DNA of 55,621 nucleotides from a virus (lineage: Duplodnaviria; Caudoviricetes), in the IMG/VR virus record IMGVR_UViG_3300042923_000252, positions 1-55,621 of that record. The stretch is one strand, 5' to 3'. The translations under genes and the position numbers were made by a program. The notes below the pieces were generated by a model, which was not told the origin of the DNA, made no database searches, and worked only from the letters and a program-made list of their open reading frames with translations. Shown piece by piece: positions 1 to 55,621 of the stretch. How positions within the stretch are numbered: the stretch's first letter is position 1; each line of letters begins with the position of its first letter.

Positions 1-163
1 CCTTCCTTCGATCGTGTACGGGTTACGAATGAACAGAAGGCTCTCTGAGCCCCTAACTCGGCTTCGCCGCTCCAGCGTCTCCTAGACCCCCTAAACGGCC
101 CTCAGAGCCCCTCTCAGGCCCCTTCTCGACCCCACATGGCCTCTGAGCCTCTCTAGCAGGTCA

Positions 164-415
164 GAATGAATGAATCATGAACCCTCAACTGTGTGATCTG
201 GGCCTCATTTTTTCATGATTCTGTCCAAAACAGGTTCCATTGACACCGACATCTATATTGTAGGGAGGGTTGTATACCCTCCCGTTGGAGATCTTCAGAG
301 TGTCTGGAGCCCCCTCTTCGGGGAGGGGGCGACCGGAACCCCCTCCAGGAGAATGAATGAATTAGAGGGTTGGCCGGCACCCTGAAGTGCCGGCAGGGTC
401 TCTGAATGAATGAAT
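164..415 (+). repeat. (GAAT)3 boxes, three direct copies (164-175, 351-362, 404-415)
   Basis: GAATGAATGAAT read directly three times; related copies at 48531, 55199, 55485 and 55558. Confidence 0.85.
192..257 (+). promoter_or_regulatory. Promoter-like module copy 1 (TGTGATCTGGGCCTCA ... TGACACCGACATCTATA)
   Basis: Near-identical boxes with the same 49-bp offset recur at 25074-25139. Confidence 0.55.
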
Positions 416-497
416 TAAAGGGACTCAGCCCCGGAAATGAAAGAAGCCCCGCCCACTCCCTTTGAGGGAAGTGGACGAGGCCCCATATCACCCCGGA

Positions 498-683
498 TTA
501 GTGGCTATCAGCCTTCTCGTGAGTCTCGCCATGAGGCAGAGGGCACACATCTGCCACGCCAAGGGGCATCATCTGCTGCTGGGGGTGCACCCGGCAGTAT
601 CGACGGCCCCGGGCCGTGTCCATCCTCCACTCATCCATTGCGATATCACGCGGAGTGGGTACGTGATTCCGGCTGACAGCCAT
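498..683 (-). CDS. Hypothetical protein with C/H residues (61 aa)
   Basis: RBS AGGAGG before ATG at 683; same orientation as 1013-1458. Confidence 0.5.
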   Translation of the reverse strand: MAVSRNHVPTPRDIAMDEWRMDTARGRRYCRVHPQQQMMPLGVADVCPLPHGETHEKADSH

Positions 684-1012
684 GGAACCTCCTACTGAGT
701 CAGGTCGTCCGGTGGTGGCGTAGGCGGATCGTCGTCCGGCTTCGGCACAGGCGGCCATGTCTTGACGGTTCCCAGAGTGCTCTTCAAGGTCCCCTCCCCT
801 CTACTCCCCTGCCGACTCGGTCAAAGTCGGTCACAGTCGGGCCCCCACCCGGTACTTTCCCTCTCGGGCTGCCGGCACCGGGCGGGGGTTGTCCCAGGGC
901 GAAGGACTGCTTCCCCGGGACGATCTGACGGAGCAAACAGGGGCCGGCCTCGGCCAACCTAGCTGGGAACCGGCCCCCGTTGCCCCCTTCCACGACTCAG
1001 ACGCACGGGCGC

Positions 1013-1237
1013 CTAGGTCGTGGGGCTTGTGGTGTGCTCTCTCGGCACAAGTCGCCAACTGGCTGTGTTGACGGTCCGGAAGGTGTCGTGCCCCGGACGC
1101 TTCGTCATGTGGTCAGCAGCCCAGGCATCAACAGCGCTCTCGTCCCTGCTTGCGTCCAGGCACCTGGTGCACTCGATGAACTGCTTAACCGGAAGGCCAG
1201 AAGGCTTGAGAGTCAAAGGCAGGGAGGACGTAGTCAC
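1013..1237 (-). CDS. Small CxxC...H putative Zn-binding protein typical of XRE/DUF397 cassettes
   Basis: ECTRC...DAWAADH...PGHDTFR; overlaps the upstream ORF stop. Confidence 0.65.
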   Translation of the reverse strand: MTTSSLPLTLKPSGLPVKQFIECTRCLDASRDESAVDAWAADHMTKRPGHDTFRTVNTASWRLVPREHTTSPTT

Positions 1238-1458
1238 CGACTACCACCCTGTGTCGCGTTCAACCATTCGCTGCTGAGATCCCCGGGAGTAGCAACCCGG
1301 GCCCACTTCTCCGCCACGTCCCACTCACGGCCTCCCCCGATCGGTCGGAGGTAGTACCGGCCGGCCTGGGCTCCCTGGAACTCACCGAGCTTGCTTCGAG
1401 CTGTGTCCACCATGACCGTTCCTACGGCTGGCAGATCCTTCGCTTCAGGACGCGACAC
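1234..1458 (-). CDS. Small protein divergent from the XRE gene (YLRPxGGGREW family)
   Basis: RBS AGGAGG + GTG; motif VDTARSKLGEF...YYLRPIGGGREW. Confidence 0.65.
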   Translation of the reverse strand: MSRPEAKDLPAVGTVMVDTARSKLGEFQGAQAGRYYLRPIGGGREWDVAEKWARVATPGDLSSEWLNATQGGSR

Positions 1459-1654
1459 GGCGCCTCCTAATCCCTGCATGTGATCACCCACTGTACGCGG
1501 ACTGGCACTAACAGTGTGTCCAAAGTCGTACCCCGGATGCAACCCGTTGAACCAACTCAGCAAAATTGCAGTCGGATCAGGGCATGGTCTGGCCGACTGT
1601 GGAAAGCTGTAGCCACGCACCAGAGTTGGGCGAAGAATGGACAGGTAGAAGGGG

Positions 1655-2515
1655 GTGCGCATGGCAGAGCCCACGGTTCGGACGCGTCGACTCGGCTCCG
1701 AGCTGCGGACAGCCCGGGAAGCCAAGGGCCTGAAGCTGGACGACGTAGCAGCCCAAACAGACCTAACTCCGTCCAAGGTCAGCAGGGTTGAGAAGGCCGT
1801 GCTGGGGATCCGGCCGGTTGACCTCAATGTTCTTCTGGACCTCTACGAGATCACCGACCCGGAGAAGCGGGATGCCCTCCACATGTTCGCCCGGGACGGT
1901 AAGAAGCGCGGCTGGTGGCAGACCTACCGCGGCATCATCTCCCCGGCCTACGAAGACCTGATCAGCCTGGAGGATGACGCAGTCAACCTGCGGACCTACC
2001 AAGCCACGCTCATTCCGGGCCTGCTTCAGACCGCGGCCTACGCCCGCGCCACCATCAGCGCCATCAGCATGACTGCCACGCCCGAACAGGTGAACTCCCT
2101 TGTAGATGTTCGCCGGGCTCGTCAGTCGGTCCTTTCCCGCCCTGAGCCTCTGGAGCTGTGGGCAGTCATTCACGAGGCAGCTCTTCGCCCGCATCTGAAG
2201 AGCAGCCCAGCGATGATGAAGGAGCAGCTTCAATGGCTGCTGGACAAACAAGAGCTTCCGCACGTCTCGATACAGGTACTACCTCTGAACGCTCCCCCAA
2301 ACGTCGGGATGAGCGGCTCGTTCGCTGTCATCGGCTTCCCGGAGACGGCAGACCTGGACGTGGTGTACCTGGAGAACCTCACGAGTGCTCTCTACGTCGA
2401 GGACTCCGCGGAAGTCAGTCGATACGGCAGTGCCTTCGAGCGTCTACGCGCGGCGGCCCTGCCCTTCGATGAATCGGCCAACCTCATTGAACAACTGAAG
2501 GACTCCATCCGATGA
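1655..2515 (+). CDS. XRE-family HTH regulator with C-terminal DUF5753 (WhiJ/Scr1-like)
   Basis: RRLGSELRTARE HTH; GWWQTY; IPGLLQTAAYARA; VYLENLT motifs. Confidence 0.92.
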   Translation: MRMAEPTVRTRRLGSELRTAREAKGLKLDDVAAQTDLTPSKVSRVEKAVLGIRPVDLNVLLDLYEITDPEKRDALHMFARDGKKRGWWQTYRGIISPAYEDLISLEDDAVNLRTYQATLIPGLLQTAAYARATISAISMTATPEQVNSLVDVRRARQSVLSRPEPLELWAVIHEAALRPHLKSSPAMMKEQLQWLLDKQELPHVSIQVLPLNAPPNVGMSGSFAVIGFPETADLDVVYLENLTSALYVEDSAEVSRYGSAFERLRAAALPFDESANLIEQLKDSIR

Positions 2516-2727
2516 CCATGATCGTTAACGCCTCGGCTACAGGCTACGCCTGGACGAAGTCTTCTTACAGTGGCGGCCAGGGGGACTGCCTGGAGGTGGC
2601 TCAGGGAGCCATCCCCGAGGCCCTTCCCGTCCGGGACTCCAAGGTCCCTGCCGGCCCCGCAGTCGTCTTCGCTGACACGGCCTGGGGCTGCTTCATCAGC
2701 GCCGTGCGAAAGGGTGATCTCATCTAG
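2512..2727 (+). CDS. DUF397 domain protein
   Basis: WTKSSYSGGQGDCLEVA...VRDSK...AWGCF signature; ATGA-coupled to the XRE gene. Confidence 0.93.
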   Translation: MTMIVNASATGYAWTKSSYSGGQGDCLEVAQGAIPEALPVRDSKVPAGPAVVFADTAWGCFISAVRKGDLI

Positions 2728-2917
2728 TAGGCTGTCAGGCGTCTTCTAAGGCAGGCCTCGCCAGCCATGCAATGCCGAGGAAGACGAAGGAAGTCCCCCC
2801 TGCTGTACAAATCCTTTGAGTCCAGGGGGGACTTCTCCTAGTATGATCCCAGGGACTCCCAGACTCCTCGTATGGGCTACCAGCCAATCGGCTGGGGGCT
2901 GAGGCTAGGGGTCGCAT

Positions 2918-2960
2918 AAGAAGAGCCCTCCCGGACTAACAGACCGGGAGGGCTTCTTCG
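2918..2960. terminator. Bidirectional terminator-like hairpin
   Basis: AAGAAGAGCCCTCCCGG-N9-CCGGGAGGGCTTCTT between convergent genes. Confidence 0.7.
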
Positions 2961-2967
2961 TGTCCGG

Positions 2968-3198
2968 CTACTGGCCAGCCGGCTCCTTGGGGAAGATGAC
3001 TCGCATCTCCGGGATGGTCCCTCGCTCTGCATGGCCGTTGTGCCACGCGTGCTGGAGGATGTTGGCAGCCACGTACAGGGCCCACCTGGTGGCCTCGGAC
3101 TGGCCCTTCCCTGTCTCCCGGATGACCCTCAGGTTCCGGTCCAGGTCATCCGTCCTCATGACGGACAGGTTCTTGGTGACGCGCTTCGGAGCCGTCAT
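2968..3198 (-). CDS. Small putative ribbon-helix-helix DNA-binding protein
   Basis: KNLSVMRTDDLDRNLRVI...GQSEATRWAL pattern; RBS GAGGAG; divergent from integrase. Confidence 0.55.
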   Translation of the reverse strand: MTAPKRVTKNLSVMRTDDLDRNLRVIRETGKGQSEATRWALYVAANILQHAWHNGHAERGTIPEMRVIFPKEPAGQ

Positions 3199-3390
3199 GG
3201 CTACTCCTCTTCCTCATCCTCTGCAATGCTGTCGATCAACTCCCGTAGACGATCCGAGGGGATGAGGGGAGCCTGTTGCGTCCAGTGATCAACCCACTCA
3301 CTAGCTGTCATCATGCCTGGTCAGCCTCCCGGCTCGTATACGGAGATCCTGGAACTCCTGCACATGCAAGAGTTCCAAGAACACGGTACT

Positions 3391-3432
3391 CTCCTGACAC
3401 GGATCTGACCACCGCATCACCCGTGTCAGGGG
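3391..3432. other. Inverted repeat upstream of integrase (attP candidate or leader hairpin)
   Basis: CTCCTGACACGG-N18-CCGTGTCAGGGG. Confidence 0.35.
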
Positions 3433-3442
3433 GGTTTTCGTC

Positions 3443-4927
3443 GTGCCTATCGCAGGGTACCTCCGCATCTCCGATGCTGACCTAGCCGAGATCAGACGGG
3501 CTGTCAGGAACGGAGACATCACTCAGGAGGAGGGCCAGGAGCGGGAGCGGAAGGGCGTTCTTAAGCAGAAGGATGACGTGATCGGCCTAGGCGCACGGCA
3601 CGGCTACTCCCCCGACGAGATCGTTTGGTACGAGGACAACAACCTCAGCGCCTTCAGCCGCACCGTGAAGCGCAAGGACTTTGAACGGCTGCTTAAGGAT
3701 CTGCCCAAGGGACACCTGGACGGCATCCTCTACTACGACATCGACCGCTACACCCGTCAGCCGCGGGACCTTGAGCGGACAATCGACATCTACGAGACGT
3801 CCAAGAAGACTCTGATCTTTGACGGCCTGTCTGGACAGAACTTCGACCTGACCACTCCGGACGGCCGCTTCTCTGCTCGGTTGTTCGTGTCCATCGCCAA
3901 CAAGTCCAGTGAGGACACCAGACGTCGCATCAGGCGTGAGACGCAGCGCATGGCGGAGAAGGGCGAGTTCCACGGAGGAACGCCGGCCTTCGGCTGGGAC
4001 CCGAAGGACCGGCTGAAGCTGGACCCCGTAGCCGCGGACATGATCCGACGAGGCACGAAGTGGTTCGTCCAAGGGGACCGCATCCCCACAATCCTGGAAC
4101 GCTTCGCCGAAGAGAACCTCATCAACCCGAGCACGGGAAGGCCCTTCTCCAGAGAGCACTTCCGTCGCATCCTGATGCGGTGTCGTAACGCCGGCATCCT
4201 GAGGTTCCAGGGCGAACCGATGAAGGACAAGGACGGCAACTACGTCATGGGTGACTGGCCTCCCATCGTCTCCGTGGACGAGTGGGAAGCTCTCATGGCC
4301 AAGATCAAGAGCCGGGCCAAGAAGACCAAGCCGGACATCACCACGAAGTACCTGTTGTCCGGGATCGCTCGATGCGGTCGTTGTGGTTCGAGGATGCACG
4401 GAGCGCCTGTCTGGCAGAAGGGTGTTAAGACAGACACCTACGCCTACACCTGCCAGAAGCGCCAGGCGGACGAGTGCGGGCGTATGCAGATCACCGGTCC
4501 CCCGGTGGATCAGATGGTCCGTCAGCTCGTCTGGACCACGGTCGAAAGGTCCATGGCCGGCCTGGAGGTCAAAAAGGACACGGAGTGGACCAAACAGGCT
4601 GAGCTAGACGAGGTTGAGCAGGAGATCAAGGAGCTTCAGGCAAAGTGGAAGGCTAAGGAGATCCGGGCCAGTATCTACGTCTCGACACTGGAGGATCTGG
4701 AGTCCGACCGGGACGCCCTGAAGGCTGACCGGGCTCTGCACATGGCTGAGGCGCAGTCTCCCGTCCGAGAGGACGTCATCCGGAAGGGCTGGCAGGGCCT
4801 GTCCCTTGAGCGTCAGCGGGAGGTCGTCCGCTCCGTCCTCTCCGCGGTGATGGTCCACCCGGCCAAGAGCCGGGGAGCCAACTTCGATGCTGCCAGAGTG
4901 GAACCAGTCTTCAACGAAGCAGCCTAG
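3443..4927 (+). CDS. int: Large serine integrase (recombinase)
   Basis: YLRIS catalytic motif, DIDRYTR, recombinase domain, YLLSGIARCGRCG Zn ribbon, coiled coil. Confidence 0.96.
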   Translation: MPIAGYLRISDADLAEIRRAVRNGDITQEEGQERERKGVLKQKDDVIGLGARHGYSPDEIVWYEDNNLSAFSRTVKRKDFERLLKDLPKGHLDGILYYDIDRYTRQPRDLERTIDIYETSKKTLIFDGLSGQNFDLTTPDGRFSARLFVSIANKSSEDTRRRIRRETQRMAEKGEFHGGTPAFGWDPKDRLKLDPVAADMIRRGTKWFVQGDRIPTILERFAEENLINPSTGRPFSREHFRRILMRCRNAGILRFQGEPMKDKDGNYVMGDWPPIVSVDEWEALMAKIKSRAKKTKPDITTKYLLSGIARCGRCGSRMHGAPVWQKGVKTDTYAYTCQKRQADECGRMQITGPPVDQMVRQLVWTTVERSMAGLEVKKDTEWTKQAELDEVEQEIKELQAKWKAKEIRASIYVSTLEDLESDRDALKADRALHMAEAQSPVREDVIRKGWQGLSLERQREVVRSVLSAVMVHPAKSRGANFDAARVEPVFNEAA

Positions 4928-4934
4928 GTAGACG

Positions 4935-4970
4935 AAAGCCCCCACCCGGCCGAAGCCGGGTGGGGGTTCT
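4935..4970. terminator. Bidirectional terminator
   Basis: GCCCCCACCCGGC-CGAA-GCCGGGTGGGGGT between int and the convergent arm. Confidence 0.8.
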
Positions 4971-4978
4971 CTGTGTTT

Positions 4979-5083
4979 CTAGCCTCGTTCGAGTTCGTAC
5001 AGGTCCAGAATCTTGTCCAGCGTCTCTTCAGCAATCACAGGGGCTTTAGGCAACCAGAGATCAAGCCACTCCTCAGAAGTCAC
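4979..5083 (-). CDS. 34-aa micro-protein convergent with int (RDF candidate)
   Basis: Not in the ORF track; GTG overlaps the upstream stop; MTSEEWLDLWLPKAPVIAEETLDKILDLYELERG. Confidence 0.5.
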   Translation of the reverse strand: MTSEEWLDLWLPKAPVIAEETLDKILDLYELERG

Positions 5084-5304
5084 TCATCCTCCTCGTAGGG
5101 GTCTCCGAAGGACAGATCACCTCGGTAGTCACCGATCATGTAGTGCAGATTGAAGACCTCCACGGCCCTCACGTCAGGGTCGTCACGGAGGATCTCGACA
5201 AGATCCGAAGCCTCTTCCACGTTGTAGGTCTCCGGGTCTTCCGGGTCCTCATCGCTGTACCGGTAAACGCTGACTCGGTAGGCCCCGCCATCGAAGACAC
5301 CCAT
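5080..5304 (-). CDS. Hypothetical acidic protein
   Basis: Coupled ORF in the leftward operon. Confidence 0.6.
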   Translation of the reverse strand: MGVFDGGAYRVSVYRYSDEDPEDPETYNVEEASDLVEILRDDPDVRAVEVFNLHYMIGDYRGDLSFGDPYEEDE

Positions 5305-5534
5305 CAGACCTCCTCCAACCCGTTCTCGTACGCCGGACGAACCGCGGCACAGGCCGGGCCGAAGTCACCCTCATCAATGAGGCCGGCGCCGCCCTTGGCC
5401 TCCAGCAGCTCCACCCGAGCCTCAGCGTCCTTACGCTCGATGTACGGGCCCCAGATCTTCCCCTTGGGGTATCCGAATGCCGCTACGGTCTGAACAACTC
5501 GGTACATGGCTCCAGCCTCCGCAATACCTACCAT
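5304..5534 (-). CDS. Hypothetical protein
   Basis: Stop/start overlaps on both sides. Confidence 0.6.
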   Translation of the reverse strand: MVGIAEAGAMYRVVQTVAAFGYPKGKIWGPYIERKDAEARVELLEAKGGAGLIDEGDFGPACAAVRPAYENGLEEV

Positions 5535-5707
5535 CAGGACTCCCTCCCACAGGGGCAGGCGCAATTGCCTTCGGGTGCCGGGCTACCGGCGTTCTCTGCA
5601 CATTCCACGTCCTCCTGGTCCCACCAAGGGTGAGGAGTAGGAGTATCGAAGCACTGCTCAAACTTGCAGGCCCAACAGGTTGCGTAACAGACGATGATTT
5701 CCGGCAT
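5534..5707 (-). CDS. Cys-rich hypothetical protein
   Basis: CYATCWACK...CACPC; coupled. Confidence 0.6.
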   Translation of the reverse strand: MPEIIVCYATCWACKFEQCFDTPTPHPWWDQEDVECAENAGSPAPEGNCACPCGRES

Positions 5708-6015
5708 CAGACCTTGCCCCCTGCCGTCTCCCAGCACCGAATGAAGAAGCCTGCTTCCTCCGGATAACGGTCTGGCCCCCCATCCTCGGGAGACTCGATG
5801 TACTTATGCGTGTCGTAGTCCAGCTCGGCCACGTACATACGAAGAGCCGACTCCAGCCGGCTAGGGTCAAGCTCCTGATGAGTCAGCTCGTTCTTCGCAG
5901 ACATCAGGGCTGAGAGGAGCTTGTCATTCTCGTCTTCGAGATCCACAATCCGCTCAGCCATCTGATGCGTGAACATGTGCAACACGAGTTGAGTAATACG
6001 CTCTTCACGATCCAT
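5707..6015 (-). CDS. Hypothetical protein (AERIVDLEDE paralog 1)
   Basis: Coupled ORF. Confidence 0.65.
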   Translation of the reverse strand: MDREERITQLVLHMFTHQMAERIVDLEDENDKLLSALMSAKNELTHQELDPSRLESALRMYVAELDYDTHKYIESPEDGGPDRYPEEAGFFIRCWETAGGKV

Positions 6016-6227
6016 CAGAAGTCCCCCGAGTCATAACGAGCCCAAGCTTCGCCGTAGCCCTCCCAGTTGTCGATGCCGGCAGCCTCAAGGGCATCGTGGA
6101 ACGCCTGTGCGTTACCCAGCTCATCCTTGATCTTCTTCACCTCGTCTTCGAGGTCTACGATCCGTTCTGCCAGATCCCAAGCACTTTGCTGGTAGTAGTT
6201 CTCAATACGTTCGTCACGTGATCTCAT
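6015..6227 (-). CDS. Hypothetical protein (AERIVDLEDE paralog 2; LEAAGIDNWEGY motif)
   Basis: Common phage C-terminal motif; coupled. Confidence 0.7.
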   Translation of the reverse strand: MRSRDERIENYYQQSAWDLAERIVDLEDEVKKIKDELGNAQAFHDALEAAGIDNWEGYGEAWARYDSGDF

Positions 6228-6480
6228 AACCCAGCTCCTCCAGGATCTTCAGTACGTCCTCACCGAATGCCACATAGCTTGGTGCTCCGTCAGCCGCCTC
6301 CGCAATTCGGGTAATAGCCCGGTCTGACTCCTTGTACTTCAAAGCAATGCGGGCAGCAGCCAAGGCACGTTCCTTAGCCTTCTTGTTCTCTGCCAGGAGA
6401 GACCTGCTCTTCTTACGCTCCTCCTGATACCTCTCGTACCAGTGATTCGCTCGACGTTCGGCATCAGCTAGGTAGTTCAC
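6214..6480 (-). CDS. Hypothetical coiled-coil protein
   Basis: GTG overlapping the SLOG gene stop. Confidence 0.55.
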   Translation of the reverse strand: MNYLADAERRANHWYERYQEERKKSRSLLAENKKAKERALAAARIALKYKESDRAITRIAEAADGAPSYVAFGEDVLKILEELGYEIT

Positions 6481-6920
6481 TCGATCACCTTCACGGGGAT
6501 ACCAACCTTCTTGCACTCGTTGACGCAGTTCCAAGTCCCGTAGGAATTACCGAGAGGGAAGGCCAGGCAGAGATCTGCGCCGGCCTGAGCCATCTTCCTG
6601 TTGCGCCGGGGACCTGCCGAAGGACAGTAATCCGGCAGAAGACCCGGGTGAACGGTGTCACCCGCTTTCTTCATCCGCCGATGTCCAGGAGGACAGGACA
6701 GCGAGCAGTTATCCCAGTCCGCGGGATGCGGGACCTCGTACGTGCCCCACTCACCATTCGTCCTAACCCATATTGACGCCAGTTGATCGGCCCCAGTGGG
6801 ACAGTCCCCATGCCGGACAACGAAGTTCCCGTCCTGAGATGCCCAGAGGCTTTCCAGGGCCTCAAACACCTTCTGATCGTCCGTGTAGTCCCGGCTACCG
6901 GTCACAATGACTGTGAACAT
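6477..6920 (-). CDS. SLOG-family (DUF2493/YspA-like) protein
   Basis: VIVTGSRDY, HGDCPTGAD, AGPRRNRKM, GTWNC. Confidence 0.88.
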   Translation of the reverse strand: MFTVIVTGSRDYTDDQKVFEALESLWASQDGNFVVRHGDCPTGADQLASIWVRTNGEWGTYEVPHPADWDNCSLSCPPGHRRMKKAGDTVHPGLLPDYCPSAGPRRNRKMAQAGADLCLAFPLGNSYGTWNCVNECKKVGIPVKVIE

Positions 6921-7327
6921 CAGAGAATCACCTTGTGTACTCCGAGGGCATCAGCCCAGACGACCTTCACCACACCAGAGGCTCGAATCAACTTTGAGCA
7001 GTCCTTACAGGGCTTTCGGGTCACGTAGAGCGTCGAGCCCTGGCAGTCCTCCCAAGACGCATAGAGGAGCGCGTTGGCCTCGGCATGGACTTCAATACAG
7101 GACTCATAGCCTGACCCGGACGGTTGGTCAGAAAGGCATCGCTCGCATTCTCCAGCGCTGCAAGACGGGCCTCCCGGAGCCGATCCGTTGTAGCCGGTGG
7201 ACCGGATACGCCGATCAGGTCCCACGAGAACGGCACCAACTTGGCACCGGATGCAGTCACCTCGAAGTGAAACTGAGGATGCGATCCCAAGAAAGTAGGT
7301 CGTCCAGTCCGGTCGTACATTGGTCAC
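6920..7327 (-). CDS. Deoxycytidylate (dCMP) deaminase
   Basis: RPDW..YF, STGYNG, HAEANAL, PCKDC. Confidence 0.93.
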   Translation of the reverse strand: MTNVRPDWTTYFLGIASSVSLRGDCIRCQVGAVLVGPDRRIRSTGYNGSAPGGPSCSAGECERCLSDQPSGSGYESCIEVHAEANALLYASWEDCQGSTLYVTRKPCKDCSKLIRASGVVKVVWADALGVHKVIL

Positions 7328-7554
7328 TCGCCCTCCCCGGAGTCGAACACCGTCTCTTCCTTGACCACACGGATTCGGTAACGACCCCCGTGATTCTGAA
7401 CATCCCGGACGCCTACATGATGAGCCTTCTGCTTCATTCCACCCTCCCCCTCCCTCCTTCGAAGAAGACGGGCCTTCTCGTGCCAGAAGGACTCATTGCC
7501 GAGGTCCACGAACTGCTCGACAAGCCAAAACTCGTAGTCGTCACTCACTGACAT
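7324..7554 (-). CDS. Hypothetical protein
   Basis: Fills the operon; start uncertain. Confidence 0.45.
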   Translation of the reverse strand: MSVSDDYEFWLVEQFVDLGNESFWHEKARLLRRREGEGGMKQKAHHVGVRDVQNHGGRYRIRVVKEETVFDSGEGE

Positions 7555-7681
7555 CCTCCTGAAGGATCTGGTAGACAGCCTCGGCAAACTCCTCATTGGT
7601 AGGCGCATCGCAGTACGCCTTACCAATACGGTCGATCTGGGACTGAAGACGCTCAGCCTTGGCCTTGTAGAACTCCTTCAT
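7541..7681 (-). CDS. Hypothetical protein (46 aa, MKEFYKAKAERL...)
   Basis: Short ORF read manually; fills an operon gap. Confidence 0.5.
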   Translation of the reverse strand: MKEFYKAKAERLQSQIDRIGKAYCDAPTNEEFAEAVYQILQEDVSE

Positions 7682-7689
7682 TGCCTCGC

Positions 7690-7941
7690 TCATCCCTCAC
7701 CACCCACCATGTAGATGGCAGAGGGGGAGGTCTCGAACTGGAAGTAGGAAAGGGCCATCTGGCCGGCAGCATCCCGAGGAAGGCCAGCCTCCCGACCTGC
7801 CTTGTAGATCTCCGCACTGTGCCTCGCGATGATCTGAGCGAGGTGAGCACGATTAGCCATCTCGTCAAGAAGCTTCTCGTACTGCATGCCCTCAGTCAGG
7901 GCCTCGAACTGCTCGTTGTAGTTGTCCTCGTTCGCGTCCAT
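7690..7941 (-). CDS. Hypothetical protein
   Basis: ATG overlaps the upstream TGA. Confidence 0.6.
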   Translation of the reverse strand: MDANEDNYNEQFEALTEGMQYEKLLDEMANRAHLAQIIARHSAEIYKAGREAGLPRDAAGQMALSYFQFETSPSAIYMVGGEG

Positions 7942-8180
7942 CAGTTCTCCTCTCGCCAGTCGAGACCCATCAGGAAAAGCCAGTTCTGCATGCCCTGCCA
8001 CACCTCACCATGAGGGTGGTCCCAGTCAAAGCAGTTGGCGTGGCAGAAGTCCCCTCCACCGAATACAGCGTCCCGGAGCTGTCCAGGACTGGAATAGGGG
8101 AGCCCATCCATGAGACGGGCGTACTCCCTTTCCATGTCCTCCTCAGTCAGCGTGATGACCACCGACTCTTCGTCGTCCAT
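7941..8180 (-). CDS. Hypothetical protein
   Basis: Coupled to the polymerase stop. Confidence 0.6.
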   Translation of the reverse strand: MDDEESVVITLTEEDMEREYARLMDGLPYSSPGQLRDAVFGGGDFCHANCFDWDHPHGEVWQGMQNWLFLMGLDWREEN

Positions 8181-10192
8181 CAGTGCTTAGACCCCTCTCG
8201 GTCAATTACCGATCCCCAGGACCGGTCTCCGATCTCACCATCAGCAGGGATCAGAAGTCCCTTGTAGACGAACTGCATGATCTGCGCTGCCTTCTTGGTC
8301 AGCTCCTCTGCACGTTCCTTGGGGAAGCTGAACACGATCTCGTCATGCACAATGAGACGCATCCAAGGAGTGAATCCAGCCTTGTCGAGTTCGATCACGG
8401 CACGAACCGTAATGTCCCGGCAGGTCGACTGAATCCGGTAGTTCATGCCGGCGTAAGGACGGCTCTCATCCGTGAGGATGCGTCGGCCAGTAGCCGTGTA
8501 GATGAAGCCGTTCTTCTTAGCCTCGTTGGTGCACTTGTCCGAGAGCTTCCGAGTAGCCGGGTAGGTCTCCCAGAACGCCTTCACGGCCTTCTTGGCGTCC
8601 TCTTCGGCGATGTCCCACTGAGTGGAGACTGCGTTCCAACCGCCACCGAAGCAGACGGTGTAGTTGGTGCCCTTACCTGCCTTGCGTTTGGGGTGCTTGG
8701 ACTCCTTGTCCTTCGGGTCCCAACCCATGGGGCCGAAGGCGCCTGCCGCGGTGATGTTGTGGAGGTCTTCGCCCTCGTTGTACGCCTGGAGCATCCTTCT
8801 ATCACCGCTGTCCGCGGCAAGGAACATCAGCTCCATGGACGCGTAGTCCACCGTTGCCGAGACGTGCCCTTCCTCAGCCAGGAAGGAGTGCCGGACGTAT
8901 CCGGTGCCGGCAGGAAGGGTCTGGGCTGCGATGGCACCTGTCACGGTCATGCGTGCTGATCGTGCCTGGCAACTGTTGATGCTCACGTGCACCCGTCCCT
9001 CTCGGGACAGGTTCTTGAGGATGTTCTCGAACCAGGTGGAGCGCTTCTTCTCAGCGGACTTGGCCTTGAGAATGGCCTCAGTCAGCGGGTGGTCGATGGA
9101 CTTCAGAACCGACTCATCCGTAGAGAGCTGCCCCTTGGGGTGAGCCTCTGTCGGCTTCGTCCTCTTGGTGAGCTTGAAGCCGAGATCCGTCAGAGCCGTG
9201 ATGATCTGCTCAGACGAGCCGATGAGGTCGACGCCCCACTCAGCGGCAACAGCGCGCCACTTGGCCTCTTCCTCCTTCAGCTCCTCAATCCGCATCTTGA
9301 CGTACGGGACGTCCACCAGGTAACCAGTCCGCTCCATCTGGTAGGTGACCCAGTGAAGACGGTGCTCCCAGCCGATCAGGCCGTAAGCCAGGGACTTCCT
9401 CGGGATCAGAGGGAACAGGATCTTGGTCAGCCGATAGGCGAAGATCGGGTCCATGCCGGCGTAGAGGTTGTACCCCTCGTGGAAGAGAGGGACCTTCCCC
9501 CACACCGTGTCCTTGGTGACCTTGCCGTAGATACCCTCCTTGAACTCCCGGATGTACGAGTAGCCCAGGGACTTCAGAAGCTCCTTGGTGATGTCAGGGT
9601 TCTCAGAGAACCGGAACTCCAGGGTCTCCCCGGCCTTGTTCCGGGCCTTGAAGCCAACGACCTCCTTCTGAGAGTTGAGATCCTTGGCTATCTCGTTCAT
9701 GGACCCCTTGATTCGGGCTCCCAGACCCGAGTCCACATAGTGCTTGACCAGCTCTTCGAGCTTGAGCCCGATCCCGCCTTCCTTGGTGGCCCTACCGTCC
9801 ACCAGGTGAGCGAGGATCTTGGTGTCCCACGTCTTCTTGATCAGAGGGAAGGGGTCCACTCCGAAGCAGGACTCAATGACGTGGAAGTCGAACCCGCGGT
9901 TCTGTGCTGCAAGCCTCTTGACCTTGCCCAGGGCCCACTTCATGGCCTGGACGAAAACCTCCCCCAGCTCTACCGGGAGAATGAATGCCGTGTCCCAGTT
10001 ACCAAACTGAGCCAGCCGGCACCCGTAGTTGCCGGGAGCATCCCACCAGTTGAACCCTCCCGTTGTCTCCGTGTCGAAACCAAGGAAGTCCTCGTTCTCG
10101 TTCACGAACTGGTAGAAGTGGGGGAGGTCTTCCGGGGTCTCAACCACGTAAATAGTGATCGGACCCTTAACGTCTGCTGTGATCGTCTTCAA
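8180..10192 (-). CDS. polA: DNA polymerase I (family A; 3'-5' exonuclease + polymerase, no 5'-3' exonuclease)
   Basis: FDTETTG ExoI; DYASMEL motif A; RKAGKGTNY motif B; VHDEIV motif C. Confidence 0.96.
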   Translation of the reverse strand: MKTITADVKGPITIYVVETPEDLPHFYQFVNENEDFLGFDTETTGGFNWWDAPGNYGCRLAQFGNWDTAFILPVELGEVFVQAMKWALGKVKRLAAQNRGFDFHVIESCFGVDPFPLIKKTWDTKILAHLVDGRATKEGGIGLKLEELVKHYVDSGLGARIKGSMNEIAKDLNSQKEVVGFKARNKAGETLEFRFSENPDITKELLKSLGYSYIREFKEGIYGKVTKDTVWGKVPLFHEGYNLYAGMDPIFAYRLTKILFPLIPRKSLAYGLIGWEHRLHWVTYQMERTGYLVDVPYVKMRIEELKEEEAKWRAVAAEWGVDLIGSSEQIITALTDLGFKLTKRTKPTEAHPKGQLSTDESVLKSIDHPLTEAILKAKSAEKKRSTWFENILKNLSREGRVHVSINSCQARSARMTVTGAIAAQTLPAGTGYVRHSFLAEEGHVSATVDYASMELMFLAADSGDRRMLQAYNEGEDLHNITAAGAFGPMGWDPKDKESKHPKRKAGKGTNYTVCFGGGWNAVSTQWDIAEEDAKKAVKAFWETYPATRKLSDKCTNEAKKNGFIYTATGRRILTDESRPYAGMNYRIQSTCRDITVRAVIELDKAGFTPWMRLIVHDEIVFSFPKERAEELTKKAAQIMQFVYKGLLIPADGEIGDRSWGSVIDREGSKH

Positions 10193-10215
10193 GAAGACCT
10201 CCCCTGTTGAGTTGG

Positions 10216-10404
10216 TTACGCCTTAGACGCGGTTCCAATGACGACTTCAGACACTCGAACTACCCGCCACTGCCCAGGCCCCTGCGTAAAGGAACGACGA
10301 TGCATCTCGTCAAACGCTTCTTGCTCCCGGCTGTATGGCCCCCGGGTAGTCCACACGCCTCCCTGAAGACGTTCCCGAAGCTCGTACTCCTCGGAGTAAT
10401 TCAC
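10216..10404 (-). CDS. Hypothetical protein
   Basis: Coupled ORF. Confidence 0.5.
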   Translation of the reverse strand: MNYSEEYELRERLQGGVWTTRGPYSREQEAFDEMHRRSFTQGPGQWRVVRVSEVVIGTASKA

Positions 10405-10568
10405 TTGTCCTCCATGATGCAGCGACCAGGAATGTCCTTAGCCGGCGCCCAATTCCACATCCAACACGGACCACTGACACGGGACCAGATGCCGAAGCTC
10501 AGGATGCCAACCAGCACCAGAACCATGAGAGCCGAGACAAGCAGCTCGTCATTGCGGTTACGCCTCAT
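10401..10568 (-). CDS. Small membrane protein
   Basis: LLVSALMVLVLVGILSFGIW TM; C...PGRC motif. Confidence 0.6.
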   Translation of the reverse strand: MRRNRNDELLVSALMVLVLVGILSFGIWSRVSGPCWMWNWAPAKDIPGRCIMEDK

Positions 10569-10737
10569 AGCGCTCCCACCCCTTCCCCTCGTCACTCATG
10601 CCGAAGTACCAGTGGTCAGCAGCGAAGTCATCCCCGTCAACCCAGTTGACTGTCAGAATGTCCCCTTCATCTACACGGGCGAAGTCCCAACCATCAACCA
10701 GAATCCGGATCTTGTCTCCGGGCTTCAGCTCACTCAC
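10558..10737 (-). CDS. SH3/KOW-like small protein (59 aa)
   Basis: Read manually: [16 protein letters not shown]...; GTG overlaps the thyX stop. Confidence 0.6.
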
Positions 10738-11447
10738 TTCTCACTCCCGTAAGGCTCGTCAGGGATGTCCTGGAAGGACGCAGGGGCGATTTCTCGAAGG
10801 TGCTCAAGGACCAGGCCGGCGAACTGCTGAATCTCGGCATCCGCGGCAACGTGGTGGCGCTTCCCGAGGACGTCACGCCATGCCCGGAGGTTTCCGGTAA
10901 CCACCATGTCCACCGGAGCGGCATTCGGGAGAACCGCCCTGGCAGCCTCACGAGCCTGCTTACGACTCTTTCCGAGGTCATCCATGAGGTACTTCACAAG
11001 GTTTTCGTAGAAGACCGTCTGAAGTCGGTACTCAGTGCGGATGTCCTCAGCAGCCGGTGTGTCCACCAGAGCCGGCGGAATCACAGGCTCGGTCTTCGAG
11101 TAGTCCACGTACCGCTGAGACACCACGGAGAAAGAGAGGTGCCGGTGTCGAGTCAGCTCAGCGAGAAGAGCACGAGAGACACCGCGGACGAGGAACGACA
11201 CCGAGGAGTGCTCCAGGACGCTGAAGTGCCCCTGATCCAGGATGTTCTTGAGGTAGTCCTCATTCCGAGCCGTGTTGGGGTTCGGACGGTTGAAAGACTT
11301 GTAGCAGAGTCGGCCGGCCGCTTCACCAAGAGCGTCTGCATCCTCTACATAGTCAGGATCGTTCTCGTCGCCGAAAGGCTCATAGCCGTATTCAGTCCGA
11401 AAGGAATGACCTGTCATGATCGTGCGACCAACAACGTCAACGTTCAC
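10734..11447 (-). CDS. thyX: FAD-dependent thymidylate synthase
   Basis: [36 protein letters not shown]. Confidence 0.97.
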
Positions 11448-11608
11448 CAGTACAGCTCCGCAAGTCGGTTTTCGTATGTCTGAAGGAGGAACTCCGCTGT
11501 CTCATTGGTAAGCATCGGAGTTGTAAGCATTTCAACGAGTACAGAGCGCTTGAGATCCTCAAGGCTCATATGCTCAATATCCCTGCGGATTTCGGGAGTT
11601 AGCTCCAT
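11444..11608 (-). CDS. Hypothetical protein
   Basis: Fills the gap between the transglycosylase and thyX. Confidence 0.45.
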
Positions 11609-11625
11609 CCGGGACACGACAGCTC

Positions 11626-12192
11626 CTAATACCAGTTGTTTCGCTGAGAGTGGTTCCAGGCCCCGCAGACTCCGCCATAGCGGGAGTCGACGTACGACTT
11701 CATCCAACGAAGCTGAGTAGCGGGGTTAGTGCGCCAATCGGCGCCGGCAGACGCCATCTTGGAGCCGGGAAGAGCCTGAGGAAGTCCATAGGCCCCAGAT
11801 GAAGGGTTGGTGGCGTTCACCCGCCACCCGGATTCCTTGTTGATCAGTGCATCAGCACAGGAGAACTGAGAGCCGAAGATGGTTCGAGCAATGTCCCGAG
11901 CACTTCCCCGAGGGACTGTCGTTCGTGGAGGAGCCTTCCGCTCATTGGAGCGGGAGACTTCCTTGGGGGCCTTAGGACGAACAGTCTTGGTCTCAACGAC
12001 CTTCTTCGTGACTGTTGGGCCCGGAACAGGCACCTTCACCGGGAAGCGGTCTGTCTGCGTCACCGTGGGGCCAGGAACGGGAACCGACCTGATCTCAGGG
12101 CCGTTCATCTCCAGCACCCCGTGGGCAACCACGCTACTGGCGAGAGCAACGCCCACACCCGCTACGAGGATCTTTGCTGCCTTCTCATTCAT
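11626..12192 (-). CDS. Membrane-anchored/secreted lytic transglycosylase (SLT / Apf C-terminal-like)
   Basis: N-terminal hydrophobic helix, Pro/Thr linker, KESGWRVNATNPSSGAYGLPQALP...YVDSRYG...NWY. Confidence 0.9.
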   Translation of the reverse strand: MNEKAAKILVAGVGVALASSVVAHGVLEMNGPEIRSVPVPGPTVTQTDRFPVKVPVPGPTVTKKVVETKTVRPKAPKEVSRSNERKAPPRTTVPRGSARDIARTIFGSQFSCADALINKESGWRVNATNPSSGAYGLPQALPGSKMASAGADWRTNPATQLRWMKSYVDSRYGGVCGAWNHSQRNNWY

Positions 12193-12253
12193 AGAACTCC
12201 AGTGCCGAAGGGCAAGGGGGCCGGCCGGATTACCGGCCCCCGAGAGACTAAGA

Positions 12254-12266
12254 GTCTCGAATCAAC
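12254..12266 (-). promoter_or_regulatory. 13-bp operator/stoperator GTTGATTCGAGAC
   Basis: Exact motif, intergenic. Confidence 0.8.
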
Positions 12267-12287
12267 TTAGGAAGCAAAAAAAGAGGC

Positions 12288-12854
12288 TTACTTCAGCTCG
12301 TACTTGCCAGACTTCTTGTTCTTGAAGGCAGGCGGGCACTGAGCACTCTTCTCGCGCTCCTGGCAGAACATCGCCTCCCAGTTGTCCTTCGCGAAGTGCT
12401 TGCGAGGACCGTGAGCACAGGTCGTCACCCCGAGGTCCGAACCGGCAGCCGGCGCAGCCTGGTTGTACTGGACCTGACCGTTCTGGAAGGACGGTTTGGC
12501 CTGAGCAGCCGGCGCGGCCTGAGTCTTCGGACCACCCTTGTACTGACCTCGGGTGTACTCCGCGGCCTGGGAGAAGAACTCGATGAGGCCCTTGTTCTTC
12601 ATGGCCAGGAGGAGATCCTGAGCGTTCTGCGCAGTCTCCTCGGCAGAGGCACCGTAGACGGTCGGGGTCAGCCACTCAGCGTCATAGCCGGCAGCAGCCT
12701 TCAGGGTCATGCCGATCTTGAAGGGGTTCGGGGCAGAAGCAACAACAGGCGGGTTGGTCACAGGCACCTCCGGTGCGGACGGCTGGGGCTCAGGCTGAGC
12801 AACTTCCCAGGGGCTCTTCTGCCCCCAGGGGTCGGTGGGGTCAAAGTCAGTCAC
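12288..12854 (-). CDS. Conserved L5-like hypothetical protein (possible ssDNA-binding/recombination accessory)
   Basis: DPW N-terminus, TLKAAAGYDAEWL, C-terminal CAHG..C..C; position next to RNR. Confidence 0.6.
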   Translation of the reverse strand: MTDFDPTDPWGQKSPWEVAQPEPQPSAPEVPVTNPPVVASAPNPFKIGMTLKAAAGYDAEWLTPTVYGASAEETAQNAQDLLLAMKNKGLIEFFSQAAEYTRGQYKGGPKTQAAPAAQAKPSFQNGQVQYNQAAPAAGSDLGVTTCAHGPRKHFAKDNWEAMFCQEREKSAQCPPAFKNKKSGKYELK

Positions 12855-12888
12855 GCTTACCTCCTACTTCCAGTGTGGCAGGGTTGCG

Positions 12889-12901
12889 GTCTCGAATCAA
12901 C
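12889..12901 (-). promoter_or_regulatory. 13-bp operator/stoperator
   Basis: Exact GTTGATTCGAGAC, intergenic. Confidence 0.8.
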
Positions 12902-12908
12902 TACAGAG

Positions 12909-13277
12909 TCAGTGCTGTGGGTCACAATGCTTGCTGTACTTGCCGTGCTTGTAGTTGTAGTGGGCCGTCCCACTCGGAGCCCAGTGCCGGCCCTTGGCGT
13001 CACGGTCCGCTGTGTTCTCAGTGGGAGTACCAAGGAAGAGGTGGTCCGGGTTACAGCACTGTGGGACGTCGCAGGTGTGGCACACCTGAAGACCCTTGGG
13101 AACAGGACCACGCCACAGCATGTACGCCGCGACGTGAGTCCCTATGCCGACTCGAACGTTGCCACCAGGCTTGATGCGGCCATACTTCTTACCGGCCCTG
13201 GTGTCTATCCAGCACTCACCTGACTTGTCCAGTCGAGCAACAAGTCGCTCCTCCAACGGAGCCGCTACGTACGGCAT
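12909..13277 (-). CDS. HNH homing endonuclease
   Basis: ECWI...YG...THVAAY...VCHTCDVPQCCNPDHLFLGTPTEN; ATG overlaps the RNR stop. Confidence 0.9.
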   Translation of the reverse strand: MPYVAAPLEERLVARLDKSGECWIDTRAGKKYGRIKPGGNVRVGIGTHVAAYMLWRGPVPKGLQVCHTCDVPQCCNPDHLFLGTPTENTADRDAKGRHWAPSGTAHYNYKHGKYSKHCDPQH

Positions 13278-15307
13278 CAGACCGGACACGCGCCAGAGGC
13301 GCATACCTCGTCAAAGCCTGTGTCGGTCACTTCGATGCCGACTTCCGCGGCACGCTGAAGGTACTCCTCCTTGGTGATCCTCTCGTAGGGGGTCTGAGGC
13401 ATGCTCATCTCAGGGAAGCAAGTCGTCCCCTTCAGCTCCGGGAGGTACTCGGCCAGGAGGCCGGCAAGCTCCTCCGCGGTGTACTTCTCCGGGTCGACGT
13501 TGACCGTGTAGGACACGGCCTGGTCAGCCCAGTACTTCTGGTAGAGCCGCTGGACGTTCAGCATGTCCTTGATGGTCAGGTCTCCAGCGTGCTGGAAGTA
13601 CTCGGGGTACTCCAGCTCGTCAAGGAGACTGTCCTTCGTCGGGATCTCCACCACAGACGTGTTGGGGGCGTACTGACACGGCTCCACCCGGTAGCCCTTG
13701 CGTCGGTACTCCTCCACCTGAGCAATCTCCACCGGGTCCACGTTCGAGAACCGGATTCGACGGATGAAGTAGTCCGCGAAGGGGGCATGCGTCGCCTCAC
13801 CCGAGACGCCGGCCAACTTGCTGATGGTGCCAGTCGGAGCAATCACCCGCTTCTTGATCGGAACCGGGATACGCAGCTCGTTGGCGTACTCGGCTGCTGC
13901 CTCGTCCACCACACGGGCCCAGGTGGTCAGGTGGGACCTGATGGCCGTGGAGGATGAAGCCTCTACGTACCGCCAACCCTGCTTGTAAAGGAAGTCAGCA
14001 AACCCAAGATGTCCAACACCGATGCGACGGTAACGAGCAATCGCCTCAGCCGACTTGGGGTCAGCCACATCAGCGAACGTCGCACGGATCAGATACCGAG
14101 TAATGAGCCGGTGGGCCTGTACCAGACCAGAGGTGTCAACCCCATCAGACTCAACAAACGCACCGAGGTTGACCGACCCCAGGTTGCACGGCTCCCAGGG
14201 AGTCAGCGTTGCCTCACCACAGGGGTTAGTGGTGAAGGTGCCGTCCACCTCCCCTTCCGCGGTGAGAGCCGAGTTCCACACACCAGGCTCCCCGTTCCGG
14301 AGCATGCCTTCAGCGATGGCCTGGAGAACCTCGTACGCCTGTCCGCCGTAGTACTTCTCCCGAGCCTCGAAGAACCGCTCATCCACCTCCACGCTGATGT
14401 TGGTGGTCCAGTGACCTCCCTCAGCCTTGATGTTGATGAAGTCAAAGATCACTGGGTCATCCCAACGCATGATCGACATGCGAGCAGAACGACGGACACC
14501 ACCAGAGACGATGCACTTGGCAATGGCGTGGTCGATCCGCATGGCGTCCAGGCCGTTGATGCTGGAGAAGATGTCCAGGTCATCAAGACGTCGGTAGACC
14601 AGAGAGAGGATCTGCCCAACCTCCCACATCATCTCTGCGAAGGGCTCGGGGCCCGAAGCAGTCCCACCGAACGACTTCAGCGGAGAACCCTTCTCCCGAA
14701 CCCGAGAGACGTCGTAGACCCTCTGAGTGTGCCGAGTCTTCGGATCATGGGCAGTGCGGATCAGGTCCCCGAGGGCCTCAGCCCAACCCTCCCGAGAGTC
14801 CTCCACTGCGTAGGCGCCAGCCCACTCGTGGTGATACTCGGTGGAGATCAGACCGGCCTCCTTCAGAGCCCCATAGTCCGGGTGTCCCGGATGACAGACG
14901 ATGTGGACGTTGACCGGGACCTGAACCGCGGGGTAGTCCTCAAGGAACCGCTCCGAGTAGTTCGAGCCCACTCCCCCGCCCTCGGCCAGGCGGAGGAGAG
15001 TGAAGGTGAAGTGCTCCTCAGGCTTCGCCGGGTCCCAGCCGGCAGCCCAACAGTTGTTCAGGGCAAAGTCGTTGACACCACTGGACTTCAGGTGCCGTCC
15101 AGCCGGCAGGAGCTTGAAGCTCTCAATCAGCTCGATGAGGGCCTCTCGCTCACCCTCTTCGATGTACCGCGGATCAACGAGCTTCAGGTTGCCGTCGACC
15201 ACACGACGAACGGTCTCAGGCCAGGACTCCTGACTCCCGTCAGGCTTGGTCCGGGAGTAGGTCCGGTAATAGACCTGCTTCGCAGTCTCAGTCTTGAACT
15301 CCGTCAT
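13277..15307 (-). CDS. nrdJ: Class II (B12-dependent) ribonucleotide reductase
   Basis: RTYSR, LNNCW, SGGVRRSA, TNPCGE, APTGTIS, C-terminal CASGACP. Confidence 0.95.
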   Translation of the reverse strand: MTEFKTETAKQVYYRTYSRTKPDGSQESWPETVRRVVDGNLKLVDPRYIEEGEREALIELIESFKLLPAGRHLKSSGVNDFALNNCWAAGWDPAKPEEHFTFTLLRLAEGGGVGSNYSERFLEDYPAVQVPVNVHIVCHPGHPDYGALKEAGLISTEYHHEWAGAYAVEDSREGWAEALGDLIRTAHDPKTRHTQRVYDVSRVREKGSPLKSFGGTASGPEPFAEMMWEVGQILSLVYRRLDDLDIFSSINGLDAMRIDHAIAKCIVSGGVRRSARMSIMRWDDPVIFDFINIKAEGGHWTTNISVEVDERFFEAREKYYGGQAYEVLQAIAEGMLRNGEPGVWNSALTAEGEVDGTFTTNPCGEATLTPWEPCNLGSVNLGAFVESDGVDTSGLVQAHRLITRYLIRATFADVADPKSAEAIARYRRIGVGHLGFADFLYKQGWRYVEASSSTAIRSHLTTWARVVDEAAAEYANELRIPVPIKKRVIAPTGTISKLAGVSGEATHAPFADYFIRRIRFSNVDPVEIAQVEEYRRKGYRVEPCQYAPNTSVVEIPTKDSLLDELEYPEYFQHAGDLTIKDMLNVQRLYQKYWADQAVSYTVNVDPEKYTAEELAGLLAEYLPELKGTTCFPEMSMPQTPYERITKEEYLQRAAEVGIEVTDTGFDEVCASGACPV

Positions 15308-15528
15308 TCAGTCTCCTTGTTGGTCGGCTGTCGGCTCTCCAGCTCATCCCGAGCCACGGACAGCATGTGAATCAGCGTGTTGAGGTCGTCAAGACCCAAA
15401 CCATTTTCCGACTCCGGATATTCATGACTTCCGAAGTTGAGATCGACCTCGCTCCGGTCACCCCCAAAGGTGACCGTGACGAAGTAACTACTCCCATACA
15501 GCAGATGAGAAAGACGCGTCTCAATCAT
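15304..15528 (-). CDS. Hypothetical protein
   Basis: Coupled ORF. Confidence 0.55.
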   Translation of the reverse strand: MIETRLSHLLYGSSYFVTVTFGGDRSEVDLNFGSHEYPESENGLGLDDLNTLIHMLSVARDELESRQPTNKETE

Positions 15529-16082
15529 CGGCCTGTCCGAATGTTGCGGTTCATAATCTGCGTCAGGCTGTCGACAGCCCGGTAAGAGGCTCGACGCTCG
15601 TTGGCGTCCCTCGGAGGCAGGCCATAGATGAAGACTCGCTCAACGACTGCCTTGTAACCCTCAGAGAGCTTGTGGAGGCCCTTCTGAGCATCAATGCGAG
15701 CAGTCACGATGTTGTCCGAGATCTTGGCCTGAGTCAGGTCGTCCTTCTTGCCGATGACCTGCCCAATCTCCTCGTCCGAGTAGACGAAGGACCGGAGAGC
15801 GATTCGGACCTCATCGGGGGTGTAGAAGTACTGATCGTCCATCAGGTCATAGTGGTTGCGCTCCTTCGCAGCGAAGCGCTTGCCGGCAGTCCAGCAGACC
15901 TTTCGGAGGAAGTCAGTGTCCCCGAAGTGAGGAGCAAGACGCTCACGCTCCTCCAGGAGGTGAACCATGATCTCCTGCTTCACATCATCGGCTTCAACCA
16001 CCGACCACTTCTCAGCAATCTCATAGGCGACCTTGCCTGCAATCTCGATGACCGGCTCCCAGTCGAACTCAGTCTTGGTCAC
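15525..16082 (-). CDS. Sigma-factor-like HTH DNA-binding protein
   Basis: EADDVKQEI region-2-like; YFYTPDEVR; DAQKGLHKLSEGYK region-4-like; as in L5-like phages. Confidence 0.7.
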   Translation of the reverse strand: MTKTEFDWEPVIEIAGKVAYEIAEKWSVVEADDVKQEIMVHLLEERERLAPHFGDTDFLRKVCWTAGKRFAAKERNHYDLMDDQYFYTPDEVRIALRSFVYSDEEIGQVIGKKDDLTQAKISDNIVTARIDAQKGLHKLSEGYKAVVERVFIYGLPPRDANERRASYRAVDSLTQIMNRNIRTGR

Positions 16083-16306
16083 TCGTCCTCCGTGTAAATC
16101 TGGTATTCCCCGTCATGCATCACAGGCTCAAGCTCTCCGTCGTCCTCCCGAGACCAGGGCTGCCCCCAGCCTCCACACTGAGCACAAACCCCGCCAGGAG
16201 CCTCCTCATAAGCCTGATCAATGATCTCCTCAGGGTCAGTGGAATCCGTTTCCACTGTCACTGTGACACCAATGGTCTGGTTGAACAGCACCGTCTTCTT
16301 AGCCAT
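16079..16306 (-). CDS. Hypothetical protein (CxxC)
   Basis: Coupled ORF. Confidence 0.6.
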   Translation of the reverse strand: MAKKTVLFNQTIGVTVTVETDSTDPEEIIDQAYEEAPGGVCAQCGGWGQPWSREDDGELEPVMHDGEYQIYTEDE

Positions 16307-16617
16307 CAGTCCTCCTCCTTCACGGGCTTCCACTCAGTGGTGACTACCTCAACCTGTTCGACCTCTACGGCCTTGATCTGGTCTTCGTAGTCCCAAGGGT
16401 CAACGTCATCCTGACTGTCACTGGCACCCACCTCGTAATAGACGCGGTACGCCTTACCGTCGTCCGGGGCCCGAAAGACAAACTCATAGACGTTGGTCCA
16501 CCGAGTGGTGTCGTACAGCTCGTCACGAAGCTCTTCCGCGGTCCCCTCGCCCCCTCCGCACTCGTAGGGGACGCCGAACGCCTCAAGCTCGTCTCGGGTG
16601 AAGATGCGAGTCTTCAT
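16306..16617 (-). CDS. Hypothetical phage protein
   Basis: RW...VF...DGK.Y...Y..GA..Q pattern; coupled. Confidence 0.7.
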   Translation of the reverse strand: MKTRIFTRDELEAFGVPYECGGGEGTAEELRDELYDTTRWTNVYEFVFRAPDDGKAYRVYYEVGASDSQDDVDPWDYEDQIKAVEVEQVEVVTTEWKPVKEED

Positions 16618-16799
16618 CAGTCCTCCGGAATCTCAATGCCGTTGAAGTAGTCACGGAGACCCTTGGTGACATCCCAGTCAGCCGCGAACTCGTCCATCTC
16701 AATCACGAAAGCAACCAGCTCTTTAGTGGACAGGTTCCGAACCAGCTCCCGTGCAATGTCGACGCTCTCAACGTCGACCTCAATGGTTGTGTGAGCCAT
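16617..16799 (-). CDS. Hypothetical protein
   Basis: Coupled ORF. Confidence 0.55.
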   Translation of the reverse strand: MAHTTIEVDVESVDIARELVRNLSTKELVAFVIEMDEFAADWDVTKGLRDYFNGIEIPED

Positions 16800-17539
16800 T
16801 ACTTCACCCCTCGAATCTCGACACCGGATAGGCGCTTACCACTTCGCATCCACTTACCGCAGTCGTCACACCGGTACTGCTGGAAGGCAGAGACCTGGGT
16901 GTAGGCAATCCCGCGCTTCTTCAGGTTGGCCCCACCACAGTTCGTGCAGGTGTCCTCATCTCCCTCCTGGTAAAGACCATGAGTCGGGTGAGAGGAGATC
17001 CACGGAAGAAGTCGGTCGTAGAGCTGCTCAGTGATCACAACGTCCTGGACGTTGTACTTCTTCATCTCCTCCCAAGCCTGGTAGTCGCCGGCCATGCACT
17101 TGACCCAGAGCTGATGGCCACCGTTGGAAACCTTGTGGTCCAGGTCGAGAGCCTTGGTGACGTAGTCCAGCTTGTTGCTCGGGAACCGGAAGTTCTTCTT
17201 GACGACCTTCAGGAGGTCGATCTGAGCGTAAGGAGAGGGCGGGGTCAGGCCGGCCTCAATGAACTCCCGGTTGAGGTGCGGGATGTCAAACCGGGCCCCA
17301 TTGAAGTGGATTACGGCGTCAGCCTCGTCCAGGTGAGCATGAGCCGCAGCAACCATCTCGGACTTGCCGTGATGAAAGCTGCTGAAGAACGCAGTCTCCG
17401 AAGAGTCGTACCACTTGGCTGCAAAGCAGATGACCTCACCAGACTCAAGGAGCTGAGAGAGACCTACGTTCTGCTGCCAAAGGCCCCAGACGTGAGCGAG
17501 GTTGGGGCTTGTCTCGATGTCCAGCGTTAGTAGCCTCAA
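16799..17539 (-). CDS. DnaQ/RNase H-like 3'-5' exonuclease with C-terminal Zn ribbon
   Basis: LDIETSP, HFNGARFDIP, YNVQDV, CTNCG...CDDCG. Confidence 0.9.
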   Translation of the reverse strand: MRLLTLDIETSPNLAHVWGLWQQNVGLSQLLESGEVICFAAKWYDSSETAFFSSFHHGKSEMVAAAHAHLDEADAVIHFNGARFDIPHLNREFIEAGLTPPSPYAQIDLLKVVKKNFRFPSNKLDYVTKALDLDHKVSNGGHQLWVKCMAGDYQAWEEMKKYNVQDVVITEQLYDRLLPWISSHPTHGLYQEGDEDTCTNCGGANLKKRGIAYTQVSAFQQYRCDDCGKWMRSGKRLSGVEIRGVK

Positions 17540-17772
17540 GATCCATCCTCCGTCTCAGTGAGGTTGAACGAGACCCGAAGGACAGCGTTAGGGGTGATCC
17601 AAACGTATCGAGCCTCCTCCATGACGAGGAAGAAGCCGTCCTTGGAGATGGTGTCTACAGCTTCCTGAACCTCGTCGGAAAAGTACTCAGGCGAACATTC
17701 GGCCTTAACCGTGTGGACCTTCGGAAGGCCGTTAGGGTCCAGGTAGTCAATAATGATCTCTGATTCGGTCAC
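17536..17772 (-). CDS. Hypothetical protein
   Basis: Coupled ORF. Confidence 0.55.
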   Translation of the reverse strand: MTESEIIIDYLDPNGLPKVHTVKAECSPEYFSDEVQEAVDTISKDGFFLVMEEARYVWITPNAVLRVSFNLTETEDGS

Positions 17773-17954
17773 TGCTGTACCTCCTTGATGACGAGAGCCT
17801 TGCCGGCCGGCAGAGTCTCAAGAGCTTCCTCAACCACGTAGCCCGAGCTATCCAGGTCGAAATCAAAGTCATGGTCCCCGAGCTGCATCGAGCCCACGTT
17901 CAGTTCACAGATGCTCTCGTGAGCATCGACAATCCACGCGTAGTAGATCGGCAC
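17769..17954 (-). CDS. Hypothetical protein
   Basis: Coupled ORF. Confidence 0.5.
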   Translation of the reverse strand: MPIYYAWIVDAHESICELNVGSMQLGDHDFDFDLDSSGYVVEEALETLPAGKALVIKEVQQ

Positions 17955-18577
17955 TACTTCCCGCCCCCGCTCTTCATACGGAACTGCACGAGTTCGGCAA
18001 GCATCACGTTGAAGACAATGGCCATCGCGTGATCCTCGGTCTTGTCACCGCAGAGGTACTGCATGAGATGCCGGAAGAGGCTTTCCTGAGCCCGCTCCAG
18101 CTCAGCCGGCGAGTTGGCAAGCTCGAAGTTCCGCTTCGAGTACTTCTGAGCGCCGCGGGTGAGGAGCTGAGCGAACCGGGTAAGGAACTGCTCCTCGTAG
18201 GGAACTCCCTGCTGGACCATCAGGAAGAAGTTGTCCTTCGTGGCCCCATCAGCGTCCCTAACCATCCCGCTTGCGTAGGTCTCGCGAGCCCCAGAGTCCT
18301 TGGTGACAAACCCCGAGTCTCTCGAATCAACCTTGACAGCAGGAGAAGAGGAAGACTGCTCAGCAGGCTTCGCACTCAGCTCGTCGTAGACGTGCTCGAA
18401 CTCCAGCTCAGAAGAATCGAACTGCCGAGTGTAACCCTCGTCCATGAGCACCCTCACCTCATATTCGGCTTCCGAGCCAATGGAGGTTACCTCCCCTCTA
18501 TTTCCGAGGTAGTTTTCGTATCCATCGTGGTTGTTCCTCACAACCACAACCCGGTCACCAGCCTCGAACTTGCTCAT
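17954..18577 (-). CDS. dATP/dGTP diphosphohydrolase-domain protein with N-terminal SH3/KOW-like domain
   Basis: KDSGARETYASGMVRD...GAQKYSKRNF...SLFRHL...EDHAMAIVFN. Confidence 0.8.
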   Translation of the reverse strand: MSKFEAGDRVVVVRNNHDGYENYLGNRGEVTSIGSEAEYEVRVLMDEGYTRQFDSSELEFEHVYDELSAKPAEQSSSSPAVKVDSRDSGFVTKDSGARETYASGMVRDADGATKDNFFLMVQQGVPYEEQFLTRFAQLLTRGAQKYSKRNFELANSPAELERAQESLFRHLMQYLCGDKTEDHAMAIVFNVMLAELVQFRMKSGGGK

Positions 18578-18762
18578 GCGTCCACCTTCCGAAGCTCGTG
18601 AGCCTCAAACCACAGCGGGGAGAAGCCAGTTTCCTTGTCACCATCCAAGAGGACTCGAATAGAGGGAACGAAGCCATCGAACAACTCCACGACCTCCCCA
18701 GCCTGATTCGTCAGGGCGTCATTTGTTTCGGTAATGACCCTGTCACCAACTTCGAACATCAC
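18574..18762 (-). CDS. SH3/KOW-like small protein
   Basis: FEVGDRVI...GEVV...VLLDG...FEAHEL. Confidence 0.65.
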   Translation of the reverse strand: MMFEVGDRVITETNDALTNQAGEVVELFDGFVPSIRVLLDGDKETGFSPLWFEAHELRKVDA

Positions 18763-19457
18763 GCCTCCAGGCCAAGCAGTTGACGAATGACTCCGTCACC
18801 GTGTTCACGACGAAGGGAGTCGGGATCTGAACCAGCAGGGAGTTCGATAGGAACTCCGTTGGGAAGTCGCTCAGCTAGCTTCTCCGTCATCTTGGCGCCG
18901 GCCTCGTCCCCGTCTCCGAGGATGAACACCTTCTCGTAGCCGGCGAAGGCCCTATCGAAGTGGTCCTTCCAGGCACTCACACCCTGGACAGCCACCGAGG
19001 GAATCCCGTCCAGCTCCACGGCCCAACCCGAGAACTCACCCTCGGAGATGGCCACGTAGGGACTGGGCACGATCAGGGCCTCAGTGTTGAAGAGCCGAGG
19101 GTGGTCACCGGGCAGGGACTGATACTTCCCGTGGCCCTGGTGCTGTTCCTTCTCGTTCTTGAGGAAGAAGTAGGTGCCGTCCACGTCCTTCACACACTCA
19201 TCCCGGATGCACCGGAACCTGACCGTAGCTACCTTGTGCGGACCTCCAGCAGGACGGAGGTACGGGATGACGAGGTGATCCCGATACTTCTCATGACCCG
19301 TCACCGAATCGCCTACGAACCCGGGAAGCCACCTGCCGGCCCCCTCGCCCAAACCGCGGGCGATCAGGTATTCCTCTGCGGGGCTCCCCTTGTACTGGCT
19401 CTGATAGAACTTCGCTGTCTCCACCGAACCGGGCACTTGCCCATTCGATCGCTTCAC
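18759..19457 (-). CDS. DNA primase, TOPRIM part
   Basis: EYLIARGL, IPYL, ISEGEFS, LGDGDEAG, DPDS. Confidence 0.88.
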   Translation of the reverse strand: MKRSNGQVPGSVETAKFYQSQYKGSPAEEYLIARGLGEGAGRWLPGFVGDSVTGHEKYRDHLVIPYLRPAGGPHKVATVRFRCIRDECVKDVDGTYFFLKNEKEQHQGHGKYQSLPGDHPRLFNTEALIVPSPYVAISEGEFSGWAVELDGIPSVAVQGVSAWKDHFDRAFAGYEKVFILGDGDEAGAKMTEKLAERLPNGVPIELPAGSDPDSLRREHGDGVIRQLLGLEA

Positions 19458-19701
19458 GGAAGCCGATCCCCTCCTCTCGCATGATCACTGACCAGGAGTC
19501 CTCCGAGATGTCACATGCGTGACAACACCACCGGTCCAACTCCGTGTTGACGGAAGCACTTGGTCTCGATTCAACGTGGAGGACACAAAAAATCTTCTGC
19601 CACCATCGAGACTCCGAGACCTCAACGCCGTAGTAGTGGTTAAGCACTTCCCCGATGGGAGGCTTAGGCGGGGTCGATCCGGACGAGGCTCCGCGTACCA
19701 T
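19291..19701 (-). CDS. DNA primase, Zn-finger part
   Basis: CVLHVESRPSASVN...CHAC; overlaps the TOPRIM ORF in another frame. Confidence 0.82.
   Translation of the reverse strand: MVRGASSGSTPPKPPIGEVLNHYYGVEVSESRWWQKIFCVLHVESRPSASVNTELDRWCCHACDISEDSWSVIMREEGIGFREAIEWASARFGGDSEVLSEPVQGEPRRGIPDRPRFGRGGRQVASRVRRRFGDGS
19563..19575 (-). promoter_or_regulatory. 13-bp operator/stoperator inside primase
   Basis: GTTGAATCGAGAC. Confidence 0.7.
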
Positions 19702-19810
19702 CTTCGTTCTCCCGGTAGACGCTGACGGGGAAGTCATACTCACGGTAGAGCTGCTTCATGAAGTGAGCGTTGCCCATGTACTCGCGGTAGTTCGAGACGA
19801 TGGTGTCCAT
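19664..19810 (-). CDS. Hypothetical protein (48 aa)
   Basis: ATG overlaps the EndoVII stop. Confidence 0.45.
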   Translation of the reverse strand: MDTIVSNYREYMGNAHFMKQLYREYDFPVSVYRENEDGTRSLVRIDPA

Positions 19811-20235
19811 CAGTCGGTGTCCCTTCGGTTTTCCTTGTGGATGCGCTCTCCGATGTGGTCGAGCGCTGGAGGTCGTTCGAGGTAATCCGCAGCACGGCGG
19901 AGAGTCTCGGGATTGTCCCTGGCAGAGGTAAGCAGCCGGCCGTTGCACATTCGGCAAAGAAGGCCCCGGACAAGCCCTGTCTTGTGGCAGTGGTCTACAG
20001 AGAGCCTCTGCCGGCGAGTGCCACCACAGATGGCACACTTCCCGCCTTGAGCCTCAAACAGCTTGTCGTACTCGCCGGCCTCAAGGCCGTATACGTCCTG
20101 CACGCGGTTCTCGTGTGAAGCCTTGCTCCTGGACTTCTTCCGGCAGTCGGAACAGACCCGACCCCGCGGAGTGAAGAACCTCAGCGCCCTGTTCTTCAGG
20201 CACTTCGTGCACTGCCGTGTCTTAGAACGAGACAC
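19810..20235 (-). CDS. Endonuclease VII-family nuclease
   Basis: QGGKCAICG...LSVDHCHKTGLVRGLLCRMCN. Confidence 0.93.
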   Translation of the reverse strand: MSRSKTRQCTKCLKNRALRFFTPRGRVCSDCRKKSRSKASHENRVQDVYGLEAGEYDKLFEAQGGKCAICGGTRRQRLSVDHCHKTGLVRGLLCRMCNGRLLTSARDNPETLRRAADYLERPPALDHIGERIHKENRRDTD

Positions 20236-20521
20236 GGTCTCGATTCAACTTACGCTCCAGAAAAAGAAGCCGGTTCTCGTTGAAGCTGGCCTGGAGCTGA
20301 CCGAGGAATTCAACGAGCTTCATCTTCTGCCGTCTGAGGGGACCTTGGTCCAGTATCAGTGTCTCGAATCCACCTTGCAGGTAGCGAACGAGGACTTCCC
20401 CGAGGGTCTGAGTGTTCAGCCGGCGAGGGTTCGTGATCCTGAGGTGGAGGACCGCTCCGGCACTCGTGATGTCCCGCTGGAGTCCGAAGCCGTTGTGGTT
20501 CGTGCGCTTGTTCGTCTTCAT
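20222..20521 (-). CDS. Hypothetical protein
   Basis: Fills a gap; flanked by and containing operators. Confidence 0.4.
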   Translation of the reverse strand: MKTNKRTNHNGFGLQRDITSAGAVLHLRITNPRRLNTQTLGEVLVRYLQGGFETLILDQGPLRRQKMKLVEFLGQLQASFNENRLLFLERKLNRDRVSF

Positions 20522-20558
20522 GTCTCTAGTGTGCACCCCGTGAAGGTCTCGAATCAAC
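20237..20558 (-). promoter_or_regulatory. Operator/stoperator cluster (20237-20249, 20361-20373 with 1 mismatch, 20546-20558)
   Basis: Three motif copies read directly. Confidence 0.75.
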
Positions 20559-20589
20559 TTGTGTGCCAGATGTGAAGGGGTGATCTAGG

Positions 20590-20940
20590 TCACTCAACCG
20601 GAAGCATGTGCTTCTCCCATGACGTGTCGTGAACCCCGTCCTTGTCCTTGATGACCCACATGGGCACGCCCTCATCGCCAGGGAAGGGGCCGGCCACCAG
20701 CTCGAACATGTCTCCGCTCTGGCTGTACGTGAACGTGACCTTCTGCCTCACCTCGAACGTACACACACTCGTGTCAGCGGCAGTCCAGACCGCAGCCTTC
20801 CCCTTGGAATCTCCTTCGAGCATCTCCACCAGATAGGCAGGCCCGTTGATGTATGACGCTACGGACTCAAAGGGTCCATAGAGCACCTTGCCCCGGTTCT
20901 CCGTGTGCTTGTTCTTCACAGTCGTCCCAGACTCGAACAT
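20590..20940 (-). CDS. Tandem SH3-like domain protein (phiSA1p31-related type)
   Basis: Two repeats MFESGTTV..YGPF / TFEVRQKV..AGPF; RBS AGGAG. Confidence 0.7.
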   Translation of the reverse strand: MFESGTTVKNKHTENRGKVLYGPFESVASYINGPAYLVEMLEGDSKGKAAVWTAADTSVCTFEVRQKVTFTYSQSGDMFELVAGPFPGDEGVPMWVIKDKDGVHDTSWEKHMLPVE

Positions 20941-20951
20941 GCCTACTCCTC

Positions 20952-21782
20952 CTAGAAGTTGATGCCCATGGCTTCCTCTGCGTCCTTGAGACGCAGGGTC
21001 TGACTGTCAAGCTCCAGACGGGCAAAGGTGTTGCCCGAGGCGTCTGCGAAGCCTTCACGGTTCTTCACAGGTGAGATGTTGAGAACCCGGTTCATGCCGG
21101 CCTCGTCCGGCTCCCGGTGAATAGTCAGGATCAGAGACGGCACTCGGCCGATCTTCCCCTTCACTCCAGACAAAGGGATCGGCTTCAACCCATCCGAGTA
21201 TTCGCCAGTCACGTGATGGAGAGCCATCACATGAGACTCGGTCTCTCGGGCCATGTCGTTGAGGTACTCACACATGCCCTCCAGGCCGAAGGTGAAGGAC
21301 TCGGCATCGCCGGCACCACCGTTGTCCACGTTCGTGATGTTGTCGACAACGCAGAGGTGTGGGTAGCAGCCGAAGACCTCGTAGTAGACCTCCAGATCAG
21401 CTTCCATGTCTGCCGGCGTCGGCATGGCCTCATAGGACATGCGGACCCACCACTTGTCCCCAAGGACTCGTTCGTACTCCTGGAACTTGTCCTCCAGGAG
21501 CGCCTTCTTGACGTCTCGGACGTCGTCCCCCGTCAGCATGGCCGTAGCCCGGCTGAGCTGCGTAGCAGCGTTCGAGTCCGCGGACCAGTACATGACCGGC
21601 ATGGAACCGTGAAGAGCGAGGTTCAGCGCCAGGAGCGACTTACCCGTACCCGGGCCGGCAGCACCAAGGGACAGCTCACCGCGGCGGAAGTCCACATCGA
21701 GCTTCTGAAGGGCCTTGCTCGGATTGGGGATCGGCTCACCCGCTGATCCCTTGATGCGCGCACTCTGGACGAGTGAGTACAT
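20952..21782 (-). CDS. DnaB/RecA-like ATPase (replicative helicase-like)
   Basis: GAAGPGTGKS Walker A, VVDNITN Walker B, VKNR. Confidence 0.9.
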   Translation of the reverse strand: MYSLVQSARIKGSAGEPIPNPSKALQKLDVDFRRGELSLGAAGPGTGKSLLALNLALHGSMPVMYWSADSNAATQLSRATAMLTGDDVRDVKKALLEDKFQEYERVLGDKWWVRMSYEAMPTPADMEADLEVYYEVFGCYPHLCVVDNITNVDNGGAGDAESFTFGLEGMCEYLNDMARETESHVMALHHVTGEYSDGLKPIPLSGVKGKIGRVPSLILTIHREPDEAGMNRVLNISPVKNREGFADASGNTFARLELDSQTLRLKDAEEAMGINF

Positions 21783-21831
21783 CCTTCTCCTTCCAACAGG
21801 AAGGGGACCCGTCAACGGTAACGGGCCCCCT

Positions 21832-21844
21832 GTCTCGAATCAAC
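21832..21844 (-). promoter_or_regulatory. 13-bp operator/stoperator
   Basis: Exact GTTGATTCGAGAC, intergenic, followed by a hairpin. Confidence 0.8.
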
Positions 21845-21863
21845 ATTTCAAGCAGAAGAAACG

Positions 21864-22280
21864 TCAGTCGTGGGAGTAGAACTCCACTTCGATACCGTCC
21901 TTTCGGACAGTCACCATGGCGTGATCCCCGAAGTTCTCAAGCAGTACGTTGTCAAAGGCGCCGGACTGAAGAGCCCCAGAGAGAGCCTCAACCCGGTCAT
22001 AGCGAGCCTCATCCGGGCCCTCGTAGCCGTCCTTAACATACTCACGGTTGGGCCAGTCGCCTTCCCAGTGACCACTTACCTTGCCGAGGCTCGGATGTCC
22101 CCAAAGGTCAAGGTCGTACTCGCTGAAGGTTTCGTCATCCGTGTCGACCTCTGCGGTGGTCCGAACCCAAGCCTCGTCAACCAGTCGCTCTGCTTCCTTA
22201 CGAATGTCGTCCAGCCGGCCAACTCGGGTCACAGCCAGAGAGTTCGTCAGAGTCGAGACGAGCTTTTCCCTGGCAGTCAC
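21864..22280 (-). CDS. Hypothetical phage protein
   Basis: C-terminal FGDHAMVTV...EVEFYSHD motif. Confidence 0.65.
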   Translation of the reverse strand: MTAREKLVSTLTNSLAVTRVGRLDDIRKEAERLVDEAWVRTTAEVDTDDETFSEYDLDLWGHPSLGKVSGHWEGDWPNREYVKDGYEGPDEARYDRVEALSGALQSGAFDNVLLENFGDHAMVTVRKDGIEVEFYSHD

Positions 22281-22498
22281 TAAGAGACCTCCGGGTCAAT
22301 GAAGTCCGCGGCTGCATTGCAGTCGCTCATGTGGTCATCGGTGAAGTCTCGGAGTTCCTCAGAGTTGCGGATGCTCTCCGCAAGTTCATGGGCGTAGGCG
22401 TCAATTAGCTCTTCTCCAGTGGAACAGAGCGAACTACCGCAGTAGCAGAGGCCGTCGGCACCTGTGATGGCGTCTATCAGAGCCTGTCGAGCACTCAC
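22280..22498 (-). CDS. Hypothetical protein (LIDAYAHELAE.IR family)
   Basis: RBS AGGAG; coupled. Confidence 0.65.
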   Translation of the reverse strand: MSARQALIDAITGADGLCYCGSSLCSTGEELIDAYAHELAESIRNSEELRDFTDDHMSDCNAAADFIDPEVS

Positions 22499-22506
22499 GA
22501 CAGCTC

Positions 22507-22737
22507 CTAGCGGGTGTAGGGAGGGTCGACCTTGGTGACCTGAGTAGTGGTCACGAACTCGAAGACCTCGAATTCATCACCGGACTCTTCTCGCTCGAAG
22601 TAGCCCAGAGCGTCATACGCCTCCTGCGGAGTATCCCGCACTACATCCCCGTAGTAACGGTGGTCTCCCTTACGCTCCTTGGCGTTCTCGATGTCTCGGC
22701 CGGCGACATACACCGTCTCCTCCTCACGGAGGCTCAT
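22507..22737 (-). CDS. Hypothetical protein
   Basis: Start chosen downstream of the operator/RBS. Confidence 0.5.
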   Translation of the reverse strand: MSLREEETVYVAGRDIENAKERKGDHRYYGDVVRDTPQEAYDALGYFEREESGDEFEVFEFVTTTQVTKVDPPYTR

Positions 22738-22766
22738 ACTGATCTTCCTCACGACTCCCCTTCCGG

Positions 22767-22863
22767 GTCTCGAATCAACCGCTAGGGCCAAGGGAAGGGG
22801 CTCGACCAGTGAGCCCCTTTTCCCTCTAACTCCAGTATGGCAGCTTTCTAGTCTCGAATCAAC
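22767..22863 (-). promoter_or_regulatory. Two operators/stoperators (22767-22779, 22851-22863)
   Basis: Exact GTTGATTCGAGAC x2. Confidence 0.8.
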
Positions 22864-23695
22864 CTCGGGACCGAGAAAAAGTGCACGCATGACTCACGTC
22901 ACAGAAGCGGCAGTGGAATCCCGGCTTGGCCGGGAAGTCTCCTCGCTTCACGCCCTGGTCCATCTCGACGTACCGAGCCGCTACCTGCTCCTCTGTCACC
23001 TCGGACAGATCCAGGGTCTTCGAGAGGTTCCCCGTCTTGCCGAGGTACCAGTCACCCTTGTTGACCGTGACATGGAACGCCTGCTCAACAGCGACCTTGT
23101 ACGTCTGAAGTTGGAACTCAGACTTCGTGGACCCTGTCTTGAGGTCCCGAACCCTGACCGAGCCGTCATCCTCCTGGATCAGCTGGTCAATGTAGCCACG
23201 GACCGCGACGCCTCCCAGCTCGACCTTGAAGTACAGCTCCAGGCCCTGAGAGGGCATGTAGTCGTCGGCCTCCGAGATGTCCGCACCGTTCCAGCCTTCG
23301 CCATCGAACCAGATCTCAGGCCGGTTCTCCTCGGACCACTCGACGTACCGAGCAACCTGCTTCTGTCCGAGAACGTACCGTTCTTCGATGTCCTGCCCAG
23401 CCGGCTTCTGACTTCCCGTCATCCACCGGTCAAGGTTCGGCTCCCGGTCCATCGCCTTATTCACCAAGGCGCTGTACTGGTCGGAGAAGAGCTGAACCAT
23501 CTCCTCGGCCGAAGGCTCTCGGAACTCCTTCTCGAACTTCTCAGCGGCAGAGTGGAAGGCCGTACCCTGGAAGGACCAGGCAGCCGGCCGCGGGACGACC
23601 CGCTCCACCCGCTGAAGGTAGAACTGCCAACCGCACTTCTCGTACTGCTCTGTCTGGGAGACGGACCGCGGCTGTGTGGTGATGTCTCGACTCAC
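22859..23695 (-). CDS. Cas4/RecB-like PD-(D/E)xK exonuclease
   Basis: RSVSQ...C, GTAFH, RGYID...RDLKTG, QLQTY, CRFCDVSHAC. Confidence 0.93.
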   Translation of the reverse strand: MSRDITTQPRSVSQTEQYEKCGWQFYLQRVERVVPRPAAWSFQGTAFHSAAEKFEKEFREPSAEEMVQLFSDQYSALVNKAMDREPNLDRWMTGSQKPAGQDIEERYVLGQKQVARYVEWSEENRPEIWFDGEGWNGADISEADDYMPSQGLELYFKVELGGVAVRGYIDQLIQEDDGSVRVRDLKTGSTKSEFQLQTYKVAVEQAFHVTVNKGDWYLGKTGNLSKTLDLSEVTEEQVAARYVEMDQGVKRGDFPAKPGFHCRFCDVSHACTFSRSRG

Positions 23696-23726
23696 TGGAC
23701 CTCCTGGTTTGGCTGTGCCTGGGCAT

Positions 23727-23760
23727 GAAAAAGGGCCATGTCCCTGAATGACATGGCCCC
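23727..23760 (-). terminator. Intrinsic terminator upstream of the exonuclease gene
   Basis: GGGCCATGTC-N7-GACATGGCCC-TTTTT on the minus strand. Confidence 0.7.
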
Positions 23761-23774
23761 TGGTGGGTGAGCTC

Positions 23775-24107
23775 TCATCCTCCGTACACCGTCACAAGAT
23801 CGAAGTACTTACTTCCGGGGAACCTGCTGTGTGGCTTCTGAACTCTCTCCCGTTCAACAACACAGTCACTCAGGTTCTTCCCCAACTCCCGCTCCAACCG
23901 GTCCAGTTCGGTTACGTCATCCTCGTTGACATCGTTCGTCATCACGATCATGAAGTACCGCTGAAACGGTTCTCCGAGAACCTCAGTGATCAAGAGGGCT
24001 GACGTCTCAACCCATGTCCGGGTTGTCTGGACCGTGCCCGTGTAGATCACTTTCAGTACGTCTACCCGCCCCGCCAGGACGTCTTGAGACGCAAGCAAAC
24101 GGACCAT
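23775..24107 (-). CDS. Hypothetical protein
   Basis: RBS GGGAGG before ATG 24107. Confidence 0.55.
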   Translation of the reverse strand: MVRLLASQDVLAGRVDVLKVIYTGTVQTTRTWVETSALLITEVLGEPFQRYFMIVMTNDVNEDDVTELDRLERELGKNLSDCVVERERVQKPHSRFPGSKYFDLVTVYGG

Positions 24108-24187
24108 GGGCCCTCCCCGTGTCATCGGCGGACGTTGAAACTGTCCACCCGCCGTACGGAATGTACACACGTTCTTCACTCAACTAC

Positions 24188-24200
24188 ATCTCGAATCAAC
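24188..24200 (-). promoter_or_regulatory. Operator/stoperator (12/13)
   Basis: GTTGATTCGAGAT. Confidence 0.7.
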
Positions 24201-24248
24201 GTGACCATGACCACACAGTCACCAGTACAACCATTAGGGTTACCTAAC

Positions 24249-24282
24249 TAAAACGAAAGACCCCCTGGTCACAGGGGGTCTC
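24249..24282 (-). terminator. Terminator after the repressor gene
   Basis: GAGACCCCCTG-TGAC-CAGGGGGTCTTTCGTTTT. Confidence 0.75.
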
Positions 24283-24295
24283 GCTGTATCGACGG

Positions 24296-24796
24296 TCAGT
24301 TGTTAGAGGTCGGAGGCAGCTCCAGCGCCCTCCGAAACCTCTCATCTGGGAAGGGAATCGCTTTCGGCCAGTCGATGACCCGGTTCCCGTCCTGGGGTGT
24401 CCGGGGCCTGTAGTACCACCCGTCGACAGTGTCCGGGTCGTAGCACAGCACCTCGTTGTGCTCTCTCAGCCGGCGCTCCCAGCGCTCCGCTAGAAGAAGC
24501 TGCGCCTTGCTCAGGGTGTCGTCCCCGAGCCGTCTCCGTAGCCAGACCTTCAGTGCCTTGGCGCTGTACCTGTTGTGGTGCCCGGTCCCCTCCTTCGGGG
24601 CCCAGATCGACCAACGCGTTGCCAGGGCTTCGTTGACCTGCTTGGAGATGGGCTTCCGGAACAAGCCCAACTTGGACAGCCTCTTGTTCACTGCCTGAAC
24701 GGTGACACCGTACTCCTTGGCGATCTCCTTGTCGGAGACGTCCCGGTGATACAGCTTGACTAGCTCATGATCAGGCGGTAGCAGAGTGGTGGGCAT
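24296..24796 (-). CDS. Immunity repressor (L5 gp71-like)
   Basis: N-terminal HTH SDKEIAKEYGVTVQAVNKRL; C-terminal VLCYDPD...GWYYRPR...D; position beside the Cas4-like nuclease. Confidence 0.8.
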   Translation of the reverse strand: MPTTLLPPDHELVKLYHRDVSDKEIAKEYGVTVQAVNKRLSKLGLFRKPISKQVNEALATRWSIWAPKEGTGHHNRYSAKALKVWLRRRLGDDTLSKAQLLLAERWERRLREHNEVLCYDPDTVDGWYYRPRTPQDGNRVIDWPKAIPFPDERFRRALELPPTSNN

Positions 24797-24896
24797 GTCA
24801 TGTCCTTCGTGGCGGTGTTACATGCAGTGGCCCTTTCGTCACAAGGCCGGCAGTCCCCGTGACACGGTCACCATAGTCAGTAACGGTTCTGAGAGT

Positions 24897-25096
24897 CTCT
24901 CGTTTCAACATGTGATGTACGTCTCACTTCAATACGGAGTCTTGCGTTCCCTTTGAGCTACCCCCATAGGCATCACACGTCACAATCTGGTCTCGATGCA
25001 ACGTTGTGGCCCCACCGTAAACCACCTAGTAACCTTTGGCCAACGCACTTATTCAGATCAAGACACCCAACCCTGTGATCTGGGTCTCACTTCAAC
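24897..25096 (-). promoter_or_regulatory. Degenerate operator cluster upstream of the repressor (24897, 24921, 24990, 25084)
   Basis: CTCTCGTTTCAAC, GTCTCACTTCAAT, GTCTCGATGCAAC, GTCTCACTTCAAC on the + strand. Confidence 0.6.
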
Positions 25097-25139
25097 ATCC
25101 TGTGTCACAAACCCTAGGCGAGTGACACCGACGTCTATA
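25074..25139 (+). promoter_or_regulatory. Promoter-like module copy 2 (likely late promoter)
   Basis: TGTGATCTGGGTCTCA ... TGACACCGACGTCTATA, matches 192-257; upstream of the virion operon. Confidence 0.55.
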
Positions 25140-25140
25140 G

Positions 25141-25342
25141 TAGAAGAGAAAAGAGAAAATACTTAGTAGTTACTCGGTTCCTGAAGAACCGAGTTGACAC
25201 GAGACTCTCTTAGTAGTTATACTAGAACTAAGAGAGAAGTTAGTAAGTAAGTAGTGAGTCTCCTTAAAGAGACTCACCCTAAGTTTCCTTCTTGTTGATC
25301 TCCCTGTTGAGTAAGTAGCCGACCCTTGAAGGTCGGCTTTTT
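25141..25342 (+). other. AT-rich hairpin array (late leader, ncRNA or origin)
   Basis: Hairpins at 25172-25194, about 25205-25236, 25254-25277 and 25317-25342 (last with a T tract). Confidence 0.55.
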
Positions 25343-25437
25343 AGTTCCAGGTTGATTGATTCGAGATCCAAGAGGGTAGTTGGCCCCGGCTGCTAGACCA
25401 GTATCCAGCCGGGGCCCAAGACTTCTTGGAGGTGGTC

Positions 25438-25755
25438 ATGCCCAGGGCGAAGAGTGTATGTCTCACGGCCGGCTGCCCCTCCAAGACTTTCCGCGACGGC
25501 CGGTGCCGAGAGCACCAAGTTCGGAAACCCTGGCAGAACACATCGGCCAGGAACCAGAGCCGGCCCGGTAACTGGCCCTCCATCAGGGCCAGGGTGCTTG
25601 CTCGGGACAGGTTCGCTTGTCAAAGCTGCGGAAAGAGATCCGAGCTTGAGGTGGACCACATTGTCCCGGTGGCCCGGGGAGGCTCCTGGGAGTTGGACAA
25701 CCTCTGGACCTTGTGCAAACCGTGCCACGGTGCCAAGACGAGGAAGTTCGGCTAA
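25438..25755 (+). CDS. HNH endonuclease (terminase-associated type)
   Basis: RARVLARDRFACQSCG...EVDHIVP..GG...NLWTLCKPCH..KT. Confidence 0.92.
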   Translation: MPRAKSVCLTAGCPSKTFRDGRCREHQVRKPWQNTSARNQSRPGNWPSIRARVLARDRFACQSCGKRSELEVDHIVPVARGGSWELDNLWTLCKPCHGAKTRKFG

Positions 25756-25832
25756 TTACTCCTCACCGTCCGGGCCCTGCCCGCACTGGTGGGGCTATTG
25801 CAACCCACCTCGTTCCTTGTGGGCGAGGTTTT

Positions 25833-25906
25833 CCCTCGGTAGCTCAGTTGGTTAGAGCGCCGCCCTCATAAGGCGGAGGTCGCTGGTTCAAGTCCAGCCT
25901 GCGGGA
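25833..25906 (+). tRNA. tRNA with CAT anticodon (Met or Ile2), no encoded CCA
   Basis: TAGCTCAGTTGGTTAGAGC D arm; CCGCC-CTCATAA-GGCGG; GCTGG-TTCAAGT-CCAGC; acceptor with one mismatch. Confidence 0.88.
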
Positions 25907-25976
25907 CGAGGCAGAGTGATGGGGTGAAGAGCCTCCCCCGGTGGTGAGCCGCGGTGTGCTAGCAGCACTTTGCCCT

Positions 25977-26068
25977 TCCTTGGTAGCTCAAAGGTAGAGC
26001 ACTCGGGGCCCCGCCGCTTCGGCGGCAACAGACGAGAGTGGTTGCGGGTTCGAATCCCGTCCAAGGAA
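25977..26068 (+). ncRNA. tRNA-like RNA with perfect acceptor/D/T arms but an expanded non-canonical anticodon arm
   Basis: TCCTTGG/CCAAGGA; GCTC-AAAGGTA-GAGC; GCGGG-TTCGAAT-CCCGT; about 27-nt insert containing GCCGC-TTCG-GCGGC. Confidence 0.75.
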
Positions 26069-26072
26069 CGAA

Positions 26073-26145
26073 GGGGAGGCTGGCTGCTCGCCGGCACGAG
26101 TAAAAGCACCGCTGGTGCCACAGGGTGCAAGTCCCTGACTCCCTA
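26073..26145 (+). ncRNA. Degenerate tRNA-like RNA
   Basis: GGGGAG/CTCCCT acceptor-like stem, CAGGG-TGCAAGT-CCCTG T-like arm, two internal hairpins. Confidence 0.45.
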
Positions 26146-26263
26146 CAACTTCATTCACCCAACAGGGGGTTGGCGTGGCTACAGAGGAAGAGATGAGAGA
26201 TCCGGCCTTCTGCTGGATCTGCATGAGAAAGTGTGGTTCCCAACCACACAAGTAGGAGCACCG

Positions 26264-26557
26264 ATGCCCAAGCCGCGGTACGACGTCCCAGTCAAGGTCT
26301 TCGTTCAGATCGGAGACGGGGAGGTCACCGAGCTGGGCTCAGGCGGCATCCACTACCCCTACATCGTTGACACAGCACTCCCCCGCATCCTGCGGGACAT
26401 AGCCAAGGAACTGGAGAGGAGCCCCGATGACCGAACCCAAGCCCGGCGACTTCGGCCTGACCAAGATCAAGGGTCTGGCCGGCGCCTTCGTCAACTTCGG
26501 TCAATGGTTCGTTGGGGACTTCGCTCCCGTCCAACACGCTCTCGTCTACGTCGGTAA
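26264..26557 (+). CDS. Hypothetical protein
   Basis: RBS AGGAG; long 3' overlap with the next gene. Confidence 0.45.
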   Translation: MPKPRYDVPVKVFVQIGDGEVTELGSGGIHYPYIVDTALPRILRDIAKELERSPDDRTQARRLRPDQDQGSGRRLRQLRSMVRWGLRSRPTRSRLRR

Positions 26558-26945
26558 CGGCCTGGTCGTCCAGGCCATGCCCTCCGGGGCAGAGTTGATC
26601 CGGCTGGAGGACGCTTCGCCTGTTGTGAAGTGGTCCACAGGTCTGGTCGAACTGAACGAGGTTGAGCGCTGGAAGATCGCTCTCAAGGCTACTGAACTGG
26701 CCGGCACCCCCTACTCCTTCCTGGACTACGTCTCAATCGCCCTGAAGCGCCTTGGCGTGCCCTCACGGTTGATTCGAGACCGCGTCCGGGACTCGGGGCA
26801 CCTCATCTGCTCACAGCTCGTCGTGGAGGCGTACAGACGCGCCGGCATCGAGCTGTTCGGACCCGACACCTTCCCCGGCGACTACACGCCCGGGGACCTC
26901 TGGAAGCTGCTCAAGGAAATGGAAGCCGATGCACGAGTTCGATGA
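26427..26945 (+). CDS. Permuted papain-like NlpC/P60 (YiiX/YaeF C92-type) amidase
   Basis: PGD...QHALVYVG...GTPYS...LICSQLV...TPGDL. Confidence 0.88.
   Translation: MTEPKPGDFGLTKIKGLAGAFVNFGQWFVGDFAPVQHALVYVGNGLVVQAMPSGAELIRLEDASPVVKWSTGLVELNEVERWKIALKATELAGTPYSFLDYVSIALKRLGVPSRLIRDRVRDSGHLICSQLVVEAYRRAGIELFGPDTFPGDYTPGDLWKLLKEMEADARVR
26768..26780 (+). promoter_or_regulatory. 13-bp operator/stoperator
   Basis: Exact GTTGATTCGAGAC on the + strand. Confidence 0.75.
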
Positions 26946-27090
26946 CGAGTACCTCTACGAGGACGTTAAGCGGCCCTCCAAGGCCGCGGAGCGCTCTGGT
27001 TGGCGCTCTTCCGTCCAGGAGGAGCTTGACGACCTTGGAGACCTCTACGAGCTTCCTGAGGGCATTCAGATACCGGGGGTTCGTCTCTGA
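26929..27090 (+). CDS. Hypothetical acidic protein (53 aa)
   Basis: Read manually; TGATG-coupled to the next gene. Confidence 0.55.
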   Translation: MHEFDDEYLYEDVKRPSKAAERSGWRSSVQEELDDLGDLYELPEGIQIPGVRL

Positions 27091-27383
27091 TGGATGTCTA
27101 CCGGGAGAGAGCACACCTGCTCTCGCACCTTGCAGCTATCTACCCGTCTCGACTCATCCGCGGTGCTGACCCGGAAGAGCCTGACTGGCCAGTGTTGTTC
27201 ATTGACTTCGGATTCCCGGATGGACAGGCCACTTGGCACATTTCGCCTGAGGATCTGGACCTCTTCGAGGACGTCAGTGACGAGGAAGCCGACTGGGCTA
27301 TCTGGGATGGCCACTCCACTGAGGAGAAGTACGAGCGGCTGGACAAGGCAACCAAGCAAGTCTACTGGGGGTACGAACTCTGA
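27090..27383 (+). CDS. WDGH-motif protein
   Basis: YRERAHL...GQATWH...WDGHSTEEKYERL. Confidence 0.8.
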   Translation: MDVYRERAHLLSHLAAIYPSRLIRGADPEEPDWPVLFIDFGFPDGQATWHISPEDLDLFEDVSDEEADWAIWDGHSTEEKYERLDKATKQVYWGYEL

Positions 27384-27646
27384 TGTGTTCTCACCCTGAG
27401 CACTCCGTTGAGGTGCTTCCTGACGGACAGATTGCTGAAGAGCACGTTCTGAGTGATGAGCAGATGGCGGAAGTAGCTAACCACCAACCCATCCTGTATC
27501 GCCCTGAGGGCGAGAGCAGGCACAGCACTCCTGCTGAAGTCTGTTCAACTTGCAGTGATTTCGAGGCTGGACGTTTGGTACCCGCCTCCTTCTGCGAGAG
27601 ATCGAAAGCCATTATGGATAGGGAGGTGGTCCTTTATGGGTTCTAG
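27383..27646 (+). CDS. Hypothetical Cys/His protein
   Basis: Coupled ORF. Confidence 0.55.
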   Translation: MCSHPEHSVEVLPDGQIAEEHVLSDEQMAEVANHQPILYRPEGESRHSTPAEVCSTCSDFEAGRLVPASFCERSKAIMDREVVLYGF

Positions 27647-28064
27647 GGGACCAGCTCCCAAGGAGAACGCCGTAAGGCGTAACAAGCATGACTATGAGGT
27701 CGAGCTGAGTCCCAAGGCTCAGCCTGGACGACCTCTTCCCAAGACTCTCCCCGTCCAGACTGCCAGCGCTAAGCGCTTCTGGAAGACCTGGGCTGAGTCA
27801 CCTCAGTCGGCTACGTGGATGGAAACCGACTGGATTGAACTGGAGATCACAACTCTCCTCGTGGACCAACTCTACCTAGGTGACACCAAGTTGGCCGGCG
27901 AGATCCGGCAGAGGGTTGCCAAGTGGGGCGCCACCAACGAGGACCGGGCTCGACTTCGCATGTCCTTCGAGAAGAAGGACGACGAAGGCTCTGAGAGCCC
28001 TTCTAAGGGCTCCGAAGTACCCGAGATGGATGACGAGTTGTTCAAGAGGCTTAGAGCCGTGTAG
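27636..28064 (+). CDS. terS: Terminase small subunit
   Basis: MGSRGPAPK...RRN...W..W..SPQ...EIRQRVAKWGAT.EDR.RLR; precedes TerL. Confidence 0.88.
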   Translation: MGSRGPAPKENAVRRNKHDYEVELSPKAQPGRPLPKTLPVQTASAKRFWKTWAESPQSATWMETDWIELEITTLLVDQLYLGDTKLAGEIRQRVAKWGATNEDRARLRMSFEKKDDEGSESPSKGSEVPEMDDELFKRLRAV

Positions 28065-28077
28065 GGGGTGATACAGG

Positions 28078-29664
28078 ATGCCCCAGACAGGCAACCTGCC
28101 CCTCACGGTCCCCTCCCCCAAGGAGACTCTGGGATACCAGATCATCCGTTGGGCTCAGAAGTACGTCGTTACTCCTGATGGTGAACGAGCCGGTGAACCC
28201 TGGCAGTTCACTGACGAACAGCTCCGTTTCGTTCTCTGGTTCTACGCCATCAACCCTGACGGGACATGGAAGTACGCCGCGGGAACACTAAGGCGTGCAA
28301 AGGGCTGGGGAAAGACACCTCTCCTTGCAGCCCTGGCCATTACGGAGTTCCTGGGGCCTTGCCGGTTCAGTCACTTCGATGCCTTTGGCCTCCCTGTTGG
28401 TAAGCCGGTTCCTCTGCCCATTGTGCAGATTGGTGCCACTGCGCTGGACCAGACCGAGCAGACCTTGGACATGATCCGAGGAATGCTCTCGGAGTCTCCT
28501 GCTGAAGCTGAGTACGGCCTTGAGATCTCTAAGTCCATCATTCAGTTCAAGTCTGGTAAGCCGGGCAGTATCAAGCCTAAGGCGACTGCCGGCCGTACCA
28601 ATGAGGGTAACCGGCCCACATTCGTTGTGATGGACGAGGTTCACCACTGGGTTGGCTCCAATGGCGGCCCTGACTTCTATCAGGTGCTCAAGCGCAACGT
28701 CGAGAAGACGACGAAGGCTGGCTCCCGGTGGGTGACCACTACCAACGCTTACAACCCCAATGAGGACAGCGTTGCGCAGCGAATCCACGAGTCCGAAATG
28801 GTGGCTCAGGGATTCTGGCTGTACGACTGTCTTGAGGGCGACATCGCGGTTGAGGACATCCGTGATGAGGAGAAGGTAAAGAAGGCGCTGACAGAGGCGT
28901 ATGGGGACGCTACGTGGGCGGATATTGACGGACTCACCAAGACGATCCTGTACGACCGCACAACGCCTGACTCCACCTACTGCCGGTTCTACTTCAACCA
29001 GATCGCAGAGTCCTCGGACGGATGGATGTCCAAGGTCGAATGGGATGCCATTCACTCTAGCTATGAGCCCATCAAGCTCGGTGACCAGATAGCCATTGGC
29101 TTTGACGGTTCTATCCGCGGTGACGCCACGGGCCTTGTGGGCTGCCGGCTGAGTGATGGGAAGCTCTTTGTGATCGACGTCTGGGAGCGCCCCAAAGACG
29201 CTCGGGACGATTGGGAAGTTGACACCCTCGCGGTTGAGGCTGCGGTTTACAAGGCTTTCCGGGATTACAAGGTCGAGTGGTTCTACGGGGACCCTCCCTA
29301 CTTCCAGGAAGCCCTTGGTAGGTGGGCTATCCAGTTCGCCACAAGGGATACCGAGTACGTCTTTGAGTTCTGGACTAACAAGCCTACTCGCATGGTTCAG
29401 GCAACGGAGCGTTTCCGTTCCGCAGTGATGACCAAGGAAATCTGCCACGACGGAGACGAGCGTCTTACTCGTCACGTTCTCAATGCCGTTACCCGTGAAG
29501 TCACGGTGGGTGGCGAAGTCGGAATTCTCATTCAGAAGGACAGCCCACGATCCAAGAGGAAGATTGACCTTGCGGTATGCGCGATTCTCGCCCTGGAGGC
29601 GAGGGCGGATGCAATAGCCGACGGACGCATGAAGCGCCGTAGGAGCCGTGTCGTGGGGTTCTAG
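28078..29664 (+). CDS. terL: Terminase large subunit
   Basis: RRAKGWGKTP Walker A, VVMDEVH Walker B, GFDGS...DATG, KIDLAV nuclease motifs. Confidence 0.95.
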   Translation: MPQTGNLPLTVPSPKETLGYQIIRWAQKYVVTPDGERAGEPWQFTDEQLRFVLWFYAINPDGTWKYAAGTLRRAKGWGKTPLLAALAITEFLGPCRFSHFDAFGLPVGKPVPLPIVQIGATALDQTEQTLDMIRGMLSESPAEAEYGLEISKSIIQFKSGKPGSIKPKATAGRTNEGNRPTFVVMDEVHHWVGSNGGPDFYQVLKRNVEKTTKAGSRWVTTTNAYNPNEDSVAQRIHESEMVAQGFWLYDCLEGDIAVEDIRDEEKVKKALTEAYGDATWADIDGLTKTILYDRTTPDSTYCRFYFNQIAESSDGWMSKVEWDAIHSSYEPIKLGDQIAIGFDGSIRGDATGLVGCRLSDGKLFVIDVWERPKDARDDWEVDTLAVEAAVYKAFRDYKVEWFYGDPPYFQEALGRWAIQFATRDTEYVFEFWTNKPTRMVQATERFRSAVMTKEICHDGDERLTRHVLNAVTREVTVGGEVGILIQKDSPRSKRKIDLAVCAILALEARADAIADGRMKRRRSRVVGF

Positions 29665-29676
29665 TTAGGAGGCCCC

Positions 29677-31119
29677 ATGATTGTCCCTCCCAGCGGCTAC
29701 ACGTCCGTTGGTCCTCCTCAGACGGAGTTGGACTGGCTTGCGTTCCTGCAAGGGAAGCTGACCGAGAGACGTGCTGAGTACCTCAAGTACGCAAGCTACT
29801 ACGAGGGCGAACAGCAGAAGTTGAAGTTCGCTCAGGCTCGGTACAAGTCCGCATTCAAGGATCTTTTCAACGACTGGCGAGACAACTTCTGTGGTCTCAT
29901 CATCGACTCTGCTACGGAGCGAATGCGCGTTGAGGGCTTCCGGTTCCCCGGCAAGGGCAAGATGGACGAGGACGCTCAGAAGTTCTGGCAGCGCAACCAG
30001 CTCGATGCCCTGTCCAATGCCGTGCACCTGGACGCCATGGTCCAGGGCCGTGCCTACGTCATCGTGTGGGGCGGCCCCGATGGGGAGCCTCTCATCACGC
30101 CTGTCTCCGCAGAGGAGATGGCAGTCCAGTACAAGCCCGGCTCCAGCACGGAGCTGGAGGCCGCGGCCCGGTTCTTCATGGACGCCTGGGGCCGGCAGTG
30201 GGTGACGCTCTGGACCGAGACGTATGTGTACGAGGTCCCTCTTGGTAACACCTTGTGGGAGCAGGGAGAGCGGAAGCCCAACCCTCTTGGGATTGTGCCT
30301 GTCGTCCCCTTCCACAACAGGTCCCGCATCAATGGTGACCCCTACTCGGACCTTGCCAACGTCATCCCAATCCAGGATGCAATCAACAAGATTACGTCCG
30401 ATGCTCTCTTGGCCTCTGAGTTCGCAGCCTGGCCACAGAGGTGGGTCACGGGACTTGAGATCCAAGAGGATGACAACGGGAATCCCAAGGCCCCTTATGA
30501 CGTGGGTCTCGACAAGCTTCTTCAGGCTGAGAACCCCGAAGTGAAGTTCGGTCAGTTCGAGGCAGCAGACCTGAAGAACTATGTGAACTTTATCAACCTC
30601 CTGGTGCAGCATCTCAGCTCGGTTTCCCGTACTCCGAGCCACTACTTCCTTGTGAACCAGAACACGGCTCCGTCTGGTGAGGCCATCATCAGCGCTGAAG
30701 CCGGTCTGGTCTCCAAGGTCAAGGAACGGATGCTCTACTTCGGGGAAGCCTGGGAACAGGTCATTCGACTTTGTTTCGCTGTCAAGAAGGACAAGCGGGC
30801 AGAGGAATGGTCCATGGAGACCGTTTGGGCCGATCCCGAGTATCGGACCGAAGCCCAGCACATTGATTCACTCCTCAAGCTCAAGCAGCTCAACGTTCCG
30901 GAAGAGATTCTGTGGATGCGGGCTGGCTTTACCGCTACCGAGATAGCAGCCTTCCGAGAGCTTCGGAAGGAAGACGCCAAGGCAGCGAAGGAAATCCAGG
31001 AACTCGGGCCCCAGGCCCCTGAACCTGGTGCACCTGGGAAGGACAAGGCAGCCGCAATGGCGGCCAAGCCTCCTCAGGGCAACTCCGGGAATGTCTCTCG
31101 GAAGCTCAACGAGAAGTAG
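29677..31119 (+). CDS. Portal protein (SPP1 gp6-like)
   Basis: YYEG.Q, NFCGLIID, PSGEAI, position after TerL. Confidence 0.93.
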   Translation: MIVPPSGYTSVGPPQTELDWLAFLQGKLTERRAEYLKYASYYEGEQQKLKFAQARYKSAFKDLFNDWRDNFCGLIIDSATERMRVEGFRFPGKGKMDEDAQKFWQRNQLDALSNAVHLDAMVQGRAYVIVWGGPDGEPLITPVSAEEMAVQYKPGSSTELEAAARFFMDAWGRQWVTLWTETYVYEVPLGNTLWEQGERKPNPLGIVPVVPFHNRSRINGDPYSDLANVIPIQDAINKITSDALLASEFAAWPQRWVTGLEIQEDDNGNPKAPYDVGLDKLLQAENPEVKFGQFEAADLKNYVNFINLLVQHLSSVSRTPSHYFLVNQNTAPSGEAIISAEAGLVSKVKERMLYFGEAWEQVIRLCFAVKKDKRAEEWSMETVWADPEYRTEAQHIDSLLKLKQLNVPEEILWMRAGFTATEIAAFRELRKEDAKAAKEIQELGPQAPEPGAPGKDKAAAMAAKPPQGNSGNVSRKLNEK

Positions 31120-31182
31120 TAATCCGCGCAGGCCGGCAAGCCGAAATGGGGAGCCGGCTCAACACCGAAATGGGATGAGCGC

Positions 31183-31773
31183 ATGCCTGAAGAGAACACG
31201 CCCAACGAGCAGACCCCTACCACGGAGAATGCTCCTGGGGCTACTAGCACGACAACGGAGACTGCCTCGCAGGAGCCGAAGGCTCCCGCCACTCTCGAAG
31301 AGGCTCTGGCCCTCCTGGAGGAGGAGCGTAAGAGCACTACGAAGTGGAAGACTCTGTCTCGTCAGAACGAGAAGAAGTGGGAAGACGCTTCTGCTGAGCG
31401 TGATCAGCTCAAGCAGGCGACGATGACTGACGCTGAGAAGGCCATTGAGACCGCACGTACTGAGGGCCGGAATTCCGCACTCAGTGAGGTGGGGACAGAC
31501 CTGGTTTCTGCCGAAATGGCACTCCAGGCTGTTACGGCCGGCGTCACCCTTCCCGACGCTGAATATCTGAACGTCTCCAAGTTCATCGGGGACAACGGAC
31601 GTCCTAACAAGGACGCTATCAAGTCCTTTGTGGAGTCGCTTCCCAAGGCGAACTCTGGTCAGGGGTTCCCTAACCTCCAGGGTGCTGGACGACAGTCCGG
31701 TAGCGCTGGTGAGTTCACGTCCATGGACCCCAATGAACTTGCAGATTTCATTGGTGATGGGTCCGTTATCTGA
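31183..31773 (+). CDS. Capsid scaffolding protein
   Basis: KWKTLSRQNE, MTDAEKA coiled coil; between portal and capsid. Confidence 0.85.
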   Translation: MPEENTPNEQTPTTENAPGATSTTTETASQEPKAPATLEEALALLEEERKSTTKWKTLSRQNEKKWEDASAERDQLKQATMTDAEKAIETARTEGRNSALSEVGTDLVSAEMALQAVTAGVTLPDAEYLNVSKFIGDNGRPNKDAIKSFVESLPKANSGQGFPNLQGAGRQSGSAGEFTSMDPNELADFIGDGSVI

Positions 31774-31793
31774 CCGTCCCATGCCACTTCTGT

Positions 31794-31820
31794 AAGCCCT
31801 CCCCTCCGGAGGGCTTTTTT
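31794..31820 (+). terminator. Terminator-like hairpin directly upstream of the capsid gene
   Basis: AAGCCCTCC-CCTCC-GGAGGGCTT-TTTT. Confidence 0.6.
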
Positions 31821-31840
31821 CATGCCCTTGGAGGGGTTTT

Positions 31841-32929
31841 ATGGCTACTACGCATCACTTTAATCTTGACCCGAAGCAGGTGACCATTGCTGCTCTGGGT
31901 CTGCTGGACCGTCAGCTCACCCTTGGCTCCATCCCGGCTCGTTACTCCGAGCTGGACTTCACCGGTGGCCTGGGTGACGTCATCAACGTCAACCGTCCTT
32001 CCCGGAGCATCCCGGTTCAGGAGACTGGTGTCTCCAACATCATCAAGAACCCGATCACGGGTGACAAGAACGTCTTCGCCGCGGCCTCGGACCGTCCGCT
32101 GCCTTCGGCTGCGCGTCGGGCCCCGAACGGCTTCATCAACGAGACCCGGTTCCCGGTCCAGCTCACCACGCTGGCCCAGAACGCCTCCACCCTCTCGATG
32201 GAGCAGGTTGCCTTTGACCTGAAGAAGTTCGGTGGCCAGGTGCTGGCTCCGCTGACCCGCGGTATGGCCGAGTACTTCGATGACACGATTGCCGCTTGGA
32301 TCAAGGCCAACATCACCCGTTCCGCGCTGACCACGGCGCAGAAGACGGCCATCGGTGGTGACGTTGAGGTCTCCATTCCGCAGTACGACGGTACCCGTCA
32401 GAACATGATGGACCGTGCGCTTGCCCTGCGCGTGGCCTTCGTTGACGCTCGACTGCACCTGAACCGTGCGAACGTTCCGCACTCCGAGCGGTACGTCATC
32501 GCCGGCCCCGAGGTTGAGGCCATCCTTCTGAAGGACCCGGAGTTCGTGGCCGTCGACTATAGCGGTGACACCAACGCCCTTCGTCGGGCCACCATCGGTT
32601 CCTTCTACGGCTTTGACGTCGTGGTCCACAACTCGTTCGACCTGGAAATGTACTTCTTCCACAAGAGCGCGTTCCTCCTGGCCTCCGTGTGCCCGGCCAT
32701 CCCGATGGGTGCCGTCACCGGCTCGGTCCAGAACGTGAACGGCATCGCCACCCGCATGCTGGTCGACTACGACTACGACCTCAAGGCGGACACGATCGGC
32801 CTGGACACCATGTACGGCTTCACCACGATCAAGGAAGACCCGGACTACAACGTCCGCGGGACCCTGATCGGTGAGAAGTTCGTCCGTGGCCTCAAGGTGA
32901 ACATCACCGAGGTTGCTCCGACTCCGTGA
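31841..32929 (+). CDS. Major capsid protein (P22 coat-like HK97 fold)
   Basis: GDVINV.RP, ALRRATIGSFYGFDV, DTMYG; strongly biased codons. Confidence 0.9.
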   Translation: MATTHHFNLDPKQVTIAALGLLDRQLTLGSIPARYSELDFTGGLGDVINVNRPSRSIPVQETGVSNIIKNPITGDKNVFAAASDRPLPSAARRAPNGFINETRFPVQLTTLAQNASTLSMEQVAFDLKKFGGQVLAPLTRGMAEYFDDTIAAWIKANITRSALTTAQKTAIGGDVEVSIPQYDGTRQNMMDRALALRVAFVDARLHLNRANVPHSERYVIAGPEVEAILLKDPEFVAVDYSGDTNALRRATIGSFYGFDVVVHNSFDLEMYFFHKSAFLLASVCPAIPMGAVTGSVQNVNGIATRMLVDYDYDLKADTIGLDTMYGFTTIKEDPDYNVRGTLIGEKFVRGLKVNITEVAPTP

Positions 32930-32962
32930 CCAACCCCTTCCCTTTGAAGGGAGGGATGACTA

Positions 32963-33520
32963 GTGGCCTTTGTCACTACTGAGGAGGTGGCCACCCGTCT
33001 TGGGTGGCCCCTCACTCCCGAGGAAACAGCCAAGGTCCAGGCGTTCATTGACGACTGCACTGTCCTGATAGAGGACTACTGCGGTAAGGACTTTGAGCGC
33101 AGGACGAACCAGTCCTTCCAACTCCCAGCAGAAGACTTCTGCACCATCCTCATTCCGTCCAGGTACCTCCCTTACTTGACGGTGACCTCCGTCTCCTTCG
33201 AGGACGGAGTTCCTTTGACGGACTGGGAGTACGGGAACGGGGTTCTCTACCGGGAAGCCGGCTGGGCAACGGGACAGCTCATCACAGTCACCGGGTCCTG
33301 GGGCTACACCACGTTGCCCGGAGTCCTCAAGCCGACCACTTCGGCTGAGGTCATTCGGTGGATGACTCAGACTCCTGGCCTGGCCATGGAACGTACGGGT
33401 GAGCGAGAGGTGGAGTACGCAACGGCCTCGTCTCCTCAGTCCCTGTCTGAGGCTGCCAAGTTCGCCCTTCGTCGTTTCAGGCCATCAGTGGGAACGCTCT
33501 CCTTGCGGAGGGCGGACTGA
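32963..33520 (+). CDS. Head-to-tail adaptor
   Basis: FVTTEEVATRLG...IEDYCG...WGY; synteny. Confidence 0.8.
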   Translation: MAFVTTEEVATRLGWPLTPEETAKVQAFIDDCTVLIEDYCGKDFERRTNQSFQLPAEDFCTILIPSRYLPYLTVTSVSFEDGVPLTDWEYGNGVLYREAGWATGQLITVTGSWGYTTLPGVLKPTTSAEVIRWMTQTPGLAMERTGEREVEYATASSPQSLSEAAKFALRRFRPSVGTLSLRRAD

Positions 33521-33849
33521 TGAGCCAGTACAACGAGCGGATTGAGGTCTACTCCGCGGCTGAGGTTGAGGGCACGTACACCACGAAGAGGGACTGGGAT
33601 CACCCGGTCCTGGTCCTCACTTCTCGTGCCAGTGTCCAGCCTGACCGCAACTTCGAGATGAGGTCCCCTGAAAGGGACCTAGCTCAGGAGCGTCTCAACG
33701 TCTTCATCCCATACACAGAGGTGATAGACGATCAGGACCGCGTCAAGTGGCGCGGGCTCTGGTACGAGATCGACGGACCTCCGGACCTCTGGCCCTACGG
33801 CTCCACCCGTCACACCCTGCTGAAGATCTGGAGGGCGAAGAACGGATGA
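33520..33849 (+). CDS. Head-to-tail stopper
   Basis: SVQP...DRVKWRG..YEIDG.P. Confidence 0.8.
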   Translation: MSQYNERIEVYSAAEVEGTYTTKRDWDHPVLVLTSRASVQPDRNFEMRSPERDLAQERLNVFIPYTEVIDDQDRVKWRGLWYEIDGPPDLWPYGSTRHTLLKIWRAKNG

Positions 33850-34199
33850 GAGATGGCGAATTCAAGCTGACCATGCACCGGGGTTGGGAGAACGAGGTTC
33901 TCTCCACCCTAGAGGCTGGTGCACTCGTTGCCGAGGTCACTGGAGAGCTGCGGAACATGGTTGTCCGGGATGCTCCTCGGGCTAAGAACGTCAATACCAA
34001 CTGGAACCAGATCAAGAAGAACGTCTCTGCCTTCGTGGAGAAGGACGTCAAGGGCTACTACGGCAACGTCACACTGGAACTCAATGACCGAGTTCGTCAC
34101 GCCCTGCTTCAGGATCAAGGATGGACCGACAAGCGAGGACGCCGGCACCCCGGTAAGCGATACCTCAGGGAAGTCCTGCTGAAGGCGAGGATGGAATGA
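33846..34199 (+). CDS. Neck/tail-completion protein (HK97 gp10-like)
   Basis: Basic protein, HPGKRYLR; synteny. Confidence 0.65.
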   Translation: MRDGEFKLTMHRGWENEVLSTLEAGALVAEVTGELRNMVVRDAPRAKNVNTNWNQIKKNVSAFVEKDVKGYYGNVTLELNDRVRHALLQDQGWTDKRGRRHPGKRYLREVLLKARME

Positions 34200-34588
34200 A
34201 CCTTGATCCCATCGCCTCAGTGGTCACGTTCCTACGGAGCCTCCCTGATCTGCCTCCAGGCAGTGTCACGGGTGACCTGAGTGCTCGTGAGGTCGGAGAC
34301 ACCACCATCTACGTTGAACATGACGGGGGTTACCGGGTAGAGCGAGACGCAGAGCTTGACCGGGTCTACATTGCCTACGAGGTCTACTCCCTGGACAGGG
34401 AAGAGGCTGCTTCACTGGCCTTCCTCGTTCGGAAGCTGCTTCTTCGAGGTCTCCGTAATGGGGTGACTGTGAAGGATCTCTTCTTCCTGGACTCCCGAGA
34501 CGAGGAACTCCCGGACTACGAGCCGGATGGCAGTTCACGAGAACACGTTTACTGCGGAGTGGTCTCCCTGTACTACCTGGAGACCTAA
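34196..34588 (+). CDS. Tail terminator
   Basis: Synteny and size. Confidence 0.7.
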   Translation: MNLDPIASVVTFLRSLPDLPPGSVTGDLSAREVGDTTIYVEHDGGYRVERDAELDRVYIAYEVYSLDREEAASLAFLVRKLLLRGLRNGVTVKDLFFLDSRDEELPDYEPDGSSREHVYCGVVSLYYLET

Positions 34589-34611
34589 CCCCCTGAGGCA
34601 TGACCTCAGTT

Positions 34612-34638
34612 GACGGCCCTTTGGGGCCGTTTTTTGTT
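34612..34638 (+). terminator. Terminator-like hairpin upstream of the major tail gene
   Basis: ACGGCCC-TTTG-GGGCCGT-TTTTT. Confidence 0.6.
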
Positions 34639-34665
34639 GCCCCCAAAGCCGTTTAGGAGAGCCCT

Positions 34666-35262
34666 ATGCCTTCTGGAGATGCAAAGAAGATCCGGTTTGC
34701 ACCGGATGGAATGATCTACCTTGCCCCCGTCTCTGAGTCCCTCGTCCTTCCTGAGGAGGTCGGTGACGGTGCCACTGCCCCCGCGGGTTTCAAGGCCCTC
34801 GGTTACGTCTCGGAGAACGGCGTCACCCTGACTCCGACCATTCAGACCACGCCTATGCCGGCCTGGCAGTCTGCGGCCCCGGTCCTCTACAACGTGGACT
34901 CCGCGGCCTTCCAGATGCAGGCCACCCTTCTGGAGGCGTCCAAGCTCGTCACGGAGACCTTCTTCGGTGCCGAGTGGCAGGAGGTCGTTGAGGACGTTGC
35001 CGGCGTTCCTACGCCGACCGGTGAGTACAAGCTGACCCTCAGCTCTCTTCCGGAGCTGAAGGAGTTCGCCATCGTCGTTGACTGGCGTCACGGCGAGCAC
35101 CTGTGGCGAGTCGTCATGGAGCGCTCGATGGTTGCCGAGCGTGGCGCCATCACCCTCCAGCGGACGCAGTCCCAGCAGTTCGAACTCACCATTGACGCGC
35201 TGGACTCCGCGGGCAACCTCGGACACGTCTACACCACGGAGAACATGGGCAACACTCCCTGA
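34666..35262 (+). CDS. Major tail (tube) protein
   Basis: LGYVSENGVT...AWQS. Confidence 0.88.
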   Translation: MPSGDAKKIRFAPDGMIYLAPVSESLVLPEEVGDGATAPAGFKALGYVSENGVTLTPTIQTTPMPAWQSAAPVLYNVDSAAFQMQATLLEASKLVTETFFGAEWQEVVEDVAGVPTPTGEYKLTLSSLPELKEFAIVVDWRHGEHLWRVVMERSMVAERGAITLQRTQSQQFELTIDALDSAGNLGHVYTTENMGNTP

Positions 35263-35269
35263 TCTCTTG

Positions 35270-35282
35270 GTTGAAACGAGAC
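35270..35282 (+). promoter_or_regulatory. 13-bp operator/stoperator
   Basis: GTTGAAACGAGAC right after the tail gene stop. Confidence 0.75.
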
Positions 35283-35345
35283 CCTGGCCGGGAGGTCTAA
35301 ATCCCGGCACCTCTCTCACTCACTCACTGTCTCCAGGAGATACCC

Positions 35346-35636
35346 ATGACCACTGCGCGTAAGACTGCTGCCGCCAAGCCCAAGCCGGCCGAGACGGAAG
35401 AGGCTCCGAAGCTCAGCACCTTTGAGTACAAGGGTGTTAGCTACTCGGTCCCGGGTGACCCGCTGGACCTGCCTCTTGAAGTTGCCCTGGCCGAGTCTGA
35501 GTTCGAGATCATTCAGGAGATCGTGGGTCCGGATCAGTGGGTTGAGTTCCGTAAGACTCGCCCGTCCATCCGTGACTTCTCCGACTTCTCGGATCTGGTC
35601 CTCAAGGCGGCCGGATACAACGACTCGGGAAACTGA
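35346..35636 (+). CDS. Tail assembly chaperone (short form)
   Basis: Between tube and tape measure; ends at GGGAAAC-TGA. Confidence 0.85.
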   Translation: MTTARKTAAAKPKPAETEEAPKLSTFEYKGVSYSVPGDPLDLPLEVALAESEFEIIQEIVGPDQWVEFRKTRPSIRDFSDFSDLVLKAAGYNDSGN

Positions 35637-36055
35637 TCACTACCGTCCGCGCACTCCAGGAACACAGAGACGAACTCGAAGCAGACCTTCAGGAGTTCTT
35701 TCATTTGGACCTGGACGACCTAGAGCGTGGACGGTTGTCCCTTCACAAGATCTACGTCTGTGTCAAATCACTCATGCGGAAGCCAGGTCGTTCCACGCTG
35801 CTGATGGTTCTGGACGAAACCTCAGTGTGGGGCCCGGAGATGTGGGTGTCTGCTCGCATCTCCGATGCTCTCGAACTGAGCAACTACCTGTTCATTCAGG
35901 CTAACTCATCTGAGGAATCGGAAGAGGTTCCGTTGCCTGAGCCCATTGAGCGTCCAGGGCAGCCCAAGATGGCTGCCGAGGCGAAGCCCAAACCAGAGGA
36001 GTTCGCATCTGGCCAAGAAGTGGCCGCGTTCTTCAACAGGATGAATAGCTTGTAG
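35346..36055 (+). CDS. Tail assembly chaperone, -1 frameshift product
   Basis: G-GGA-AAC slippery site 35627-35633; the -1 frame is open through LEADLQEFF into ORF 35705-36055. Confidence 0.82.
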
Positions 36056-36063
36056 GAGGCCGT

Positions 36064-39000
36064 ATGGCTACGACTGGCAGCGGCCGGGGTCCGATCAAGG
36101 TCGGCAGCGGCTACATCGACGTCTTCCCTAAGATCAACCAGAAGCAGCTTCGAGAGGCCAAGGCTCAGCTAGAAAAGCAGATGGGGGCTTCCGGGAAGAA
36201 GGCTGGAAAGGCTCTCTCAGACGGTATCTCGACTCAGCTTGCCAACATCCCCAAGAAGGTGGCGCAAGCCTCCCAGAAGGCTCAGAAGGAGCTTCAGAGG
36301 GGTGCTCAGGACTCCAAGAAGGTGCTCAAGCGCATCGAGCAGGAGATCACCCGGGAGTACGGCAAGGAAGCCGGCAAGAGGTTCCGTGAGGCTGCCGAGC
36401 TGGAGAAGAAGAAGGCCAAGCTCCTCCAGAACACCTCTGCTGAGACCCGGAGGGCTCTTCAGGCCACGGTCCGAGGAGAGCAGCAGGCAGCCCGTGACAC
36501 GGCCCGGTCCTGGGAGACCGCGGAGCGTGAACGCCTTCGGATGATCCGAGAGCGGACCGTAGCTGCCGAGAAGGCTGCCCGGGAGGAAGCGGCTGCCCAT
36601 CGTCGTGCACAGCAGCAGATGCGTGAGGAGCTGCGGCGCACTCTTGCCGAGGCTCGCACTGCTCGTCTTGCAGACCTCCGGGGGCAGATGGATGCCCACC
36701 GGGACCAGGTACGGGCTCTCCGGGCTCAGCTCCTGGACTACCGGCGTCAGATGCAGGACCACTCACGCGCTGTGGGTCGGGGTCTGACTGACCTTAGGAC
36801 GGGTTGGCGCCGGCAGGGCGAGGCCATCGAGCGTCTCGGTACGAACATCACCGAGACCGGCCGCCTGGTCACCATGAACCTCCTGGCGCCCCTTGGCGCT
36901 GTTTCCACCATGCTCAGCACCATTGGTGTGCAGTCCGCAGACATGCGGATTCTGGGTCAGATGGGTCTTTCCGCTGCGGGTGTCTCGAAGAAATCTTCCG
37001 CTTCTGAAATGCGTAAGATTCAGGAATACGCCATCAACACTCCCTTCAGCATCGACACGATGCACGAATACCAGATGAAGATTATTCGCTCTATCGCTGG
37101 TAACGACAAGGAGTGGTACAAGAAGTCCACCAGGGGCGAGGCTGCAAACCGAGCCGCGGGTAAGACCACTGACATCATTATGGCCATCGGTGACACGATG
37201 GCCCGTGCCGGTAACCTGGACCCGGAGATGTTCAAGAGGGCCATGTATGCGGTTGACCGCATCATGGACATGGACAAGGCCCCGACTCGTAACATCAACC
37301 AGCTCGTTCAGGCCACCGGTATTCCTGCCGGTGAGCTTGCCCGGATGTTCGGCTTCTCGTCTGCCGGCGACTTCTGGAAGCAGGTTGGTACGCCTGTCGC
37401 CAAGGGTGGCGGTATCTCGGGTCAGGACATGATCAACAACCTTCTCATGGGTTGGGACCCGAACTACTTCGTCAAGGGCAAGAACGGCAAGCTGAAGATC
37501 GACCCGAAGACGGGTCAGCCCATCGTCAACAGCAATGACCACAGTACGGCTGGAGGTTCAGCCGGCTTCGGTGAGCGGATGACCTCCGCCACCATCTCGG
37601 GTCGTATTTCCCAGATCAAGGAGCGGGCTCAGTACGAGCTTGGTTCTCTCTTTGCCGAGGAAGACCCCAAGACGGGTGAGTACAAGTACACCGGTCTGGG
37701 TGAAGCCATCATGGGCAAGGCTCAGGGCAAGGACAAGAACGGAAACACCATCTACGAGGGCGGCCTTCTTCAGAAGGTCCAGGAGCTGGGTGGGGATCAG
37801 AAGGGGAACGTCACCACCCTCCTGAAGACGTTCTTCTCGTCCATCGGCACCTTCGTTGATCAAATCCAGTGGTTCTCCGACTGGCTGAATGCTCACCCGC
37901 AGGTCAAGGAGGTCTTCGCAAACCTCCTGAAGATGGCTGCTGCTGCTCTCCCGTTCATTATCGCTCTCGGTCTCCTGACGAAGACCTTCGGCAAGGTGAA
38001 CAAGATCCTCGGAGCCGCTCTCACGCCTTTGGCGGCAGTCTTCAAGGGTGTTCGTGGCGCCACTCGTACCGGTCGCCAGGTCCGCGCCGGCATGCAATCC
38101 CGTAACGAGGGTGGTTCCTTCCGGGACGGCTACCGTGCACGTCGCACCGAGCTTCGTGACGGTGACGACCGCGGTCCGCTGACTCGTACTCGGGACCGTG
38201 TGACTGGCAGGAACTCAAACCTTGATGGCCTGAGAGGGCAGATCCGGGACACAGAGGATGCCATCAGGCAGGCAGAGGACGGCATCACCGACCTCCAGCG
38301 GCAGATCCGAGAAGTCAACAGCGTCTCCATCCGTCAGTTGGTCGACAGGTTCGCCGGCTCGGGTGACGACAGCCTTCAGGGTGCTGCCCAGACTGCTCGT
38401 CAGCAGGTCGGCCAGACCACCCGAGAGGTCAACCAGCTCAACGGCCAGGGCCTCAACCAGGTGTCCGGTGAGGTCTCCGACCTCCAGGACAAGGTACGAA
38501 GCCTGACGGAGAAGGTCCGGGACTCGAAGGCTGCCTTCGGCAACCTGAATGATCAGAAGCTGACCCAACTGAAGGTGACGGTTGACGGTGCTGAGGGCAC
38601 CGTCACTGACCTGAAGAACAAGGTCGACAACACGGCTCTCTCGGTCGGTGACCTCAACGGCAAGAACCTGTCCCGACTGCGGGATCAGATACAGAACACG
38701 ATCAAGACCGCGGGTGACCTGGACGAGAAGATCAAGGGTGTCCGCAGCCGTGTGACCAACCTGAACGGGGCCGGCCTCGGCACCGTCCGGAAGCAGTTCA
38801 ACCAGCTCAACTCTGCCGCCAATGAGGTCTACAAGACGGTCGGCACCACCAAGTCCGGTGTGAACGGTCGGATTACGACTCTCAATGGTCGGAGCCTCAA
38901 GAGCATCATCTCCGCGGTGAAGGACTTGAAGGATGCTCTGGACGGGGCGGACGGCAAGGCAGACAACCTCAACGACTCCCTGAATGACATCTCCAAGCAT

Positions 39001-40632
39001 GCTCCCGGTGGTGGCTCTTCTGGCAAGAAAAAGAAGAAGGCCATGGGTGGTGTTCTTCCCGGTTACACACCGGGTGTCGACGTCCACCGGTTCTTCAGCC
39101 CTACGGCCGGCACGCTGGACCTGTCTGGTGGAGAGGCAGTCATGCGTCCCGAGTGGACCGCGGCTGTTGGTCCTCAGAAAGTCAACGAGCTGAACCAGAT
39201 CGCCCGTACCAAGGGCGTTCATGGTGTCCGTGATGCAATGCAGTTCGCCAACGGCGGCATCATCGAGAAGCTCGGTCTTCAGGGAATCATCGACACAGCA
39301 CGGGGATTCAACCTCGGTGTCGACGTCATCGGTGCGGCCCGGACCATGGACATGGATTCCTCGTCCCGCCCTCTCGGGGGCGATGTCCAGAGAGGCATCA
39401 TCGGTTCGGGCACGGACAGTGGGCACTTCATTGGTAGTGACACCTCCGTTCGTCTGGACACTCTCCGGAACTTCATGTCCCGGGATGCCTGGACGCTTCT
39501 GCGGAGGCTCCCGTCCAACGGAGCCAGTCAGGTTCTGGGCACCATCGGTGGTGCCCTTGCCCCGGTTGCCGGTGAGCACTTCTGGGATGACGTCTGGAAG
39601 GGCTCAGGGAACATCGTGGAGCGAGGAAATACCTTCCTCCAGCACATGTTCTCTCCGAGTTCCATCACGAAGATAATCACCAACTCACTGGACAATATCT
39701 GGGACACCATCACCGGGTTCTTCAACTCAGCGACGTCGTTCGCAACCGACCCGTACGGCACCATCAAGGATGCCCTGTCCGGTGTCTGGGAGATGACCAA
39801 GGAATCCTATGCCGGCGTCACCAGCACGGTGCAGGGCCTGAAGGAAATCTGGCAGAGCCCGAAGGACTATGCCGAGCAGGTTGTCAGCGATATCTATTCC
39901 ACGGCGAAGGACTCCCTTCCCAACATGAAGGGTCTTTTCGACTTCTCCAAGGACGACAAGCTGACGGCCAAGAAGCCCAACTTCGATCAGGTCATAGAGA
40001 GCGGGGGGCCGGGTACGGCTAGAGCCCTTACCTGGGCTCGTACTCAGCACGGCAAGCCTTATCAGTGGGGCGGAAACGGTAATCCCTCGTGGGACTGTTC
40101 AGGTTTCATGAGTGCTATCGAGTCCATGATTCGAGGGGAAAAGCCTCACCGTCGTTGGGCTACTGGGGCCTTCTCCGGTAGCCATGCTCCTTCCGGATGG
40201 GTACGCGGCCTAAAGGCACCCTTCATGATCGGTATTACCAATAAGGGTGTGGGCCACACAGCCGGAACTCTCAATGGCGTCAACGTTGAATCGAGAGGTG
40301 GAGCCGGCGTCATCGTCGGTCCAGGTGCACGAGGTTGGAACAACAGCCTCTTCACCGACACCTACGGCTTCAAGCCTTCCATTCCCGCGGCATACGCCAC
40401 TGGGACGCTCTCTGCGTCTCCTGGCCTCGCTCTGGTGGGTGAGAAGGGTCCTGAGCTTGTCGACTTCGGAAAGGGCGGTCAGCGGGTCTTCAACGACCGG
40501 GACACAGAGGCTCTTTTGGGTGGTGGCCGGCCGGTCTCTGTGACTGTCAACGAGGCCAAGCACGAGACAACGCCTCAGGCAATTCTCCGAGGCTTCCAGT
40601 GGATTGACGCCATGTACGGCAGTCGACTCTAA
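36064..40632 (+). CDS. Tape measure protein with C-terminal NlpC/P60-like hydrolase
   Basis: 1522 aa helical; AMGGVLPG and VGEKGPELV motifs; PYQWGG...WDCSG...GHT. Confidence 0.95.
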   Translation: MATTGSGRGPIKVGSGYIDVFPKINQKQLREAKAQLEKQMGASGKKAGKALSDGISTQLANIPKKVAQASQKAQKELQRGAQDSKKVLKRIEQEITREYGKEAGKRFREAAELEKKKAKLLQNTSAETRRALQATVRGEQQAARDTARSWETAERERLRMIRERTVAAEKAAREEAAAHRRAQQQMREELRRTLAEARTARLADLRGQMDAHRDQVRALRAQLLDYRRQMQDHSRAVGRGLTDLRTGWRRQGEAIERLGTNITETGRLVTMNLLAPLGAVSTMLSTIGVQSADMRILGQMGLSAAGVSKKSSASEMRKIQEYAINTPFSIDTMHEYQMKIIRSIAGNDKEWYKKSTRGEAANRAAGKTTDIIMAIGDTMARAGNLDPEMFKRAMYAVDRIMDMDKAPTRNINQLVQATGIPAGELARMFGFSSAGDFWKQVGTPVAKGGGISGQDMINNLLMGWDPNYFVKGKNGKLKIDPKTGQPIVNSNDHSTAGGSAGFGERMTSATISGRISQIKERAQYELGSLFAEEDPKTGEYKYTGLGEAIMGKAQGKDKNGNTIYEGGLLQKVQELGGDQKGNVTTLLKTFFSSIGTFVDQIQWFSDWLNAHPQVKEVFANLLKMAAAALPFIIALGLLTKTFGKVNKILGAALTPLAAVFKGVRGATRTGRQVRAGMQSRNEGGSFRDGYRARRTELRDGDDRGPLTRTRDRVTGRNSNLDGLRGQIRDTEDAIRQAEDGITDLQRQIREVNSVSIRQLVDRFAGSGDDSLQGAAQTARQQVGQTTREVNQLNGQGLNQVSGEVSDLQDKVRSLTEKVRDSKAAFGNLNDQKLTQLKVTVDGAEGTVTDLKNKVDNTALSVGDLNGKNLSRLRDQIQNTIKTAGDLDEKIKGVRSRVTNLNGAGLGTVRKQFNQLNSAANEVYKTVGTTKSGVNGRITTLNGRSLKSIISAVKDLKDALDGADGKADNLNDSLNDISKHAPGGGSSGKKKKKAMGGVLPGYTPGVDVHRFFSPTAGTLDLSGGEAVMRPEWTAAVGPQKVNELNQIARTKGVHGVRDAMQFANGGIIEKLGLQGIIDTARGFNLGVDVIGAARTMDMDSSSRPLGGDVQRGIIGSGTDSGHFIGSDTSVRLDTLRNFMSRDAWTLLRRLPSNGASQVLGTIGGALAPVAGEHFWDDVWKGSGNIVERGNTFLQHMFSPSSITKIITNSLDNIWDTITGFFNSATSFATDPYGTIKDALSGVWEMTKESYAGVTSTVQGLKEIWQSPKDYAEQVVSDIYSTAKDSLPNMKGLFDFSKDDKLTAKKPNFDQVIESGGPGTARALTWARTQHGKPYQWGGNGNPSWDCSGFMSAIESMIRGEKPHRRWATGAFSGSHAPSGWVRGLKAPFMIGITNKGVGHTAGTLNGVNVESRGGAGVIVGPGARGWNNSLFTDTYGFKPSIPAAYATGTLSASPGLALVGEKGPELVDFGKGGQRVFNDRDTEALLGGGRPVSVTVNEAKHETTPQAILRGFQWIDAMYGSRL

Positions 40633-40647
40633 GAAAGAGGTGGACGT

Positions 40648-41637
40648 ATGCCTATTCCGGTGCTAAGGCGGGTTAACACGCCTGTACCCACAGGGCCCCC
40701 GCCCCCTCAGCCGGTGCACTGGGAGCGGACGTACGTATCCATCCGAGGGAAGAACGGTGAGGGGGAGGAAATCCCCCTCACTGACTTCTCTAACTCGAAG
40801 TGGCCGGGCATTTTCATGATGCCCGGCGCTACGGGTTTGGATGCACCTCCGTTCGAACTGCACTCGGATGACAGCCCCAATCTGGACGGTGGAATGTTCC
40901 GGGATGCTCGGGCAGTTGCCCGGGAAATCATGCTCCCGATCTACCTCCACGGAATCGACAGGCAGACAGTCAAGGAGCTGAAGAAGCGACTTGTATCGGC
41001 CCTGAACCCCAAGAAGGGGTTCTGTGTCCTGAAGTTCGTAGAGGGGGACGGAGTCCCTCGCTACCTCAAGTGTTACTACAAGAGTGGCATGGAAGGCAGT
41101 GAGGCGCAGGACCAGTCAGGTTTCACCTGGAAGAAGTTCGGTATCCAGCTCACTGCCTTTGACCCCTACTTCTACTCGGACGATGTCCAGGTAGCTCAGT
41201 GGGTTTTCGGTGGAGGGAAGGCGTTCTTCTCTACGACCGAAGCGTTCTATCCCCTGCGTCTGAACGCAGGCATGGTCGCCGGCTCCTCAGTCGACGTCTC
41301 CAACCCGGGTGACGTTGAGGCGTGGCCCCGGTGGGAACTGGAAGGCCCCATCAAGGGGTTCACCTTCGCCAGTCCCGATGGCCAGTCCTTCGGGGTCACT
41401 CCCCCGTCCAACGGCTCCGACGTTGTCCCTGCCGGCCGGACTCTGACCATCGACACCAGACCGGGCTTCAAGTCCCTCAGGGACGACGTGAATACGAACT
41501 ACTGGCCGGTCCTGGACCCCAACCCGCAACTCTGGTCACTTCCTGAAGGGCACTCCACGTGCACTGTCGACATTCTTCCTGGTGCCACAGGGGCCAAGGT
41601 GCGGCTGATATTCCAGCCGAGATACGAGGGCTACTGA
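40648..41637 (+). CDS. Distal tail (Dit-like) protein
   Basis: Follows the TMP; DPYFY, NPGDVEAWP. Confidence 0.85.
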   Translation: MPIPVLRRVNTPVPTGPPPPQPVHWERTYVSIRGKNGEGEEIPLTDFSNSKWPGIFMMPGATGLDAPPFELHSDDSPNLDGGMFRDARAVAREIMLPIYLHGIDRQTVKELKKRLVSALNPKKGFCVLKFVEGDGVPRYLKCYYKSGMEGSEAQDQSGFTWKKFGIQLTAFDPYFYSDDVQVAQWVFGGGKAFFSTTEAFYPLRLNAGMVAGSSVDVSNPGDVEAWPRWELEGPIKGFTFASPDGQSFGVTPPSNGSDVVPAGRTLTIDTRPGFKSLRDDVNTNYWPVLDPNPQLWSLPEGHSTCTVDILPGATGAKVRLIFQPRYEGY

Positions 41638-41638
41638 C

Positions 41639-43027
41639 ATGTACAGAATTGAGGTACGGGACAAGGACCTGAATCGTATTGGCGAGATCGACACCTGGAT
41701 TCAGTTGGACTTGGTCATTCAGTTCTGTGACCAGGGCTCCTGGAAGCTCCTGGTGAAGGCAGGCACAGAGCAGGCCGAACTACTCCAGCGCGGAGGTGGC
41801 GTCGCCATCTACCAGGACGGTGTGGAGAAGCCTCTTCTCACTGGACAGATTGAGGACTTCCAGAAGTACTGGACTACTGTCCAGCACTCCTCAGAGGGAT
41901 CGGTCTTCGTCGGTGGGAAGACCGACAACAAGCTTGCCTTCTCTCGGCTCGCTTTCCCTGACCCCTCCAAGTCTGTTTCCCAGCAGTGGTCCAGCTCGAT
42001 GGACGTACGAGCTGCCAGAGGTGCCGTAAATACCCTGGTGTGGAACGAGATAGACAAGGCCATGGGCCCTTCTGCCATCACCAATCGACGGGTAGCCGGC
42101 ATCAATGTAGGGACCCCTCCTACTCCGTTCGCTGATCTCAAGGCAGACACCCTCAGGTACGACGTTATCGGGGAGAAGTTGTCTGAGTGGTGCAGCAACA
42201 AGAAGACAGGCTGGCAGCTTCTCTACAACCCCAACACCAAGACGATTGATCTGGACGTCTATACGCCGCGGGACCTCTCCAAGGAGGTCCGCTTCTCTAC
42301 CGACCTGGGAAACCTCCGTGAGTTCATCTGGACCTTGTCCGCTCCGAAGGTGACCAGAGTCATCGTCGCCTGCCAGGGCGAGGGCAAGGAGCGCTACGTC
42401 TGGCAGAAGATTGACTCGACCTCAGAAGCTGAGTGGGGTCTTCAGATCGAGCAGTTCGTGGACCGCAGGGACATCCCCCTCAAGACCGCCTCGAACGGCC
42501 AGCCGGCCTTGGTTACCAAGAAGCTGGAGAACGGCTGGGAGGACATCGGGACGAACCCCGATGGTGAGGAGTGGACGACCGAGCTTGCCACTGCCAGGGC
42601 TGCTTACGAGGCTGCCGTGGATGCCGACCCCGAAGGAAACCATGACGTCGAATATGACGCCGTGGTGTACGCCATTGCTGCCGCCAAACCCGTTGCCGTC
42701 GCCTACTACCTGGACGTCATCGAGCAGGCCGCGGACGACGTGCTGAAGGAAGGCGAGAAGAACGGCAACTTCCAGATCTATCCCATTGACACCGAACAGA
42801 TCAAGTTCGGGCGGGACTACTTCGTTGGGGACTTCGTAACCGTTGAGATCGACGGAACTGAGTACGTGGACATGGTCCGTGAAGTGAATATCACCGTGGA
42901 TGACGGAGGCAACGCCGTAACGGTCGCTCCGAAGATCGGTGAGCAAGGGAGTGGTGACCCTCTGAACCTCTACAAGTCCGTATTTGAGATGCGTGAGAAG
43001 CTGCGCAAACTGGAAGCGAGGATGTGA
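41639..43027 (+). CDS. Minor tail / hub protein (ReqiPepy6 Gp37-like)
   Basis: GQ/GEG..R, EQFVDRRD, FGRDYFVGD.V. Confidence 0.85.
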   Translation: MYRIEVRDKDLNRIGEIDTWIQLDLVIQFCDQGSWKLLVKAGTEQAELLQRGGGVAIYQDGVEKPLLTGQIEDFQKYWTTVQHSSEGSVFVGGKTDNKLAFSRLAFPDPSKSVSQQWSSSMDVRAARGAVNTLVWNEIDKAMGPSAITNRRVAGINVGTPPTPFADLKADTLRYDVIGEKLSEWCSNKKTGWQLLYNPNTKTIDLDVYTPRDLSKEVRFSTDLGNLREFIWTLSAPKVTRVIVACQGEGKERYVWQKIDSTSEAEWGLQIEQFVDRRDIPLKTASNGQPALVTKKLENGWEDIGTNPDGEEWTTELATARAAYEAAVDADPEGNHDVEYDAVVYAIAAAKPVAVAYYLDVIEQAADDVLKEGEKNGNFQIYPIDTEQIKFGRDYFVGDFVTVEIDGTEYVDMVREVNITVDDGGNAVTVAPKIGEQGSGDPLNLYKSVFEMREKLRKLEARM

Positions 43028-43028
43028 A

Positions 43029-44096
43029 ATGGCAGAAATCAGCTACCCGTTTGCGGATGACTCCGCTGGTGGAGGCAGTAAGAATCTCTCTCAGGTTCAG
43101 TGGCAGGCCATGGCTCGTATGTGGGGCGGAGACCGGGTTGACTTCCAGCTCACCTCAACCTCCTATGCGAGCACTGCCCTCCCCTTCTCGGCCGTGGTGA
43201 ACACCAACCGCAATGTGGTCGTTCAGCCGGGCAAGGCTTGGGTCGGAGGCTTCTACTACGAACTCACTGCGCCGGCCACCGTGGCTGTGCCGGACAACCT
43301 GACCAGCAACCCGCGGAAGGATCTCATCGTCCTTCAGGCGAACCTCTCCACCGGCTCGGTGAACATCAAGCTCGTCCAGGGAACGCCGGCCGCAAGCCCG
43401 ATCGTTCCTCAGCCTCGCAGGCAGATCGGCTCTCTGTGGGAGATGCCTCTGTGGGAGGTCAACGCGGGAGCGAACAACGCCACCGTCAGCGTCAACCTCC
43501 GTATGCCGTTCGACCAGCCTCACCACGTGGCCTACCCGATCAACTCGGGGAACAGTGCAGCGTTGATGCCCCGCGGCACCTTCTTCCTGGACATGGACAC
43601 CAACCAGGACGGGGCTCAGTTCGAGGGCTTCATGGGTCGGGATGGCCAGGCAGTCACCCGACACCTGGGTTCCCGGGTCGAGTACACCCCTGACCTCTTC
43701 ACGGTGACCAACAAGCCTTCTGCGGCCAACCGGAAGGGCTACTGGAGGTACATAGCTCCGGGCCTTGCGTACTTCTCCCTGAAGATCAGCAACACCTCCA
43801 CCTCCGCAGTCAATGCCGCATCGGGTGGATGGGCTATTGGTTTCACTCTGCCTGTGCCGACTTCCAAGGCCACCAACACCATTCTCTATGGCTTCCTGGA
43901 CAACCCGGAGAAGAGAAGCAGCTTCCCGAACTTCCTTCACGTCGTGGGCAAGAACGAGAACGGCGGAAACACCAACTGCTACCTGCACTACACCAACTTC
44001 AACACCCTCAAGGAGGGGTTGGACGGACTCAAGACTATCCCCGGCAAGTCGGTGCTGACCATCACGGGAGTCTACGAGACAAACGACTTTGACTAA
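43029..44096 (+). CDS. Minor tail protein
   Basis: SYPF, VQPGKAWVGG..Y, PRKDLIVL, GTPAASP. Confidence 0.8.
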   Translation: MAEISYPFADDSAGGGSKNLSQVQWQAMARMWGGDRVDFQLTSTSYASTALPFSAVVNTNRNVVVQPGKAWVGGFYYELTAPATVAVPDNLTSNPRKDLIVLQANLSTGSVNIKLVQGTPAASPIVPQPRRQIGSLWEMPLWEVNAGANNATVSVNLRMPFDQPHHVAYPINSGNSAALMPRGTFFLDMDTNQDGAQFEGFMGRDGQAVTRHLGSRVEYTPDLFTVTNKPSAANRKGYWRYIAPGLAYFSLKISNTSTSAVNAASGGWAIGFTLPVPTSKATNTILYGFLDNPEKRSSFPNFLHVVGKNENGGNTNCYLHYTNFNTLKEGLDGLKTIPGKSVLTITGVYETNDFD

Positions 44097-44107
44097 GCGG
44101 AGGAACT

Positions 44108-46765
44108 ATGGCTCGAAATCTGTTTGGTGGTTCAGCCGCTGATGTCGCTGAGGACATTGAAGGCGTCCGAGTCCCTGACGCCGTAGGTAACGTCTATGAC
44201 GGCCCCACTCCTGGGGCCAGCCTGGTAACAGACCTTCAGGACGCATCCGGCAACCCCATCACTTCACTCGTTTCTGACACTCAGGGCATGGTGTCTCACT
44301 TCTACGGCCCTGACGGTGTCACCCTTCTCTACGCGGACTTCGGGGCCGGCCGTGTGGCCATGGTCCCCGTCAACCTTGCTACCGACTTTGCTGAACATGT
44401 GGAGGCTGACGACCCTCACGGCTCCAAGGCTGATGCCCTGGCTGAAGTCAACGCTCAGAAGGGAGCTGCTCTCGGTATCGCCACCCTTGATGAGTTTGGA
44501 AAGGTCCCCGCGGCACAGCTCCCCACGGGTACCGGAGGGGGCGGAGGCAGTGGCTCGTCCGTCTGGCTCAACGTCAAGGACGCTCCCTACAACGCCGTTG
44601 GTGACGGCATAGCAGACGACACCACGGCCCTCCAGAGCTCAATCAACGCAGCCGGCATCGGTGGCGTGGTCTACCTCCCCAAGGGTGTCTACCGCACCTC
44701 TCAGCCTCTCGACCTTCCGCGGGGCATCACCCTCCAGGGCTCCCACTCCAACCTGATGGTGGGCCCGGGGATGACGGACAACGACTTCCCTTGCTACATA
44801 CAGGCCCTCCCCTCCTTCACCGGAGGGGCCATGATCCGGATTGTCGGGGAGAACGATGGTGTTCACCCGGCCATCAACGGTGAGCAGCGTCTGTATAACC
44901 TCATGCTCGACGGCTCGAAGGCCACCGGTCCTGTCGTGGACGGTATCTACGCCAAGGGCAACGTTCAGAACGTCGTCATGCGGGACGTCTGTATCCGCAA
45001 GGTCTCCCATGACGGGATCACCTCCGCTCCCAACGCTGCCGGTGAGTGGCCCTACTCCTGGCGTCTCCACTCCGTGATGGTGGACAACGTCAAGGGTGCG
45101 GGCATGATCTTCGAGAGGAACACTGACCTGACCCTTGATGACTGCCAAGTCATCGGCTCGAAGTTCAGCGGTATCAAGCTCGTCAACTGTGCCAACACCA
45201 TCGTGGAGAAGTGCCGTGCCGAGTGGAACGGTGAGTTCGGCTTCCACATCACTGGAGCCTGGGGCAACTGGCCCGGTTCAGGCTCGATGACCCTCACCAA
45301 CTGCTCGACTGACCGCAACGGTTGGGACGGTGTCCGGGTGGACTCCACCGGCAACGGAGCCATTCTGATCAACGCCCTGATGACTCGCCGGGATGGCCGG
45401 AATGGTGGTCCTGGTGGTGGAGGCTACGCCGGCCTGAAGCTGGGCAATCAGTCCCCTGTCGTGGTCAACGGCATCACGTGCTACGTCGGCACAGACGACG
45501 GTGGTACGGCCAACACCTCTCCCCAGTACGGGGTTCGTATCGGTGGTGCGCGGGACGTCCAGATCGACAACGCCTACCTCCACGGCCTTGCTGCCGGCCT
45601 CTACGACGAAGGCAACAACACCCGGGTGACCCTGGGTATGGTTACCTCTGTCGCCGGCAACAACTACGCCGAAGACCGAGTGGTCATCGACGCCTCAGAC
45701 GCAGCCCTTGGCTGGCACAACGTCAAGGCATTCGGAGCACGAGGAGACGGTGTCTCCGATGACACCGCTGCCATTCAGGCCGCGGTGAACCAGGCTGCTG
45801 CCGACAAGACGACCGTGTACTTCCCCACTGGCACCTTCCTGGTCTCGACTCCCGTCATCCTGCCTGCCGGTGAGGGCTACGCCCTCGTCGGGTCTGGCTG
45901 GGGTGCCCGGGTCAAGCTCAAGGGAAGCAGCAACGCGTACGTCTTCCGTATGACCGGTGAGGACACCCGGATCACCGTCCGGGACATCACCATTGACGGC
46001 AACTGCCTCGAACAGCAGACAACCGGTACGTCTGGTGGCATCTACGGTGCCGGCGCCGTTGCCTGCCGGTTCGACAACGTCCACTTCATCGCATGCCGGG
46101 ACGATGCTCTGTACCTCGGAGGCATGAACAACGCTGCCTTCGGCCACAACAACAGGATCATCGGCTGTCTCTTCGATGAGTCCATGACCTCCCCTGGTCC
46201 TGGCCGCGGTATCTACATGAACAGCAGCGATGAGAACCAGATCATTGCCTGTGACTTCGAGTTCCTCGGAGGCTCCGGAGGCACTGGGCTGGAGACTGCC
46301 GTGTGCATCCTGGACCGGGCAGGGACGCAGTTCATCGACGCGTGCAACTTCGTCGGTGGAGCCACGAATAACACCAAGGGTGTTCGTCTCCAGGACTGTT
46401 CCAGTACCAAGGTCATCGGATGCAACTTCGATGGCACTGCCGGGGACTCCGTCTTCATTGCTGCCACCGGCAACAGCGTCACGGGATGCACCATCTTCAG
46501 TCCTGGTGAGGTTGGCACCCTGAACGGTCAGGTCTCCGGTATCCACCTGGAGTACGGCTCCAAGAACAACCTGATTCAGGGCAACTCCATCGCCTCGTCT
46601 CCGACCAATGGACGCACTCGTTCCCTGATCCGGGAAGAGGCCATGGGAGACGCCGGCCCCAACCTGATCACTGGCAACGTCCTGATCACCAAGGGCACCC
46701 TCGCTGTTGAGGTAGCCGAGATCGACGGTGCAGGAACAATCTTCACCAACAACCTTGGAGCTTAA
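44108..46765 (+). CDS. Tailspike/fibre with two right-handed beta-helix (pectate-lyase-3-like) domains
   Basis: NVKD..AVGDGIADDT.A.Q and NVKAFGARGDGVSDDTAAIQ repeats. Confidence 0.88.
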   Translation: MARNLFGGSAADVAEDIEGVRVPDAVGNVYDGPTPGASLVTDLQDASGNPITSLVSDTQGMVSHFYGPDGVTLLYADFGAGRVAMVPVNLATDFAEHVEADDPHGSKADALAEVNAQKGAALGIATLDEFGKVPAAQLPTGTGGGGGSGSSVWLNVKDAPYNAVGDGIADDTTALQSSINAAGIGGVVYLPKGVYRTSQPLDLPRGITLQGSHSNLMVGPGMTDNDFPCYIQALPSFTGGAMIRIVGENDGVHPAINGEQRLYNLMLDGSKATGPVVDGIYAKGNVQNVVMRDVCIRKVSHDGITSAPNAAGEWPYSWRLHSVMVDNVKGAGMIFERNTDLTLDDCQVIGSKFSGIKLVNCANTIVEKCRAEWNGEFGFHITGAWGNWPGSGSMTLTNCSTDRNGWDGVRVDSTGNGAILINALMTRRDGRNGGPGGGGYAGLKLGNQSPVVVNGITCYVGTDDGGTANTSPQYGVRIGGARDVQIDNAYLHGLAAGLYDEGNNTRVTLGMVTSVAGNNYAEDRVVIDASDAALGWHNVKAFGARGDGVSDDTAAIQAAVNQAAADKTTVYFPTGTFLVSTPVILPAGEGYALVGSGWGARVKLKGSSNAYVFRMTGEDTRITVRDITIDGNCLEQQTTGTSGGIYGAGAVACRFDNVHFIACRDDALYLGGMNNAAFGHNNRIIGCLFDESMTSPGPGRGIYMNSSDENQIIACDFEFLGGSGGTGLETAVCILDRAGTQFIDACNFVGGATNNTKGVRLQDCSSTKVIGCNFDGTAGDSVFIAATGNSVTGCTIFSPGEVGTLNGQVSGIHLEYGSKNNLIQGNSIASSPTNGRTRSLIREEAMGDAGPNLITGNVLITKGTLAVEVAEIDGAGTIFTNNLGA

Positions 46766-46770
46766 CCAAA

Positions 46771-46783
46771 GTTGAATCGAGAC
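46771..46783 (+). promoter_or_regulatory. 13-bp operator/stoperator followed by a hairpin at 46786-46813
   Basis: GTTGAATCGAGAC. Confidence 0.8.
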
Positions 46784-46903
46784 AGAGGGGCCGTTCCTCA
46801 GGGAGCGGCCCCTTACTCATGACCACTTAGCCGCGCGAGTCGCTTACGAGGATCACCGCTCAGTGGTTTCCGTCCTCGTGCGGATTCCATTCGAGGGGGA
46901 ACC

Positions 46904-47173
46904 TTGCTTGATCTCCTAAACCTAGGCGGGGCCCTAGCCGGCGTTTCCGGCGCTGCTGCCCTTGTAGTCGCAAGCATCCGAACCAACTCCGCCCGCATCT
47001 GGAAGGAAGAGGCCGAGGCTCAGAAGACTCGGGCTGACCGCCTCTTCGGAGAGCTGGAAGAAATCAAGAACCGGCTTACACATCTGGAGCAGTACAACCG
47101 CAACTTGGTTTCCCTGCTCTCCACCATTGACCCACAGAAGCTCGAAGAGCTTCGAATACAGAGGGGGCTCTAA
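46904..47173 (+). CDS. Membrane protein (holin/lysis accessory candidate)
   Basis: N-terminal TM + coiled coil; coupled to the endolysin. Confidence 0.6.
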   Translation: MLDLLNLGGALAGVSGAAALVVASIRTNSARIWKEEAEAQKTRADRLFGELEEIKNRLTHLEQYNRNLVSLLSTIDPQKLEELRIQRGL

Positions 47174-48243
47174 TGGCTACTCCCATGACTCCGAATCAGA
47201 TTCTTGCTCAACTCAAGAAGTGGGGAGTCTCGTACAAGGAATACCAGGACTGGGAGACCCACAACCGTAACCATAAGGGTCCTTGGGGCCCTATGCATGG
47301 CTTCATGGTCCACCACACGGGTAGTGATGCCAAGGACCAGCGATCCCTTCTCTACAACGGGATCTCGGGTCTTCCTGGCCCGCTCTGTCACTTCGGTCTG
47401 GATCAGAACGGTGTCGTCCACCTGATCGGCTGGGGCCGTGCCAACCATGCCGGCCTTGGGGACGATGACGTCCTGGACGCGGTCATAGACGAGCGTCCTG
47501 CGCCCGTCGACAACGAGGCGAACACCGACTTCAACCGCCACTTCTACGGTGTTGAAATCTGGTACTCGGGTTCCCACAAGATGACGGACGCTCAGTACAA
47601 GGCTCTTATCAAGCTGGCTGCGGCAGTCCACGACTTCCACGGGTGGAGCAAGTACAGCCTCATCGGGCACGGAGAATCGGGCTCCCCGGGAAAGTGGGAC
47701 CCTGGCTACGCCCCCGGCAAGATGATGGACATGGACCCTGTCCGGGATGACCTCGAAGAGGCCCTGAAGGGTAAGACCACCACGACCCCCCAGAAGCCTG
47801 CTGAGCCCAAGCCCGTTGGGTCCGCCTACACGGTCCTGGCCGGCGACACCCTCTCGGGTATCGGCCGGAAGCTGAAGGTCGACTGGCAGGAGCTTGCCAA
47901 GCTCAACGGGCTGGAGGACCCTTACCGGATTGACCCTGGTGACCAGCTCAAGGTCCCCGGGAAGGCGTCGACTCCCAAGCCCCCGGCCAAGGTGGAGTAC
48001 GAGCCGTGGCCTGGCTACGCCTTCTTCAAGCGGTACCCGAAGTCTGACCTGGTCACCCGACTGGGGAAGAGGCTCGTGGCTGAGGGCTGTGGTGTCTACC
48101 AGTCTGGTCCCGGTCCTCAGTTCACCGAGGTTGATCGAAAGAGCTGCCGTAAGTGGCAGCTCAAGTTGGGTTTCCGAGGAGCTGACGCAGACGGATGGCT
48201 TGGGAAGGTTTCCTGGGACGAGCTGAAGGTTCCAAAGAAATGA
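47173..48243 (+). CDS. Endolysin: N-acetylmuramoyl-L-alanine amidase + LysM + PG-binding domain
   Basis: MVHHTG, LPGPLCH, GRANHAG, GHGE...KWDPG; YTVLAGDTLSGI LysM; ADADGWLG. Confidence 0.93.
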   Translation: MATPMTPNQILAQLKKWGVSYKEYQDWETHNRNHKGPWGPMHGFMVHHTGSDAKDQRSLLYNGISGLPGPLCHFGLDQNGVVHLIGWGRANHAGLGDDDVLDAVIDERPAPVDNEANTDFNRHFYGVEIWYSGSHKMTDAQYKALIKLAAAVHDFHGWSKYSLIGHGESGSPGKWDPGYAPGKMMDMDPVRDDLEEALKGKTTTTPQKPAEPKPVGSAYTVLAGDTLSGIGRKLKVDWQELAKLNGLEDPYRIDPGDQLKVPGKASTPKPPAKVEYEPWPGYAFFKRYPKSDLVTRLGKRLVAEGCGVYQSGPGPQFTEVDRKSCRKWQLKLGFRGADADGWLGKVSWDELKVPKK

Positions 48244-48249
48244 TGTGAC

Positions 48250-48620
48250 CGGTGAGGGTCGGGCGGCCTCGCGCCCCCGCCCTCGCGTCCGGGCCTGCCC
48301 GCGCGCCCCCGCGCGCGAGTCACTTACCGCGTTTCAAATATCAGTGGATTTCACTGTGAAGCGGATGCCAAACGAAACCCGCTTTTTCTGGGTCGAGTAA
48401 GTGATTTGCATTAGACCGCTGAGCCGGCTTGCCCTCCCCTCGAATAACTCGAATACATTTAGGTATTCCTCTAAGCCGGCCCGGATTTCCGTCTAGCAAA
48501 TGCGTAAATGAAAGAATGGGGGAGCATTCTTTCATTCATTCAAAGGGGTGCCTACGGTCGCACCCAACCCCTACCGCGGAGCAACGTGCCGGCCTAGGGC
48601 CCTAGCCGGCTGAGCATCCT
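48250..48620. other. Structured intergenic insert between endolysin and holin
   Basis: GC-rich run then nested inverted repeats and a TTCATTCATTC box. Confidence 0.45.
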
Positions 48621-48649
48621 CCGCCCTCTACTCCTGCTGAGGTGAGCCA

Positions 48650-48853
48650 ATGAAGACATGGATACTCCGAAACGTCGTGCGCTTCTCCGCAACCGTTGCC
48701 GCGGTTGCTCCTGTAGCCGTAGCCGTCCTGGATACGCTCCCGTGGAAGGCTGCTGTGAGCCTTTCTGCCGTAGTTCTCGGAGCCGGTGAACTTGCTCAGC
48801 GTGTCGAGAATGCCAAGACTCTCCGCGCGTACTGGACTTCCCCCAACGAGTAA
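48650..48853 (+). CDS. Holin candidate
   Basis: Two hydrophobic segments; RBS GAGGTG. Confidence 0.6.
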   Translation: MKTWILRNVVRFSATVAAVAPVAVAVLDTLPWKAAVSLSAVVLGAGELAQRVENAKTLRAYWTSPNE

Positions 48854-48944
48854 CCCCTAGCCGGCCCCGTAGTGGGCACGGCTCCTTGTGCTGGGATCGG
48901 TGGAGACTGATCCGGGTGAGAGAGAGTGCCTACGGCACAAACAC

Positions 48945-48978
48945 AAAAAGGCCCCCGCCATTTGGCGGGGGCCTTTTC
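48945..48978. terminator. Bidirectional terminator between the late and early blocks
   Basis: AAAAAGGCCCCCGCCA-TT-TGGCGGGGGCCTTTT. Confidence 0.85.
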
Positions 48979-48984
48979 TCGTTT

Positions 48985-49155
48985 CTAACGCCTGTACTCC
49001 CGAAGTATGTCAATGAGTGCCCATGGGATGAGCACAGCAGGACTCCACCTAACGAGCCACCATGCGTCATCCAATTGGATGATCACAGCGAATGACAGGA
49101 TAGCCCACCAAATGGCGACCATGGACAGAACTATGGTCCAGACACTCTCACGCAT
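48985..49155 (-). CDS. Small membrane protein
   Basis: Two TM segments. Confidence 0.55.
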   Translation of the reverse strand: MRESVWTIVLSMVAIWWAILSFAVIIQLDDAWWLVRWSPAVLIPWALIDILREYRR

Positions 49156-49269
49156 TCTTACCCCCCGTTTCGGTCTTCCACTTACCATCCGACCACTTGC
49201 GCACTAACCCGGAGTACCGGCCCTGTACGTAGCGGGAAGGCACACCCCTTTGAGGCATTTCAAGAGGGC

Positions 49270-50586
49270 TCACAGCCACCCTCCCCCCGCTAGAGCTAGC
49301 TCAGGTTCCGGAGCAACGGGCGCCACCACTACCGGCGCCACTACGGCCGGCTCAGGTTCGGGAGTCTCTGCCTCTTGCTCAGCCGGCTGGATACGCCGGT
49401 AAATGTCGGGACGCCTTCCGCGTCCCGAGGCAGTCTGCCCCTTGACAACTTCCACATCATCCATGGATTCGACCGCAGAGCGGAGACTTGCTGCCGTTGC
49501 TCGCATTCCAAGAGCCCTGAGCATGAGGCTAGACGTAGCCTCCCCCTCATACCGGTCCAGAATCTCCCGGACTAGTTCGGGCAGGCTCTTAACGGCTCGC
49601 CCCTGAGACGACGTAACGTCATCCCTCACAAGTTTCTCAACACTTCGCATGCTGTACTGGACGAATGACCATGCCGCATTTACAGCGTCACGGCTGATAG
49701 TCGTACGTCGTTCCGTAGCGGTGAGCACAGCAGCAACCCGAACGATTTGCTCGGGAGTCCGCTCGATATAGCATCGAAGGTATTCCGGCATATCTGCCAA
49801 CTTGGCAAGGAACATGCCGCGGAGTTCATCAAACCTACGGCCGGCATCCTTGCTCAGGGACATACGCCGCGGACTACGCCGGGCCCAATCGTACGCCTCG
49901 GAAAGTTCCGGTACCTCAGGAAGTACTTCCCTGTGGTTGTACGGCAGTACCTTAGAGCCTTCCACCAACACAGGCAAGAGCCGGTTGAAACTCCCGCCCT
50001 TTGCGTCCCGCGGCTTGACGTATTCCGACCACTCACCCGGTGTGATGTGGGCATGGAATCCAAGCCTAGGCTCGTCAACCGTCATGCTCACTTTTGTAGT
50101 GGTGTGCCGAATGGTCACTCCGTCCCAGCAGGACCGAAGCTTGGATGCGAAAGTGGGGCACCGGTTCTGTCGTTTCAGGTTTTCCGACCACTCCTCATCC
50201 ACCACGATAAGTCGTGTGTCGGTGCCTGCCTCGGTACCCGTTGTCTCCTCCTGCCGCTCATACAGGAGCTGCGTGAGGGAGGGACCGGAGGACACACCTC
50301 CTTCCGTCCGGGCACTCAGGAAAGAGCCTATGGCAGGCTTTAGAATGCCTTCTGCCACACGCTTAGCCGTGCCCTTACGGCCGATGGCACTGCCCCCAAC
50401 CAACACGGTCCAGACGACTACGGGCCGGCCGTTGTCCATCCGGACATGACCGTTGATTGCAGTCGACCACATAGCCATCATGGCGGCGTAAACGCCTACC
50501 GGGTCCGCCTCAGTGTGAGGTTCGGCAAGTGCTACAGCGTCGCCTAGCGGACCGTACCTCATGCCCTCAAATGCTTCGAGACTCAC
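49270..50586 (-). CDS. DUF3987/YfjI-like P-loop ATPase with C-terminal winged HTH
   Basis: PHTEADP, LVGGSAIGRKGT, SSGPSL, VDEEWS, HITP.E, GGSFNRLL; C-terminal GRGRRP. Confidence 0.8.
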   Translation of the reverse strand: MSLEAFEGMRYGPLGDAVALAEPHTEADPVGVYAAMMAMWSTAINGHVRMDNGRPVVVWTVLVGGSAIGRKGTAKRVAEGILKPAIGSFLSARTEGGVSSGPSLTQLLYERQEETTGTEAGTDTRLIVVDEEWSENLKRQNRCPTFASKLRSCWDGVTIRHTTTKVSMTVDEPRLGFHAHITPGEWSEYVKPRDAKGGSFNRLLPVLVEGSKVLPYNHREVLPEVPELSEAYDWARRSPRRMSLSKDAGRRFDELRGMFLAKLADMPEYLRCYIERTPEQIVRVAAVLTATERRTTISRDAVNAAWSFVQYSMRSVEKLVRDDVTSSQGRAVKSLPELVREILDRYEGEATSSLMLRALGMRATAASLRSAVESMDDVEVVKGQTASGRGRRPDIYRRIQPAEQEAETPEPEPAVVAPVVVAPVAPEPELALAGGGWL

Positions 50587-50752
50587 TTACTCTCCCCCTT
50601 CCTCCGGTACTCAGTGACAGGAATGGTGACGGTCCTTACGTATTCCGGACCAATGTTTGCGGAGAACATGTAAACTCGATACACATTTACCTCTATACGG
50701 TCCCTGTATTCACTCACCTCATACAGGGAAGTACCCCGTTTAATTATCAGCA

Positions 50753-50938
50753 TTACTTACCCTCCCCCGGATCACCCATGATTCCGACGAATTGATTTGC
50801 AAACTTCTTCTCGTGCTCCTGACACAGGAACCACGTCTTCCCGTCAAGCGTGATTTCCATGACTGACTCCCGCGGAGTCTTATCCCTTTTCCAGCACGCA
50901 TCGCATGCATCATCTAGTTCTATGACTACCCTTGCCAT
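50753..50938 (-). CDS. Lsr2 dimerisation-domain-like Zn-binding protein lacking a DNA-binding domain
   Basis: MARVVIELDDACDAC...EITLDGKTWFLCQEHEKKF; RBS AAGGAG. Confidence 0.5.
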   Translation of the reverse strand: MARVVIELDDACDACWKRDKTPRESVMEITLDGKTWFLCQEHEKKFANQFVGIMGDPGEGK

Positions 50939-51016
50939 TGCGTCTCCTTTCTGAGCTTCCATGAACACAAGCAAGCCTCCCCGTTTCCAGGGAGGCTTGC
51001 GTGCGAACACGGGAGT

Positions 51017-51229
51017 TCAGCCGGCTACACGAGCAAGGATGGACTTGACCGCATCCTTGCTGCCTTCTGCAATCCACTCGTGCTTATCTGTCTCCCGGTT
51101 GTAGTGGTAGGCGAACCAATTTCCATATTCGTCTACCTGCACCACATAACCGCGGTAGGACTCGTCATCCTTGGAGGGCCCTCCGAGATACTCGATTCCG
51201 TCATAGCCGCCTAGAATCCATTCAGTCAT
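51017..51229 (-). CDS. Hypothetical protein
   Basis: RBS AGGAG. Confidence 0.6.
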   Translation of the reverse strand: MTEWILGGYDGIEYLGGPSKDDESYRGYVVQVDEYGNWFAYHYNRETDKHEWIAEGSKDAVKSILARVAG

Positions 51230-51252
51230 TTCCTTGCTCCTGTCTTGAGGAC

Positions 51253-51492
51253 TTAGCCGGCTACGCGGTAGATCTTTGCCTTACGAGCGTCCATAAAGGC
51301 TTTCGACACGGCCTTTACGAACAAGTCAGTGATGGTTGGTGGATCGTTGTAGATGAGTGCTGAACTTCCGCAGTCCTGAAACACTCTGCGGATTGCTGCC
51401 ATGCGCTCCGTTGACGTTTCCAGCCATGCCGCCTCAGCGGCACGGTGCGTCAAGTTGTCTATGTCCTCTTGAAACCGCTTAGTGAGGCTCAT
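51253..51492 (-). CDS. Hypothetical protein
   Basis: Coupled ORF. Confidence 0.6.
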   Translation of the reverse strand: MSLTKRFQEDIDNLTHRAAEAAWLETSTERMAAIRRVFQDCGSSALIYNDPPTITDLFVKAVSKAFMDARKAKIYRVAG

Positions 51493-51686
51493 TTACCGGC
51501 CCCCTGGCTCATGTCCACACACCGCGGCACGAGAATGTCAGCGGAGGATTCCTTGACTACCCAATCCAAGCCCGGATACCTAAGGCATACCATCATGTCG
51601 ACTAGTGCCTGAGCTTCCCGTGTCGGTACGTCGTACCTAAATTCCTCGTGAGTGTTCAGGTTGAACAGAATGACGAATGTTCCCAT
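51489..51686 (-). CDS. Hypothetical protein
   Basis: Start after the operator-hairpin-AGGAGG unit. Confidence 0.55.
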   Translation of the reverse strand: MGTFVILFNLNTHEEFRYDVPTREAQALVDMMVCLRYPGLDWVVKESSADILVPRCVDMSQGAGK

Positions 51687-51690
51687 TACC

Positions 51691-51738
51691 TTGCCTCCTA
51701 CCGGCCCCCGTTTCCGGGGGCCGTAGTCTCGTTTCAAC
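51691..51738 (-). promoter_or_regulatory. Operator + GAAA-tetraloop hairpin + RBS unit
   Basis: GTTGAAACGAGAC-TAC-GGCCCCCG-GAAA-CGGGGGCC-GGT-AGGAGG. Confidence 0.75.
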
Positions 51739-51752
51739 TTTGAACGCTGTAC

Positions 51753-52028
51753 TCAGACCCCGTTACGGCAGCCTTGACGAACGTACGAAACCTGAGCCTT
51801 GACGGACCGACGCTTACCGTCATCGGTGTTGTCAGCGATCATGTCCCGGTAGGCAATGCGGCCGGCCTCAGTCTTTCGCATTACCTTGCAGGGGCCGTAG
51901 TTGGCCGTACCGGCAATCACCTTCTGCCGGTAGGTCTGAGGCTTGGCTGTAGCCGTTTCCGCGGTCCCCAGAATGCTCCCCCCGACCATGACGAGAAGGG
52001 TCAGAGTAGATGCGATGAACTTACGCAT
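51753..52028 (-). CDS. Secreted small protein
   Basis: MRKFIASTLTLLVMVGGS...ATA signal peptide. Confidence 0.6.
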   Translation of the reverse strand: MRKFIASTLTLLVMVGGSILGTAETATAKPQTYRQKVIAGTANYGPCKVMRKTEAGRIAYRDMIADNTDDGKRRSVKAQVSYVRQGCRNGV

Positions 52029-52050
52029 GAGTGATGCTCCTGTCTGTTGC

Positions 52051-52245
52051 TCAGAACTCTGTCTCAGTGAAACCGGCGTCAAGGGATGCGCAGAAAATGC
52101 ATTCCGTTGTCTCGCCCAACAGTATGCTGACATTGTCACACCAGCATTCCGCCTCACATGCCGAGCAACCGTGTAGCCGGCCGTATTCGTGCGGATAGGT
52201 GTTGTGCTGCAGGGGGAGGGTTTCGCCCTCGTGTTCGCTAACCAT
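52051..52245 (-). CDS. Cys-rich hypothetical protein
   Basis: CSACEAECWC...CIFC. Confidence 0.55.
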   Translation of the reverse strand: MVSEHEGETLPLQHNTYPHEYGRLHGCSACEAECWCDNVSILLGETTECIFCASLDAGFTETEF

Positions 52246-52453
52246 GCTTGTGCTCCATTCCCAGGTACAGAACCTTTGCCTTTTCCGCGGTCTTAGGAGC
52301 AAGGTTCTTACGCCCCCATTCCCGCGCCTTTTCCGCCGCAGCCTCACTACTCTTGGATGACCAGACAACGTGAGCAAACTCCGTGTCTGCCATGTCGCGA
52401 GTCCCGTACCAACTGATGACTGCCCAATACTTTTGCATGGTCACTTGCTCCAT
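52238..52453 (-). CDS. Hypothetical protein
   Basis: Overlapping operon member. Confidence 0.5.
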   Translation of the reverse strand: MEQVTMQKYWAVISWYGTRDMADTEFAHVVWSSKSSEAAAEKAREWGRKNLAPKTAEKAKVLYLGMEHKHG

Positions 52454-52764
52454 TCCGTCATTGCGTGCCGCTCACCGTGAAACTCACTGCCGCACCCCTG
52501 ACACGTGCTCGTGCTGAATGTGATTCGCTCACAGTCACACTCGTAATCTCCCGGAGCGTCTGAGCCCATAAGGAACCTGAGACACTGCTCGTCGTGCTCG
52601 CTAGAAGGCATGCCGGCCGTAGAATTGCGGTAGTCGACACGGTTAAGAGGCTCCCCGCCCTCATGTCCATCAGAGTTGTGGCAGTCTCCACACTCCCCGT
52701 TAGCGTGGTGCATAATGCAATTCACGCAAACCCAAAGGGTGATGTACTTATCCAGGATTGCCAT
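52441..52764 (-). CDS. Cys-rich phage protein (FS...C.GCGS...GERH family)
   Basis: WVCVNC...ANGE...FSTSTCQGCGSEFHGERH. Confidence 0.7.
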   Translation of the reverse strand: MAILDKYITLWVCVNCIMHHANGECGDCHNSDGHEGGEPLNRVDYRNSTAGMPSSEHDEQCLRFLMGSDAPGDYECDCERITFSTSTCQGCGSEFHGERHAMTEWSK

Positions 52765-52842
52765 TGTCGTATCTTTCTGCTCGTGCCGATATGGTCAATG
52801 CGGCAGACAGACCCGTAAAGGGTCTGTCCACCTCCATTCGCC

Positions 52843-53004
52843 TCACCGACTGAGGTACTTACGGATGGAAGTACGCCACTCCCCCTTTTCGTAAGAGCGC
52901 TGAGCCCTCTTACTCCTCTTAGGCTTAGGCTTGTGCGTACGCCGGCACCGTGGCGAACAACCCGTGCCGGCCATCCCGCACACTCCAAGCATGCGTGCTT
53001 TCAC
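52843..53004 (-). CDS. Basic hypothetical protein (53 aa)
   Basis: Read manually: MKARMLG...RAQRSYEKGEWR. Confidence 0.5.
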   Translation of the reverse strand: MKARMLGVCGMAGTGCSPRCRRTHKPKPKRSKRAQRSYEKGEWRTSIRKYLSR

Positions 53005-53007
53005 TGC

Positions 53008-53418
53008 CTAGCCCTTTCCGTGCCTGTAGTACTCCGCCAATTCGTTCAAGTCGTTGTTCCTGAGGTAGTAACCCCATTCCGCGGAGACGCGGGCGCCGTT
53101 CTGATAACGGCGCCAAGCAAGTTCATACTCCGTAGGGGGCTCTCCGTCATTACGGAAGTACTTCCACTGACTGAGGCTCTTGACCAGAGACACGGGGAGG
53201 TAGGGAAACAGCTCACCTGCGTTTTCCACCACATAAGCGGAGCATGTGGGGGAGGGAAGGGGTACGTCCCGAATAGGCCCCCACTTGCTGTCGTTGGGCA
53301 GTGCCCAGACGTGTCCTCGAATCTTCCGCGGGAATACATCAGTCACGTAGTAATAGGCCGTTCCGGTAAGGATGACCATTCCGGGGCGCACGTCGACTGT
53401 CGTCTCAATGCTTCGCAT
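53008..53418 (-). CDS. Hypothetical protein
   Basis: RBS AGGAGG. Confidence 0.65.
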   Translation of the reverse strand: MRSIETTVDVRPGMVILTGTAYYYVTDVFPRKIRGHVWALPNDSKWGPIRDVPLPSPTCSAYVVENAGELFPYLPVSLVKSLSQWKYFRNDGEPPTEYELAWRRYQNGARVSAEWGYYLRNNDLNELAEYYRHGKG

Positions 53419-53423
53419 TGCTT

Positions 53424-53470
53424 TGCCTCCTGCCGGCCCCCGTTTCCGGGGGCCCTAGTCTCGATTCAAC
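53424..53470 (-). promoter_or_regulatory. Operator + GAAA-tetraloop hairpin + RBS unit
   Basis: GTTGAATCGAGAC-TAG-GGCCCCCG-GAAA-CGGGGGCC-GGC-AGGAGG. Confidence 0.75.
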
Positions 53471-53484
53471 CGTGTGACTATGCG

Positions 53485-53667
53485 TCAGCCGTAGTAATAC
53501 CGGGAGCGGAACACCGAAAGTGCCTCCCGTTCGCTGACAATCCCAAGGGCCCGCATGTGGTGCTGAGCCTTAGCGGCCCAATGTGTGGGCCAGTCGGCTA
53601 CGTCCCTGTAGGCCACGACGTCGTTGACGTCCACACCGACCAACCATGCGATGAAACCTGCGTTCAC
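53485..53667 (-). CDS. Hypothetical protein
   Basis: Coupled ORF. Confidence 0.5.
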   Translation of the reverse strand: MNAGFIAWLVGVDVNDVVAYRDVADWPTHWAAKAQHHMRALGIVSEREALSVFRSRYYYG

Positions 53668-53867
53668 TTGCCTTCCACCCTTTCCATCATGCGCACGTCT
53701 ATTTCCGCCCCGTAAAAGTTCATGAGCACAGCCGCAGCGTGCCTTACGTGGTCGGGAGTGTCCCCGTGAGTAAGGATGCTGTCCATTTGGCGCCGCGCCT
53801 CATACAGGGCATCCATGGTGCAGGTGTTCAGTGCTTGAATGCGCCTCACTTGTTCTCCCCCTTGCAC
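53664..53867 (-). CDS. Hypothetical protein
   Basis: Operon member; start uncertain. Confidence 0.5.
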   Translation of the reverse strand: MQGGEQVRRIQALNTCTMDALYEARRQMDSILTHGDTPDHVRHAAAVLMNFYGAEIDVRMMERVEGK

Positions 53868-53916
53868 TTATGCGGGAACGTCGTCATGGTGCCCTTGCCC
53901 TTAGAACAGACCAGCA

Positions 53917-54195
53917 TTACTTCCCCTTGGCCACAAACTTGTAAGGGCCACTGCCCCCGTTGCGGAGCATGAGCCGGCCGTTCTTACTCCACCGGGTCTC
54001 GTAACCCTCATACAGGGCAGTGAAGACGTCCGCATACTCGGCATACGCCTCAGCGTGGAATGCGTCCCATTCCGCGGTTTCGCTCACCGTGTCCGGGGTG
54101 TGGTGCTCGATGATGTGCCGTGCCGGCATGCTCAGTGCCTGTATCCCACTGAGGTACGTCACGGCCATGATTCCTGCGATGATCCAAGCAAGCAT
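53917..54195 (-). CDS. Membrane-anchored hypothetical protein
   Basis: N-terminal TM; RWSKNGRLM motif. Confidence 0.6.
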   Translation of the reverse strand: MLAWIIAGIMAVTYLSGIQALSMPARHIIEHHTPDTVSETAEWDAFHAEAYAEYADVFTALYEGYETRWSKNGRLMLRNGGSGPYKFVAKGK

Positions 54196-54210
54196 GATGC
54201 TCACCCTTCC

Positions 54211-54284
54211 GTCTCGATTCAACTGTAGGCGGAAACAAGAGGGCGCACAGCACGTTGTCTGTGCACCCGATGATCCTTACCTAC
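54211..54284 (-). ncRNA. Structured RNA element A + operator
   Basis: Three-segment hairpin 54225-54284 then GTTGAATCGAGAC 54211-54223. Confidence 0.55.
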
Positions 54285-54285
54285 G

Positions 54286-54438
54286 TTAGTCTGTCATGTT
54301 GTCAAGCCACTCACGCCAAGGCATCCTGTCAATGGTGAAATGACCCATGGACCCTTCAATGTCCCGAGAATGCAAGGCAATTCCATGGTTGGCTGCCTGG
54401 GTAACGATGAACCACTTGTCTTCCGGCTCTTCCATCAT
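54286..54438 (-). CDS. Hypothetical protein (50 aa)
   Basis: Read manually; RBS AGGAGG. Confidence 0.5.
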   Translation of the reverse strand: MMEEPEDKWFIVTQAANHGIALHSRDIEGSMGHFTIDRMPWREWLDNMTD

Positions 54439-54443
54439 TCCTC

Positions 54444-54695
54444 CTAGCGGACGGTTTCCCTAACCGCGTCTTCGAACGTTCGGGGGTGCAGAAGTTCCCC
54501 GCCCCTACGGACATTGTAGAAAGGAGGGTTGCACCAGTCTTCCCCCCGCGGGTAGGTGAAACCCAGGATGCTCCTGCACCCCTCTTGCTTGAAAAGGAAC
54601 CACCACTCGTTTGGGTGGCTGTACGTCGTTCCTTCAGAGATCTGATAGACGACGTAGGTCACACCGTCGACTGTGAACTGATCACCCTTGTTCAT
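54444..54695 (-). CDS. Hypothetical protein, first gene of the early block
   Basis: ATG directly abuts the operator at 54696-54708. Confidence 0.6.
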   Translation of the reverse strand: MNKGDQFTVDGVTYVVYQISEGTTYSHPNEWWFLFKQEGCRSILGFTYPRGEDWCNPPFYNVRRGGELLHPRTFEDAVRETVR

Positions 54696-54781
54696 GTCTC
54701 GATTCAACTCCCTGTGTAGGCGACAGTAAGGGGGCACCCGGACCCTGCGAGGGGGCCGGCTACCCGATACCGCTTACCTAC
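54696..54781 (-). ncRNA. Structured RNA element B + operator
   Basis: Same architecture as element A, 54716-54781. Confidence 0.55.
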
Positions 54782-55168
54782 TTGGCTAGCCTTGATTGTG
54801 GACTAGGGCCCGCTAGCCGGCCCTACCCTCTCATGTCGGGTGACGTATCACCCGCGGGGAATGTTCTTACGTATGGACGTTTGATCTGTTGGCTTGCCTA
54901 GTGTTCGCCATGCCGGCAACTACACGACATGCGACAGACTGTGTCTGCCAGGTTACCCCATTTTGAAACCCCTAGATCAAAGCTCCCGTAGCTCTCTAGG
55001 GACTATCGCGGTATACGGCGCGTCATTCTTCCTACTGACTAGGTCTTACTGGCCTGTAGATCTTTAGCACGCTCTTTAGTTGACTGTGGAACGGATGCTT
55101 CCTTGGTACTAGGCCCCTTGTCGGGGGCCGTTCCTTCCGGGCACACCACTATGACAACACAGGTGAGG

Positions 55169-55181
55169 GTCTCGATTCAAC
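55169..55181 (-). promoter_or_regulatory. 13-bp operator at the probable early promoter
   Basis: GTTGAATCGAGAC about 470 bp upstream of the first early gene. Confidence 0.75.
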
Positions 55182-55198
55182 CCCGTGGGCAGACTTCT

Positions 55199-55569
55199 TT
55201 CATTCATTCATGAGGGGAGTGCAGGGGCCGGCCCCGACGGCGGTCGACCTAGGGTCCTGGCTAGGTACATAGGAACGTGCACGCGTATAGCGCACTGTTA
55301 GACCTATGTCAACAGGTGTTAGGTGTGCAGTAGGACACACGCCTACTCAGGGGTTCATGGGCCCGGATGGACACGGCTACACAGCCGGCCTGACAGAGAC
55401 GACAGCAGGAGCCGGCGTCGACCTCCCCTCCCTAGGCCGGCCCGTCCCTCGCTCCCCTAGGCGCCTTCCTATTCGCATTGTCATGAATGAATGTAGGCAT
55501 TCCTAGCCGGCTAAGCCTGAATGCTCGAATGCTATTGCCTGACACCCTCGCTCGTTTATTCATTCATTC
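55199..55569. repeat. (GAAT)n/(ATTC)n boxes (55199-55209, 55485-55493, 55558-55569)
   Basis: Read directly; mirror the boxes at 164-415. Confidence 0.8.
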
Positions 55570-55621
55570 ATACGTGCACACACATACATGGGGTAATGCG
55601 TTAGAAAGACCCACGAGGACC

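What the first reader, a model, noticed from the sequence alone, without database searches (positions are those of the whole stretch)
25755..26160. Array of tRNA-shaped RNAs with no usable anticodon beside one real tRNA
Seen: between the HNH gene and the next ORF lie two hairpins, a normal tRNA(CAT) at 25833-25906, a multibranch element closed by GGCAGAGTG/CACTTTGCC (about 25910-25974), and an RNA at 25977-26068. That RNA has a perfect 7-bp acceptor stem, a canonical D arm and a GGTTCGAATCC T arm, but its anticodon arm is replaced by CTCG-GGGCCCC-GCCGC(TTCG)GCGGC-AACAGA-CGAG. A third acceptor + T-arm element at 26073-26145 also carries a CTCG..CGAG hairpin. Intact scaffold arms plus a clean UUCG hairpin argue against random decay. 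Inference: tRNA scaffolds processed by RNase P/Z that display a different payload, e.g. decoys for anticodon nucleases or other tRNA-sensing defences, ribosome/synthetase modulators, or dimerising RNAs (CGGGGCCCCG is self-complementary).
Basis: partly seen in the sequence, partly recalled or inferred. Interest (0 to 1): 0.8.

Follow-up and report, generated by a model that had tools for sequence, protein, structure and literature searches.

The report
Anticodon-less tRNA-shaped RNAs in phage array
A Streptomyces-type phage carries, next to one ordinary tRNA gene, at least two conserved genes for tRNA-shaped RNAs that cannot read codons, which probably act as stable tRNA look-alikes whose partner is still unknown.

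Summary
Between the HNH gene and the late genes lies a head-to-tail array, with 2-4 nt spacers. It holds tRNA(CAU) 25833-25906, a stem-closed multibranch element, a 92-nt tRNA-shaped RNA (25977-26068) and a 74-nt cloverleaf (26073-26146).

The 92-nt RNA scores 50.7 bits on Rfam tRNA. Its acceptor, D and T arms are intact. Its anticodon hairpin is replaced by CUC/GAG, an internal loop (GGGGCCCC / AACAGA) and a 5-bp tetraloop hairpin. Streptomyces phage Ibantik carries the same payload, annotated "tRNA-Gly". There the payload is unchanged except for a UUCG to GGAA tetraloop swap and a 2-nt indel, and the acceptor stem is different but still paired.

The third element has one close homolog (90.5% identity, all 7 differences in loops) and two distant ones. 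Across the four, 81 of 81 cells are paired and 8 of 22 pairs changed on both sides. No Rfam family matches it.

Close relatives lack the array or carry other cassettes, so it is accessory.

Both RNAs therefore look like selected, non-decoding tRNA mimics (about 0.75). The function is inferred only: most likely processed trans-acting tRNA-body mimics or decoys. No expression data exist.

The parts
25426..25755 (+). HNH endonuclease gene (109 aa) directly upstream of the array
   Evidence: ORF list. Pfam HNH PF01844, 52 bits. Homologous gene annotated HNH endonuclease in Ibantik.
25761..25794 (+). Hairpin 1 after the HNH stop codon
   Evidence: RNAfold of 25756-25832, z -3.1. Partly conserved in L005.
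25807..25832 (+). Hairpin 2 followed by UUUU, a terminator-like 3' end of the HNH gene
   Evidence: Conserved in L004 and L011. The array begins right after it.
25833..25907 (+). Canonical tRNA with anticodon CAU. It is an elongator Met or a lysidine-type Ile2, not an initiator: C1-G72 is paired and there is no GGG/CCC in the anticodon stem.
   Evidence: ARAGORN. Rfam tRNA 65.8 bits. A CAT tRNA is called by ARAGORN in 7 of 15 close-relative loci.
25910..25974 (+). Stem-closed multibranch element (9-bp closing stem GGCAGAGUG/CACUUUGCC). Status uncertain.
   Evidence: The minimum-energy fold uses the closing stem, but z is -1.04. Only its first ~17 nt align with Ibantik. Different stem-closed elements occupy this slot in L012 and Ibantik.
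25977..26069 (+). Non-decoding tRNA-shaped 'payload RNA'. Acceptor 25977-25983 with 26061-26067. D arm 25986-26000. CUC 26002-26004 with GAG 26036-26038. Discriminator A 26068, then C 26069.
   Evidence: Rfam tRNA 50.7 bits with a 31-nt insertion. Ibantik homolog has 78 of 93 columns identical. Scaffold covariation.
26004..26013 (+). Self-complementary CGGGGCCCCG; GGGGCCCC forms the 5' side of the payload's internal loop
   Evidence: GGGGCCCC occurs once in the window, 2.6 expected. Invariant in Ibantik. It is the intermolecular helix in the cofold model.
26013..26026 (+). 5-bp GCCGC/GCGGC hairpin capped by a UUCG tetraloop
   Evidence: The stem is invariant and the loop is UUCG here but GGAA in Ibantik.
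26027..26035 (+). AACAGA(CGA), the 3' side of the internal loop
   Evidence: AACAGA is invariant in Ibantik; the following CG is an indel.
26044..26060 (+). T arm GCGGG-UUCGAAU-CCCGU of the payload RNA
   Evidence: Shared with L006, L013a and Ibantik.
26073..26146 (+). Element 3, a 74-nt cloverleaf. Closing stem 26073-26078 with 26139-26144. Hairpin 1 26079-26095. A-rich linker 26096-26105. Hairpin 2 with triloop 26106-26118. T-like arm 26121-26137 (loop UGCAAGU). Tail AC 26145-26146.
   Evidence: RNAfold z -2.15. L012 homolog has 67 of 74 identical, all 7 changes unpaired. Covariance-model relatives in L088 and L039. 81 of 81 cells paired and 8 of 22 pairs covary. No Rfam family.
26175..26255 (+). 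Small conserved ORF (26 aa, GTG start) between the array and the next gene. It is not part of the RNAs.
   Evidence: Read from the sequence. The coding-like stretch GAAGAAGAGATG..TGCTGGA is conserved with Ibantik. No Pfam match.

Best explanation
The stretch 25833-26146 is an accessory, modular array of small-RNA genes built on the tRNA plan. It sits at the start of the rightward operon of a temperate Streptomyces-type siphophage.

One member is a working tRNA(CAU). At least two others cannot decode but are kept by selection for their fold. These are the 92-nt payload RNA (25977-26068) and the 74-nt element 3 (26073-26146).

Shown:
- The payload RNA keeps every helix of the tRNA L-shape and, as I read the sequence, its tertiary-contact nucleotides too.
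- Where the anticodon hairpin should be, it displays a conserved internal loop (GGGGCCCC opposite AACAGA) held on a tetraloop-capped hairpin.
- Element 3 keeps an acceptor-like stem, a T-like arm and the 'AC' tail.

Inferred:
- The elements are cut out of one transcript by the host tRNA-maturation enzymes: RNase P at each 5' end, then 3' trimming and CCA completion. The 2-4 nt spacers, the closed stems, the A-C that follows each stem, and the CCA encoded in Ibantik all fit this.
- They accumulate as stable RNAs that act in trans as tRNA-body mimics. They would compete for, or titrate, a host factor that recognises the tRNA elbow and acceptor end, such as a tRNA-targeting defence or toxin enzyme. 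They could neither be used by the ribosome nor be disabled by anticodon-loop cleavage.
- The conserved internal loop is the specific contact site.

My odds: selected non-decoding RNAs about 0.75; processed like tRNAs about 0.6; a decoy or competitor role specifically about 0.3.
For: 1. tRNA body. Rfam tRNA scores 50.7 bits with acceptor, D and T arms aligned and a 31-nt insertion in the anticodon arm.

2. Conservation pattern of the payload, window versus Ibantik. 78 of 93 columns are identical. All 8+6 internal-loop nucleotides and the 5-bp hairpin stem are unchanged. All 4 tetraloop nucleotides changed, from UUCG to GGAA, both stable tetraloop classes. The acceptor stem differs at 5 of 7 pairs and keeps 6 of 7 pairs in Ibantik. 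The neighbouring HNH gene is only 75.4% identical, and the flanks do not align.

3. Scaffold family. Across 9 second-slot elements from related phages, 143 of 144 cells are paired. 9 of 16 pairs changed on both sides. 0 of 500 shuffles reach the observed covariation score.

4. Element 3. The L012 homolog is 90.5% identical, and all 7 differences fall in the 30 unpaired columns of 74. By my arithmetic, (30/74)^7 is about 0.002. Model R1 finds L088 (31.7 bits) and L039 (22.6 bits). In the 4-member alignment, 81 of 81 cells are paired and 8 of 22 pairs changed on both sides; slid controls give 0-1.

5. Maturation-type signals. A-C follows the closing stem in 9 of 9 scaffold elements and in 4 of 4 element-3 relatives. 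CCA is encoded after the Ibantik and L006 elements. Spacers are 2-4 nt.

6. Accessory cassette. L086 has only the tRNA(CAT) and then rejoins the window at 26147. L004 has a different 85-nt element in this place. A soil-run contig joins 25829 to 26145.

7. Context from papers. A 7-bp acceptor stem makes a tRNA-like ncRNA an RNase P and CCA-addition substrate in Mycobacterium (PMC4201824, passages read). Phage tRNA loci are argued to counter host tRNA nucleases (PMC10264068, abstract read; PMC13096335, abstract as listed by the search).
Against: - There is no expression or processing evidence of any kind.
- Each RNA has very few relatives. The payload is known from the window, Ibantik and one unseen soil variant. 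Element 3 has one close and two distant relatives.
- The payload itself therefore shows no true covariation beyond the tetraloop swap.
- The different acceptor stems could come from recombination between tandem tRNA genes rather than from compensatory change. Ibantik's element looks mosaic, with a His-type acceptor and a Thr-type T arm.
- High identity could reflect recent cassette transfer rather than purifying selection.
- The alignment used was fitted to the model and so leans towards the structure.
- Close relatives do without the array, so it is not essential.
- Nothing in the data points to a particular host partner. The window encodes no tRNA-repair or Ro60 protein that could hint at one.
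Confidence: 0.5

Rival explanations
1. Cis-acting processing punctuation. The tRNA-shaped elements are not trans-acting RNAs. They are RNase P/Z cleavage signals that separate the HNH message from the late-gene message and give it defined, stable ends, as t-elements do in plant mitochondria.
For: The array lies between the HNH gene and the first late genes, at the head of the rightward operon. RNase P needs only the acceptor/T-arm/elbow part, and exactly that part is kept. Anticodon content would be irrelevant, which would explain the many different anticodon-arm replacements among relatives.
Against: It does not explain why the payload's internal loop and hairpin are invariant between two phages whose flanks no longer align. 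It does not explain why hairpins 1 and 2 of element 3 covary. In Ibantik and L012 an intrinsic terminator follows the array, so there the array looks like the end of a short unit rather than a junction inside an mRNA. The single canonical tRNA(CAU) would already supply a cleavage site.
Confidence: 0.2
2. Decaying or recombination-scrambled tRNA genes. The locus is a birth-and-death tRNA array, and the odd members are young pseudogenes or chimeras with no function.
For: The locus is highly variable. Relatives carry Met, His, Thr-like, Glu-like, 6- or 8-nt-loop variants, or nothing. Ibantik's element is mosaic, and its payload arm begins with the 5' strand of a His-type anticodon stem (A-CUCGG). 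Ibantik also has a clearly degraded tRNA-like remnant (20.5 bits) that is deleted in the window. The array is dispensable.
Against: Decay should hit all arms. Instead 143 of 144 scaffold cells stay paired. In both pairwise comparisons every difference lies in loops, or leaves the helix paired apart from one U-U mismatch at 2-71 in Ibantik's acceptor stem. Both RNAs are more conserved (about 91%) than the adjacent protein gene (about 75%). The element-3 family has compensatory changes in all four helices.
Confidence: 0.15
3. DNA-level element. The GC palindromes are protein-binding, recombination or homing-nuclease sites that happen to lie inside former tRNA genes. They are CGGGGCCCCG here, ACCCGGGT in L006/L013 and GGCGCGCC in L083.
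For: Perfect DNA palindromes sit at the same position, just after the 5' strand of the anticodon stem, in three different payload types. An HNH nuclease gene is adjacent. Homing nucleases are known to act in phage tRNA clusters (PMC2330249, abstract as listed by the search).
Against: The palindromes are only weakly unexpected, with shuffle P of 0.04-0.13 each. GGGGCCCC occurs once in the genome and GGGCCC is not avoided, at 32 sites. The HNH gene is present in relatives whatever their array holds. In L007b the matching octamer GGGGUCCC is self-complementary only as RNA, through G-U pairs. A DNA site does not explain the conserved RNA helices.
Confidence: 0.05
4. An interrupted but functional tRNA. 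The insert is removed, as an intron would be, or tolerated, and the RNA still decodes.
For: ARAGORN reads it as tRNA-Gly(ccc), and GenBank annotates the Ibantik copy as tRNA-Gly. The relatives L006/L013a do become a near-perfect tRNA-Thr(UGU) arm if the 8-nt ACCCGGGU is removed.
Against: No excision of the 29-31 nt leaves a 7-nt loop with U33 and an anticodon (read from the sequence, alignment). ARAGORN's fold has a 3-bp stem with 2 mismatches. No group I intron or other ribozyme family matched in Rfam. The window holds no RtcB-type ligase. In L013a position 33 is C, not U.
Confidence: 0.03

Closest known systems
Canonical bacterial or phage tRNA (Rfam RF00005)
   Same: The payload RNA has a 7-bp acceptor stem, U8-A9, a GCUC/GAGC D stem with a GG-containing D loop, a 5-nt variable loop, a GCGGG-UUCGAAU-CCCGU T arm and discriminator A. 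It passes the Rfam gathering score (50.7 versus 29 bits).
   Different: It has no 5-bp anticodon stem, no 7-nt loop and no anticodon. A 29-31-nt structured insert stands in their place. Element 3 does not match RF00005 at all at E<=10.
YrlA / bacterial and phage Y RNAs with a tRNA-like domain (Rfam RF02553; PMC4201824)
   Same: These are non-decoding RNAs that imitate the tRNA elbow and acceptor. The Mycobacterium member is cut by RNase P and receives CCA. They occur in Actinobacteria and phages (passages read).
   Different: Y RNAs are defined by a Ro60-binding stem formed by their 5' and 3' ends and by a neighbouring Ro60 (TROVE) gene. Here the ends form the acceptor stem, the window has no TROVE gene, and RF02553 gives no hit in the window locus. 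The only hit is a 20.7-bit sub-threshold match in Ibantik's spacer.
Small stable RNAs of phage tRNA clusters (T4 'species 1 and 2' / rnaC, rnaD; T5 tRNA-like stable RNA).
   Same: They are tRNA-sized, co-transcribed and co-processed with phage tRNAs, do not decode, and have no known function.
   Different: No sequence or structure comparison was made here. Different phage groups and hosts. My literature search for them returned nothing usable.
Engineered 'tRNA scaffold' for RNA expression (anticodon arm replaced by a cargo). Recalled, not from a call.
   Same: It has the same architecture as the payload RNA: an intact tRNA body that ensures processing and stability, with a foreign hairpin grafted on the anticodon stem.
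   Different: That is a laboratory design. This is a natural phage gene with a conserved cargo.
tmRNA tRNA-like domain
   Same: Acceptor stem plus T arm, no anticodon.
   Different: ARAGORN's tmRNA search found none. There is no tag reading frame and no G3-U70. The payload RNA has a full D arm, which tmRNA lacks.

Membership tests
tRNA (RF00005) | Score at or above the Rfam gathering threshold (29 bits) | tested here: met
   Payload RNA 50.7 bits; Ibantik copy 46.6 bits. Element 3 has no hit at E<=10.
tRNA (RF00005) | Acceptor, D and T helices with the elbow nucleotides (G18 G19, U54 U55 C56, A58) | tested here: met
   Infernal alignment. Parse of arms. 143 of 144 cells paired across 9 relatives. 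Element 3 lacks the D-loop GG and has G at position 55.
tRNA (RF00005) | 5-bp anticodon stem with a 7-nt loop, U33 and an anticodon | tested here: not met
   Only 3 bp (CUC/GAG) remain. 31 nt replace 11 model positions. The hairpin loop has 4 nt. ARAGORN's ccc reading needs a mismatched 3-bp stem.
YrlA / Y RNA (RF02553) | Adjacent Ro60/Rsr (TROVE) gene | tested here: not met
   PF05731 gives 0 matches in the 55.6-kb record; the control genomes do give matches.
YrlA / Y RNA (RF02553) | Covariance-model match and a Ro-binding stem formed by the RNA's ends | tested here: not met
   No RF02553 hit in the window locus at E<=10. There is a 20.7-bit match (gathering score 69) in Ibantik's spacer only. 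Here the ends form the acceptor stem.
tmRNA | tRNA-like domain plus a tag-peptide reading frame | tested here: not met
   ARAGORN with tmRNA search reports 0 tmRNA genes. No Rfam tmRNA match.
Intron-containing tRNA (group I or bulge-helix-bulge) | A recognisable intron whose removal restores an anticodon arm | tested here: not met
   No intron family at the Rfam gathering score or at E<=10. ARAGORN with -i reports no C-loop intron for this gene. No excision yields a 7-nt loop with U33.
RNase P / CCA-enzyme substrates (tRNA-like ncRNAs) | Cleavage at position +1 and CCA addition in vivo | not testable with these tools
   Only sequence features fit: the 7-bp acceptor, the A-C tail in 9 of 9 and in 4 of 4 elements, and CCA encoded in Ibantik and L006.

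The most novel reading that the evidence does not exclude
The payload RNAs are tRNA bodies that pair with each other through the GC palindrome displayed where the anticodon should be: CGGGGCCCCG here, GGCGCGCC in L083, and possibly ACCCGGGU and GGGGUCCC in other relatives. This would give a rigid two-tRNA particle that imitates two tRNAs held side by side, as on neighbouring codons. Such a particle could block or bait a dimeric tRNA-binding machine, either a defence nuclease or the ribosome. If true, this would be a new class of phage RNA effector: natural dimerising tRNA scaffolds with exchangeable cargo. Support so far is thin. The cofold calculation keeps all the tRNA arms and adds an intermolecular GC helix. 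It gives ddG of -16.7 and -19.5 kcal/mol, against about -9.5 (sd 2.9) for shuffles and -6 to -8 for canonical tRNAs of the same locus. The palindrome recurrence is weak.
Probability: 0.08. Interest if true: 0.85.

Novelty: new variant of a known kind. Interest (0 to 1): 0.6.

Why it matters
Phage tRNA clusters are now seen as counter-defence loci, but attention has gone to decoding tRNAs. Here two RNAs keep the tRNA body under selection while giving up decoding. One of them is annotated in GenBank as an ordinary 'tRNA-Gly'. The same scaffold also appears in related phages with several different cargos.

If these RNAs are expressed and processed, they would be natural counterparts of the laboratory tRNA scaffold and candidate RNA decoys. 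They would also show that automatic tRNA calls in actinophage genomes hide a class of non-coding RNAs.

Ibantik is a cultured phage with a laboratory host, so the question can be tested directly.

Tried and rejected
- **Exact-pattern scans for the payload.** Three patterns in viral contigs gave 0 hits. One pattern in genome contigs gave a single hit, in a Rikenella metagenome-assembled genome. ARAGORN calls it an ordinary 75-nt tRNA-Arg(tct), so it is a chance match.
- **Pattern scan for element 3** in viral contigs found only the L012 contig.
- **blastn against the phage collection.** 298 records matched. Among the 40 rows shown, only the two Ibantik records extend beyond the tRNA(CAT) part. 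258 rows were not shown.
- **BLAST of 25756-26264 against the 164 other loci held by then (L002, the window's own locus, left out).** The payload matches Ibantik only, and element 3 matches L012 only.
- **Model R2** found the payload only in the window and Ibantik. The other 196 hits align by the tRNA scaffold. Only 98 of the sources were searched; L101-L165 were not searched with R2.
- **Model R1 on L101-L165** gave only weak hits, read as tRNA T-arm/acceptor matches from the 5 alignments shown.
- **Sequencing runs.** No RNA holder is listed. Contigs laid from four DNA runs showed a third payload variant in run X7 (record 31, 25978-26069, 4 other letters). The table was cut and the letters were not shown, so it adds nothing on covariation.
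- **Restriction-site idea for GGGGCCCC.** Rejected: GGGCCC is not avoided, at 32 sites.
- **Palindrome significance.** Mononucleotide shuffles give P 0.085 (window), 0.038 (Ibantik), 0.13 (L013a) and 0.10 (L083). L007b, L011b, L008b and the His tRNA have none. This is suggestive at best and was tested post hoc.
- **Protein-coding reading.** The antisense ORFs 25888-26130 and 25988-26251 have no Pfam match, and Ibantik annotates no CDS there.
- **tRNA-repair or Ro60 partners in the window.** No TROVE, no RtcB.
- **Promoter scan of 25300-26700.** 0 sigma-70-like sites. This is uninformative for Streptomyces.
- **Literature.** Six full-text searches found no description of these RNAs. Supplementary tables were not opened, including those of PMC10690425, which lists phage tRNA-like candidates. 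They could hold a matching motif.
Full report
**What the window is**

The window is a complete IMG/VR virus record of 55,621 bp, 99% complete by CheckV. Its nearest named relative is the temperate Streptomyces phage Ibantik (NC_073462).

In Ibantik the leftward replication genes end at an immunity repressor. The rightward unit then starts with an HNH endonuclease gene, two annotated tRNAs (Met and 'Gly') and an intrinsic terminator. The peptidase, endonuclease VII, terminase and structural genes follow. The window has the same order. The HNH gene is at 25426-25755 (Pfam HNH, 52 bits) and the peptidase homolog is at 26427-26945.

**Checking the observation**

ARAGORN finds tRNA-Met(cat) at 25833-25907 and a 93-nt 'tRNA-Gly(ccc)' at 25977-26069. 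Rfam's tRNA model passes both, at 65.8 and 50.7 bits against a gathering score of 29.

The Infernal alignment shows what the second one is. It has a 7-bp acceptor stem, U8-A9, a GCUC/GAGC D arm, A26, and only three pairs (CUC/GAG) of an anticodon stem. Next come 31 nt in place of 11 model positions, a 5-nt variable loop, a GCGGG-UUCGAAU-CCCGU T arm and discriminator A. ARAGORN's Gly(ccc) drawing needs a 3-bp stem with two mismatches and a 25-nt 'variable arm', so I reject it.

Read directly from the sequence, the insert is G-GGGCCCC, then GCCGC-UUCG-GCGGC, then AACAGA-CGA. That is an asymmetric internal loop carrying a tetraloop hairpin. The nucleotides that build the tRNA core are all present: U8, A14, G18 G19, C13-G22 with G46, A15 with U48, and U54 U55 C56 A58.

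- The two hairpins after the HNH stop are real (z -3.1). The second is terminator-like.
- The multibranch element 25910-25974 does close with the 9-bp stem, but it folds no better than shuffles (z -1.04).
- The third element folds into a 6-bp closing stem and three hairpins (z -2.15). It gets no Rfam match at E<=10.

The four elements are packed with spacers of 3, 2 and 4 nt.

**The payload RNA in a second phage**

Ibantik's 'tRNA-Gly' (L001:1712-1802) is the homolog (46.6 bits). 78 of 93 aligned columns are identical. The differences are not spread evenly.
- 10 differences lie in the acceptor stem. Five pairs are replaced, and Ibantik keeps 6 of 7 pairs with one U-U mismatch.
- 1 lies in the D loop.
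- 4 of 4 tetraloop nucleotides differ (UUCG versus GGAA).
- There is a 2-nt indel after AACAGA.
- GGGGCCCC, AACAGA and the 5-bp hairpin stem show no change.

In the same genome pair the HNH gene is 75.4% identical, and the sequences flanking the element do not align. A swap between the two classical stable tetraloop families, with the stem untouched, is the signature of a hairpin kept for its structure (general knowledge; PMC4371310, abstract as listed by the search).

No further copy turned up in any of these searches:
- the phage collection, in the 40 rows shown of 298 records;
- IMG/VR, with three patterns;
- one genome per prokaryote species, where the single hit is an ordinary tRNA-Arg;
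- the 164 other loci held by then (L002, the window's own locus, left out);
- covariance model R2.

A soil run from another study does hold a contig covering 25978-26069 with 4 differences, but the output did not show which letters.

**The scaffold family**

Using the peptidase as an anchor, I fetched 80 IMG/VR loci and 80 metagenome loci. I counted 15 close-relative loci: Ibantik, L004-L013 and L086-L089. Most of them carry tRNA-type genes between the HNH and peptidase genes.

The second-slot genes share one D arm (UA-GCUC-AAxGGUA-GAGC) and two acceptor types.
- Normal tRNA-His(GUG): L009, L010, L013b, L087.
- A Thr(UGU)-like gene with the perfect 8-nt palindrome ACCCGGGU inserted between the 5' strand of the anticodon stem and the loop: L006 and L013a, at 52-56 bits.
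- A 7-bp stem with a 16-nt loop: L007b.
- An 8-nt loop: L011b.
- A more distant element, L083 872-958, with the same D arm, a 6-bp stem, GGCGCGCC and CAACACAAA.

The window's element has the Thr-type acceptor and T arm. Ibantik's has the His-type acceptor, and its payload starts with A-CUCGG, the 5' strand of the L013b His anticodon stem. Recombination between neighbouring tRNA genes has therefore shaped these genes.

Across nine of these elements the acceptor, D and T helices are paired in 143 of 144 cells. Nine of 16 pairs changed on both sides. No shuffle of 500 reaches the observed covariation score, and slid controls give 42-51% pairing. The non-decoding members keep the tRNA body as well as the true tRNAs do.

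**Element 3 is a second, separate RNA family**

L012 (=L085) carries a copy at 2408-2481 with 67 of 74 identical positions. The seven differences are four in the loop of hairpin 1, two just after it and one in the triloop. All 22 base pairs are untouched. The chance that 7 changes all fall in the 30 unpaired columns is about 0.002 (my arithmetic).

In L012 the element stands exactly where Ibantik has the payload RNA. It follows a long hairpin conserved between the two phages and precedes a hairpin plus intrinsic terminator.

A covariance model of the two copies (R1) finds two further relatives: L088 255-329 (31.7 bits) and L039 2887-2963 (22.6 bits). Both lie just upstream of the same late-gene block. 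The plan is the same in all four:
- a closing stem;
- an immediately adjoining hairpin;
- a 10-11-nt purine-rich linker ending in UAAA(A);
- a short-looped hairpin;
- two nucleotides;
- a T-type arm (UUCAAAU, UUCAAGU or UGCAAGU);
- the closing stem again, then A-C.

In the four-member alignment 81 of 81 cells are paired, and 8 of 22 pairs in all four helices changed on both sides. Slid controls give 0-1 such pairs. The caveat is that this alignment was fitted to the model. Rfam has no family for L088 or L039 at those places either.

**The array is accessory and modular**

- L086 has the tRNA(CAT) and then continues directly with the sequence that follows 26146 in the window.
- L004 is the closest relative by peptidase (88%). 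It has an unrelated 85-nt cloverleaf-like element in place of 25833-26144 and no Rfam tRNA hit.
- A contig in the soil run that holds most of the window joins 25829 to 26145.
- Ibantik's slot-2 element is a degraded tRNA-like sequence (20.5 bits). Its acceptor and T arm resemble a tRNA-like gene of a large phage contig, L072. The window has a deletion there.

**How it probably works**

Shown: these are two conserved RNA folds on the tRNA plan that cannot decode.

Inferred from established tRNA biology:
- A 7-bp acceptor stacked on a T arm, with an intact elbow, is what RNase P, the 3' trimming enzymes and the CCA enzyme recognise. In Mycobacterium, a tRNA-like domain with a 7-bp acceptor stem in the non-coding RNA YrlA is cut by RNase P and gets CCA (PMC4201824, passages read).
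- Every element here is followed by A-C: 9 of 9 and 4 of 4.
- Ibantik and L006 encode the full CCA.
- The short spacers match tRNA operons.

I therefore expect the RNAs to be released and stabilised like tRNAs.

The conserved internal loop of the payload RNA is the likely contact surface for a partner. Phage tRNA clusters are currently understood as answers to host tRNA-directed nucleases (PMC10264068, abstract; PMC13096335, abstract as listed). On that basis a tRNA-body mimic that cannot be used or cleaved at an anticodon loop is most simply read as a competitor or decoy. I hold this reading at about 0.3. Nothing here identifies the partner.

**Rivals**

- A purely cis role as processing punctuation (0.2) fits the position but not the conserved cargo.
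- Neutral decay or recombination debris (0.15) fits the turnover of the locus but not the loop-restricted changes.
- A DNA-level role for the palindromes (0.05) and a spliced tRNA (0.03) fit poorly. GGGCCC is not avoided, the palindrome statistics are weak, and there is no intron family and no RtcB.

**The dimer idea**

The window's CGGGGCCCCG is self-complementary. ViennaRNA cofolding keeps all the tRNA arms and adds the intermolecular GC helix. It gives ddG of -16.7 kcal/mol (window) and -19.5 (Ibantik). Shuffles give -9.3 and -9.6 (sd 2.9), and the His and Met tRNAs of the same loci give -6 to -8. L083 gives -15.9. L006 and L013a do not use their palindrome in the minimum-energy dimer. This is a calculation only, and I keep it as the novel case.

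**Comparison with the known, and novelty**

The payload RNA passes the tRNA model but fails the defining anticodon arm, so I do not file it as a tRNA.
- It is not a Y RNA: no Ro60 gene, no RF02553 match, and a different topology.
- It is not a tmRNA.
- It is not an intron-bearing tRNA.
- It works like the laboratory tRNA scaffold and resembles in kind the unexplained small stable RNAs of T4 and T5 tRNA clusters. Both comparisons are recalled and were not tested here.

Six literature searches found no description of either RNA. A survey of IMG/VR structured RNAs reports tRNA-like candidates in general terms (PMC10690425, passages read); I could not open its supplementary tables.

Earlier unchecked notes of this scan list several other anticodon-less tRNA-shaped RNAs in Streptomyces phages. 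That agrees with the picture of a recurrent class but is not independent evidence.

Verdict: this is a real feature and a new variant of a known kind (phage tRNA-like non-coding RNAs). Structural selection is well supported. Expression and function remain open.

Noticed in passing
window 26175-26255; Ibantik L001 about 1887-1995: A small ORF (26 aa here, GTG start after AGGGGG; about 35 aa in Ibantik) with the conserved motif TEEEMR..P..CW lies between the RNA array and the next annotated gene. It is not annotated in Ibantik and has no Pfam match.
   Followed up: partly
whole window: Several 6-bp palindromes are strongly avoided, given as observed/expected: CTCGAG 0/21.8, CAGCTG 1/20.6, AGGCCT 1/19.0, GAGCTC 2/30.5, ATCGAT 0/8.8, GGATCC 1/11.3. 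This looks like restriction-site avoidance. GGGCCC and CCCGGG are not avoided.
   Followed up: no
L006 11-91 and L013 2221-2301: A tRNA-Thr(UGU)-like gene carries the perfect 8-nt palindrome ACCCGGGU inserted between the 5' strand of the anticodon stem and the loop. The two copies differ at U33 (C in L013) and by a U-A to U-G change in the acceptor. Rfam tRNA scores are 52-56 bits.
   Followed up: partly
L041 164-235, L042 2258-2329, L045 681-752: These are His-like tRNA genes with a 6-nt anticodon loop (CAGUGG / CAGGGG), which ARAGORN calls 'tRNA-???'. They are further candidates for non-decoding tRNA bodies in related phage arrays.
   Followed up: no
L063 1106-1224, L071 1518-1647, L072 1510-1633, L074 837-965: Large (~131-kb) Streptomyces-phage-type contigs carry a 119-130-nt tRNA-shaped gene with a long structured insert after the anticodon-stem position. 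ARAGORN calls it 'tRNA-Cys/Arg with intron'. It is probably the class described in earlier notes of this scan.
   Followed up: no
L001 1661-1708 and L012 2360-2405: A long, well-conserved hairpin (GCCUGAyAAGGA...UCCUUGUCGGGC, z -2.6 to -2.9) precedes the payload RNA in Ibantik and element 3 in L012. It is absent from the window.
   Followed up: partly
window 25317-25338: A terminator-like hairpin with a U tract lies about 90 nt upstream of the HNH start. The HNH gene and the RNA array may therefore form their own short transcription unit.
   Followed up: no
L008 2535-2607: A Glu(UUC)-like tRNA has a 4-bp anticodon stem and the same unusual T loop (UGCAAGU, G at position 55) as element 3 of the window.
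   Followed up: no
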